Assembly: GCA_030704615.1 (NCBI GenBank)
Contig: CM060731.1
Span: forward strand, 682,001-746,000
Origin: Takakia lepidozioides
Lineage: Eukaryota; Plantae; Bryophyta
Reading direction: 5' to 3'
Length of the DNA: 64,000 bases
Position 1 is the first letter of the stretch, and each line of letters begins with the position of its first letter. The translations under genes and the position numbers were made by a program. The notes under the pieces were generated by a model. It ran no database searches. It was not told the DNA's origin and saw only the letters and a program-made list of their open reading frames with translations. Below are positions 1 through 64,000 of the stretch, in pieces.

Positions 1-282
1 ACTTAGCCATAGCAGCTCAAGCTGCCTTTCTCCAAGTGCTCTCCTGTTTGAATATCATCTCTCTAATCCCCAGCACTAATAGGAACGCCTTGCTTATCAC
101 TAGCCCACATAGTTCTCTTCAGCAAGTACACCATGGCACTTAGAATCTCCATCGATTTTGACAACGATTCCACAGCTTCTATTGACAACTCGCAGCATCC
201 CCACTTCAACACATCTGACGCATACATCAGGGCAGAGCCCCAACTTCCACGGCTTGTCGTGCAGCCTTGTGACGAGCAGTAG

Positions 283-3200
283 GTGCTTATAACGATTCCC
301 CAGCAAATCAAGGCACATTCAGAAAACAATCGACCAAACAATGACTACTACGTTTTGTGTGAGGCAGAAACCCTAAACCCTGCAGAATATCCTACGGGCT
401 ATCTAACAGAGGAAGAAGAAGCATTCCAAGAATTTTGTGCAGAAAACGCCCAGAGTCTGAGCCAGGTCGGAGATCGCCCTCCCCTTCTCGAAACGCAGAA
501 TCATCAGGTACTATTCCTAGCGGTCTTCCAGAAAAGTACGGATTATACGACACTACGCACTACTTTCAACTTGAAGATTAGCACATGGGCGAACAGTCTC
601 AACCTCAAGAAGAGTTTCACGGAAGTGCTCAATCTGGCCAAGCGAGCATAATTCAGCCCACACAACACTTGGCTGTGATGTGGAGCTTACAACGTTAGAC
701 AGTTTGTGGTATGATCGTTTTGAGGTTGTGGTGGATGCCTCGATTGACGCCCTATCTAGCATATTAATGCTCAAACTGTGCGAACGAGTGGCCCAACAGT
801 AACTTCACCGCTAGCTACTGTTACAAAGATTGTTGACAAATGTCTTCATATACAGCTGCCACTAGCAGAAATCAAGTGTGCACTGCTCAGAGGTGATTCC
901 CTCTATTGGCGACAACTTGGACTATTGCAAGAACTCTGCTTTGGGGAACAGGACGGTGCTCTTACCCACACTGGTCCACATATCAGGATCAACAAATTAT
1001 GGATTGATGTCTTTATACATGGCCAGGGCACCTTTTTGTTGCGATTCCTACGTTTTGGACAGGCACGACCATCCACACTGGAATACAAACATATCTTCTC
1101 AGGACTATCTACTTCACAAGCCAAAGCATTGGACGGGGAGCTGGTCATACTCCCGGCTGTCAAATTTGAAGATGAGAAAGTTTACAGACTTCAGGCAGGT
1201 AACTTGGCTGGATGGCATGGCTACTGGCGCTATCCTGGTTCGTGAATGGGGTACACACCCCACATTCGTGGATTTTTGGATTAAAGAACCAAGAGTCTGG
1301 CACATGCTTGCTGCATCTGCCTACACTAGCGAAACACACGAGCTCATCAAGGTTACATACCTACAGGAATGGAGATCCCCGAAACTCTTTGCTGGAGATA
1401 ATCACACATGGTCCCTATCTGCCGAATTACGACGACAACGCCAGGAGGCAATATAATCCTACAACTCTGAACTACAGATGGGATCTTTTCCATCTAAAAT
1501 CTGCAGCCTTACATGATGGCTCATTGACTGCCCAACTCGTGACTGGACCTGATCCTGCCTCCAGTCATCTACTGTACTTTACACTTGCTGTTGGGACCCT
1601 GGTGGATGTCACTTGCTTCCAAATTGGCCATTTTGCAATCCTCCAGGTTGGGGATGGTGGACAATCTCTGTGACGAAGACTCTTTGTTGGACTGGCGGTG
1701 ACTTTCAGCTGCCCTTGAGTCTGGAATGCCCTGCGGGAGGTTGGTGTGGAGTAACTTCGGAGGTGCACCTCCTTCCTGCCTGGTTTGGCAACACCAAAGT
1801 GTTGCCTTCCTCTGATCATTTCCCAGAGGTACTCCCACTACCCACCAAACCCCCTTGCATTATTCGCTACATCTTAATGTTGTCCCCCCTTCTCTATAAT
1901 TATATTGTTGCATATTGCCCGTGTAGTCAGCCTGCTTTTGATTTCTTGCAATCAATCCAAGTTCTACTAACCCCAATCGATATAAGCAAACACGATACTA
2001 TCCAACAATGGCACCTCTTAGGCATATATATCCCCTTCAAAAGCCACAAGATGGCCATAATCCAAATTACCCCAGCCCCATTTGCTGAAAACACACCTGA
2101 CGCTATCCTCTCATACAAAAGCGCCCCTTACAAGAGCCACAGAGTGGCCACACTCTTACAACACCCCCATGATTTAACCTTGCCAATCTCACCCATTTTT
2201 CTCAAGTAAACCAAAGCTATATTCCATCTCTAAAACCCTCACATAATTTTAAACACCTCTCTCCATTACTGCCAAGAAGCATCCACCACCTCCTTAAAAC
2301 ATATAGCCAAATTATTGACTCACTCTGGAGCCACAAGGTGGCCACAAACTCATCTAAACTCCCAAGCTTTGTAACAAATGTACAGCCTACACACAACACT
2401 GAAATACCAGCCCATACCCAACGTCCTTCTTTTAAATTTCAACCAGTACACCACTAACATGCTCAGGAACCTGAATCAGTATATCAAAAACCCTCACTAC
2501 CTGCCTTGGATGATAACCCACCAGCCAGCTCCCCCAATCCCTTCACAGCTAAATCGATCTCCTTTACACCATGACCATGCCACAAGTCAAACCAACATAA
2601 TATTGCTACTCCCTGTCGATCACATTAGGAATAATTCAATAACACATGTCCTTAAACAATGGCCTAATGAGCAACATATGTACATTGTGTGCCCACTCAA
2701 ATTCTCAGCGTGGAATATACAACCAACTGAATATAACGGACAGTGTATAGTTGTTTCAGCTACATGCCACACTTGTATGAGCGCCATCTCTACAATAAAT
2801 ACCAATGCTACTAGCCGCTCATTGCTACTAGCATTGGAACTAAATCACCAACCCTACTCCTATATACCTCACCATATACCTAGCGTTAGTATGCACAGGC
2901 ATTTAAACCTCACCTACAGCCACTTTTTTGCCCAATGGCACAAAAATCTAACCCAAGAAAGTACCCTAAAGACTAAAATGACGGCAACCCTCTCCCAAAA
3001 AAATATCTACAAGCGCCATATCCATCCACCTTCTCTGTCTTATCATAAACATCAATGCACATTAATTGATACTTCATTAAAACTAGCCGCCGCCAAAGTC
3101 ATTGTCCCAGCATTCGATACAAGAGCTCCAACTCAGCCAACAAAATCACACATGCCCTACACACGTCACCAAAGGCAACTCATTTGGATAATTTACAACC

Positions 3201-5400
3201 AGTCGCCCCCCCTATATTGCAACTCCAAAAATTACTACATGCCACTCAACACCAGCAACTCGAAAAATCATGCTTGAACCAGTCACTCCAACGCCGAGCT
3301 TTGCAAACGATCAGACAATGTCACAGTCGCACTCCTCGACGTTCAAGAACAACATGGATGCACTCCTATTCGGTGACTCGCTCCCCAAGGATACAGCACA
3401 ATCTCTGTCGGCCAAGCGCACAACCAGCACCGCAGACAGCTCTCACTTAGAACAACCATCTAACAACAAACGAGGTCGCAGCTCTGAGGAACCTCAGCAC
3501 AACCAAATGGAATTCACGTTCCAACTATGGCTTGGATTCGCCACGATGGAGAGCATCGCGAAGGTCTACGATATTCCAATCATACAAGAATATAGATCAC
3601 CTACAGAATTGCTTCAACTTGGACTATCACCCGAGGAGTGTGCATAACTACTTGAATGCCCCAAGGTGTTTCCACGGATTCCTCGGATATTATATCCTAC
3701 CCAGCGCCCGAACAACAAAGCAAGTCAATTCCTACATCTAACACAGATACCTAAGGGAACCGAGATACACACCTCCACTGGGCTATCGGTGGGATACCAG
3801 ATCTTGATCCGTTTCAAAGATAAGGAGCTGCAATGAAATGCTCGGAAATTACGAAACTGACGCAGGCTTGCCTTGCACACATGAATATCCCTCTTGGCGC
3901 TGAAGCGCTCTGCCCCATCTCAGTATTTGGACACAAGAAAGATCCCACGGTATGGTCAGGATTGATCAAAATCTGTTTAAAGCACCTTGAGAAGGATGGC
4001 TTCGACCTCTTGCTTGGAAATCGCGCGTTTGTACTCAAAATGTCTTGGGGCAATTACATCCAAGGATAGGTAGGAAAAAGTTTCGAAACAGAAAGCAGTG
4101 GAGACCACCTTTCGCTTCATGTCAAAGGCTCCACCACCATGATAGGCATCCAGGGAACTCAAGTTACTGCCAATGTCATATACGAAGCCTACAATGCGGG
4201 ACTAGATCTCGAAATTTTATATGTTGGCAAGCCTGGCATTGAATCTGGCTTTGGGTTCCTATACACTACAAACAGAGGAAACCAGGGCACTCGCCCTTGT
4301 CGTGCGCATACATATCGCTCCACAACTACATCGCTGTCCAAAACCACACAACACATGTGCACACCACACACTAGTATACCACTAGTCCACCACTAGTCCA
4401 ACCACTAGGCTACAACTAGTCAGTCACTAGGCTGCCACTATGCTGCCCACTATGGCAGTCACTAGTCCACACAATGATAAAGAAGAAGAATACAAGCACG
4501 AGCTCACAAAGCTGAAGCATAAACTCATGCATATATAACCTCATCACTCAAATACAAGTCAAGCCAAGTGCACCCCATGCCATGGGGAATCCACACTACG
4601 GCACCATAGCTAGGCGCGGTGAGGCTCAACTCGAGAAAGATGAGCCTCCCGCGCTTGCCGTGAAGATAACCACTCCAAGGCCTAAATCTGCCTTGACCCC
4701 TGGATTGACACTTAGGCCAATCCCAAATGTCAATATGTAAAAGCTAGCTATTTCCCAGCTAGTTTCACACTAGTGGTAAAATAACTTGAGAGTTGTCGTG
4801 CGCATACATATCGCTACACAACTACATCGATGTCCAAAACCACACAACACATGTGCACACCACACACTAGTATACCACTAGTCCACCACTAGTCCAACCA
4901 CTAGGCTACAACTAGTTAGTCACTAGGCTACCATTATGCTGCCCACTATGGCAGTCACTAGTCCACACAATCGCCCCCCTAGCTGGTGCTTAGGTCCCTC
5001 TAAGTCCAGGTAGGATGGGAGTGCCGCCATTCATCAATGATCGAGGGGGAAGGGCTCCTAGGGAATCTCCAAAGAGGCAAGCAGTACATCAGCCATCATT
5101 GCCCTTGTTCCCTTGTGCAGTAGGAAACCAAACAGAAGAGCAAGAGTGCCTTCACTCACCTCAAAAGAACCGTCGTCTCCTTAATGAATCCATAGAGGCG
5201 GCATTCATAGAGTCTTTAAACAACCCAAGGAACGGCAACTCAACGTAACTGCAGCTCGAGCACCTTCTCCTCCTCCATGCCGCCATTGCGCGATCCTTCA
5301 ACGCAAGAGGCAAATATAGGGTTGCGCAGGGACCTTACCTTGCCTTGCCACAACAGTTATCCACTGTCCGGATGAATTTCATCCAGCGTAGCCTTGAACC
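283..5400 (+). pseudogene. Long decayed coding region of unknown identity (possibly retroelement ORF1-like), interrupted by a TRIM-like insertion
   Basis: Chain of plus-strand ORFs (283-651, 778-1456, 3270-3647, 3833-4069, 4139-4296, 5015-5248), several continuing in frame across single stops. No confidently recognised domain. Confidence 0.3.
4297..4970. mobile_element. TRIM-like non-autonomous element: two 178-bp direct repeats (4297-4474, 4793-4970) around a ~320-bp core
   Basis: Near-identical direct repeats bounded by TTGT...ACAA. Flanked by a 6-bp duplication TCGCCC (4291-4296, 4971-4976). No clear PBS. Confidence 0.75.
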
Positions 5401-5747
5401 CGGCGGACAGATTCCAATTTCCATCAAGGTAGGAAATTACACTAAGGTTCAACACATCATAGCTATGGTATAGGCTGGATGCAATCAAGGTAGGCTATAC
5501 TGAAAAATCGTAGGCAATAAATGAAAAATCAGATACGTGCAAAGGTAAAACGGATGAAACCGGGATGAAATTCATCCGGTTTTCCCTACAACCCAGATTT
5601 TAGGCACCCAAAATATGGAAGTCGGGATAACAATTCCATAGACCCAGGTAACAGAGGGAGAGAGAGGGAGAGATCAGGAAACAAAAAGAAAAAGAGGAAG
5701 GTGGGGGGGGGGGGGGGGGGGGGGGGGTGTGACTGAGTAGCAACTGC

Positions 5748-8700
5748 TCAGTCACTCCCCCCCCCCACACCTTTTTGTTTTTTCTTTGTTGCCCCCTCTC
5801 TCCCTCTGTCTCCCTCTGTCTCCCTCTCTCCCTCTCCCTCTGTACAATGAATTTGCTTGTACTTTTTCCAAAACCCAGGCCGGCTTGGACTAATGTTGTC
5901 TAAACCTTTTTTAATCCACAATGGATGTAATCACGAAAATGGAGGAATTCCATTATAGCAATTTCTCTGATTACTGGGTTCTTTGGATGAGTTTGGTCAT
6001 GAAAACTAAACCCTAATGAAAGCCAGATTCTACTTTTGGATGCCATCACTACTGGATGACATCATGATGGAATTAGGGAAATACTTTACATTATCTATTT
6101 TTCATCTATTTTGGATGAAATCGCGAAGGTTTACCCTATCTCTTCCTCCGCCCTTAAACTCTGCACGATACTCGTGCGTTTTGATTCTGATGGAGCTGAG
6201 AGATGGTGTCAGAGGGATCATTTAAGCACAAATCTTGTGAATCTGATGGCTATGGAGAAGCTTTATGACAGCCTGCAAGTGCTCTGGCAAGATTCCAGTA
6301 CTTTTCAAAGCCCCTTGGGGTATACAAAGGCGGCTGAGCTTCAATTCCCTCAATGAGGTTGTCTCTTCCCTTGGCGGGCAACTTACTTTAAGTTGTGACT
6401 GCTTGCCGTTCCGTTCAATGGTCATTAAGATCCAGCGCCGCTCTTAAACCATCAGGAAGTCCCTTCACCTGATAAAATGCTCGTAGATTTCAACAAACCA
6501 TTGTTTGTTTGGGCTGTCGATTATCGAGTTCTTGGAGCTATGTCGAATCCTCTTCCACAAACACTTAAGGTTGTGGAATATCTTTGCTTTGCTTTTGATC
6601 TCTTCTTGCTTTCTGAACGCATGTTGTACAGCGATAACAAGCGTGAGGCCTGATATTCACCTGGGGTTCCACATCTTCACTAACTTCATTGTTTTTTGAC
6701 TGCATGTGATGGGATCAGGTGAGGGCCCTCACTTAATATGATTCATGAAGCTTGAAATTGATTGAAAACTAGCAAGATGAAGTGAAGTCGACTCAAGCTG
6801 TTTCTTCAGGGAGCTGATTCGAATCTGCCCCCATTTCTTGATCTTTCTGGCTATGCTTCCAACTCTTCCTGTTGAGCATTAATACATTAGATGAGCTTTA
6901 TTAGAACACATACTTTCTATTAAAGACTCTTGCCTTTGATTTCTGCTACACTACGTGGTGATGCTGGATTTGCTGTCTTACAGCACAGCATGAGCTTTTT
7001 AATTCGGTCTATGGGACTGGTATGATGTTGTGGCTTGAATGATATCAAGCAGCTAAGTAAGAGGACATAAGGAACCACAATCCTTTGTTTTTAGGCCATG
7101 TATGCTGCCTGATGCAGACCATATGGGTTCCTGTCCTTCTCTACTTGTTTGTGACTTTGCAAGTACCTTGCTCGAGTAGATACAGATTGCCCCAAGACCT
7201 AAAACGGGCTCTGGATAGACTGGCTTTACTACTAAGGCATATACCATGACATGTTTTTCTGGATTTCTTTATAGTCTGTGACTATCAGTAATCACTTACT
7301 GCTCAAAACCTTTTGAATCCATTTATACACTGGCCCCAGATTGAAACTAGGTCTTGGGACAAAAAACAAGATGTGTGGACTTTCCCTTCATGTGTAAATA
7401 GTTTAGAAGCTGTTTACTGCTCTAATCTGACCATTATGGCTATATGAAAACTGGAACTTCTTCTCCAGTTTATTAATGGGAACATGGGTGGTAATTATAT
7501 GATCCCACCCCCCTCCCAGAGATTTCATGAACTGTGAGATCTGTTATATGTCATCAGACTGGTTTATGAATGAAGAGTGATTGATAGTGCCTCGTTATGA
7601 GGCTGATTTGTCATACAAATTGACAAAGACCTTGTTTGGTCTTGTCCATGTCTCGACAAGACATTTTATCTTCCCTCTCTCTTTTTAACTTTTTCTGCAG
7701 AGGGGTCAACTCTGAGGTTAAGAAAACCATGCTTTGTCGCATTATTAGACCTGCCTTAGAGTACGGATCTGCATATGGGTTGATAAATCTGACTTAGAGG
7801 CTGTAGTGTCCAAAGCCATGTCTGTTGCCATGAGATTGTCTGATGAAAATGAAGTTAGGCAGAAAACTTCCCTGAACTTGTTTCCAGTCACTGACATGGG
7901 GAGGACATCTTGGATGACCTCAAGGGTCTACCCACTCTCGGCACTAGACTGAAATTTAAACTCAGGGCAGGAAGCCTACCTTTGAACAACAAACAGAAGC
8001 AGAGATGAAAGGGAGAGTGCAATTGCCCGTTGTGTGGGCAATCTGAAGACAGTACTCATTTTCTGATACACTGTCCGGGGTTCTTTCACCAAAGAGACAC
8101 TCTCTTCAAATCTATCAAGGGAATTGTGCCTGTACCTCTATTTACCAACTTTGAAAGTCTCAAGGCTGAGCCAAAAGCCCAGGCCCTCCGGAGGCCTAGT
8201 TATTAGGCAAATCACACACAACAGTTTGATGCTTGTGTGAAGGGATTTCTAGAGGATATTTGGAAAACCCAGATTAATTCTATATATGAAGGTAAGTCTT
8301 ACTACCAACGTCAGCCCCTGACAGAGGCAGGTTCTATCCCTTTTGTTTCCGCTCAAACTGGGCGCGGGGTCAATGGCCACAAGGCTACGGCAAACAACGT
8401 CTTATGAGTACTTGCACCCTCTCTCCCTTGTGGTTTGTTTACTTTTGTGAACAGCAAAAAAAAGAGGGAAGATACTATGTCTTGTCGGGACATGGACAGG
8501 ACCAAACATGGTCAATGTCAATTTTTACGACAAATCAACCTCATGAAGAGGCATTATCAGTCAAACTCCACTTCTAATCAGATCTTATGATGACCTCCAT
8601 TACATTTCAAAGACAAAGAATCTACCTGGTAGATTTCAATGACAAGAAAATACGGGTGGGAGGGTGGGATTACTTAGAAGATCCCCTCCTTATAATAATC

Positions 8701-10756
8701 CGGCTTTATATTCTAAGGAACAGTATGCTAAACAAGTGTTCAGCCTGTTTTTATGCCTGTTTTAGAATTATAAGCTATGGGTGGCATTTAAGCAAACAAT
8801 TAAATGTTTACCTGTATCATGCAATAGTACTGCTCATCTGGAACCCAAAAGTTCCAGCTATTTTCCATTAATCACACAACCGGGATATTAAATCATCTGG
8901 TTACTTGACAAGATAACCAGTTTTTTAATAACAAAAACCCAGAGCTTATCTGCTACATTTTTAGAACTTCTTGTAATCATGACACAGAGTCAAAACTCAT
9001 TGCATTGTTTAGTAAGCTTGATTTCCCAGAACTGCTTTCTACTGCAATGTTCTGTATCAGAATATGCCATAGCTAGCAAAAAACATAGCTATCTTTTTTG
9101 TAACATAAAATCCAGAGCCATGCTGTAGGTTAATCAGTCTTTGATTACCAAGCAACAGCAGGGGCTTCTCTTTAAAACAACCAGACCTGGTTTATGTTTG
9201 GGGTCATTATGTTACAACCTTGACAAGGTGTTTGCACAAACACAACTGTATACAATCTGTAATTACAGAGTGACATGAAGAGGTAGCAGTTTACTTACCT
9301 TAGCAGATTGTATGCAAGGTAAGAAGGAAAGGGGGTTCAGACATCCACAGAGGTTCCATATATTGAGCATATAAAGGCATACAGGGCTCAGTATAAACCA
9401 TATGCAAGCTCTGGCCTCTCCCCTACCGTGTTGCTTGAAAGTGTACATATCAGAGTAGCAAATCGTGCTCTAAGCATGAAAAAAGAGCATATATTTGGTC
9501 TGGAAACCCTACTTCCAGTACCATATTTCAATGCAGCGGAAATCATAACCCAGAGTCCTTAATAGAATTCATGTGTTCTAAAAAGGCTCGCTAATGCACT
9601 TGCTGCTTCAACACATAGATAAAAGTTGTAAGCATATCCAGATTGGTCATGTAGTGAGGCAAAAATGAGACATCTCCCTGGATAATCAGCTGATGTCGAT
9701 GTCACTTCACTTGCAGGTTTGTCATCAGATTCAAGCTTCAAAAATCACATTAAGTGAGGACCCTCACCTGGTCCCATCACAAGCCCCCACAAGAACCAAC
9801 AGGTTAGTGAGAATTGTGGAACCCCAGGTGAATCGGGTCTCACGCTTGTTATCGCTGTACAACATGAGTTCTAAAGCAAGAATCAGTTCTAAACACAAGC
9901 AAGGTTATCCACAACCTTAATCGATTGCGGAAGAGGACTCGACATCGCTCCAAGCACTTGACAATCAACAGCACAAACAAGCAATGGTTTGCTTGAAATC
10001 TATGCGCATTTTAACAGGTGAAGAAACCCCCTGAGTTTTATGAGCAGTGCTGAAACTTAATGATCCAGAGAGGATCTACAAGCAGTCGGGCAGCCTAAGG
10101 TAGATTGCCCGCCAAGGGAATAGGTCACCATACTGAGGGAATTGAAGCACCTCCCCTGTTACGCCTCCCAAGGGAGATGAGAAAGGACTGGAATCTTGCC
10201 AGAGTACTTGTAAACAGCATTGAAGCGTCTCCATAGCCATCAAAATCATAAAATTCGTGCTAAGAGATCCCTCTGACACCATCACTTCATCTCCCATAGA
10301 GAAAACGCACAGTATCGTGCAAGTTTTATGGCAGGAGAGGAAATATGGCAAACCATTGCGATTTCATCCATGTGGGATGAAAAATAAGAAATGAAAGGTG
10401 AATATTCCCTTGTTGTCATTGCCATGTCATCCAGCAGGGATGACATCCTAAAATCGATGACCAGAACCTGGCATTCATTAGGGTTAGATATAAATGACCT
10501 TAATAATCCAAAGGAACCAGGTAAAAAATGATAACCATAATTAACATTTAATGGAATTCATCCATTATTAACTATATCCGGTATGGATGAAGATAGCATA
10601 AAGTTAATTATAGTTTAGTCAAAAATTACCTTAGTACCTAACCCTCTGGGTTATGGAATAGGTTACCAACAGGATCCATGTACAGAGGGAGAGAGAGAGA
10701 GGGAGAGATCAGGAAACCAAAAAAAATAAAAATGGGGGGGGGGGGGGGGACTGAGC
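5748..10756. repeat. Large diverged inverted repeat (arms ~5750-7690 and ~8455-10756) around a LINE fragment
   Basis: Reverse-complement similarity in several blocks (6000-6960 vs 9530-10500; 7490-7690 vs 8455-8690). ORFs 6111-6356(+) and 10076-10351(-) share LMAME..LQVLWQDSS.F.SPLG....LQFPQ. Outer ends carry (GA)-rich, poly-G and GACTGAG motifs. Confidence 0.75.
7700..8412 (+). mobile_element. 5'-truncated non-LTR retrotransposon (RTE-X-like LINE) 3' fragment
   Basis: Translates to KKTMLCRIIRPALEYGS (post-RT motif), KFKLRAGSLPL and CPLCGQSEDSTHFLIHCP (C-terminal CCHC). Ends ...GGCCACAAGGCTACGGCAAACAACGTCTTATGAGTAC, a tail repeated at 56.5-57.0 kb and 62.2 kb. Confidence 0.75.
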
Positions 10757-10789
10757 CCGTGGTGCTCAGCAGCTGGTGGCGGTGCTCAG

Positions 10790-11824
10790 TCACTCCCACC
10801 CCCATAGCGACCCCTTCCTCCGCAGCAAAGGCTGCACTTGCCAAGGCCCAACGTCAGGTTCAAGGGCCTTTGAAAGCCTCCATTGCCAGCCCATTGTTGT
10901 CGATGAGGGAGGAGGAGACGAGGAGGGCCAATGAAGTGGCCAAGATAGCGAAGCGCCTCGAAGAAGTCAAGCCGGGTGAGGGCTTCTACCCTGATACGCA
11001 TTTGGGGGGGGGAGAGGAGGAGGTATGGGCCGGTTCGGAGTAGCCTAGCCGATCAGCGACACCGCCCCCTGAGCCTGAGCGGTCAGCAAAGAAGGGCCTG
11101 GACTACGGGGCGCCGCCGCCGGCTATGCTCCACATCTGGAATCTACTTCCAGTGGCGCTCCGGAAGCGGATAGAGCGGGCACATCCGGAAACGGGTACTC
11201 CTCCCACATCGGGTGACACCAGGGGTGAGTCGGACAAGCTTGCAAAGGTACAACTGTCGCACCTTGTTCCATGATTTATCCTTTCCTTTGCATGCATGAT
11301 TTTCTTTGTTGTTTGCTTCTTTTTTTGAATTTGGAGGGGTTATTCAGGAGGCAGCAACATGGCTGGCCTCATTGGTGCAGTCCAGTGGGGTTGCCAATGA
11401 GGGAGAGCACGCGGTGTTCATGAAGGACCCGAACACCAAAGATAAGAAGAAGAGGCCTCGATCTCCCGAGATCCCTTTTACCATCAATGAAGGGGCTGCC
11501 GAGGAGAGAGAGGGAAGGGAGAGGGAGAAGGAGAGAGAGGAAGTAGCGGGGAAGGGGAAGGAAAAGAAGAAGAAGAAAAAGAAGTCCCATGGAGAGGAAG
11601 GGGTGAGTGTGCATGCGGGGGAGGGCAGTGGGGTAACAAAGGAGCAAGGGAAGGAGGCTACAAAGAAGGGAGAGGGTGGGATGGCCTTGGCGATACAGGA
11701 CATGGAGTTGGCAAATATCATGGTGCCACCGGTGGAGGTGAATCGCCATGCTGACCCCTGCGGTGCGTTCTGGGAGGCTATGAAGAAGCCAGCAGAGAGG
11801 AAAGGGAGACTGCAATTTCCCTGA
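10790..11824 (+). pseudogene. Lys/Glu-rich spliced ORF remnant of unknown function, probably TE-derived
   Basis: ORF 10678-11043 continues past a TAG to a GT donor near 11248, then joins ORF 11306-11824 at an AG near 11348. Low-complexity sequence. Confidence 0.3.
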
Positions 11825-11928
11825 CGTACCTCTGCTGCTGCTGGTGCTTGAAGCGAGCTGGCGCGGCGAGCTGCTGCGGTGCGGTCGCGGGTCCCCGCCG
11901 CTGTAGGGCGTCTCTCCCCGCTCACCAC

Positions 11929-11971
<43 letters not shown>

Positions 11972-12116
11972 GCTCGTTAGGTCGCGCCTCTGCGCGGCGT
12001 TCCTTTTAAAGGGAAAAATAAATAAACCCCATTGATGCCATAAGGCATATAACACATCCATTGGATGAGGGACAAGCCCAAACCGAAGCTAGAAAGTCCA
12101 GCATTATGGTAAAAAC

Positions 12117-15100
12117 CAGTGTTGGGCGGTTCTTGCCTTTGTGAAGGAACCTTCGGTTCCGGTTCCACAAATTTTTGAAGAGACGGTTCCGGATCCGGAT
12201 CCGGTTATTTTTTATTAAGGCGGTTCCGGTCCGGTTCAGGTTCTGACTTTTTAACATGGGGGCGGTTCCGGTTACCGGTTAGTTGCTGGAAAAAAAAACA
12301 CCGGTTCCGGTTAGGTTCCGGTTCTTTTTTAAAAATATATTAAATTCTTTTAATTTTTTATTCTTCTGGAAAATTAGATGAACTGATCTGATTGGTCATA
12401 CTGAGAATTTTCAACTAAAACCAGGGAATTTATTAGTAAAACAATAAACTTATATGTTTTTTGTGATTGTCTTTTATGGTATATATAACTAGTTATATAC
12501 GCATGGTCTCCATTAAAAACGGAAAACCAGAGATTTTATAAGTTGTCGTACGGTGTAGCAAAGAACAACTAAAACAAACTAACTACATAAGGATCTTAAT
12601 TCAAAATACAAAACAAATTAAACATGTGTAATTCTATGATTACCTTTTATGGTGCAGCAAAAGCACAACTAAAAGAAACTACATAAATTTGTGTTTTTTG
12701 GATGATGCTTTGTCAATATAGCATACAACAAACTAAGTACACGGGATGTCACTGAAATTTTCAATAAAAATGACAAATAAACAAACTCCAATCAAAGGAG
12801 TATAGTATAATATGTTGAACAATAATTTGTCTCTAAGACAAATCAGTCTACCTCAAAGAGGTTTGCCTCTGCAATCAAGTCCTCATTCTCATCTAAGAGG
12901 ACTTCTTCCCTATCCAAAAACTCTTTCATGGAAGTACTAAAGCAACCAACTCTAGCATCATTTGGCCAATTCTTGACTACACTCACAAGCATATCAAGGT
13001 TTTCAATATTTAATCTGCACCGTCTCAAGTTTGTTATGACACCTGCAATACTAAAAACCCTCTCAGCTTCAATCTGAGATCCAACTATGCCCAAAATTAG
13101 CCGTGCCAAAAATCCCACATACGGAAAGAGAGACTTGTGTTCTTTCCACCATTTCAAAGGAGCCACGCACTCACCCTCATTTATCTTCGTCCTTCTGAAA
13201 TGTGATAGTTGTTCTCTCACCACTGTCATGTCATGTCTTCATTGTGGTCATGCACACCAAATAAGGACATCTCTTCCATTGTGGAATTGGGCTATGATTG
13301 GGCCGGAGTATCCGGATGTAAGACCTTGAAACACTTTACCAAAAGAGGCTCTAACACCATACTATCATATTGGGACACAATATGCAAAGCACGCTCTTTG
13401 CCCATATATTGTGATACCAATGACAACCCCTTGTAACGTGGGTCAAGCATAAGCGTGAGCATATTGTGAGCTTTGCGCGATTGAAACCCTTCAAAAAAAA
13501 ATAAAAATGGTTCCAAGACATATACCACCTCTCGAGCCATCCGCCATTCCAACAATGTCAATTCTGTTGAGAAATCCCCCATGCAATGATCCACAGTTGC
13601 AGCCCCCCCATCACTACTTCCTCGCATGCGAATTGTTGTGGCAATGGCTGCATTAAGAGCATTGGACAACAACCAAAATCCCCCAGATTGATTCATAATG
13701 CACTCATGAACCACAGGCCCTAGAACTGTAGAAATTGATTGGGCAATGGCCCACACTTGTGGACTTGGTATGCGAGACTGCAGTGCCAATGAGGTTTGCC
13801 TAGAGTAACAAGTGATTATGGCTTGTCTAAACTCCAAAGTCTCTTGGAAGAGGATCACCTTGGAAGCAAACCGTGTCTTCACCGGAGTCTTCAGTTTGTG
13901 GGGATGAATGCCGCTGTCCACACATGCCTTTGCCCATTCTTGTCTCCCTTTGCCACTTTTTTTTGTCCAAGTAATGGTTTTTTGCAACTTTGATTGGGCA
14001 TTTTTTATAGAAACCGATCTCATATCTGTGCATACTTTTGCATCATTTGTTGCATACTGGCAACACTTGGACATTGCATGCCCAAAACAGCTACCCACAA
14101 ATGGAGAATCCAACCCCAAACACGCACATGAGACCACCGAATTCAAAGCATTGGTCAAAGTGGCCAAGTTACCTCCCTCATCTTTGACGTAAGCAATAAT
14201 GCGAGTATTGAGGCCATACTTCACAAGAAGATTGTTGACTTGATGTGCCATGGCAGCCCCAGATGTGTCAGGTGTCTCAAACATGTCAAGTGTCACATGA
14301 CATTGCTCCCACTGTTCATTAATAAAGTGCGTTATGATGACAAAAGTGTCAGTTCCCCCTCTTGACATCCACAAATCAAAACTCACGGAGCAAGTAGCAC
14401 AACTCGGAAGAAATGGGGACATGTAGCGCTCTTTCGTCTTCTCTGCCAAGATTGGAATGGCCTCATTCACAAATGTCCGTCGAGAAAGGAAAACAATCCG
14501 AGGATTTTGCCTCAACACCATCCTTCTTAGCCAAGGGGATTCTACCAAAGACAGTGGAACCAACTCCTTTGCAATGAATAAGACTAAATCCTCATTGAAC
14601 TGCTTCTGTTGATCATCATTTTGGTTGTATGGAGTGGAGCTCCTAAAAAAAAAAACTATGTTTCCAGGAGTGGGGCCGGGCCTCTTTTTGGCTGGCCTAC
14701 GGGCCTTCTCAAGGTCCTTCATTTTCCCTCTCAATCCGCCTACGCAAAACAATGTCATGTTCTTGATCCACATGCTTTCGAAGGGCAGAGATACCATTGG
14801 TTTTATTATAGGTCACAATGCCCTTCTTGCTTGCAGGAGTGACACCAACAGGATGACATAGAACACACCTCATTTGTTGTGGATTTGTTATGTCCACTGG
14901 AGCAGAGTCTTTTGTTGCATAGAATGCCCATGTCGAAGCAGTGCGATTGTGGGGCTTCCAAAAATCCCGTTGTTTGTCAAGTACTGGGAGCTGCGCCTCC
15001 ACATCCAACACCGTGTGTGATGGCGAAAACTGTGGAAGATGACATTGCAGCCGAGGCTTGATGAGCTGATGTAAATGAGGCTTCATGATGAGCATCCTCC

Positions 15101-15200
15101 GCAACATGGCACTCCACCAAAGCTCTCTCATTATCAACATTGATGTCAGGAACAACTTCCCTTTCTAGTTCATCGAAAATACTGGGCTCCATGACATAAA
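12117..15200 (-). mobile_element. hAT (Ac-like) transposon, transposase pseudogene
   Basis: BED finger (W..F...CVLC...ALRKHVDQEH, 14709-15155), catalytic core SFDLWMS (13292-14797), hAT dimerisation domain WWK..FP..LARLILGIVGSQIEAERVFS (12843-13229), with frameshifts between them. CAGTGTT terminus at 12117 and clustered GGTTCCGG subterminal repeats (12150-12325). Other end not found. Confidence 0.9.
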
Positions 15201-15399
15201 AAGCTTGTGGAACAACTCATGTGTAAAAACAATGCAAACAAAGAACCCAAAAGGCATTTAATAATTGTGCACAACTCATATATTTACAACTAAAAATGTA
15301 AACAACTAAAAAAATAAAGCTCAATGAAAGGGAGTTACAAGCGGGTAATGGTGGCTGGTTGGCAGGTCCCTCCCTACTTTGGGCTCCCTCCCTCTCATG

Positions 15400-17800
15400 C
15401 AGAATCTGCTATAACAGAAGCCAAAGGGGCTATCTTATCAACCCCCAATTGTATCAAGAATTAAAAAAATTTAAAGAAAGGGAAGATACTTACCAGTGAT
15501 GATCAATGTGGGCTGGTTGGCGGGCCCCTCTTTGCTTGTGCTCCCTCCAATGTAAAATCTACCATAGTGGAGCAAGGGCTATCAGCCCCTTGGTATATCA
15601 TCAAAGAAAACAGGAAAAAATAAATAAATAAATAAAAATAAAAATGATGATCAATGATTACCATGGACCAAGGGGCCTGGTTGCAGGTGGGCCCTGCCCG
15701 CATGGGCCTCCTTCCATCGGTCCTCCCAAAACTGCCCGGACGGTGTCATAGGGGGGAGACGTACTTCCTCTTTGCCATCAAACAAGTGTTTCTCTCTTCT
15801 TCTCCATCGATGGCTCATAGGAAGAAATTTGCGGTAGTTGGGATACACCATCTTGTGAAGATGGCGGGAGCTATGTGCATCGAGATCATCGCCACAATGC
15901 AAGCATGCATGGTATCCTTTGGTGCTTAGCCCCGAGCAAACAGTTAGTCCTGTACTACACATCCCGCCACATTAGCAAAAACAAAAAGTTATCATGTGCA
16001 TGACCCATAATGTCATCTACCCCACTACGGTGCACAAGATTGTCGCCGCTACTTCAATCAATCCCAATCCTCATCCTCATCCGGCATTGACAAGTGAATG
16101 TACGTGGGTTGTTCATGGGGAACATAATATACCTGGATAATCATGCATTGTCCAAAGCAAGATGCCTCTCATCTGAAAAGATTGTCCGACCATAGGGTCA
16201 AGTGAAGCATCCAATGCTGGGACCCCCCTCCATAGTTCTTTAAGTTCATCAACAAGAGTGGGGGGTAGTAAGCAGTACGTGTCCATGTTTGCCACTTGTT
16301 TTTTCCCTTTGAGACATTCACATCATTGTTTCAATGCTCCACCAATATGCAGATTATACTACAAAATGAATTACACGTCTTACTCCATGATTATGTCACT
16401 CATCAATCTTGCATCCGAATTGCGTCAAAGATCAGAAGTTTAATGTAAAGTCGAAGGCAATAATAAACATGAAATGAGTACACTCACCTGACACAATGGC
16501 AGCCAACATGATATGGCCTTTTTTAATTGAAAGATACGGAGGGATGTTGTAATTCACCATGGTCACCGGCCAAGTGGAATGACTACATGACTGGACAGAG
16601 AATGGGTTGACCCCATCCGAGGAGAAGCCGAGTTGGACATGTCGTGGGTCCTCCAAGAGAAAAAGCCACATCTCTTCAATATGCCTCCATGCTTGTGAAT
16701 CTTGTTTTCCCGGGGGGCTCCGATGCGAGGCGTGCCATCTCATGAGTCTGGCCAATTCGGGGCTTCGGTACTGTGCCCTCAATCGCGGGATGATCGGAAA
16801 GTAATGCATTTTCTAGGATGAAATACCCCACGCCCCCCCACATGTAATCATCTCATTAGCACACATAATACAACACCCTTATGCCTTTCTCTTTATGCAG
16901 CCTCTCCCTCATTTGAGTGTGAATGGTCAAAACCAAACGTCGCTCCTTCCACTCCTCACTCACTCCTTCCAAAACCACAATCAGATCTTGCATGAGTACT
17001 ACTCTCTAATAATCTCCATGCGATGGGGAATGGCGCTTATACCTTGCGTGGTACTTTTTTCCCTTGGACATCATCCCGATATCGGTCTTTCTTGCACTTT
17101 GGGCACTTGGTGAGATGCGAATCTTCTCCGTAGTATAGGGTTTTATCACATGGACATGCATGAAAGAGTGATATGTTATAGCCCATCCCCACATAGTCCA
17201 AGACTTCGCGTGTCTCTTTCCGCGACCGTGACATCTTGGGTTTCAAGTGTGAAGCAAGGATATAGTCTGCAATAGTTCGCATTATGGCAGACATCCCAAC
17301 ATTACTTATGCCAAATCGAATTTGAAGATTGAGCAAAAGTAAGATTGTTGAAAGTCGACTCACTTTCGTCCCTTCGTACAAGGGAGTCCTCGCCTCCCTC
17401 TCCATGTCATTTGAGGGGGCCATTTCAGGATCATCGATTGGCCGGGTTCCCTCTTCATGGGGTGCATCAGCGCCCACATGATGCATTAAGAGATCCTCCA
17501 TGGCTTGCACATCCTCCTGGTTAATTCCATGCTCATTGTTGTTGTCACTGTCACTATCACTATCACTATCACTGTCATCGTCATCATCGTCCGGTACCGT
17601 GGGGGCGGCGTCTCGCCCACGGCTCCCGCTTGATGTACTTGGGTTGTTTTCGGATGGGGTGCCAAGAGAAAAGACCGGGAAGAGATGGACAAAGTCCTAA
17701 TACGAACAAATGAACATAGGGACATATATTATAATGTGTCCTTGCAACCATACACTTCATTATAAGCGAAATGCAAACAACAACCTTCAATGTGTGTGTG
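15400..17800 (-). mobile_element. CACTA/En-Spm Tnp2 (Transposase_21) pseudogene, intron-containing
   Basis: FHACPCDK..Y..CPKC, YFPIIPRL..LMRWH, DSQAW, LGFSSDGVNPF..STWPV..NYNIPP, LLWTMHDYPG, GYHACLHC, YRKFLP..HRWRR...FDGKEE. Truncated at the 3' end. Confidence 0.9.
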
Positions 17801-18042
17801 CATCAAATATGTTATTCAATAATTACATGTATGTGCGCAACGTACATGCTTGCAAAGTTTCAAACCCAAACAAAATCATTTGCCCCCCCCAATGACGCAT
17901 TCACCCTATCAACCAATTTTTCTTTATTAATGTGAAAGAAAATCCTCTCATGCCATTGCACCCAACAAACGGATGTGGCTCAAGCTTCATTTTTTCCTAC
18001 ATATGCTTAAATATGTGTGCAACATCTGTACAAAGATCCAGC

Positions 18043-18095
<53 letters not shown>

Positions 18096-18723
18096 CCCAA
18101 CGACGCACACACCCTTGCACCAATTTTGAATTAAATCGAATTTAAATGAATTTAAAATAAATATTTGCATTTAGAAAATATATGATTGCGGTTTTGAGGG
18201 GCGTAATGATTTTATTTTTAGCTCTATTTTGTTCTGTGACATCAGGCTTTGCACCACTACATCCATGCAAAAAATGGGACAAAAAAAAAATGGAAAAAAA
18301 ATAAGTGTGTTTTTAGGGTCACTTTTGCATGCAGTTGAAGATAACATAACTTTGGAGTGCAAATGAGAGAACAAAATCTGGTTATGGGTCCAAATGACTT
18401 TTGTTTACTCCCAAATTTTGCATGCACATTGCATATGCTATCATTAAGCATATGGCTTGAAAATAAAATAAAATAAAATTCATCTGCAGGTGAAACACAA
18501 TTTTCCGTCTCTATGACACGTAGCTACGTTCAACACTAGAATGACCCATTGAATCAACTTGGTTCAAGCTCATATTTGGTCCACATGTGCATAAGTATGT
18601 TTAGATCACATATGCAAAGTTGCAACCCACACGAGCAACATTTTTTTTAAAAATATCAAACGATTAATCGGATATATACAAAGTACATCATGAGAATATC
18701 TACAATGCCCCTCTACGCGATCC

Positions 18724-20439
18724 CTATCTCAAAGGAACCCTATTTCTATCATACACATCCCACTTAGGCTGTAATCGGAGGTCCCAATCAACCCGGGAGA
18801 ACTCATATGATGCAAATAATTCACTGCCAGCCCTAATAGTCCTACTAGCACATGTCATCACAAACATGTGCATCCCCTCACAGTATACTGACGTATGACC
18901 ACAAAAGCTCTCATGCCCATCGCTTCGCTCGTCCCATACTACATTGGTTCTCCTAGGATGACCAAAAGAACTATTGACCAGCCCAGCAACATTGCCGAAG
19001 ATGTCAGGGTCACCATCACAAAATCTGATCTCAATGGGAGACAACCCCCGTCTACGTACATCCTGTCCGTTGACATACAAAATATATGGTCAGATGTATG
19101 GGGCTTCGAGGCGTAATATACGGAACTCCGCGGAGGTGTAGTATGGACCGTAGTAGGGAAACAAGTCCACCATGCTGTTTCTCCGAAGAAGAACCACAAT
19201 ATCATTGACCGTGAATAAACCCCGACCCATAGAAGGGTCTGTAGCGGCTCTCACAACATACCGTCTCCCCCCACTTAAACTCCACATTTTCTCGGATGGG
19301 GGTGGGAGGGTCGAGATGATTCCCCCAACAACGAGGCTGGACGGTCCTCAGTAACATAATCCTATGTGCTTCCCATCGGGGGCGAGGATCCGGCTCAGGC
19401 CGCCCAAGCCGAAGGGGAGGAAACCTAGGACGAAGCCGATCCCTCCTAGGGGTTCGGGGGGCACATGCACGTGGAGATGGAGGTGGAGGTAGAGATGGAG
19501 GTGGAGGTGGAGGTGGAGGTGGTGGTGTTACTGCTGGCGGAGGAGATGAAAGTGGAGGTGGTTGAGGATGTAATGTCGGAGGTGCAGCCGGGGGTACAAC
19601 GTCCGGATCAGGTACAACCGGAGGTGGATCAGGCAAAGAAACAGACGGGGGGGGGGGGGGGGGGGGGGAGGCCACAATCAGGGGGACCGCTTGATGAAAC
19701 TGGAGGGGGGGGGGGGGGGGGGGGGGTGGGCCTGCTCGTCGCCGGCCATAACGCCTACGACACCTACAATACCCCTCGACCCTACGCATCTCATCTACGT
19801 GCTGCTGGGGGAACCAACTGGTCACATCGGGCACATGCTCTGCCACAAATTTGCAAGTAAACCGGCGCGAAATGCCTCCTGTGCAATGTGATTGCGAGCT
19901 TGGGCATCAAGTCGTGGCTGCAATGTGCGTAGTGAACGACGCATCAATACTTATGTCGTAATTTTGATTCATGTATGCTTACCAATCATACTATATTATT
20001 AGATAAACCTAAATATACCTTAAATGAATGTTAATGAGAGGGGTGGGAAAAACACTCACCTTTGCCGCATCTGCAATCTTGTTCTTCTTGTAATGTTTTT
20101 CGACAACATGCGGTCGCCGCCTCGGTGGTCTGGTGCCGCCCGGCGGTATCTGTTCCCAACACTTAGTGCACCGACACTCAATCCTATCGGGGGGGGGGGA
20201 CGGGGTGGCCCGCGAGGGGGCAACCCGCGGCGCGCCCGACTCAATCCCGGAGTGTCAACATCCTCCGCATCACCTGAAATTTGGCCCTGGTCCCTTCTAC
20301 GATTGTGCCCGACAACCTGTATTGGATCAGGTGCAATGGGTGCCTCCTCGCCACGAAAAATGGTCGCTCTAGGGCCACAATCGATATGTGGTACTACCTC
20401 CCCATCCTCGAGGGAGACGGGTCGATGTTTCCTCACCAT
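18724..20439 (-). pseudogene. SET-domain protein with Pro-rich linker, upstream of and co-oriented with the CACTA transposase
   Basis: 19287->18724 reads in one frame through one TGA: MGRGLF...YYGPY...DGDPDIFGNVAGLVNSS...N...ASRTIRAGSELFASY, matching SET motifs GxGLF, N..N.S and I..GEEL...Y. Probable frameshift in the G-run near 19270. Probable first exon 20439-20059. Confidence 0.7.
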
Positions 20440-20854
20440 CCCATCCTAATTAACACGCACCACCAACACTTTCATTTCTCAAAAACCGTTGGCAAAAAAC
20501 CATGTGCCTCAGCCTGGGGGCTTTCAAAATTGGTAACCAAAGGCGGAGCATCCCTATGGTGCTAGAGCCCAAGACAATAAATCCTTCCTCTCGTTCTATC
20601 TTCAGGATGCTCACACTATGGAAAAATTTGTTGAGACCCAGCGCTTTGCGATTACCAGATTGAACCACATTTTGGGTATGTGAATCCTAATTACATCGTT
20701 TATCCTTTTAACCCCAAGACCCACAACCAAAACCGCCAATCCAAAACCCAGCATCATAAAGAAAAGAAACACCCTAACCCAGTACCATATGAAAAAATAA
20801 ATAAATAAAATAAAAACTAAGAAACCCAAAAGGCCCTAAACCCTAAATCCAGAA

Positions 20855-21095
20855 AGGCCGGCCGTCGCCTCCTGCGACACCCTGGCGTCGCATTGGATGA
20901 CGCGTTTTTTATTTTATTTTTTAACTGGGGGTCGCACCCCGCGACAGACAGCCGTCGCGGGGGGCGACGTGTTTTTTTATTTATGGGGCCGGGGGTCGCA
21001 AGAAACGACGGCCAGCCGTCGCAATATTCATTTTTACATTTAAAAAAAGTGCGGGCGCAGGCGTGCGACGGCCGGGCGTCGCACGTGGGCGCCGC
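20855..21095. repeat. Cluster of GTCGCA/TGCGAC inverted short motifs (CACTA-type subterminal repeats)
   Basis: Multiple GCGAC/GTCGC motifs in both orientations upstream of the CACTA/SET genes. Confidence 0.5.
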
Positions 21096-22763
21096 GCCTT
21101 TTTTTTCCCTAAGTGCTTCAAGCATCTCTTTCCCCTCCCGTTTTCGTTTGTTCTTTGGGAGAGAGGTAGTTCAGAGAGTGGGGTTTAGGGTGGAGGAGAA
21201 ACGCACCTACTGCTGAGCCCGAGGTGGTCGCAAGGCCCCAAGGAGTTTGCCCCAACGTCGCTCCAATGCCCAAGGTAAGCACCGCCTCCTCCCTCACTTT
21301 CTGTCTTTCTTTCTTGCCCTAAGCATGGGCTGATGTCTGACGAATGCCTTTGGAAAAATAAAAATAAAAATAAAAATAAAACATCAACAGCAGTGTTTTT
21401 AATCTGGCGGAAAATGCCAGATTTCGACCTGGAAAATGGGTCAGCTACTTTTATTAAAAAATTACGAGAGTAAAAATTTAAAAAATCGCCAGAAAGCGCC
21501 AATGGTCAAATATCAGGAGCCAGATTTGTCCTACATGGACCTATTAAGATATAACACCTGTAATATAGCCGTTTTTCTAACTAGGTCACCTCGTTAGTCT
21601 CGCCATATGGGCACCGGGTAGAATCACATGTCGCCCAGCGATTTAGGAAAAGTGAAAAAAAAAAAACACTGATGAACAGTGCAATTAATAACCCAAAAAT
21701 ATTATTACTACAAAAAAGGCAAAACAAAGCATAATATGAAAAATCCCAAGAATAATATATGAAGTTAATGCACACATGTGATCTCTCACAAAATGGTAGG
21801 CTGATCTCCGACATATTGAATCTTCCCTGACCTCTCTTGAGAGTGACATGGAACTGAAAGGAGTATAATTTCAGCCTAGCTAACAATGGATTACAAAGAG
21901 AGGGATTATAAACTCTGGTCGGGGTTTACACGGTGGGGAGTGTAATTCCACTTGTGGTTACACTGAGTTACACGGCAAGAAGTGTAACTCACACTTGGTC
22001 TCGAAGTTTGATTAAGTCCAAATTTGACTAAGTTTAAAATGGAATAAGAGGAGTTACACAATAAAGTGGGGTGACACATCCACCTTCGTTCTCGAAGGTA
22101 ATAGCCCTTCGGGGTCAAGAGACACCATAATTTACGCTTCCTTTGAGAGGCGTCATATATCATTATTAGTGAACTTAGACAAATTTTGTGACCAAGTGTA
22201 AGTTACAATGGGTGAAGTTACATTTCATTGCATCTAACGCGGTATAACATGAAATTACACTCTTTTATGTGTAACCTAGTGTCACCCCATTGGAGTTACC
22301 CTCCCTTCCGTTGCATGTTGCATGTCACTCCCTCCTGTCAAACATCGCATGAGAAGTTCTACATTATTCCTAGTGTTCTCCTATAGAAAAGCTCATTTTG
22401 AAAAACATCCCACTTAATTGTACTTTAACTGGAAAATGTGCTCCAGAGGGCGTTGGGGCCGGGCGCATTCACTCCCGACCTTTCTATTACTTGCCACCAA
22501 GTTGTAGCCCAATGGTAAGTGGTTGTGGGTTCTGTCCAGCGATTGCTCATAAAGGTGTCCACCTTCCCGCCGGAAGGCAGTAGCCATTCAGGGTCAAGGA
22601 CACCCAAATTTAGGCTTCCTTTGGGAGGCGTCATAACTTACTTCACTTTGTCTGAGAGCTCATGCCACATCCTACTCCTTGGTTGTTGAGAATCTAGGGG
22701 AATGTAGCACAGCCCAATCCTCTCTTTAGTGTGGACAAACTGCTTGAGTTTTCTGATCGATAA

Positions 22764-23651
22764 AGCGTATGTAGGGAATTCCAAAAAGGCCTTAATGTGA
22801 AATGCATTGCAATTCATTTGATCACCCCCCTAAAAGTGTGCAATTCAATTAAATAACAACCCTAGTTGACTGCAATTCAATTGAATTGTGAATTTGCAAT
22901 TCAATTGAATTGTTGACTACAATTCAATTGAATTGTAATCTATATTTTTTAACTTATTTCTGTATATGTATATATATATATATATATTTAAATTATACAT
23001 ATACGCATACAAAGGTATAAGCTAAAAATACATGTTGCCTCGTCTATTCTTGTTGTCCGTCTGTCAATCCTTTGCCCGTGGTAAGGCTTGAGCCCGAGAT
23101 AAGCCTAAGGGAGAGGGAGAGAGGGAGAGAGAGAGAGGAAGTCACGAAGCGCTTGTAAAAGCGGGATTGTCTCTCTTTGTGGATGTTGGTGCCAATATAT
23201 GGCTATGTACATATACCAAACATGATATCAATGTAAGAGTATCAATGTGTAAGAGTTTGATATATTAAACTTATATGGAACACACATCCCAACTTCAATA
23301 TGATACCTTTGTAAGGGTATCGAAACAATATTATTTTTGATAAGTCTCAAGATGAACATATTTTTTGTTTTTCTTTGTCCTCGGCCAGATACTAGTGTTA
23401 GGGGACTAGATGATGATGCAGGGGAAGCCTTTCATCAATTATCAGGTTTGATTTTGTCTGTTTCTTTCGGAGCCAACCATGTTGCTTTTGCTGAATTACA
23501 AGAAGATGCTGATCTCTCTCCGTCTCTGGCTCTCCCTTCCTCGCTGAGGCTGAGGGTGGCTTCACAACTCCACAATTTCCTCAAGAGAACAGCCGCAAGA
23601 ATAGACGGGCAATAGTTTTAGCTTATACTCTTATATGTGTATAAGTATAAT

Positions 23652-23717
<66 letters not shown>

Positions 23718-23860
23718 CAGAAATAAGTTAAAAATTATAGATTACAATTTAGTTGAATTGTAGTCAGCAATTCAATTGAATTGCGCACTTTTAGGGGGGT
23801 GATCAAGTGAATTGCGATGCATTTCACATCAAGGCCTTTTTGGAATTCCCTACATATGCC
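22764..23860. mobile_element. MITE (Tourist/PIF-Harbinger-like) with ~200-bp TIRs and an internal (TA)n
   Basis: TATGTAGGGAATTCCAAAAAGGCCTT... at 22768 mirrored by ...AAGGCCTTTTTGGAATTCCCTACATA at ~23856. Flanks are TAA and TTA. Confidence 0.75.
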
Positions 23861-23869
23861 TTACATAGG

Positions 23870-24700
23870 TGAAGGACTAATACACGTATTGGTATATGCA
23901 CTGGTATTAGATACCAGACCAGTCTGGTATCATTTGTGAGAATACTTGGTCATATACCATACCAGGCTGGTATCAGTTTTTTCATACCAGCCACAATTCC
24001 AGTACTCCTCATTTACTTTGGTAGGTGTTATACCAGTGACATTGTGGTAGATGATACCCACAAAAGTCGCAGTTTCAGAATCTTGTTCACCATCCTAGGA
24101 GGACCGCCAGGAGGGAGGCTTGATATGAGGTGTTGGCGGCAGCACACAACTATCGAAGCACTTATGGCGCTCCCTCTAGAACATTCTCTATTCTAGAAGC
24201 TTCGCCAAATCACGCTTGGGCATGTACTACATATGGGGGGCATCACGTAGCCATGTGGGGCCCATGTGACTGCATATGAGCCAGCGCCATGTGGGGCCAT
24301 GCAACTTACCACCTGACAAACTCATAGATGTCCTGTGGCCTTTGGCCAATTTTATTTTTTGAACCACTTGGGGTACATATTTGTACTTATGTATATTTAC
24401 TTCTTTATGTGTATTGTATTTGTTTTCCATTGATACTTGCTATTTAATAAACTTGCAATTGTCCCCTTTCGGTTTTAATAAATAAATAAATAAAATGAAG
24501 ATGGCTTTGGAATGAAACCAGAATTGATATCTCATACCAGCCGGTATTGTGGTCATGATACTCATATTCATACCACAATTATACAGACCAGACTGGTATG
24601 AAAGTTTTGTGATACGTCTAGTACCGGTACCAGTCTGGTATGTCCTAAACCTGATACCAGGACAACAGTGGTCTATACCACATTGAGTTCACTAAGTGAA
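23870..24700. mobile_element. Probable non-autonomous DNA element with ATACCAG/CTGGTAT subterminal repeats
   Basis: Dense ATACCA(G)/(C)TGGTAT motifs at both ends (23890-24060, 24535-24680). Exact TIRs not resolved. Confidence 0.4.
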
Positions 24701-25167
24701 CTCCCGCTAATCCATTTCTTAGTTTGGTATTGTCTGAACTCATGTTAGACACTCAGGTAAAAAGGGACTACCAGTCTGTTGGCAATTTTACTTTCAGCTC
24801 TACAGACCAAAGTGTTTCAGGATTTTTGTCAGCCAACAGAATACCCTAACCCAAAAAGCGCTGTATCTTCATGTGCAATCCAAACGTTTTTGGTGTTGGA
24901 AACATCTTTGCATGAAGACAAGCCACACAATTCTGAAATTTCAAGCTCTGATGCCTGTAACCCGATTGTCATTGGTTATGTGGTAAAATTTCTCAATTAT
25001 GGGCAAAGTTCCAACCCTCCCCACACAATCCGCACTCAGCGGATAAATTTGCGAGAGGCAATGCCCTCAACAGTTAGTCATACATGACATTCCTAGGGAA
25101 CTGTGGATGGACCACACGGCTCCGTAGTTGTAATGAATGAAGCAAAACACTTACATAGAACTTCATT

Positions 25168-25564
25168 TCACCAGTACTCCCCACAAGAACAAAACCCATC
25201 TTTGAACACTTGAAAGCGGTTGGCATCCCGTACAACAATTGCTCGCCCAACAATTTTGGAGATGAACTTGATGGCCGTGTGGCAGTCACCACACACCCGA
25301 AGGTTCTTTAAGACACGGAGAGGTGTCCCAGGGGCCGAAGGCAACAGCCAGCTTCTTGCTGTGGTGGCAATGAGAAAATTCCTTGTGCTCCTCCTCCACA
25401 TTATGCAATACAAAGCATGAGTCAGGTATGTACCCTGCCTCCTTCATCTGTCCAGACAATCTTCTCAGCTCATCATAGATTTGCTCAATTTGTGGATGCA
25501 TTTTGTCATCTGCAACGAAGGTGTGCAACCCATTGCCCACCTCAATGCAGCAGCGACCTGGTTC
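25168..25564 (-). pseudogene. Disabled DYW deaminase domain downstream of the PPR stop codon
   Basis: In-frame continuation *EPGRCCIEVGNGLHTFVADDKMHPQ...[12 protein letters not shown], then a frameshift to [26 protein letters not shown]...[10 protein letters not shown]. Confidence 0.9.
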
Positions 25565-28500
25565 CTAACTGATACCTCTAGCCTTCATCATTTTTCTCAA
25601 TTTTGCAGTATCATCCCACCTGCCAGCTGCAGCATAGATATTTGATAGCAACACATAAGTTCCAGCGTCCTGTGGATCCCACTTGAGAAGAACTTTTGCT
25701 GTACGTTCTGCCATCTCCACATTGCCATGGATTCTGCAGGCACCAAGCAAGGCCTTCCACACCACCGCATCTGGTTCGATTGGCATTTTGTTAATGAAGT
25801 CCTCCGCCTCATCCAATCTTCCTGCACGCCCAAAGAGGTCCACCATGCAGCCAAAGTGCTCCACTGTAGGAGTAAGGGTATGATCTTGGCTCAGGGATTC
25901 AAAGTAATGTTTACCTTCATCCACTAGGCAACCATGGCTACATGCAGAGAGAACACATATAAAGGTGATACTGTCCGGCTTCAAGCCATTGTTCTGCATC
26001 CCTTCAAATAGCTGCAGGGCCTCCTTATAATGACCATGTTGGGCATATCCTGCAATCATTGCACTCCATGACACCACATCTTGTTCGGTCATACTGTCGA
26101 AGACTCCCTTTGCTCCCTCAATGCTCCCACATTTGGCATACATGTTCACAAGGGTATTCTCCAGAATGAGATTGGGTACGATTCCAGCTCTCTTAATGTC
26201 AGCATGAACGTCTTTGCCCTTTCCCAAGGATGCCAAGCTGGCACAAGCATTGCAGACACACACAAACGTGACCTGGTTGGGTTTCACCCCTTTCTGCATC
26301 ATTTGCTCATAACTTTCCAGAGCCTCCATCCCGCAGCCATGCTGGGCATATCCTCCGATCATCGCATTCCATGACACCACATCTCGTCGAGCCATATTAT
26401 CAAACACTCCCTTTGCATCCTCCATGCTCCCGCATTTGGCATACATGTCCACAAGGGTGTTGTCCAGAATGATATTTGGTACAATTCCAGCTTTCGTAAT
26501 GTCAGCATGGATATCTTTGCCCTTCTCCAGAGCTGCCAGGCTGGAGCACACATTGCAAAGGCAGACGAATGTGACCTGGTCAGGGTTCACCCCTTCCTGC
26601 ATCATTTGCGCATAGGTCTCAAAAGCCTCCAGACCAAACCCATGCTGGGCATATCCTGCGATCATTGCATTCCACGAAAGTACATCTCGTACAGGCATGT
26701 TGTTGAATACTTCCTTCGCATCCTTCATGCTCCTGCATTTGGCATACATGCTCACAAGGGTGTTTTCCAAGATGCTATTTGGTAAAATTCCAGCTTTCAC
26801 AATGTCAACATGGACCTGTTTGCCCTTTTCCAAGGCTGCCAGGCTGGAACATGCATTGCAAACGGATACAAACGTCACCTCGTTGGGCTTAACCCCTTCC
26901 TGCATCATTTGCTCGTAAGTCTCCAAAGCCTCTATCCCACACCCATGCTGGACATATCCTGCGATCATTGCACTCCATGACACCACATCTCGTTCAGACA
27001 TATCATTGAACACTCCCTTTGCATCCTCCATGTTCCCGCATTTGGCATACATGTCCACAAGGGTATTGTACAGAACGACATCTGGTACAATCCTAGCTTT
27101 CATGATGTCATCATGGACCAGTTTGCCCTTTTCTGGAGCTGCCAGGCTCGCACACGCATTGCAGACGCAAACGAACGTCACCTGATCTGGCTTCACTCCT
27201 TCCCACACCATTTGCTCATAGGTCTCCAAAGCCTCCATCTCCCTTCCATGCTGGACATATCCTGCAATTATTGAAGTCCATGAGACAACATCTCGTTCTG
27301 CCATATTGTCAAACACTCCCTTTGCATCCTCCATGCTGCCACATTTGGCATACATGTCCACAAGGGTATTGTCCAGCATGACATCTGGTACAATTCCAGC
27401 TCTCATGATGTCAGCATGGACCTGTTTGCCTTTTTCCAGGGCTGCCAGGCTCGCACACACATTGCAAACACAAAGGAATGTGACCCGGTTCGGCTTCACC
27501 CCTTCCCACTTCATCTGCTCATAAGTCTCCAAAGCCTCCACCCCCCTTCCCTGCTGGTTATATCCTGAGATCATTGAAGTCCATGAGACCACATTTCGTT
27601 CAGCCATATTGTCAAACACATCCTTTGCATCCTCAATGCTCCTGCATTTGGCATACATGTCCACAAGGGTAGTGTTCAGAATCAAATTTGGTACAAATCC
27701 AGCTTTCATAATGTCAGCATGGACCTGTTTGCCCTTTCCTAAGTCTGCCAAGCTCGCACATGCCTTGAGAACGCAAACAAATGTGACCTGGTCAGGCTTC
27801 ACCCCTTCCTGTATCATTTGCTCATAGGTCTCCAGGGCTTTTTTACCATACCCATACTTAGTATAACCCGCCACCATTATAGTCCATGAAAACTTACTTC
27901 GTTCAGCCATTTTGTCAAACACACTGTATGCATCCTCTATACTCCCGCACTTGACATACATGTTCAAAAGTGTGTTGTGCAGAAACACATCTGGCTTGAA
28001 TTCACTTCTGATCATGTGAGCATGCACCTGCTTTCCCACTGCCAGGTGTTTCATCTTGATGCACTTATGCAAGAGACAGACATACATATCGGAGTCTGCC
28101 GAAATGCCTCCGAGGTTCAAGATGGCGAGAGCCTCTTTCAGTTTTCCTGCCTCACATAGTGACCTCACATGCCCACACGTGCCAGAAAAGATCCTATGGA
28201 CTCCCTCTCTTGGTCCTCTTCTGGAAGCAGTGGTCATGGAGGATGCACCTGGTTCTACCAACTGTGCTGCTGCACTATCCTGTTGACCAACTACCCATGC
28301 AGGTTTCTTGTAGTTTTCAATCGAGAGTGGCTCATTAGTACTCTTGTGCTTGAAATCTGGCTCTCTTGGACAGATCTGGACCCACACTGTATCCTTCTCT
28401 CCTTCAGATACCCTCTGCCTCGACAGCATAGATCCTTCCCCATTGCTGCCAATGACTACCTAGAAATATATCTAGCAAACACCACAACCGTACTTACCAT

Positions 28501-29374
28501 ACACTGGGTTGTATGCTGAATTGCTGACAAGACTTTACAAATGAATTGGGTGGAGAGGGACGATGACTCTTTGCAAGAAAGTTTTTGAATGCATCTTGCT
28601 GTCTGCTTTTGCTTCTGCTGCAACATAAGAGGTATTCACCTTTATGCACTGATTGTTCCACCCTTGCATGGGTTCTGAGAAATATCCCTTCCAAAGCATC
28701 TCCTCCTTCGGAATGTCCATTTTCTGACATTTTCCTGCAACCCCCTTGGCAAGAAGTTGTCAAATACACTAGTAACTGTCATAGATCCTTTCGATGAGCT
28801 AACTTGAAAAACCCATGATAAAAAATATCTCATAAGAGGACAAAACAAGTCTAAACGTGTTGAAGAAGAAGGTGCCCTCACCACATTGTGCATGAGCTTG
28901 TGTCATGAAAGCAGCTGGCTTTTCTTTCACCCTAGGAGGATTCAACCAACCCTCAATCCAAAGGACCTCTTGTGTGTGCTGCATATGCCTGTAGTCGTCC
29001 GAAGAGCCTGAATTGGTCTGTGAAAGCCACCAGGGTGCAGCTGAACAGCCACAGTTTAACCACAGCTTCGTAAGACCAAGCCATTAACACCAACCCTCCC
29101 AAGTACTTTGCCAACTACAGGGGAAAAAACCTTGAATTTCCTACTTTCATGCCCTGTTGAGGAAGAGCAACCTAAGCTACTGACAGTAAGAGCCTCTTTC
29201 CAGAAAAAAACGGGATTCTTACTTCATTCAATAACTAGGGGTAAAATCTTTCACCACAACAGTCAGTAAAAATCCTTCCTGACAGACTCCTTCGTATTCC
29301 ACATAAAGTACCTTGCCAAAGCTGTAGCACCATTGTGAAGGATCTTTACAGAACTCCTGCCAGCGCTGTTCCAT
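25565..29374 (-). CDS. PLS-class PPR protein (RNA-editing factor type) with two N-terminal OSB-type PDF motifs; ends after E1/E2
   Basis: Main exon 28375-25565 has ~7 P-L-S triplets plus E motifs. Phase-compatible GT-AG upstream exons 29374-29312, 29017-28882 and 28734-28640 give an open ~1034-aa spliced frame. A further upstream transit-peptide-like exon (~29700-29520) contains a stop. Confidence 0.85.
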
Positions 29375-29992
29375 GCTCCAGCGCTGACCTACATGCCAGA
29401 TATTCACAAGGGCAAGTCTTCCCCCTGTAAGTGTACTTGTTCGACCAGATTAGATTTCTACGTTCTAGTTAAGCCAAAGTACAATTCCAAGCCAGGAGCC
29501 TAAGTGCATAAAATACAGCCGACCCCACATAAAGAAACCGCGACGTGTTTCCTGTTATGACCTAATCCAGTTGGCATTCCTGAAGGGTGGGGAGGCGCCA
29601 TATCCACCACTTGCAAGGGATTCCGTGATTGGGGCCTTGACAAGGAGGATCCCGCTTTCTGCTCCACAGCCCAGCTTCTTAATCTGCTGCATCATGTGGC
29701 ATCACCGAAAGCAGAAGACAGTGCCTATCTGCCATGCAAATCATCTTCTTCCAATATCACATTATCAGGCAATCTGCCCAAATTGTCAAGAACAATTACT
29801 TGACGCAAGAACGCACCTGAGGTAAGTTTCTTTTCCTTGTTCTAATTTGATTATCCTTTCTTTTGAAAAAACAAAGATAAAATTAATTTAATTACAGTTT
29901 CTCAATTTTTCTGTTTTCGGTCCATTTCACTTTTCATATGGTGGGCTAGTATTCAAATACATCCACTTTGCCTATACGGTAAAGCTCGGATA

Positions 29993-30358
29993 TGCTGGAA
30001 TTCGACAGAGAATAGAGATAAAAGATGAACTGATTATTGAGAACTCTCCACCCAACCATAGGACCACAACAAGCCGTATTCACTCTCCGAACTCTCCCTA
30101 TTTATACTCAAAGTCTAATCCAGAAATAGCTTAGATAACTATAGCATAACTCCATGCTTTTAATCTCCACCTGCTATTTTGGTACAATGACTTGAGTCAC
30201 TAATAACTGAAGCTAACTGTAGCTATCTTTTAGCTAACTGAGGCTTATCTCTATTGTTAACTGTGACTTGTCAGCACTACAGTGCTACTATGGAACCCTG
30301 ACTTGTCATCACAGTAATTCTAGGTAGTAGTAACTTGGTCAGGAGTTGATTTCTAACA
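29993..30358 (-). repeat. Copia 3' LTR
   Basis: Matches 51092-51432; TG...CA ends. Confidence 0.95.
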
Positions 30359-31473
30359 CCCCCAGTTACCAAGTTAAGCACTTAACTACTCCCATCAAGC
30401 CTCGAAAACGTTCAAGCTTTTCAGCACCAAGCCCTTTTGTCAGTAACCATGTTATTGGTGTTGCAATATACAAGCTTGACAACTCCAGCTTCAGTCTTCT
30501 CTCGTACCAAATGATGATGAATCTCAATTGTAGATAACAATTGTAGATTGTTTCTTGCTGCTCCAGCTTACAGCTCCATTTGCTAGCATAAAAACATAGC
30601 TAGATGTAGAGTGGCGGTCATCAACATTACCAGCCCAATCTGCATCACAATAGTTGTATAGCTCTGTGCTTTTGCAAGCACTATCTGAGATACCATATGA
30701 ACCCACTCGATCCAATTGAACATTATCATTATTCTTTCTCAAGCACAAACCATAGTCCAGTGTGCCCCTTAGATAACGGAAAATCCGTTTTACTGCAACC
30801 CAATGGAGTTGCCCAGGGTTAGTCACAAATTGGCTTACAACCCCCACTGCTTGTGCAATATTTGGCCTAGTACATACCAGTGCATACATGAGACTTCCCA
30901 CAACACTCTGATAGGGAACATCTCTCATTGTCTCCAAGTCTGCTGCACTCTTAGGACTCATCTCCTTTGAGAGTTTGCAATTTGGGACAAACAGGGTATT
31001 TACCGGCATACTTTCAGCCATATCAAAGCGCCTTAAGAGATCTTCAAGATACTTACGCTGATTTAGGTAAATCGTTCGGTCTTGTCGAACACGAGTTACC
31101 GATACCCCCAAGCAGTATTGGATCTCTTTCAGATCCACCATCTCAAACTTCATTGAGATATCGCTCTTTGTCTTTTTCAACAGAGCCAAGTCATTAGAGA
31201 CTAAAATCAGATCATCAACATACAGTGTTATGATCACAAAAGAGTTTCCATGAGCCCTCTTATAGTAAACACTATAATCAGCAGAGCTCCTCTCAAACTC
31301 TTCAGCCATGAAATACGCATTAATCTTACATTTCATGCCCTAGGGGATTGCTTCAAACCATATAAGGACTTGAGGAACTTATACACCATCTTCTCCTTCC
31401 CTTTCACAGCAAATCCCTCCAGCTGGTCCATGTATATTTCTTCCATAAGATCTCCATTGAGAAAGGCTGTACA

Positions 31474-32062
31474 TGTCAAGGACGAGAACATGACTGAACT
31501 CAAACAAGAGATCAGACTAGAGGTATAAAACTAGACAAGAAGTCAAGGTCGGCGTGGCCGAATGCATGGTGGGTAAACATGAATCAAGATGATCTTTATA
31601 ACAATGGACAAGAGTACAAGATACTGAGACTCGACTCGAATACTGGAATGCTGGAAACTGGACTGGGGTACCAGATACTGGAAACTGGACTAGAGTACTA
31701 GAAATTGGACTAGAGGGACTAGGAACAAGAGTAGCTAGAACTTGTGTTGGCGAGACTGAAGAGTGTCCAGTCTCGCCTCCTATATATACTAGCTACTAGG
31801 AAGTTTCCTAAGAAACTTCCCCAATAGAGGTTTATTGATGGAAAAGTTTCCTTAAACAAAGGAGGTATCTTGATGGAGAAGTTTTTTCCAAAGGAAACTT
31901 CCTGAGCAGTTTTCCAAGTTACTCTCGGTAATTTAATAAATTCTCGGTAACTTGATAACTCATGGTAACTCATGGTAAATCACGGCAACTTCCAGTAACA
32001 TGGTAACTTGGTAATTTCTAGTATTTACTCCTGGTTAGTTCATTTGGGCTAGGTCGGTGACA
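31474..32062. mobile_element. Solo LTR of a second LTR retrotransposon inserted in the Copia RT
   Basis: TGTCA...TGACA ends with perfect 5-bp TSD GTACA (31469-31473, 32063-32067). Splits the QMDV/TAFLNG motif. Confidence 0.9.
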
Positions 32063-33828
32063 GTACATACATCCATCTGATGTACCTCAAGATTTTCAAC
32101 AGCGGTAAACGCTAGAATCACTCGAATCGACTCCATCCGTGCAACAGGGGAGAAGGTTTCATTGTAATCAATACCTTCAATTTGCCAGTAATGGCGATCG
32201 CTTCATTTTCAAAACAATTCCCCTTTGCAACCAAGCGCGCTTTGTACCTTGCTACAGAACCATTTGCATTGTACTTAACCTTGAAAATCCATTTGCAGCC
32301 AACAGACTGTCGTCCAGATTGCAGTCTTATTATCCTGAAGAGACTTAAACTCAGATGTCATAGCTTCCTTCCAGTGTGAAGAGTTCCCACTCCTCATTGC
32401 ATCTGACACACTTTGAAGTTCATCACTGTCAATGAAATAGACAAAAGATACCTTTTGAGGTTTTTCAATCATAGTAGATTGTATCTCCTCCATTTGAACC
32501 TCAACAATCTCTTCAACAATCTTCTGTTTCATTTTATCTTCATGAGTCAGAGCCAAGTTCTTATTTTCATGGTCCAAACTTGGAACTACTGTTTCCTGAT
32601 AAAAGTTCCTGGACTCATTGAATATGACATCACGATTGATGATCACATACTTGCTCTTGAAAGATTATACAACTTATACCATTTGGTTTCTTCACAATAA
32701 CCAATGAAGATACACTTGATTGCTTTTGCATCCAATTACTTCTTTACTTCTTTTGGAACATGGGCAAGTGCAACACACCCAAAGACGCGCAAATGATCAA
32801 CTGAAGGTTTATCACCCTTCCAAACCTCTTCAGGTGTCTTTGTAGAGATTGCCTTAGTAAGAAGTCGATTCTAGAGGTATGTTGCAGTCGCCACTGTTTC
32901 TGCCCAGAAACGGTGGTCCAACCTCATGTGTTGCAACATGTATACACCTCACACTCTCAACAAGTGTTCGATTCTTCCTCTCTGCAACTCCATTCTGTTC
33001 TGGCATATATGGTGTGGTTGATTGTTTCACAATACCATTCTCCCTACAGAACTACTTAAAGTTCTTTGAGATGTACTCACCCCGCCATCACACCGAAGAG
33101 CTTTGATCTTTTCTCCAGTTTGATACTCCACCAAAGCTTTGAATGCCTTGAACCTATCAAGAACTCCAAACTTGTTTTGCATCGTGTAGATAAATGTTTT
33201 CCTGGAAAAATCATTAATGAAGGTCAAGAAATACTTTGCACCTCCATGAGATTCAATTGACATATGACCGCATAGATCTGTATGCACCAGCTCAAGAACC
33301 TTATTTGTTCGAGAACCTCCATCATTTGGAAATGAGTTGCGATGGTGTTTACCGTACACATATCCGTCACAAAAAACTCAAGATCCGATCTCCTGTAAGA
33401 TGCCCTTAACCAGATTGTTAGCTGACATGCATGCCAAACTTTGCATTGAGACATGTCCAAGTCTCTGATGCCAGAGGTCACTCTACTTGAGAGTAGTAGT
33501 ATACTCCGCATGTAAAGCCTGGACAACCCCAACCAGCTTGTACAATCTTGCATCTTTCACCGCCTAAGCTATCACTTCACTGCCAAACTTCACCTAACAA
33601 TGATAACCCTATTTTAACTAATTCTAGACTTTTGGCTTCAATCCGGACCAAACTTAATATGTATTTGAATTAAAATTAATTCAAATTTTGTTAATAATAT
33701 CTTGGATAGTAATGTGTGATTGAACTTTGTGAAATTACAAGTGATGTCATACTTGCTTCAAAATGTAACATAAGATGTCTATTTGACATTGAAGTGCTTG
33801 TGAAGTTGCAGTGTAATTCAACATCCAT

Positions 33829-34194
33829 GGACATTCGGCATTTGGGTGGATGCGATGGTCGGTGCCGACAATCACTTATGTCGGTGCCGCCGATCATCAC
33901 TTTCCGTTTTTTTTTTTTTTTTTTTTTTTTTTTTGACATTCGGCATTTAGGTGGATGTGATGATCGGTGCCGACCATCACTTCAGTTACCGATCACCACT
34001 ATCCGTGTTTTTTTTTTTTTTGGCTTTTTGGCTTTTGACATTCGGCATTTGGGTGGATATGATGGTCGATGCCGACCATCACTTCTGTCAGTGCCGCCGA
34101 TCTTTGTTTTTGGCTTTTGTCATTCGGCATTAGGGCGGATGCGATGGTCGGTGCCGACCATCACTTCTGTCAATATCGCCGATCATCACTTTAT

Positions 34195-34225
<31 letters not shown>

Positions 34226-34625
34226 CCCTCGGCTTTTGACATTCGGCATTTGGGTGGATGTGATGGTCGGTGCCGACCATCACTTCTGTCAGTGCCGCCG
34301 ATCTTTTTTTTTGGCTTTTGACATTCGGCATTAGGGCGGATGCGATGGTCGGTGCTGACCATCACTTCTATCAATATCGCCGATCATCACTTTCTGTTTT
34401 TTTTTTTTTTTTGGCTTTTGGCTTTTGACATTCGACATTTGGGTGGATGTGATGGTCGGTGCCGACCATCACTTCTGTCGGTGCCACCGATCATCACTTT
34501 CCGATTTTATTTATTTATTTTTAAATAAATTTAAGGTGGTTTTTGACATTTGGCATTGGGGTGGATGCGATGGTCGGTGTCGACCATCATTTCTGTCGGT
34601 GCCGCCGATCATCACTTCTGTTTTT
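33829..34625. repeat. Tandem array of ~8 units (82-118 bp), each with a GATGGTCGG-TG-CCGACCATC hairpin and a poly-T tract
   Basis: Units start (G/T)ACATTCGGCA or close variants at ~33830, 33935, 34037, 34120, 34238, 34320, 34427, 34545. Confidence 0.9.
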
Positions 34626-34849
34626 TTTGTTTTCTTTTTGTTCCCCAACTCCCCAACAATGTCAACGTCCACTGGGCAGTGGAGGTTCTACAAAGTGGAA
34701 GAACAAGAAATCATGATGGCATCAAAAAGAATAAAATCATCCACAGTATTTTGAAAAACGAAAGCGGACAACGAATAAAAGTCACCTCGTTGGACTCCTC
34801 TCGAATTCTCTTCCAGTTCATTTCGGGTGGCAAAATTCGCAACATGTTT

Positions 34850-35530
34850 TGTGAGGCATAAGGTCAGTATTGGCATTGATAATGGACATAATGTTCCCCT
34901 CTGCCTGGAGTGTCCCTGGTCGCGGCCGCTTGACGCCACGATTTCCGTGGAAAGATGACAAACAGCCCTCTTTACTGAGCTTTTTGTACGTTGACCTTCC
35001 AATTCCGTGTATTATCTACCATGCTTTCTCACAAACATCAACACCTTCTATCGTAACATACGACATGCGCGATGACCCATCCATAATGTGAAGTCGTTTT
35101 GAAACATTCAATCCAAGTTCTCTCCCCTCATCGAATGACGAACCCCAAAATGCAGTTTGAATTGCCAAGGTTTTTCTCCAATCAAAATACTGGCAGCACT
35201 GAAGCTTGCAGCAAGGTTTGCTGCTCACCGACCTCACTTCATCCAAAGGATGATTTTTCTTGCACTTTTTTTAGTCCTCCATATTGGATGGATTTTTCTT
35301 CCTAGTAAAATGCCTGTATGTTGCTTTCAATACGCCTGTACCATGGTCGTCATTCTCCATGTCACTGCATGATCGTAGGAAATTTTCGAGATCAACGGAG
35401 GGTATCCGGCCATTTTCAAGAAGTCTTGTTTTTGTTAACGGCCATTTCACAATCGACATCAGTGAACCGGACTCTCCAGAGATTGTTCTAGTCGTACTTG
35501 TACGTTAGTAGGACTAGAAGTCTGGCATCA
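34850..35530 (-). pseudogene. N-terminal remnant of a Cys-rich transposase-like protein (Sola-like/DUF7869-associated type, tentative)
   Basis: Single frame with stops: KPCCKLQCCQYF...VTIEGVDVCEKAW*IIHGIGRSTY...HGNRGVKRPRPGTLQAE...DLMPH. Catalytic part absent. Confidence 0.5.
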
Positions 35531-37789
35531 TTATCGTGCGGCTCTGACAGCAGACTCTGGAATAAGCGTGAAGGATGTCGATTCTGACAAGTGGCCTGGA
35601 GAAATGAAGTCAAGCGGCTAATCGCCACAACTAATTCGAGACTGCACATTAACAATCGATCATTATAATTAGCTGGGAGGAATCCGAAGGTGAACCATAA
35701 AGCACTTTGAGATTGTTCTGTTTATATTTATCGTGCTGTTATAGTGAATAAAACACTTGGGCAGGGCGGGGCATTACATGCCGACGCATTGCATTGGACA
35801 GAGAGGGCGGTGCATTACAGGTGTGCGGAATGCTCTGTCGTGCCTTGCTTGCTTGCACATGTTTAATGTAGGGATGGACCCCTCGTGTCGGGTATCCCTC
35901 GATAAATGGGCAGTCCCTATGGTGGCTCTGGACCTTAAATCGAGGAATGCCCGACACGAGGGGCCATCTACTATCCTTAAAACCGTATGTTTGTCAGGGA
36001 ATATTGATGCCTAGCGGCTAACAGCCGAAAGTAATTGTGGACGGCTCAATATGAGACAATGATTATATAGTGCGACAAATCCGTAGGTACAGCGTTGTGT
36101 CCTCTGGCAGATTGAGTTCGAAACGACTGCCTAGGCGTGTCACGTGGGTGGTCACATGTGCGTTTGGGGCGTGGGTTAAGGTTTGTTGGCTTCGAATCTA
36201 TTTTAAGATTTTTGTAAGCGTGAGGGTTGTAGAGTCTGACCAATGGCGTCATTACAATCATTTCGTCTTTTTTTCATTCGTCTATCCAGTCGTATGTCCA
36301 AACGTGTGTGCATTCGTGGAACAAAAGTTGAACTAATTTCATCTGTGTGGATGGACAGTATTAATGTTAGTTTGCGTGGATGGGGCAGAACATCCATTTG
36401 GGCCGCGCGACCGTTCGATTTCGGACGGAGGCGATGGTTCAGATCATCCTTGAAGGTCGCTTATAAGGGGTGCGCTCTTTGAGCCCGGCCTTTGGGCTTC
36501 CCATTTTCTACGCGTAAGCGCTGCGCGAGTGAGAGCTTAACAGTTGAGAGAGGAGAGCGTGAAAGAGAAGAGTTTTGGAGCTCATTTTGCAGCGACTGGA
36601 CACTGGAGCGTGGAGAGAAAGAACAGACTTGGCCAAGTGCAGAGAGAGGAAAGGGTGAAAGGTGAGAGAGTGAAATAGGCGAAATTTGAAGAGCGGGGAG
36701 GAGAGACCGGACAGTGGCGAGTGGAGATTGACGAGTGTAGAGGCGAGAGCACAGTGCAATTACCGGCAGGCGGATGTGCGGAAGAGAGTATCAAACGAAG
36801 GATTGTGGTTGCAGGGGCACCAAAATGGCCGGCACAAGCAGGTGTAGCTTTAAAAACTCCCTCTTTTCGTCTTCTGTTTCACGTTTTGTGTTGGCATGTT
36901 CTGAATTCATGTGTTGGCCTGTTCTCAGTTTTGTGTTGGCCCGCTCTCGATTCATATGGCCTGTTCAAGATTCAATTCGTTTCGATCCTGCTTCATTCTC
37001 TGCTGCACTGCACTGTCTTCAGTGCTTCAGTCCGTGCTTTAGTGCACTTTAGGTTTCTGTTTCATTGTTTGCTTCGTTGTTTGCTTCAATGCTATTTCAT
37101 TCTCTGTCAATTCATTTCACTCTTGCTCCATTCTGTGCTTCAGTGCATTCCTGAGTCATTGCTTCACTATTGTTTTTCAATTCACCGATGGTTTGTAGGG
37201 TGGTTTTGTGTGGTGGTTTTGTGTGCAATTGGGTTTGTGTGTGCTTGTTCTGGTCGATTAGGGTAATGGTTTAGGATGGCGGGAGATTACCGTGCTGGTT
37301 GTATTGCTTGTTTTGTTCATTGTGGTGGTTTATTGAGGACGGTGGTTTCGGAAATGCTCGGATGTTTATTTCTCAACCGTTTTCTTGATCCCCAAATCCA
37401 ACGTTAGTTGATGCATTTCTTCCCATTCAAATTCGATTCTGAATGGAAATTTTCATTTCTTATCCAATTATGTCGAATTCGGCAATTCTGAAAAACCACG
37501 ATAGCCCAGTCTACTTGTATTCTACAGTAGACATATGCTAACAGTAGGCTTCGTGCAGGCCAGAGTAGAGTATTCGTAGACCCATGTCATGCACATGAGC
37601 AACCAAAAACTGGAACCTCCACTGCCCAGTGGAGGTTCGCGTGAATTCTGTATGCGGAAGCTGAAAGGCATTTTTTTAAAGTAAGGACGAAATCGGATAA
37701 TTACGGGAAAATTGAATCAGTTTGAGACGATGTGGGAACGAGTGATGGAATCATATGTGTAACATTGTAGGTGTGACACATACTTTCCA

Positions 37790-38545
37790 ATGAGACTGGG
37801 ATACGATAATTGGGAACCTCCACTACCCAGTGGAGGTTCGATATTTCTTTGGGTTAGCCAGTTACACACTATGATTAGTTTTAATGTTAGAATGAGAAAG
37901 AGGAACGAGGGTGGGGAACCGGTGTCTGACGATGAGTACAAGACAGCTAGATTAAATTGGAGCAAGAGACGGTGTTCAGTAGACGTGATGGAAGCGGACC
38001 GTCCAGATCAAAAACATGGTGTTTCGGAACCAGATGAAAAATCCAGTTGGGGGTCTACCGAGCCGAACAAAGTGTCTGTCAATGACAAAAATGTTACTGT
38101 AGAACCCCCGCGGAACGCATCCGAATCTCCGAGCAATACACCTGAAGTCATCTGTAAGGATACCCTGGCGGAAATAAGAGAAAGCGTTCATGTAAACAAT
38201 GATATCAACGGATCTCCTGCCTACTCCCAAGATTATCCAACATACACCCCTTCAGATCATTCCCCAGACACATTGGCGGCGATACGAGTGACCGTTTTTG
38301 GATATCCAGCATCTCTGGGTTACTCGCCAGCATCTCCTGAATCCACATCAGGATCTGAAAGATATTATCCTCCAAACTTCCTCCTGGACACTGAAACGAG
38401 CGGGGGAGTCCTGGAACTACTGGACGTCTCCGGATCTCCAGGATACTCCCTTGCGTCTCCTGATAGTATCACCGGATCCCCAAAATATACCCCTCCAGAC
38501 TATTCGCCTGATACACTCAGAGAGATAATAAGGAGCATTATGTAG
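37790..38545 (+). CDS. Ser/Pro/Tyr-rich ORF with Pol II CTD-like repeats
   Basis: Contains GYSPASPES, GYSLASPDS, SPAYSQDYPTYTPSDHSPDTL and SPKYTPPDYSPDTL (internal duplication). True start probably MRKRNEG at 37892. Confidence 0.5.
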   Translation: MRLGYDNWEPPLPSGGSIFLWVSQLHTMISFNVRMRKRNEGGEPVSDDEYKTARLNWSKRRCSVDVMEADRPDQKHGVSEPDEKSSWGSTEPNKVSVNDKNVTVEPPRNASESPSNTPEVICKDTLAEIRESVHVNNDINGSPAYSQDYPTYTPSDHSPDTLAAIRVTVFGYPASLGYSPASPESTSGSERYYPPNFLLDTETSGGVLELLDVSGSPGYSLASPDSITGSPKYTPPDYSPDTLREIIRSIM

Positions 38546-38867
38546 TTATTGGGTATATAATCTAGAATCGTCTGAATATAGTGCGAGAAGTTCCTTAGTA
38601 TATTTTGGACGAATTAGATTCGAAGATTTCTATTGTAGATTAGTCATGTTTCAGGATGATGTACTCAATGGCTCCTAAGCCTCATTTTCATTAAAGTTTT
38701 TTTCTTCAACATCTGAAAAAAATGGAGGATTTCGCATTTCATGTGGAAATACTCGTACATACGAACCTCCACTGTCCAGTGGAGGTTCTCATTTCTGGAA
38801 TGATGGATGCTAGTAAGAGAGATCTTGTTATTTGATTATCTAATAAATTTGTGTTTGGTTGTAACAG

Positions 38868-41800
38868 AAGACATCATACACCACCAAATTGCGTCCCGGG
38901 ATTGATTGGAGATATTTGTGGCGCATTCGTATGCCGGAAGTCCTCACATTTCAAAACTGAGCATACCGCTATTTTTGAGCTTAACCCAGAGGTGACAGAT
39001 TGGGGCATCGTGCTTGTCGGTACACCTCCTGATCACAAATTGTCTTTTCATTATAGAAGTCTTGGAGTAATAACAGACTTAAAATACGCAGAAGCTCTCG
39101 ATATAGAGCTTGAATCTGAAGAGGAAAACCCGATGTTGGTTTTGTTCCTGCATGAGGATGCGAGAACCCCCAGGACGTTTGGTTTCAAAGTGGAGGTGGG
39201 TCGTCTGAACAAGTCGTTGATGAGTGAATGCGTTGCACTGGGTTTTAGATTTCCAGACGAGGGCTCTGTATTTACAGACGTAGGTTTGTCGAGGGCCTGG
39301 AGTATTTTTCTGGATCTTCTGCACGCAATGGGGAACGACATTCGCAAGAAACGAGCACTAGAGGAAGCATCAAAGCCGAAGAGGGAAAAATGCAAGCCGT
39401 CGACAGCCGGCAATGATGACAATGAGGCCGGGACTTCCGCAGGAAAGAAGAAACAGAAGGAGGATCAGGATCCAGCATTGATGTCAGATAACAAGAGACC
39501 TAAAGCTAGGGAGATTTTTGACAAGGAAAAATGCGAGAAGATGGAGGAGAGGCTCAAGAAAGAATACAATGATGTATTTCCATTCGGATTCGAGAGTACC
39601 TTCCTTGTGAAGGTTTCCATGATGGAACTAGCTCCAAGGAGCATGGTTTACAGGCCGTTAAATATCAAGCATAAAGACGAAGTGAAAGCGCGACTCTTCC
39701 AACTTCATTTGTTCAACTCCAAACATCCGGTGTATCTTGCGCCAATCAACCCTTCCAATCCCGAGAAGATTGCTTCATCGCGACCGAAGCAATGGAAGGA
39801 GATGGACGTATCAAGGTTCTTCGTAATTGGTGGACAACACACCATCGTGGCAGCAAAGGTAATGGACTGCATTTCCTCCCAGACCTCTCTTTTAACGAAC
39901 CTCCATTGGGCAGTGGAGGTTGGTGTTGAACTACAAAATTGGATATGTCCCTACACTTTCAACTCTCTCACCCATTTTACATTAACTGTAGCAGGAACTT
40001 CTCGAGGATCTTTCCGATAGCGAACTGAAGGAGTACTACCGGAAGTGGCATGTGAAGATTGTATGGTCTACCGATGAACAAAAGCTCCTGAAGTTGTCAT
40101 AGCTCCTCAACGATCCCAATAAGGCGCAAAAGTTTGATACAACAATGCCGGAGAAAGTTGCGCATGCGCGAATGTTATTCAACCTGAGGGGGAAGCCAAG
40201 GAAATACAACGATCGTACCACAAAGTCCGAGACGAAACAATGGAAGGTATGCATTTATGGAATCAAAATCTACTATTCACATTCATTTTATGCTAAAGAA
40301 TACTTCTGTTGTCGAAGTGACAACTAATTTATCCTTGAATGAATGTGCAGGAGTTCATGTTTGCCTGTCATTTGATACTAGAAATGGGTAGCATTAAGGA
40401 GGCAATGGTCCTGGTACTTTGCGACGACGACGTTTGGAAGATCTGGGAAGATGTTTTCAAAAACTGGGAGCAGGGAAAGCTACTCGACGCTTGGGATACA
40501 GTACAAGGGTGAACAGCAACAGCTCACGAAATCTGCTATCGCAAAGCTACAAGGGTTGAACAGATGGCAGCTGATAAAAGTTGTGCAGAAAATCCTGGAC
40601 CTGAAATTGACCATTCGAGATTACAAAGGTCAAGACAAATCAATTCAAGGCATGAATAAGTACATAGACGACATGAAAATGCGCCGGTTTATTGTCGACG
40701 ATGTGATGGAAGTGTTGGGGTGGCCTCGGATGAGCAAACAATGCACGGAACCGTACACGAAGGACGAGTGGCGTGAAGTGAAGAGAAAGTAACACTTCAA
40801 TAAGGCAGAGTTCTCAACATTTAAAGACAAACTGGGGACGGATTACATCCAAAGCAAGATCAAGATGAACAGCCAGCGTGGTTGACGCCACATCATTTCC
40901 AAAGGCATGGACCTATAACCGCGGACAGAAGGTATGTGCCTATTTCCGCGGAATGATTTCTCCTTTCTAGTCATTACAGACTACATCTTTAACATCGTGC
41001 CGATCGATTGGATGAATGTAGGATGGATGAATATAACATTGATGAGTGCAAACAATGCGAAGGATTCATGAATGCACGATGGTTGAATGTAGAATGGATG
41101 AATGTAAGGGGAATGAGTGCGAACACTGCGATGGATTGATGTAGTTTTTTTTCCCTGAAAGCAATTTCGAACTTTGTTGGATTTCCTATCTTTCAATATC
41201 ATGTGGGGCCATGTCAACCCGTGAATGTGTGTTTTGTAATTAGTCATTCCGTTCGTACTTGGGACAAATGAACAGTCGCAGCAAGTCAAAATACTTTTAT
41301 GAAGATGAAGAAAGAGTACATAGAAATTTTAAAGGTCAATTTGACTCGGACTCATCATAATATATCCCCGCGTCCTCTGCATCCAAATCCAAAAAATTCA
41401 TAATTTCAGATCTGGGATGTCTACCCCCACGTGCAGATATTCTGGGATCAGGTGATGGAGCCTCGGACATGCGAAGTGTCATTTCTTCTGCATACACAGG
41501 AAGCAAAAACTGGGCAGAGGGCTGTCGAATACGGAATCGGTTTGTGATCCCAAGTGAAGATCCGACCACATGTGGAGATCCGGACACATGTCAGGATCCG
41601 ACCACATGTCGAGATAATCAGGATTCAGGGACACCGCTCAAGTGTTTTCCCTCCATGAACATATATTTTGTGTACTTGCGAACTCGCAAACCCAATGCAA
41701 TTCCCAACATGTCAATTCACAAAACATGAGAATGTGATAATCGGCGGCGATCATCACATTCCCTACAGAGAGTGACTGCTGATGGGAATTCTACTACCTC

Positions 41801-43813
41801 ACAAGTACCACTTTGAAGAAGGTCTAAATGTGACGATCGCCGCCGATCATCACATTTTCTTGAAGATTTCAGTTTCAATCGGGAAATGTAGGACTGAAAC
41901 ACGAAAACAAAACGATACAATTCACATTTTTGGGCGAAATGAAGATTTCTCTACATTCACACACAACAGTTTGAGTGATATGCAGCCCTAAGATCATGTT
42001 TTGATGGACAACTAACTTTGCAAGGGGGGAAAGATGCACGACTTAAACACGAAAGCAAAATAATGTGAACCACATTTCTGGCCGAAATGAAAAATACTCT
42101 GGAAAATCTTGAAGCACTGTAAGTGATGATCGGCACCGATCATCACTTCTATTTTGTTTTTTTAAATAAAAATTAAATATTTTTTAAAATTTATTTATTT
42201 AAAAATTAAAAGAAAAATACGGGGAAAAAAAAAAATAGTGCAGAAGTGATGATCGGTCCCGATCTTTGTTTTTTTTTTGGTTTTTTTTTGTTTAGGAAAA
42301 ATACGGGTTTTTTTTTTTTTTTTTTTTTCTTATTGTTCCAAAAAAAAAATTTGCTCTGGTTTGGTGTTTTGGTAGAGGTAGTCGATCATCTCTTCTGAGA
42401 CAAAACCACTCACGGCTGCTTTTGTTAAGTACGTCTCCTCCATCAAGAAAGCTTATGAGGATAGAGAAGATGCCATGGCAATTATTTCAGCGAGTTTCAA
42501 GACTCATTACGCTATCATGGGTGGAGAAACAAAATTCGCCGATGCCAAGTCCCGTCTGCGACTCGCACCGAAGAAACGGTTTGACAACATAGCGATGGTG
42601 TTCGTCAATACAGTTTCTGAAGACGACTATGTCGTATTTGAGTCCAACGATTATGTGAACATAATGGAGGCCTTTGTGGCTCAGAATATGAACACGAGTG
42701 CTTTTGTTTTCTTCTCGACGCAACCGTCCTCGGCCAATCTGGTCTCCTACATCCGAAATGGTCCCGGAAGAACATCGTATCTTGTCCGTCAGGGATTTTA
42801 TGTTCCGGGAGAGTATGAAAATATTTACAAAAACAGCAAGAAGACTTTCTCTCGGACTGTACTGTGCCTGGACTATGTTTTTCCAGCGACACCTGAGGAG
42901 ATGCAGAATCCGGACGAGCACATCTCCACCGTACTGTTAATCGAGCCAATACAGCCGATTCTGGAAGGGCCCTCTGAGAAGCCATCAGTTTTCCCTGTTT
43001 TGTCGAGACGGGATGTCCGTTGTCAACATCTTCGGAGGCGTGATGTTGACGTACGCCCTTCATGTAAGTGTAAAAAAAAAATACATTTTAAATACGAATT
43101 TTACATTTTTGATCCAACACGTCTTCTGTTTTACTGACTGGGTTTATTTGCAGGCAAGAAACATTCGAGTGCTCGACATCAACCACTCAACCAAGAAAAA
43201 GTTTTGCAAAAAAAAAGTTGAAGCTAATTTTAAGAAGCTTCAAACTGAGAATGACAATGTTGCTGAAGAGGATGACGGCGGAGACGATGATGAGGATGAG
43301 GAGGAGGAAGATGAAGACTTGGAAGAAGGAGGCGGACATTCCGAACACGTATAGGAGGACGAGGGCATCGATGGTAACGGGGACAACGAGGGCCACGATG
43401 GTGACAATGCAGACCGTTGGGAGGCTGGACACCTGGATGTGATTCAGGACTTCAGAACTCAGTCACAGGATGGTATTGAGAACATTACCCAAGACGTTGC
43501 GGTCCACAATGTCGTGATTCTGGATGGGGATTCGTCGAGTTCAAGCGAGAGAACTAAGAGTAATCCTGCTTCACCATCAAGGGGTGCGGAGGCGAGCTCA
43601 ATCGAGGTGCGCGGCAATTTGATTGGGAGTGCAGACGACTGGTTCAAACCTATAGAAGGGGACGAGCCGGCCGCAAAAATGGACAGTGGTGACAGAGGCA
43701 GGACTAAAAACCCGTCTCCAAAAAAAAACAGCGGAGGCAGAGGCCGAACTCAGAGCCCAACTCGCTCTCAAAGTGTCTCCCAGCATGTCAATTTGGATGC
43801 AGATAACGAATGA
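38868..43813 (+). pseudogene. Multi-exon gene: ParB/Srx-like domain plus degenerate amino-methyltransferase-like C-terminal domain and acidic tail
   Basis: Exons ~38868-39858, 39995-40246, 40351-40931, ~42376-43063, 43154-43813. ParB-like RPLN...FFVIGGQHTIVAAK. MTase motif I-like LFCRDGMSVVNIFGG...ARNIRVLDI. Several stops and frameshifts. Confidence 0.55.
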
Positions 43814-44316
43814 CACCTGGAGATTTATGGTGTCTTCAAGCATTATAAATAGAACAAATTGTGTGTATTGCATCTGGTTGTGTTCTGGTTGTGTTTTTGG
43901 CAATACCTGATCTGTATCTTAACATTTCCCACATTCTTGAACTTTACATGTGACTGACGGTAAGAAAACTCGTATAGATCCATGAACGAAAATTGGAGGA
44001 AATCACACAAACCCGGACAGAATCCATCGCAACTCAAACAGTGAGGAGGCAGGTGGACTTAACAATAAGGGCCAGCCCAACTGATCCGGTCAAACAAACA
44101 ACCTCCACTGCCCAATCGACGTTGCGAGATGGAGGAGATGAGTCGAAGATGGTCGTTGCTCACCGCGAAGGAAAAGAGAGCGAGCAGCACCATCAACAAA
44201 TTCGGAACCCCTCCCCGAAACGGGTATACACCTCATAACCATCTTAGCTATGTTCTTCTTTGTCGTTCTTCTAGTTTTCAAAATAAATTAATTGTTCTAT
44301 TATTCCACAGGATGAT

Positions 44317-45048
44317 ATGATTCACCCTCCAATCGACTATGACAAATCTGTGAACCCACAGGATTGGTATCGCCTCTCTGAGGGACCGAAAGGATCTCGA
44401 CCAGGATACTACGTCCTGGTTCTTGACGTCGGTTACCTTGGTGAGGTTTACATCCGAGATGGCCCGAGATCCCCTCCCGCAACCCATCCTTGTGTGTGCA
44501 CTAGAAAATTCAAGCTTGCAGTCCGAAATGGGTTGGACGACTTCCTGAAATGGGTCCTTAAGCATTTTGAGGTCTACTTTTGGAACACTGGACCGTTAGA
44601 AAATGTCCTGGATATAGGGCTGGCTTTGTTTGGAAGAAGGTTTTACAAGGTCAGGGAATTCAGCAATGAGAACTGCGTGAAGCATAGACAAACATTCAGT
44701 GCCGAATGGCCCAAATATCCGAAAACGCCAATATATCTTAAACGTCTCTACGACATTTTCACTGTAGACGACCTTGTAGCGTACAAATCAAACACACTTC
44801 TTATCGACACTGTAGAAAATATGTATAAGTCATACTTGAACCCAAAGTCGCTCGGTATCTTCCTTCCAAAATATAAAGCGCTCGTCGACCCATACAAGGA
44901 CATGTGTCTTCTTGGTGAACTCAAACCGCACCTGGAAGAGTTGCGGTTATCCGGAAAAGACGTTGATATATTCAACGTGGAAAAACCCATAGGATGTCCA
45001 CCGTATAATGACCCAAAGGTCAAATGCCTCTTGCTATGGGATTTGTAG
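44317..45048 (+). CDS. FCP1-like/NIF HAD phosphatase domain protein, copy 1 (degenerate motif I)
   Basis: VLVLDVGYL...VRNGLDDFLKWVLKHFEVYFWNT...NENC...YLKRL...SNTLLIDT...KSYLNP. Confidence 0.7.
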   Translation: MIHPPIDYDKSVNPQDWYRLSEGPKGSRPGYYVLVLDVGYLGEVYIRDGPRSPPATHPCVCTRKFKLAVRNGLDDFLKWVLKHFEVYFWNTGPLENVLDIGLALFGRRFYKVREFSNENCVKHRQTFSAEWPKYPKTPIYLKRLYDIFTVDDLVAYKSNTLLIDTVENMYKSYLNPKSLGIFLPKYKALVDPYKDMCLLGELKPHLEELRLSGKDVDIFNVEKPIGCPPYNDPKVKCLLLWDL

Positions 45049-45164
45049 TGACAGGTTTATCTTAGAAAACAAAAATTTCCTAACGCTTCATTGGAACAGT
45101 TTGAAACGTAGATGACTGCTCTAGATTTTCATGAACCTCGACTGTCCAGTGGACGTTTCTCCCA

Positions 45165-45959
45165 ATGTCAATCCTGTCTTTGGTTTATCTTGATTACCAC
45201 TTGAGTGGATGTATGAATTTCTCACAAATCGCAGCACCAGTTTCTCCAGTTGCGAAAGGATTGCGCTTGATAATTTTTGACATGAATGGAGTTTTGTGCA
45301 AAGTCTTGAAGCACCAGAAGAGCTACTGTGTCCCCCGAATGTCCGAGACAGACTACAAGATACTAGCTCTTGTTGGATTTCGACTTGTCTATAGGCGGGA
45401 AAAATATCGTGAGATGTGGACAGAGTTGAACAAACATTTCCGTCTAGGTATATGGAGCTGCATGATGTACAAGAACTTGCAGCCTATACTGGACTTTATG
45501 CTTCGGGGTCTTCCTCAGCTGGCATTCGTTATGTCTCAGGAAGATTGTATCTCATGTCCTACTTCTGTCTACCCTCAATTTATATCAGGATACGACCCGC
45601 CGAGTCTGTTCTTGAAGCCATTGATGACGGTCTGGCAAAGATTTGGTGGTCAGTACAACCTGAGTAACACTCTACTTATTGACGATTCAACTATTAAGTG
45701 TGTGTTGAACCCGCCTGAATCCTGCTTGATTCTAAAATCGTTTGAATCCGTTGAGACAGACTCTTGCTATCTCCATAAGGTTCTTCAGAAATATTTGCTT
45801 GGAATGAAGAAATCTCACACGATTTCTAGTTATCTCAGGGAAAAGAGGATAGGACTTAAGCCTTGTCAGAATGTTTCCACCGATCCCAAGTTTGAGCCTC
45901 TCCTGGATTATGTTGATGATTCTAATTACGGGAATATCCGATATGATGCTTCAAGATAA
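45165..45959 (+). CDS. FCP1-like/NIF HAD phosphatase domain protein, copy 2
   Basis: LIIFDMNGVL...HFRLGIWSC...FVMSQEDC...FLKPLMTVW...NLSNTLLIDDSTIKCVLNP. Confidence 0.85.
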   Translation: MSILSLVYLDYHLSGCMNFSQIAAPVSPVAKGLRLIIFDMNGVLCKVLKHQKSYCVPRMSETDYKILALVGFRLVYRREKYREMWTELNKHFRLGIWSCMMYKNLQPILDFMLRGLPQLAFVMSQEDCISCPTSVYPQFISGYDPPSLFLKPLMTVWQRFGGQYNLSNTLLIDDSTIKCVLNPPESCLILKSFESVETDSCYLHKVLQKYLLGMKKSHTISSYLREKRIGLKPCQNVSTDPKFEPLLDYVDDSNYGNIRYDASR

Positions 45960-47607
45960 AGATTTTATTGATCAACCACGTCTGTGATTCAATGTTTATT
46001 TTTGATTGGTTTTTTTTATAGGTTGTATTGTTTTTCTAGAAAAACTGTTGTGTACTGTGATTTACTTTTCAATCTGAATTGACATGGAATTGTTTGCTAT
46101 TTCCTAGTTTCATCCAAGCGTTTCTCCACCCCATACCATCCCGATCCTCTGAGATACAGGCCTTCTCCGAAACTCGTCTCGGGGGCTTTTTCAAATCCGA
46201 CAACCTCCACTGTGCAGTGGAGGTTATCCCGTGTCTATACATTGACCTTGTAAGTTCGTTTCTGCAGGTTCATGGCGATGCTGCCGATGCCAATTTCTTG
46301 TCGGGACCTCCATTGGAATCCTCCATATCATAAATTCGTCTACAGAGGGACAACATTCACACTACTATTGAGATTTCTGTCATCGACGGTGAAGCATCAT
46401 CCAGGCACTTGGCTTCCCTTCAATTGCATGACCCTCTTCTTCAGTCCATTCCTGAAAAAGATGTTATGTCGCAAGATTGTTTAGGATTGAATGTCAAAGA
46501 TGGAAGCCAACTTGACAAATGTGCAGGGGATTTCGTGGACCTCACTCTACAATCCTCACGCTCCGTGTTAAGTGTCAATGGTGTGAAATCTACCTCGAGA
46601 ATGTCATCCGTTGAGGACGCGGCTGAGGCTGCGGCTCTGCAGCACAATGTTGCCTCTCTTCCCTCCTTCTCTCCACAGCACGAAGGTTGGACAGCCCAAA
46701 TCAGAAGAAGTCAGGTAAAATTACTTATATCTGAATTCTAACTCGTCCTTTTGTTTTCCTTAGTACTGGGTCTGATGTTCTTGTTTTACTCCAGGCCAGA
46801 AAATCTACGGATTGTGACCTTCCTATCAAACGACGTCTTTATTGGAAATCTGTTCCGAGGTAATCCCTTCGTTATGTGTGAATTCCATTCAGGATGTGGA
46901 GTGCTCAAGGGACAATTTCCATTCCGTTCCCCTTCTCCGAAACCCTTTCGACGAGGACAAAGACGAAACTTCAATTGCAACTTCTGGGCTTCCCGACCCT
47001 GCAGTGTTGGCGCAATGTTCTGCACCGAGGAAGCGGAATAGGGCCCCCAAACCATTTCCATCTCTTCTACAAATTGGTTCCACCGGAGAGAAGTCCTTCG
47101 TCAGAGACAAAGCAGACTCGAGGAAGAAAATGAATACCTCGGATTTACCGGGGTCTCGTCAAAACACGTCCATTGGAATGCCAAGCCCGCCATCGAGACT
47201 TCCAATAAGGCGACATCGGTATTATTTGATATCATTTCTCCACTTTTTTCTTTTTTCTGTTCGTTTGGTTATGCACTAATTAACTCCATCTTTTCTCAAC
47301 AGGCAGGGATGCAGCACGATACCTTCATCAATTTCCCTCCGTACAAGGTACTTTCCTGAACCTCCACTTGGTAGTCGATGTTCCTCTTCTTAGCAATATT
47401 AACCCTCCTCTTCAAACATTCCAAGCCCACAACATTGTGCAGTATTTTGCCATTTTCTACACAATCGTGTTGATCTTCCATACACTCAATCATTCTGGGT
47501 CGTGGGTATTTTTCATGGCAGAAACACTAATGACAGTGTGTGATTAACCTGCTCAGGATAACTTTGTCTCTCATCCTTTACATGCAACAGCGGGGAAGAG
47601 GAAACAG

Positions 47608-48304
47608 ATGTTGTTAGTTTTGAGTGTCAACGGACTCTTCTGCTACCGGCCACCCCCAACCGGCGGTGAACTATTTAAGGAGAAATTTCGTTTCAGGAAT
47701 GTGACACTTCAAGTTCCTGACAGACCATTTGTGGTGCCTCGGCGTGGAGTCTTGGAGTTTCTGGACCTTGCATTGAAGCATTTTCACGTGGCCATTTGGT
47801 CATGTGCTGATAGAGGTGTTCTTTGTAGGATGTTGGAGAGCTTCGTCCCTAAGAAAATAACGAAGAAGTTTTGCTTCATATGGTCTGCTGAGGATTGTAA
47901 GGATACCACCGGTTATATCAGGCCCGAGATGAAATATCTCGTGAAGGATATTCGAAGTGTTATTGTCTGGTATCCTGGTAGACCATTTGCTACGCAGGGG
48001 CAAATACTTCTTGTAGATGATGAGCCATCAAAAGGCCTGTGAAACCCACAAAATACTGGATTCTTCCCTTTCTCATTCAAGCCTTCACCAAACGGATTGC
48101 ATAACCGGGATGATATGACAAAAGCAGTATGGCCATATATATTGGAGATGGCTGGAGCTTCAACAGTCGTTGATTACATTAGCGAGAACCGGGCAAAGTG
48201 TTCTCATAAACCTATTGATCGAGACCATGCCTGCTGGGCCTGGTATGGAAGATATCTTGATCCTCGTATTTGGAACCCACAACAAAAGGAACCTGATTAC
48301 CTTG
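47608..48304 (+). pseudogene. FCP1-like/NIF HAD phosphatase domain, copy 3 (one in-frame TGA, nucleophile Asp lost)
   Basis: LLVLSVNGLF...PRRGVLEFLDLALKHFHVAIWSC...FIWSAEDC...LVKDI...ILLVDDEPSKGL*NPQNT. ORF 48097 continues in the same frame. Confidence 0.75.
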
Positions 48305-50585
48305 GTAGGCACGTGGATCCCACTCTTCTCTTGTTTGTTCATAATTTGATTTTCCAATTCTTTTGCAGCTGCATTTGCACTCTTACCTCAACATATCCAT
48401 ATGCAAAACTTCCACTTTGGGCCCAACATTTGTCATTTCCATCGCCTCTCCCCAGTTACATTCAAGGAACGAATTCTAAAAGAGGAACAAGAGCTGCGTG
48501 ATTGGGAAGAATGGCGGGCGTGCCGGGAAGCTTCAAGGGCATCAAGTAGAGTTGGCAGTAACATTTCAGATGACAATGTCAGCCGGTTTCACCTTCCTGA
48601 AAGTATCTCCGTGTCCTCTGGAGCGGAGACCGTTGCAAGTGGCTGTGGTAACCGGAGGCGTCTTCGGACACATGCCTTGACTGCGAGCCGTTTGGGAGGA
48701 GGCTCAGTATTATTAATGAGTTAGTATAAGTCGTAACGGTTCTATGGCTTCAGAATCTATGGCTTGTATGGCATTAAGTCCATGAACGGATGGACAGTTG
48801 ACGTTCATTTTTCTGTTGGTCCATCGCCTTGAATGATATAATCTCAAATAAAATATGAATGTTTAATATCATCAATCAGGTCCCAACAGACTCGTTTTTC
48901 CATGTCTCTTCGTCACATGCCATCATTGTTTCATATTTGGTTCTGCCATTATTCCATGCTTGTTTCTGTATGTCATTTTGGATATCGGAGCTCTCATCAT
49001 TGTTTGATTCATTGCATCCTCCCATTCCTTTTAATGAACGTTAACTTGGCAGTGGATGTTCATCTAAGACCACAATACATACTTGTATTTTTGCGTAGAA
49101 TGTGTGGAGGATTACATAATTTGTTGTTATATAGTGCACAAATAGTCAAATAATTATAGATATATCTCTTTATTTCTATTATAGATTATAATTATTCATA
49201 TATCTTATATTATTTCTGGACCAAACAAAAGTCCAGAATTAGTTAAAATAATGTTTGATTGGTAGAGAATTCAATCGTAAGACCTTACTCAGTTAGCTGA
49301 CTAACTGACAATAAGTTCTTTGTCAATCCAGGAACAAAGAGAACTCCTCCGATCTCCTTCGACACTCCAGATGATAATTGAAACATAACAGTACCTTTTC
49401 CATGGATATCAAGACTAGTACTGCTATCTCCAAGATACACCTTATTTCCCACAGAAAGTTCTTTGAAGGTTGAGAATGCTTCATTCTGGAACGTCATGTG
49501 CTGAGATGCCCCTGAATCAATGAACCACACATCTCTGCAACTCGTAGAGATTGACAAAGCTACAACAAGAAGTTTAGTCCTTTCAGCCAATGCTGAAACC
49601 TCTTATTCTTCTCATCGTCTAGCTTTTTCTTGAAGCAGTCACGTGCATAGTGACCTCTCATGCCACAAAAGAAACAGGCTCCATGTTTCTTCTTCTTGAT
49701 CTTAGTCCCTTTCTTTGCAAAATTAACCATTACCTTCTAAGACTTTGAACTTCCTGAAGTCTTGACATTCAATGCCATTGTATCATGACTTCTACCAAAG
49801 ACATGATTCTCTCGTTTGCAACGCATCTCTTCTTGCAATAATTGTCTTGTAACTAGGTCCATAGTCAGACCACTAGTATGTGTACCAAAAGATACTACCA
49901 ATGTCTGATATGAAGGTGACAAACTTCCAAGAAGAATAAATGTCAGATCTTCATCTGAAACTGGATGACCAATGCTGGACAAATGATCACTAATGATTTA
50001 GAGCTTATCAATGTGATCCTGCACTGAGTTTCATTCCTCCATTTTTAAGCTATATAACTCCTGGTTAAGATATAGCCGATTGACAACATGCTTCCTCTCA
50101 AAACTAACACAAAGATTATTCCATGTTTCTCTAGCGGTTTTTGCATGTGCAACATGATGATGTAAAGAATCTGCCACATTCAACAACATGGTTCCTTGAG
50201 CCAACTTATCTTTCTTCGCAAAAAGTTGTCGCTCAGGAGTCAACCCTGCGGCTATGATCTCTCCATCTTCAGGTTGCAGTTGAACTGGTGCAACCGCTTC
50301 TCCTGATGTGATCTCCCACAGATCTTTCTCATTAAGAATGAACTTTATCTTAATCTTCCATGTATGAAAATTGTGACCATCTAACTTCTCCACTCGGGTA
50401 TGATCAGCAGAAGGTGCCATGATGCTAGTTTGATGCTTTGCCAATTATAAAACACCCTCAAACTTCAGATCTAACTCCAAGCACTCAAGCTTTCAGATCT
50501 AAACCCAAGCACTCAAGCCTATTGGTTATAAATCAAATGTTCATCTCATTCTATCTCTCAGACAGAACCTTGTTTTGATACCATG

Positions 50586-51083
50586 GGGAATGCCTCCGCG
50601 TGAGCACGTGAGCGCAGTCAGGCTCACGCCACGTCAGCAGTTGTCACCATGTTAGTTCACGGGTGTCACGGCACGTCAGCAGTCCTCATGGTCTTCCCGT
50701 TGCAGCCTCTATGGCACTCACGTTGTGAGGTTATTTTGTCGTCATTGTAATTGTAATAGTGAAACTTACAATTCTAATTGCACAATGTTGTGGAATGGAT
50801 GCCACAGTTGTAGGCTTATTTCCCATTTCGGGTATTTGATGGTAGTCTTCATTGTATTTAGCCAACGATTGCCTGGATTAATCCCACGATCATAGAACCA
50901 TCCTCGGATATAGGCGCCGTATGTTTATGCTAACGTGGCAGATGACGACGCAACGCCACATTAGCATTTGTCGTCATGTCAGCCTGCTGACATCACGCTC
51001 ACGCCACGTCAGCGTTGGTGCACGCTCATGCCACGTCACTCTTGCGTGAGCGTACACTCACACGCAAGGCTCACACCGTTGCA
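50586..51083. mobile_element. ~500-bp non-autonomous element (Mutator-like by TSD length) inserted in the Copia PBS
   Basis: Direct duplication TGATACCATG at 50576-50585 and 51084-51093. GTGAGC/GCTCAC and CCACGTCA motifs at both ends. Confidence 0.65.
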
Positions 51084-51091
51084 TGATACCA

Positions 51092-51432
51092 TGTTGGAAT
51101 TCGACAGAGAATAGAAATAAAAGATGAACTGATTACTGAGAACTCTCCACCCAACCATAGGACCACAACAAGTTGTGTGTCCACCCTCCGAGCTCTCCCT
51201 ATTTATACTCAAAGTCTAATCCAGAAATAGCTGAGATAACTATAGCATAACTCCATGCTTTTACTTAACTTATCTCCACCTACTATTCTGGTACAATGAC
51301 TTGAGTCACTAATAACTGAAGCTAACTGTAGCTATCTTTTAGCTAACTGAGGCTTATCTCTATTATTAACTGTGACTTGTCATCACAGTAACTTTAGGTA
51401 GTAGTAACTTGGTCAAGAGTTGATTTCCAACA
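51092..51432 (-). repeat. Copia 5' LTR
   Basis: Matches 29993-30358; adjacent TGATACCA is the PBS on the minus strand. Confidence 0.95.
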
Positions 51433-51439
51433 TGATACA

Positions 51440-52410
51440 CTCTCCAAAGGCCCTCGGTACTTTTCATTGAAAAGTGGAATTCCAAGTAGTGACATTTACC
51501 CTTGCTTCCAACCAATTGGGAATTGGTGTGGAAAGATGTCTGGAGAAAATAGCGAGCAACCAAAATTATGGGTTCTTGTGGAAACTAGTCAACCGCATAC
51601 TGTCTGTTTTGTGCAGCTTCCTTGCTCCATTTGCAACTCGGGCAATCTGGAGACAATCGAACATTGCTTGTTACACTGCCCTTTTCTCTGTTATGTCTAG
51701 TCTGCGGTCAGGAAATTCTATGCTAACTGGTCCCTAGATTTCTCGGTCCAGACCTCTGTCTTGCTTTTAAATATGCACAATGGCTCTTATTGGAGATCTT
51801 GCCTAGTGTGGGTAGCTCTACCAGCCCACACGTTCTGGAACATTTGGAAATGTAGATGTGCTCTAGTATATGATGGAGTTGCTCCCTGTGCAAAGTTGGT
51901 GTTACATAGAGCTCACTCAAAAATATTATTTGAAGCAAGGCTGCTAGATGCTCACTGAACAAGAGATTGCAACTATTCACTGACTTTGATAAGTCCTGGG
52001 GAAAAGGAGTTCTATGCACAAGAACTTCCGATTCAACGATTGTCTGGAACAACCAATTCCCGACATGTTGGCAGCTCCTGTAGTGCCCGTCAGTCTGCTG
52101 AGCCCGAGGACTCCGAAGTCAATTGGCGCCATAAGCGCACCCTGAGAAAAAACAAGTCCAAGGCGCATCTGTCCTCTAGGCTTTAGCGCCACTTTTGTGT
52201 CGCCTCCTGCAGTGCTCTCATCCTTAGCATTTGCGGAGCTCTTAGTTTTTGGTTACGGTGCAAAGCTCCTTTCTCAGCCTTATGGTGTCTCCTGTGAGGT
52301 TTTTTTTCCTCACTTCTATGTAATCCACTTTATTAAATAGATTTTTCGACGGGGCCGCCCATTGTCCTCTGTTCTCTTAAATTTTTTAAAAATAAAATAA
52401 AAATAAAACC
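51440..52410 (+). mobile_element. L1-type LINE 3' fragment (zf-RVT)
   Basis: CSICNSGNLETIEHCLLHCPF and FWNIWKCRCALVYDG; A-rich tail near 52385-52408. Confidence 0.7.
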
Positions 52411-53594
52411 TAAAAACCTGGTCATGACTGAAGTCCAGGACCTTCTTGCTTCCAAGGGGGGTTGGTATCATGTGAGCAGCCTGAGCGTAGCACAACCCAC
52501 GGTCATGGGAGTTTTATGTGTAGGGTAAGCCTCCGATGGAGGGGATTACCGGAATGAGCCCCACCACGAGGCGGTAGCCGAGTGGCGGGCCGAGTGTAGG
52601 TAATCCCCGACATGAGGAGGCTTACGGTGCGTGAAGAACGCGCAGGGAACGGTGCAATGCACGCGCCAAGCTGGCCAGTGAGTTACACGATCCTATATTC
52701 TACCCGCCAGGCTTGCCAATGAGTTATACGATCCTATAATCTACCCGCCAGGCTGGGGCGTAGATTCACAAGTTTAAGTCCTTGGTTTCCTTTGAGGGAA
52801 AAAGCTGAAAGTTCTTTACATTTTTCTAACCTCGATCATAGATGTGTTTTTAAAACGGATTAAAACCATATGCGGGTATAGAGGACTGATGCATTTGTAC
52901 GGTATATCTGCGCCAATTCGGCGAGGCGAAACCATTGTAGCCAGAAATCTTAAACCTATAGCGACGACGAATTTCGCATTGAGAAAATGTGATATGGGCA
53001 CAAACCTAAGCAGCGGTGGCATTGAGAAACCCTTAGTGGTGTAGCTTGAGTCGAAACTTTCTATTCGAAATCCCATCTCCCAACAGTCCCACATCCAAAA
53101 GGAATGGGTGAGGGCTTTAATAATGACGTATTCATCCTTTTGGCTACAATGTGATTTCTTCCCAGGCTGGTTTCGATGAGCGAAATTATCCATGGGCAAG
53201 GACCTTAACTTTGAGGTGAAGCCTCACCACCCACTCAAAGCCACGCCTATGTTCATCAGGTATAGGGGCTACTTGTTCTTTATGTGTTAGTTTCACCAAT
53301 TTCGTTGCGTTGTGGAAATTTCAAAGAAATTTTGCAGAAATTCGACGAATATGCCCTTCTTCTACCTACCCTCGCTTCCAAGAAATAGAGTCGACTATCT
53401 TTGCATATCTTCTCTTAGGGTATTTGGTATTAGTCGTATAATTACTTGTTAATGTCTGAGTGCGCGGGGACTTTCGCGTCTTTAGGGGAAGGTTGGGCCG
53501 CAACTTGAATGCATTCTAGACATTCTAAAGGGAGAGAGAAAGAGAGAGAGAGGGTGGACAAACTCCTGCTTCAAGAGTATTATAGAAAATACAG

Positions 53595-56500
53595 TTACAA
53601 TTTTCCTTCCCATTCGCTGCGAAATTGTTCCAAAAATACCTCCATGCACCTGTGCCTACCTTCTGCTCTTTGCCTGCCCGCCTGGAAATTATACCACCAG
53701 TGAATTAGAAGAACACATCAAATGCAACCAAGCAGCAAAATCACTATTGGATGAAAGGACTTTCTTCCATATGCACAAGCACAAATTGCAAGCAGAATGT
53801 GGACTACCTTTGTTTTCATAAGGTCTTTCAGCTTGAGCAGCTTCTCGTGAAAATGATTGACAGTAGTTTGCTGCACATCACTGCTCACATATTGGGCCTT
53901 GGTGAGGCCAGTGCGCGGGGCTTTTGCAGGATCGTGCATCGTACGGTTCCTACTCCCCCCATATGTGAATGCTCTTGCAATGCCTGTTCGTCTCAAGAAC
54001 ATCCCCACCACAACAGATCAACCATTTTCTTCATAGAGGTTTATACCAGTGTGTGCAAAGTCCCCAAACACACCATAGCAGGAGTCACCAGAGTGTTTCC
54101 CAGAAAGAGAAGATAGATACCAATTGCAATGGTTCCCATTTCCCCTGTGCAATCAAGGAAACGGGGGCACCAATGCTGATTATAATATCTCTTTCCTCTT
54201 GCCCCTGTAAAAGACACACTTTACTTCGCAGTGTTTCCCTCACTGTACATCAAGAACTAGCTTCCTTAATGAGGACTGTTTGGTTTCTAAGTTTCTAGAC
54301 AAAAATTATGTCAAGTAGGTTTTACCAATAGCCCCCATGGCATCGAGACGGTCGGCATCTTGCACAACAGCAAACTCTGGTGAACATTTGGCACCGAGAG
54401 ATCCTCCGACCTCTTCCTTAAACCCTGGCCACAGAAGTCATCCACAGTATCAGACAAGGGTTGATTCTAACCAGTGTTTGAGAGAAAGAAAGACAGCTTA
54501 AAAGGGTGCACACAAAAACGGGAGCACTGAAAAACCAGACCTAAGTCAGAGTGCAGATTGCCTTGTGAGGTTAAGCTGCCAAGGATCTCTAGACTTCATA
54601 ACTGCATGCCTCTGCCAGGAACAAGCAGCCTCTGAGAAGACGGGTGATTTTCCTCGTCTCATAATACAGTGGCAAGGAGCACAAGAAAAAGAAATGATGT
54701 TCTGTGTCCACTTCTTCATAGTGCAAGCTGGGCCAATCCTATCACCACACGATATGTTCAGCCATCTGCCTGTTGCAATCAGGAGATTGTGTGAGAAGAC
54801 TTTGAAAGTCCAGTGCAGACACAAGAAGTACGGCATCATCCCTGATGTCAATGAGATCATCCTCATAGAATCGAGTTTGGGGGTGAGCTGATGCGAGGCC
54901 CCGTGTATGTATCATATGTATCATATCCTGAAGGTCTTGTCTCATCAGCCTGCTCATGTCCTGCTTTGTGTGAGGATAAACCTTGTGGTTGGGGCAAATT
55001 TTACTCATGAGATGCTGTTTGCTGTAGCCTTGTGGCCATAAACCCGGAGAGAAAGCGAGAGTGGATACATGACATACATACATAGCTGTGACATGTTCTT
55101 GAGGCCATACCGCCTGCAGGGTGCTACACCCCCCAAACTGTGGGTTTGAGACTTCGAGTGAACATGCGACGCAGCACAAAATGACCGCAGCCCAGCTGGC
55201 AACAATATCATACATTTTATTAAGTGTTGATTTGAGGGCTGGCACTGTCATCAAGCTAAAAGGAAAGACATATTTGGTTCCAAGAATGCTCCTATTACCT
55301 TCTACCTTGCAATAGATGGAGGAAATGTTGCTGTCATTGCAGTGCCAGTTGCTGTTGAGTCAAAAGGAGGGATCAATGCGAAGAAAGACAGTCTCACCCT
55401 GCCCAGATTGCCTTTGCTCCAGGGATCAATTTCAGTCAGTAGCCTGAAAATGAACCCTATAAAGTCTTGTGCTTGTTTTTAGGAGTTTTTGGCCATCGTT
55501 TTTGGTGGTGAGAGAGTTCTCTCCTTTCCTCAGAAACAGAGAAGAAAAAGAGAGAAGACCCTTGGGGTTGAACTGCAATTTCACTTACCCATGGATGTGA
55601 TGATGCTCAAAATGGCCTCGGCCGTTCCTGCCTCCACACCCTGCTGTTTCAGAAAACCTTCTACCACAACATTGTCTTGTCCTGCCCTGCAATTGACATC
55701 ATTGGCATGTTCACCTAAGGGATTGAATGTAGCAACAGGAAATGACAAGAGGACACTGATAAACTACCAACTCTGCCAGAGCAGCGCATCTACAAAAGTG
55801 CCTGTTTAGTCATCTAGATTGGTCAAAAGATACCTTGAAAGAGGCCTAAATTGGTCCAAAGGTATCAGTATCTTTACAGACTCCACACATAACAGTGTAA
55901 GAAATGCTAATAGGGAAGCATGCCAGCAGAACAACAACCCTCAAAGTGTAACAGATGCAACCAAGACGCACGTTTGACGGCCTTAGCCCAACCTCAACAG
56001 CCAATGTCAAGCAAGCGACAGGAACCAGATGTCATTGCCTCTTTCCAAACCAAGCAAACCCGAACAATTCATCTAATGCTTCCTTTGAGCCTGTGCCCGT
56101 GTTCCTGGCTCTGATGAGAATACTGGACAATTCCTTAGTGTGAAATGAGCTGCTCACCGTGAAGTGTACTTGTGATCATCTGCAACCAAATGTGACAATT
56201 AACAATTAACAATTAAGGAGCGAAGGAGGTAAGGGGAGGGTTGGGGGATGGTAAAGTAACATATGGAGCATGGGTTTTGAGGTCGCCATATCAGGTTTCT
56301 CTCTGTCTTTGCATCTTCCCACTTCATCCCTGCTTGCAGCAAGTAAGAGCCAATCTCCCTGTCCTCTCTCTCTCTCACACACACACACACATTGTGGTGC
56401 GGTGATACCAAGGCTACTACACCAAATCCCATCAGAACTCCGAAGTTAAGCGCCTTTGGGCTGGAATAGTACTGGGCTCCGGAAGTCCCGGTGCTGCACC

Positions 56501-57439
56501 CACTATGGACCCTTTGGCCACAAGGCTGTGGCAAACAACGTCTTATGAGTACATTCTCACACACACACACACACATTGTTTATGTCAAGGTAAGACCCAC
56601 TACCGAAGTGAGCCCCTCACAAAGGTGGTATCTGTTCCCTTCAAACTGCGGTCGGGTTCTATTGCCACAAGGCTACGGCTAACAACGTCTTATGAGTACA
56701 TTCTCTCTCTCACACACAAACACATTCTTATCACAAAGCGACCCTCTTCAGGACCATCAAGAACATAGTCCATGCACCTCTGTTCAGCAACTTTCAAAAT
56801 CTCGAGGCTGAGCCCAAAGCCTTGCCAATTGCTGGGAAGCACGCACAGCAGATTGATGCGTGAAGGACTTTCTAGAGGAAATCAAGAAAGCCCGAACAAC
56901 TGTTTATATCAAGGTAAGTCCCACTACTGGAGTGAGCCCATCACAAAGGTAGTGTCTGTTCCCTCTTTTCCTGATCAAATGCGGGATCTATGGCCACAAG
57001 GCTACGGCAAATAAAGTTTACCAGTACGTTCTCACACACATTTTATAGTAAGAAATTTGGGGGAGTCCTTTAGACAAATAAATTGAGATAGACTGAGAGA
57101 TGGTTATACCGATGTCGTGAAGAAGAGCTGCCAGCTCCACCTACAAATCCCCACCAAACCCGCCTTATTCAGCGTACTTTACTTCCAGCTTCAGACACCC
57201 CACATTGACAAAATTCTTTGCTACCGACAAACCCAGTGAGAATTCAAGTGCTCTTGTTTGATTCCTATTGAGCAATAGGTACTCACGATTTCCAGGCTCG
57301 CGTGAGGAAGACATTCCTCGTTCGCCAAGGAGAGGGCCAGGTCACGCACACGGAATGCATGGAAGGGATCGTGGGACGAGTCCCAAGCACCCATCACTCG
57401 CTGCACCAACGCCTCCGCTGCTCCGACCGCCTCCGCCAT
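53595..57439 (-). CDS. HD-domain metal-dependent phosphohydrolase (YpgQ/YedJ-like), 7 exons
   Basis: Exons give MAEAV...SHDPFHAFRVRDLAL / VELAALLHDI / DDHKYTSR / AGQD...IITSM / GFKEE...VVQDADRLDAMGAI / GIARAFTYGG...NHFHEKLLKLKDLMKTK / AGRQRAEGRH..MEVFLEQF..EWEGKL*, with GT-AG junctions in frame where I checked them. Confidence 0.92.
54570..55260 (-). mobile_element. Decayed RTE-X-like LINE 3' fragment in an intron
   Basis: FKVFSHNLLIATGRWLNI..DRI..C resembles the FR.SSH.L.IETGRW..R.C LINE C-terminus. Confidence 0.55.
56396..56554 (+). mobile_element. 5S rRNA-derived SINE (SINE3-type) with LINE-derived tail
   Basis: 56396-56501 is near full-length 5S (GGTGCGGTGATACCAAGGCTACTACACC...CCCATCAGAACTCCGAAGTTAAGCG...GAAGTCCCGGTGCTGCACCC) with a short deletion around box C. 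It is followed by the LINE tail seen at 8375-8412. TSD TCTC(AC)7-8ATTGT. Confidence 0.85.
56580..57030 (+). mobile_element. Two further 5'-truncated copies of the same LINE 3' end, stacked at (CT)n(CA)n
   Basis: 56580-56701 and ~56730-57029 are homologous to 8090-8412; each is followed by TCTC(AC)n. Confidence 0.8.
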
Positions 57440-57699
57440 CTCCTCTCAAGAGAGTCTTGAGGGTACTTGCCAATTTTCACTCATGCAAGCTAACACATTC
57501 TAGCGACGACCGAAGGTCGGAAGCTAGTTTAGCGTAATAGGGTGCCAAAGTGCCACGTTTTTGTCGCCACGTCATCGTCGCCACGTTTCGTCGTCAAATT
57601 CTGTCAAGTCTGCCCGAACTGCCCGAACTTGTCACTCACTTGCGCGCGCTGCCGCTTCTTTCTCGCTCGCTGTCTCCGAGCGCTTCTGCCTTTGTGATA

Positions 57700-60600
57700 C
57701 ACAAAGGGGTGATGGCAAATGCGGTCACACATTCACTTGCGTTCTCAAAGCATGCGCCAGCTTGTGGCCCCTGGAAAGGGCAGAGAGGTGCACAAGGACA
57801 TCCTCAAAGCTGGACTTGCCCCATATATCATTTTGCAGAATGCCCTTATTGATATGTATGCGAAATCTGGCAGCCTGAAGGATGCACGTCAAGTGTTCAA
57901 CAATATGATTCCACGAGATGTGGTCTCATGGAGTGCCTTGATTGTAGGATACGCCGAGCATGGATATGGTAGGGATGCTTTGGAAATGTATGAGCAAAGG
58001 AGACTGGATGGGGTGATGCCCAATGGGGTCAAATTCGCTTGCATTCTCAAGGCTTGTGCCTGCCTGGGAGATCTGAAACAGGGCATGGTGGTGCATGCCA
58101 ACATCGTCAAAGCTGGAATCATACCGGATATCATTCTGGCCTGCCAAATGCGGTAGTGTGAAACATGCACGGCAAGTGTTTGACAATATTACATACAGAA
58201 TGTGGTCTCGTGGAGCTCCATGATCTCAGTATATGTTCAGCATGGATATGGAAGGGAAGCCTTCAAGTTGTATGAGCAAATGATACAGGATGGGGTAAGG
58301 CCTGACAAGGTTGCAGCACTCACTTGCGTTCTCAATGCATGTGCCAGCTGGGATCCCTGGAAAAGGGCAGAGAGTGCACGCTGACATCGTCAAAAGGGGG
58401 AATTGCTACAGATATCATTCTGGAAAATACCCTTTTGGACATGTATGCCACTTGTGGCAGCATGCAGGATGCCTGTAAAGTATTTGACAAGATGTTCAAC
58501 GTGATGCTGTCTCGTGGTGTGCCATGATTGCAGGATATAGCTGAAGGAGCAGGGATAGGGTGTGGGTCCAGATTCATCCAAGAGGGTCGGATTTCAAGCT
58601 CCAGATTACCTCTTATTCCCTGTGGAATGATAGCTACAAGAAACCGGCATGGGTAGATGGTCAACTGGAAGCCGCAGCAGCAGCGGCACAATTGATAAAC
58701 TCAGGCATAGCTAATGAAGGTACCTTCTTCAACACATTTCACCCCCATCACGTTCATTTATGCGTGTGCAAGCCTGGGAGCCCTGGAAAAGGGGAAAGAG
58801 GTCCATGATGACATCGTCAAAGCTGGAATTGTACCAGATGTCATTCTGAACACTGCCCTGGTGGACATGTATGCCAAATGTGGGTGTATTAAGGATGCAA
58901 GGGCAGTCAACAATGTGGCTGAACGAGATGTGGTGTCATGGAGCGCGATGCTTGTAGGGTATGCACAGCAGGGACGTGGGGTGGAGGCTTTGGAGACCTA
59001 TAAGCAAATGATGGGGGAAGGGGTGAAGCCCAACCACATCACGTTTGTGTGCGTTTGCAATGCGTGTGCAAGCCTGGGAGCTCTGGAAAAGGGCAAAGAG
59101 GCCCATGGCGACATTGTCAGAGCTGGAATTGTACCCGATGACATGTATGCCAAATGTGGGAGCATCGAGGATGCGAAGGCGGTGTTCAACAATATGGCTG
59201 AATGAAATGTGGTGTCTTGGAACGCGATGGCTGCATGGTGGACCTTCTTGGCTGTGCAGGGCGATTAGATGAGGCAGAGGAGTTTATAGTAGCAAAATGT
59301 CAATCCAACCAGATCCTAGGGTATGGAGGGCCTTGCTTGGTGCCTGCAAACTTCATGGAGATGTGGGGGTAGCAGAACATGTGGTGAAAAGCATTGTTAG
59401 CAGGCAGCAGCTTGTGTGATGCTATCCACTACTATGCTGAGCCTTGCTGGAGGATGAACACAAATGATGTAAGGACAGATGTCAGAAACTTGTGAGGGAG
59501 CAGCTGCATTGAGATTGTAACATGGTTTGTACATTTGGTATGGTAACATGGTTGGTATTCAACAGATTTCACCCTGTTTTTCCATCGTATCAGAATCGGC
59601 CCTAAATTTTCATGTTGAATTCTGCAGGTTAGCTGGTTGCGTGAACCTTTGATAGCTTGGAGTGACTGACATGATACTGCCAATGTGACAACAGGAAAGT
59701 ATCCAGAAACAGGTAACAGAGACGAGGAGGAGCTGTGGAATGACTACTTTTCTGACCCCAGTCAATGGTGGAACAATCAAGGCAAAAAGGTGAATGCCTG
59801 TTGGATTACAGAGAGTAGCAGATGCAATTGAGCATAGGAACTAGTGTGATAAGTTGATTTGGGTGTTTATCTAGGCTGTCATTGTCAGCTGCTAGCAGCA
59901 AGGCAAAGATGTATGCATGATTTGTGCAGAGGCATGGACAGCTGAAGGAGCAGGGATAGAGTGTGGGTCTAGATTCATCCAAGAGGGCCGGACTTCCAAG
60001 CTCCAGATTACCTATGATTATCTGTGGATCAATAGCTACAAGAAACCTTCATGTAGATGATCAACTAAAGGCAGCAGCTGCAGCGGCACAGTTGATAAAA
60101 TCAGGCACCTCAACCTTGACCACAGCTTCTGAAAGAGGATCAATAGAGGGAGTCCACAATGCCTCTTCTGGCACTTCTGGGTATGTGAAAATGCTTTGTG
60201 CGGCAGGCTGACTGACAGAAGCTCTACAGACTTTAAACCAAGGAGGCATTTCAGCAGATTCAGATACGTATGTCTGTCTCTTGCTTAAGTGCATCAAGAT
60301 GGAAGGTCTGGAAGCTGGAAAGCAGATGCACACTCACATTATCCAAAATCGATTCATGCCAAATGTTTTTCCACTCAACACCCTTGTCAACATGTATGTT
60401 AAGTGCGGGACCATCATGGATGCTCACCAAGTGTTCAACAGAATGCCTCAACGATCTTTGATCACGTGGAACACGATGCTTGCAGGGTATGCACATATGT
60501 CAGGCGTGGTATGGAGGCCTTGGAGACCTATGATCAAATGGTGGGGGATGGGGTGAAGCCCGACCACCTCACGTTTCTGTGCATTTGCAATGCGTGTGCA

Positions 60601-62250
60601 AGCCTGGCAGCTCTGGAAGAGAGTGAAGAGGTGCATGGTGACATTGTCAGAGCTGCAATTGTACCAAATATCCTTCTGAACAATACCCTCGTGGACATGT
60701 ATGAAGGGGGTGTTCGACAGTATGGCTGAACGAGATGTGGTGTCGTGGAGTGCGATGATTGCAGGATATGCACAGCAAGGGTGCGGGATGGAGGAGACCT
60801 ATGAGCGAATGATGCGCAAAGGGGTGAAGCCCAACCACATCACATTTGTTTGTGTTTGCAATGCGTGTGCATTAAGCCTGGGAGCTCTGGGAAAGGGGAA
60901 AGAGGTCCATGGTGACATTGTCAAAGCTGGAAGTGTACCAGATGTCATCCTGGACACTGCCCTGGTGGACATGTATGCCAAATGTGGGTGCATTAAGGAT
61001 GCGAAGGGAGTTTTCAACACTATGGCTGAACGAGATGTGGTGTCATGGAACGCAATGCTTGCACGGTATGCACAGCAGGGGCGCGGGATGGAGGCTTTGG
61101 AGACCTATTAGCAAATGATGGGGGGAGGGGTGAAGCCTGACCACATCACGTTTGTGTGCGTGTGCAAGCCTGGCAGCCCTGAAAAAGGGCAAAGAGGTGC
61201 ATGGTTGCATCACCAAAGCTGGAATTGTACCATTAATACCCTCGTGGACATGTATGCCAACCGTGGGAGCATTGAGGATGCGGAGGGAGTGTTCAACAAT
61301 ATGGCTGAACGAGACTTGCAGGATATGCACAGCAGGGGCGTGGGATGGAGGCCTTGGAGACATGAGCAAATGATGGGGGAAGGGGTGAGGTGCAACCACA
61401 TCACATTGTGTGCGTTTGCAATGCTTGTGCAAGCCTGGCAGCCCTAGAAAAGGGCAAAGAGGTGCATGGTGACATCCTCAAAGCTGGAATTGTACCAAAT
61501 GTCATTCTGGACACTGCCCTGGTGGACATGTATGAGAAATGTGGGTGCATTAAGGATGCAAAGGGAGTATTTGACAATGTGTCTAAACGAAATGTGGTGT
61601 CATTGAATGCGATGATCGCAGGATATGCCCAGCATGGTTGTCATAGGGAGGTCCTGCAACTATTTGAAGGAATGCAAAGGGACGGCTTGAAGCCGACAAT
61701 ATCACGTTTATATGTGTTCTCTCTGCATGCAGCCACACTGGCCTACTGAATGAAAGAAGATGCTACTTCGATTCCCTGAGTCAAGATCGTGGTGTCACTC
61801 TGACAGTAAAGCACTTTGGCTGCATGGTGGAGCTTCTTGGACGTGCGCGACAACTGGGTGAGGCAGTGGACCTGAATAATAAAATGCCAATCAATCCAGA
61901 TGTTGTGGTGTGGATCCACGGCAATGTGGAGATGGCTGAATGTGCGGCAACATCTATCCCCAAGTGGATGAACAGGATGCCGCAACGTATGTGTTGCTAT
62001 CAAACATCTATGTTGCAGCTGGCAGGTGGGATGATACTGCAAAGGTGAGAAGAATGATGAAGGAGGCGGGGTATGTGCCTGACACGCGCTTTGTATTGCA
62101 TGATGTGGGGGAGTAGGAAAGGAATTTTCTCTTTGCCACCACATCCCTTTGTGTTCCGCTCAAACTGGGCACAGGGTCAATGGCCACAAGGCTACGGCAA
62201 ACAACGTCTTATGAGTACATTCTTTGCCACCACAGTGAGAAGCTGGCCAA
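57700..62250 (+). pseudogene. Cluster of fragmented PDF-PPR(PLS)-E-DYW pseudogenes, paralogous to the 25-29 kb gene
   Basis: Many frameshifted P/L/S motifs (LVDMYAKCG, DVVSW.AM). PDF remnants at ~58572, 59721-59789 (EELWNDYFSDPSQWWNNQGKK|GT) and ~59972. E motifs near 59280 and 61820; DYW start CHHSEKLA at ~62225. Confidence 0.9.
62144..62220 (+). mobile_element. 77-bp LINE 3' tail insertion in the DYW HxE motif
   Basis: 14-bp TSD TCTTTGCCACCACA (62130-62143, 62221-62234). Insert matches ~8337-8412. Confidence 0.9.
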
Positions 62251-63451
62251 GCCATGGTAGTAAGTGGTATGAGTCGCTGGCACCTTCATTGCGACTCTCT
62301 GGTGCCTGGTTCCCCCATGTGCAGCTCATGCAACATTGTAGGTCATTATTCTTCGACCAAGGTGACCAGTAGCCCTGGTATGGGCTACTGTGGCTTTGTA
62401 AGATTGGTTTTAATGCTGTATAATGGAACTGGTCCCTCGCAAGAATGTTCAGTGTATCTATCTGTTCAGGCATTGTTAACTCAATGTGAAATTCACCATT
62501 CTCAGTAGTGCTGATGAAGTTTTCTCTTGTTCAACATTTTCCAGCTTGGCTTACCAGCCCCCCCTCTCTCTGGGCCAAGGCTAGTGGCAACTTTGTAACT
62601 AGTGCATCTCCAGCCATCCCAGGGCTACCCTCTTTAACTGATTATTTTCAAACAGAAGACTGGGAAGAACAATGATAGGAGCCAAGGAACCTAAGTGTGG
62701 TCCTCCCCATCCAAGACTTCCCTCTGTTTTGGTCATTTATGTAGAGCAACAGCTCTTATCTTCATGAAATATTGTCAATATGTACCCCCTCGGTCCGGAT
62801 CTTTGATCCATACCACAACAAACAAATGTAGCCTTTTGCAGTTTCATATCCAAGACAAAAATATCTTCCCCTAGGCTATGATACCCACCTAAGGCCTTAA
62901 AGTTCTCCCAAGGTTATTTCCCTTGATTTAATACGATTTACCGTATATATAAATAAAAGACAAGGTTGACCTTGTCGGTGTGGTATGATTTTCTCCCCCA
63001 CCTCTGGTCCCATGTGTTGAGCAGTAGGCTCTGTAATTCATTGGACATCAAAGAAAATTTACCTTTATCTTTATCAAATAGGTTATTTTCTCCTCACTGT
63101 ACTAAAGGAGCCTGATTCGTGAGAAGTAGATTCTCTTTTTGAAAGTGTTAGGTGTCTACCTATCGTAATTGGTCTTAACGGCAACCTTTATGCGCTTCCA
63201 ATTGATATCAGACTTGTCAAACTCTGGGGATGCCGAAAAGGAGGGACCAGCAAGATTTCGGCCCTCTTTCCTTTGAAAAATAAAAATAATATGATAGATC
63301 CGGCAACACTCCGCCCTTCTTCTTCCGGAAAACAATGAAATATGGGTTGTATATATGTAACACCATAGGGATGACCCACCCCTTTTTGTGAAAAATTGAA
63401 CGTAGTTCTCAGAATTCGTCGTTAGTAGTGCGGAGCAACGCGAAGCCCTAG

Positions 63452-63850
63452 TTCTAGCGACGACCGAAGGTCGGAAGCTAGTTTAGCGTAGAGCAGGTAT
63501 AGGGTGCCATAGTGCCACGTCATCATAGACACATCATCGTCTCCACGTCATCGTAGCCATGTCATCATTGTCGTCAATTTCTTTGGAATTTGCCCGGACG
63601 GCCCGCGCGAAATAGGCTAATAGAAATCGCCGCGCCAACGTCTTTGGAACTGCCCGCAATGCCCGGATCTTGATCTTCTTGAACTGCGGGAGCTCTGCGT
63701 TTTCCGCCATCATTCACCTTGCAAGCCCAGGCATGGATAGCTTGAAGGAGCAGGGATCGAGAGTGTGTCCAGCTTCATCCAAAAGGGCCGGATTTCAAGC
63801 ACCAGATTACCTATGATTCGAAAAGACAACAAATGGGGAGGAGTTTCTTG
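63452..63850 (+). repeat. Second copy of the 57498 terminal motif followed by a PDF-motif remnant
   Basis: Identical 39-mer at 57498-57536 and 63452-63490, with similar downstream sequence. LHPKGPDFKHQIT at ~63773. Confidence 0.7.
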
Positions 63851-64000
63851 CAGACGGAATCAGAAGCTTTCACTCGTGATTGGGTGGGAAAGAAAAAAAG
63901 TGCAGCTTAGATTACACCGTACTTCCTTGTTTCAGACCCGCACAATGAGTCTCCATGATTGATTTTCCATGAGCACGAAGGGTATGTCAGGTTGTGTCTG

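What the first reader, a model, noticed from the sequence alone, without database searches (positions are those of the whole stretch)
33600..49255. Cargo-rich ~15.6-kb DNA element: ParB/MTase-like gene, three CTD-phosphatase-like ORFs, CTD-mimic ORF and private palindromes (candidate TE anti-silencing or chromatin system)
Seen: a discrete insertion splits a Copia pol frame and is bounded by 25-bp inverted repeats. It carries a minus-strand transposase-like remnant and, divergently on the plus strand, a YSPxSP-repeat ORF, a spliced ParB-like/methyltransferase-like gene and three FCP1-like HAD ORFs. At least 10 copies of one 24-bp palindrome are spread across it. Known: Arabidopsis VANDAL elements encode VANC proteins that bind motifs within their own element to undo silencing; ParB proteins load at palindromic parS sites; FCP1/SCP phosphatases act on the Pol II CTD. 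Inference: the cargo may be a co-adapted module in which an element-encoded protein recognises its own palindromes and alters local chromatin or Pol II phosphorylation. I do not know of a described plant TE with this gene set. This copy is decayed.
Basis: partly seen in the sequence, partly recalled or inferred. Interest (0 to 1): 0.92.

Follow-up and report, generated by a model that had tools for sequence, protein, structure and literature searches.

The report
Sola-type transposon with ParB-like helper genes
This is a decayed, transposase-less copy of a giant cut-and-paste transposon from a moss-like plant that carries a conserved helper-gene set (ParB-like, apparently dead DNA-methylase-like and dead CTD-phosphatase-like parts) plus its own palindromic DNA tags; the basic design was reported in algae in 2025, but nobody has yet tested what it does.

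Summary
A 15,651-bp element (33605-49255) has 30-nt inverted ends. Removing it with one copy of a 4-bp duplication (TGAT) restores the reading frame of the Copia retrotransposon it split.

It carries:
- three ORFs above Pfam's NIF threshold;
- a ParB/Srx-fold exon (weak but one-sided fold matches);
- a methyltransferase-like part;
- a Ser/Pro/Tyr-rich ORF;
- a 140-residue transposase remnant on the other strand;
- two private palindromes (10 and 11 copies, none expected by chance).

The cargo is not a one-off capture. An unrelated contig (L008) has ParB-like, N4/N6-methylase-like and NIF-like ORFs in the same order. Another relative (L004 family) has its own, different dispersed palindrome.

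The catalytic motifs of the methylase-like and all three phosphatase-like parts are degenerate. A binding or scaffolding role is therefore more likely than enzyme activity.

It is best read as a Sola-type (probably Sola1) transposon. A ParB-methyltransferase gene opposite the transposase was published for Ectocarpus Sola1 in 2025. The phosphatase-like domains and dispersed palindromes in a land plant look undescribed.

This scan has already found this design many times on other DNA of the same genome. Mechanism is untested.

The parts
33601..33604 (.). Target-site duplication TGAT, left copy
   Evidence: Same 4 bases at 49256-49259; removing the element plus one copy restores the Copia frame
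33605..33634 (+). Left terminal inverted repeat (30 nt)
   Evidence: 27/30 complementary to 49226-49255; the core occurs only at these two places in the window
33830..34660 (.). Left subterminal tandem array: about 8 units of 82-118 bp, each with palindrome B and a long T run
34663..34688 (.). Palindrome A, copy 1, at the point where the transposase remnant is cut off
34821..35246 (-). Transposase-like N-terminal remnant (Cys-rich CCxxxCC...F, then HGNxG). It has an in-frame stop at 35016-35018, and the catalytic core is missing
   Evidence: no match in Pfam, NCBIfam or the Atlas
37613..37839 (.). Palindrome A, copies 2 and 3 (37613-37638 and 37814-37839), at the head of the plus-strand gene block
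37790..38545 (+). Ser/Pro/Tyr-rich ORF of 251 aa, with one YSPASP and three DTL-x-x-I repeats
   Evidence: (no family)
38763..38788 (.). Palindrome A, copy 4, 60 nt upstream of the ParB-like ORF
38851..39880 (+). ParB/Srx-fold exon (the ORF runs on to 40020); conserved core with a GGQH motif at about 39520-39870
   Evidence: 19 HMMER relatives; fold matches to KorB, ParB-N, Srx, SerK, SbnI, PadC and SspE and to GmrSD_N and ParB_N
39897..39922 (.). Palindrome A, copy 5, in the inferred intron after the ParB exon
   Evidence: the next exon follows in register with relatives
40103..40260 (+). Next exon of the ParB-like gene (conserved A-R-x-x-F/W...GKP stretch)
   Evidence: Collinear with P0011 (E 2e-4) and P0018 (E 0.011) just after their GQH motif
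41734..42146 (.). Three copies of palindrome B inside the gene's long inferred intron
42568..43096 (+). N4/N6 amino-methyltransferase-like part in two frames: 42568-42960 with N-T-V-S where (D/S)PP(Y/F) is expected, and 42941-43096 with a motif-I-like F-G-G
   Evidence: Aligns to L008 protein P0035 at the expected segments. P0035 has 25 of 30 Atlas neighbours in PF01555, and PF01555 is its only Pfam hit, below threshold
43013..43810 (+). Acidic, low-complexity tail after the MTase-like part
   Evidence: L008 and L005 have the same kind of tail
44099..44123 (.). Palindrome A, copy 6 (degenerate), upstream of NIF ORF 1
44317..45048 (+). NIF/FCP1-homology ORF 1 (243 aa); motif I reads L-D-V-G-Y
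   Evidence: Pfam NIF 3.6e-8
45133..45158 (.). Palindrome A, copy 7, 7 nt upstream of the ATG of NIF ORF 2
45165..45959 (+). NIF/FCP1-homology ORF 2 (264 aa); motif I reads F-D-M-N-G
   Evidence: Pfam NIF 7.1e-10; 35% identical to the L008 NIF ORF, E 9e-18
46201..46226 (.). Palindrome A, copy 8
47358..47382 (.). Palindrome A, copy 9 (degenerate), upstream of NIF ORF 3
47608..48300 (+). NIF/FCP1-homology ORF 3, broken by an in-frame stop at 48040-48042; motif I reads L-S-V-N-G
   Evidence: Pfam NIF 1.1e-6; read-through alignment to the L008 NIF ORF
49036..49060 (.). Palindrome A, copy 10 (degenerate), near the right end
49226..49255 (-). Right terminal inverted repeat
49256..49259 (.). Target-site duplication TGAT, right copy

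Best explanation
What it is: the region is a non-autonomous, decaying copy of a giant Sola-type (probably Sola1) cut-and-paste DNA transposon. It inserted into a Copia element with a 4-bp duplication.

What it carries: on the strand opposite its truncated transposase it carries the lineage's own helper-gene block.
- A spliced gene has a ParB/Srx-fold domain (GGQH motif, nearest in fold to the DGQHR/DUF262 branch), a beta-class N4/N6 DNA-methyltransferase-like domain without the catalytic (D/S)PP(Y/F) motif, and an acidic tail.
- It is followed by NIF/FCP1-homology domains without an intact DxDxT motif. Here there are three old, diverged paralogous ORFs.
- A Ser/Pro/Tyr-rich ORF sits upstream of the block.

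Shown: the boundaries, the domains, the degenerate motifs, the conserved gene order in a distant relative, and palindromes that are private to each family and sit in introns and just upstream of ORFs at roughly 1-kb spacing.

Inferred: the helper protein binds the element's palindromes as a dimer and so tells its own family's DNA from the rest. Its non-catalytic methylase-like and phosphatase-like modules then act as DNA/chromatin-binding and phospho-CTD-binding parts. These would keep the family's genes transcribed or shielded from silencing. Palindrome B in the subterminal array may instead, or also, serve the transposase.
For: Transposon identity:
- TIRs and a 4-bp TSD that restores the Copia frame.
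- A 4-bp TSD is the Sola hallmark (PMC3627910).

Domains:
- NIF above Pfam's threshold three times.
- For the ParB fold, 9 of the 15 best of 48,161 chains are ParB/Srx-fold proteins, Z 4.2-2.1. The two best Atlas shapes are GmrSD_N (TM 0.52 by row) and ParB_N.
- 19 HMMER relatives share FF-I-x-GQH.

Conserved module:
- L008 has ParB-like 553 aa, then a 578-aa MTase-like ORF, then a NIF ORF, on one strand within 5 kb.
- Matches to the window are ParB 8.5e-11 and NIF 9e-18, 9e-13 and 3e-5.
- L001/L002 also have a ParB-like exon with a NIF-like ORF 3 kb downstream.

MTase-likeness: 25 of 30 Atlas neighbours are PF01555. PF01555 is the only Pfam hit, at the motif-I end of the profile, E 0.03.

Palindromes:
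- 0 expected by chance; 10 and 11 copies seen.
- None in JGI metagenome contigs.
- The L004 family has 4 copies of a different 23-nt palindrome inside its ParB-like gene region, 0 expected.

Published parallels: Ectocarpus Sola1-1_Ec32 has a ParB+MTase gene opposite the transposase. Red-algal ParB-fusion genes sit next to inverted-repeat arrays.
Against: - The transposase remnant could not be assigned to Sola or any other superfamily. The catalytic core is absent here.
- The ParB fold rests on a middling model (pLDDT 66.7) and low Z scores. Foldseek found nothing significant, and no sequence library recognises the domain.
- The MTase fold was not confirmed; the single-sequence model failed at pLDDT 32. 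The window's own MTase-like exons match L008 only weakly (E 0.19).
- No helix-turn-helix or other sequence-specific DNA-binding domain was identified.
- Nothing shows that any protein binds the palindromes.
- No RNA evidence exists.
- No sister copy could be read, so selection on the ORFs was not measured.
- In L001/L002 the same kinds of ORFs lie near CACTA transposase domains, so the module is not tied to one superfamily.
Confidence: 0.6

Rival explanations
1. The palindromes serve transposition or RNA processing, not the helper protein. They would be transposase-binding subterminal or internal sites, or hairpin signals in transcripts (terminators, processing or small-RNA sources). On this reading the ParB-like gene has an unrelated role, for example in DNA repair after excision.
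For: Palindrome B forms a classical subterminal tandem array beside the left TIR. All the palindromes fold as strong hairpins as single strands, z from -4.7 to -6.6. No DNA-binding domain of the helper protein was identified.
Against: Palindrome A is spread through the interior at about 1-kb spacing, in introns and before ORFs. It is not concentrated at the ends, and the right end has no array. The 2 central bases vary freely while the arms are kept, as at sites for dimeric proteins. ParB-like genes travel with private palindromes in elements of different transposase types: the L004 family here and red-algal Plavaka. There is no Rfam match.
Confidence: 0.2
2. The cargo is an accidental mosaic. 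Host gene fragments and nested pieces of other transposons accumulated in a dead element (Pack-type capture), with no joint function.
For: The copy is decayed: truncated transposase, an in-frame stop in NIF ORF 3, a frame change in the MTase-like part. NIF-type genes with a D-L-N motif also exist as ordinary host genes, such as L007 next to AOX. In L001 the same ORF types sit near CACTA transposase domains.
Against: The same gene order occurs in L008 at only 27-35% identity, which means long joint inheritance. Five ORFs of 243-394 codons survive in a 15.6-kb element. No close host gene was found for any cargo ORF. The three NIF ORFs are 25-28% identical to each other, so they are old paralogues and not recent scraps.
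Confidence: 0.07
3. The helper proteins are active enzymes. The MTase-like domain would write N6-adenine or N4-cytosine marks at or near the palindromes, and the NIF domains would dephosphorylate the Pol II CTD, as the first reader and the algal papers suggest.
For: Published reading for the Ectocarpus protein. A motif-I-like SAM-binding stretch is kept. The first Asp of the NIF motif is kept in ORFs 1 and 2.
Against: The catalytic (D/S)PP(Y/F) is replaced in both the window (N-T-V-S) and L008 (D-T-T-S). The second Asp of DxDxT is absent in all three NIF ORFs and in the relatives P0033 and P0034; the first is absent in ORF 3.
Confidence: 0.13

Closest known systems
Sola1-1_Ec32 of Ectocarpus (giant Sola-1 transposon with a ParB plus N4/N6-MTase accessory gene; PMC12477816, 2025)
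   Same: It is a giant TIR element. The helper gene has a ParB-like domain followed by a bacterial-type DNA amino-methyltransferase-like domain, and it is transcribed from the strand opposite the transposase. The authors also propose that the protein binds and modifies its own element.
   Different: The passages of the algal paper that I read (term search) do not mention NIF/FCP1-like domains or dispersed palindromes. Here the MTase catalytic motif is lost, three NIF-like ORFs and a Ser/Pro/Tyr-rich ORF are added, and the host is a land plant. The transposase here is only a remnant, so kinship of the transposases was not tested.
Plavaka (KDZ/CACTA-like) elements of Bostrychia with accessory gene PAG3 (ParB-like plus 2OG oxygenase) and adjacent inverted-repeat arrays (bioRxiv 10.1101/2025.02.11.637652; Curr Biol 2025)
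   Same: A transposon-borne ParB-like fusion protein sits beside arrays of element-specific inverted repeats, and self-binding is proposed.
   Different: It has a different transposase superfamily and a different partner domain (2OG oxygenase rather than MTase-like plus NIF-like). Its repeats are in tandem arrays next to the gene, not also spread at kb intervals.
Bacterial and phage ParB-methyltransferase fusions (ParB_N with PF01555 N6_N4_Mtase) and DGQHR/DUF262 ParB-like NTPases (DndB, SspE, GmrSD N-terminal domain)
   Same: Domain order is ParB-like then permuted beta-class amino-MTase. The GGQH motif resembles DGQHR/DGQQR. The best fold matches are to this superfamily.
   Different: This gene is eukaryotic and spliced. 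The Arg of the motif is absent in this copy (GGQHT). The MTase catalytic motif is lost. NIF-like domains and an acidic tail are added.
VANC anti-silencing proteins of Arabidopsis VANDAL (Mutator-like) elements
   Same: The idea only: an element-encoded protein that recognises short motifs spread over its own family and counteracts silencing.
   Different: No sequence or fold relation was found or tested. The transposon superfamily differs, and the sites here are 26-bp palindromes.
CACTA (En/Spm) elements with TnpA-type accessory genes, including NIF-domain versions noted by this scan in the same genome
   Same: These are large two-gene TIR elements with subterminal repeat arrays. NIF-like domains occur in transposon accessory genes, and L001/L002 show ParB-like and NIF-like ORFs near Transposase_21/DUF4218.
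   Different: The ends here do not start with CACTA/G, the TSD is 4 bp not 3, and the transposase remnant has no Transposase-associated, Transposase_21 or DUF4218 match.

Membership tests
Sola superfamily (Sola1) DNA transposon | 4-bp target-site duplication | tested here: met
   TGAT at 33601-33604 and 49256-49259. Only removal of the element plus 4 bp restores the Copia frame. The 4-bp TSD as a Sola feature is taken from PMC3627910.
Sola superfamily (Sola1) DNA transposon | Terminal inverted repeats | tested here: met
   30 nt, 27/30 complementary. I had no Sola1 terminal consensus to compare with.
Sola superfamily (Sola1) DNA transposon | Sola-type DDE transposase | tested here: inconclusive
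   Only about 140 N-terminal residues remain. They match nothing in Pfam, NCBIfam or the Atlas, and no reference Sola transposase was on hand.
CACTA / En-Spm | CACTA/G termini and a 3-bp TSD | tested here: not met
   The ends start AACCC and AACAT, and the TSD is 4 bp.
ParB/Srx fold superfamily (Pfam clan ParBc) | The fold of the ParB N-terminal domain | tested here: met
   Model pLDDT 66.7. Matches are KorB Z 4.2, SerK 4.1, pNOB8 ParB-N 3.2, Srx 3.0 and 2.6, SbnI 3.0, PadC 3.0, Atu1540 2.3 and SspE 2.1. Atlas gives GmrSD_N TM 0.52 by row and ParB_N. The scores are low but one-sided; Foldseek alone found nothing significant.
ParB/Srx fold superfamily (Pfam clan ParBc) | Gly-rich nucleotide-binding motif with Arg (GxxRxxA, GGCHR or DGQHR) | tested here: inconclusive
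   GGQH is kept across 19 relatives. The next residue is T, S, M, I or N, not R.
ParB/Srx fold superfamily (Pfam clan ParBc) | Pfam, NCBIfam or PDB sequence match | tested here: not met
   No hit.
N6_N4_Mtase (PF01555, beta-class amino-MTase) | Catalytic (D/S)PP(Y/F) motif | tested here: not met
   N-T-V-S in the window and D-T-T-S in L008 at the aligned position.
N6_N4_Mtase (PF01555, beta-class amino-MTase) | SAM-binding motif I (FxGxG) at the C-terminal end of the permuted domain | tested here: inconclusive
   F-G-G in the window, Y-S-G-G in L008 and Y-S-G-S in L005. Pfam gives 13-15 bits against a cut-off of 26.7, at profile positions 164-207 of 221. 25 of 30 Atlas neighbours are PF01555.
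N6_N4_Mtase (PF01555, beta-class amino-MTase) | Rossmann-type MTase fold | tested here: inconclusive
   The single-sequence AlphaFold model has pLDDT 32 and is unusable.
NIF / FCP1-SCP phosphatases (PF03031) | Pfam gathering threshold | tested here: met
   33.7, 39.2 and 28.8 bits against 21.8.
NIF / FCP1-SCP phosphatases (PF03031) | Catalytic DxDx(T/V) motif | tested here: not met
   L-D-V-G-Y, F-D-M-N-G and L-S-V-N-G. The relatives P0033 and P0034 have D-L-N.
RNA polymerase II CTD mimic | Tandem YSPTSPS-type heptads | tested here: not met
   One YSPASP and scattered near matches; there is no heptad array.
VANC-type anti-silencing factor | Homology to VANC | not tested
   No VANC sequence was on hand, and no cargo ORF matched any named family other than NIF.

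The most novel reading that the evidence does not exclude
Land-plant giant transposons of several superfamilies may share a self-recognition and self-activation device. In it, a ParB-fold protein dimer would read family-specific palindromes placed before each of the element's genes and in its introns. Its disabled methylase-like and CTD-phosphatase-like modules would hold DNA and the phosphorylated Pol II tail. The family's copies would then stay transcribed, or escape silencing, without any enzyme activity. This would be a transposon-encoded, sequence-addressed transcription or anti-silencing factor built from dead bacterial and host enzymes.
Probability: 0.25. Interest if true: 0.85.

Novelty: new variant of a known kind. 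Interest (0 to 1): 0.5.

Why it matters
If the helper protein does read the family's own palindromes, these elements would give a compact, testable system for how a transposon tells itself from the rest of the genome and resists silencing. The system is a protein, a 26-bp site and a reporter in moss protoplasts. It would also be an example of dead enzymes (methylase, CTD phosphatase) reused as binding modules.

The published algal cases stop at domain annotation. The land-plant versions add the phosphatase-like domains and the dispersed, family-specific sites, which make the idea directly testable.

This copy is broken and adds little beyond exact boundaries, a clear palindrome map and three diverged NIF paralogues. 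The scan already holds many sister findings.

Tried and rejected
Searches that found nothing useful:
- The word-index homologue search with the 389-aa ParB ORF found nothing. The same search with the L008 578-aa ORF found only itself. With NIF ORF 2 it found only two distant proteins.
- Pfam, NCBIfam, PHROGs and PDB sequence searches gave nothing for the ParB-like, MTase-like, Ser/Pro/Tyr-rich and transposase pieces.
- The Atlas feature search on the transposase remnant was uninformative, best score 0.76.
With the ParB ORF it found no relative in metagenome contigs.
- The exact palindrome A pattern has no match in metagenome contigs.
- A look-up of earlier findings by the transposase remnant's sequence was blank, which means nothing.
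- There is no Rfam family in the element.

Structure:
- Foldseek against the PDB with the ParB model found nothing significant.
- The single-sequence AlphaFold model of the MTase-like domain was unusable at pLDDT 32, so no fold search was run on it.

Reads and expression:
- Hence there was no read-based test of splicing, copy variation or dN/dS. No RNA run held the stretch.

Readings rejected:
- CACTA identity, because of the ends and the TSD.
- A virus-like element, because there are no capsid, polymerase or packaging genes.
- A true CTD mimic.

Full report
**Boundaries and host**

The element runs from 33605 to 49255 (15,651 bp). Its ends are 30-nt inverted repeats, 27 of 30 complementary. 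The 25-nt core occurs only at these two places in the 64-kb window, with none expected by chance.

TGAT stands on both sides, at 33601-33604 and 49256-49259. When the element and one TGAT are cut out in silico, the minus strand reads through the junction in one frame. That frame has the usual Copia pre-integrase pattern. Cutting out the element alone shifts the frame.

The flanks are Copia. On the right side are gag (Retrotran_gag_2, 2e-19) and Pol_BBD (4e-25). On the left is the integrase core (3.5e-8), all on the minus strand. The insertion is therefore real and discrete, with a 4-bp target duplication. The ends do not begin with CACTA.

**Repeats**

Palindrome A has 12-nt arms around two free central bases. 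There are seven copies with at most 3 mismatches and ten at looser identity. All lie inside the element, and none is expected by chance.
- The copies sit at 34663, 37613, 37814, 38763, 39897, 44099, 45133, 46201, 47358 and 49036.
- Apart from two long gaps of about 3 and 4.2 kb and one close pair 201 bp apart, they are about 1 kb apart. They lie just upstream of ORFs, or in what homology says is the intron after the ParB exon.
- The central dinucleotide varies (CC, TC, GG, TG) while the arms are kept.
- The five copies in the left half are better kept than the five in the right half.

It has 11 copies. Eight lie in a tandem array of ~100-bp units with long T runs beside the left end (33830-34660). 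Three lie at 41734-42146, inside the long gap between the ParB-like and MTase-like coding parts. The right end has no such array.

Both palindromes fold as strong hairpins as single strands. No Rfam family matches the element.

**Coding content**

Three plus-strand ORFs pass Pfam's NIF threshold: 44317-45045, 45165-45956 and 47608-48039.
- The third continues in frame past a stop at 48040.
- They are only 25-28% identical to one another, so they are old paralogues.
- The catalytic DxDx(T/V) motif reads D-V-G, D-M-N and S-V-N. Two distant relatives have D-L-N.

The 394-codon open frame at 38836-40017 matches no Pfam, NCBIfam or PDB sequence.
- A full HMMER pass over 1.84 billion representatives gave 19 relatives for residues 200-340. 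They share a Y-R-P-L stretch and FF-I-x-GQH.
- An AlphaFold model built on that alignment has pLDDT 66.7.
- An exhaustive structural comparison put KorB, serine kinase SerK, pNOB8 ParB-N, plant and human sulfiredoxin, SbnI, PadC, Atu1540 and SspE among the 15 best of 48,161 chains (Z 4.2 to 2.1).
- A shape search of the ESM Atlas put GmrSD_N and ParB_N first and second.
- The scores are low, and Foldseek alone was silent. But the hits are one-sided, so I accept a ParB/Srx fold, nearest in motif to the DGQHR/DGQQR branch.
- A following exon (40103 onward) aligns in register with relatives. This places palindrome A copy 5 in an intron.

The transposase-like piece on the minus strand (35246-34821) is Cys-rich and carries one in-frame stop. 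It ends where the left array begins, and nothing I could search recognises it.

The Ser/Pro/Tyr-rich ORF (37790-38545) has one YSPASP. Its real repeat is a DTL-x-x-I motif that occurs three times. It is not a heptad array.

**Is the cargo a module?**

Contigs that encode the relatives answer this.

L008 is a 6.8-kb Logan contig with 33% G+C. On one strand it has three ORFs in a row:
- a 553-aa ParB-like ORF;
- 47 nt later, a 578-aa ORF;
- then a NIF ORF (Pfam 1.3e-7).

Its ParB part matches the window at 8.5e-11. Its NIF ORF matches all three window NIF ORFs at 9e-18, 9e-13 and 3e-5.

The middle ORF of L008 looks like an N4/N6 methylase:
- It has a clear motif-I-like stretch.
- 25 of its 30 nearest Atlas clusters are PF01555 N6_N4_Mtase.
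- PF01555 is its only Pfam hit, below threshold, at the motif-I end of the profile (E 0.03).
- At the position of the catalytic (D/S)PP(Y/F) it reads D-T-T-S.

The window's 42568-42960 aligns there with N-T-V-S (E 0.19, weak). A second frame (42941-43096) holds the motif-I-like F-G-G. The MTase-like reading is therefore probable but not proven. My one attempt to fold it failed (pLDDT 32).

L001/L002 are AT-rich plant-like contigs. They also have the ParB-like exon with a NIF-like ORF 3 kb downstream, there near CACTA transposase domains.

The L004/L005/L010-12 family has a ParB-like gene 29% identical to ours. It carries four copies of a different 23-nt palindrome inside the gene region, none expected by chance. 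Our palindrome A has no exact match in JGI metagenome contigs.

So gene order is conserved over deep divergence. Each family has its own palindrome in the same kind of place.

**What is known**

A 4-bp duplication is the Sola hallmark (PMC3627910).

The 2025 Ectocarpus transposon survey describes the 21.5-kb Sola1-1_Ec32. It carries a 1104-aa ParB plus N4/N6-MTase gene on the strand opposite the transposase. The authors propose that such proteins bind and modify their own element, and they cite green- and red-algal cases (PMC12477816).

The Bostrychia genome paper describes ParB-2OG-oxygenase genes beside inverted-repeat arrays in Plavaka elements.

I found no paper on land-plant versions, on NIF-like domains in this gene set, or on kb-spaced palindromes. 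The 2016 review of eukaryotic adenine methylases does not list it.

This scan's own earlier notes report the same design many times in this genome, in Sola-like and Mutator-like elements. One is a 15.6-kb copy 164 kb upstream of this window. I treat these as leads. The parts I could test here agree with them: the fold, the dead motifs, the gene order, and a second family's palindrome.

**Reading**

The element is a transposase-less, decaying copy of a giant Sola-type transposon with its lineage's helper block.

Because the catalytic motifs of the MTase-like domain and all NIF-like domains are lost, I favour binding roles. In this reading a ParB-fold protein recognises the family's palindromes, and the dead enzyme modules hold DNA or the phosphorylated Pol II tail. 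The effect would be to keep the family expressed or unsilenced.

Only the anatomy is shown; binding, expression and effect are inferred. The chief rival reading is that the palindromes serve the transposase or act as RNA hairpins.

**Limits**

- There is therefore no evidence from reads on splicing or on variation between copies.
- Sola membership rests on the duplication length, the ends and the layout, not on the transposase.

Noticed in passing
L004:2589-5897 (also L005, L006, L010-L012): A different ParB-like gene family, from JGI metagenome contigs of about 44% G+C, carries four copies of its own 23-nt palindrome (GTTATCCTCGA-N-TCGAGGATAAC). Two lie just after the ParB exon. None is expected by chance.
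   Followed up: partly
L001:9971-18548 and L002: On AT-rich plant-like contigs, a ParB-like exon and a NIF-like ORF (D-L-N motif) lie on one strand. They sit 4-8 kb from minus-strand CACTA transposase domains (Transposase_21, DUF4218). The module may also ride in CACTA elements, or two elements may be nested here.
   Followed up: partly
L007:3281-4180: A NIF-family protein with L-D-L-N-R in place of DxDxT sits among ordinary genes (AOX, DUF3419) on a gene-dense contig. The 'D-x-N' NIF branch therefore also exists as a host gene, a possible source of the transposon's domain.
   Followed up: no
window:32278-33600 and 49260-50444 (minus strand): The host of the insertion is a decayed Copia element (gag, Pol_BBD, integrase) with several in-frame stops. 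Its own ends were not mapped.
   Followed up: partly
window:35300-37600: About 2.3 kb between the transposase remnant and the plus-strand genes has no long ORF. It holds a CT-rich low-complexity stretch with 22-23-bp tandem repeats (36874-36948). It could be promoter or leader, or a decayed nested piece.
   Followed up: no
window:46409-47279: Two Ser/Pro-rich ORFs (110 and 145 aa) with no family match lie between NIF ORFs 2 and 3, each downstream of a palindrome A copy.
   Followed up: no
It was kept out of all later searches.
   Followed up: no
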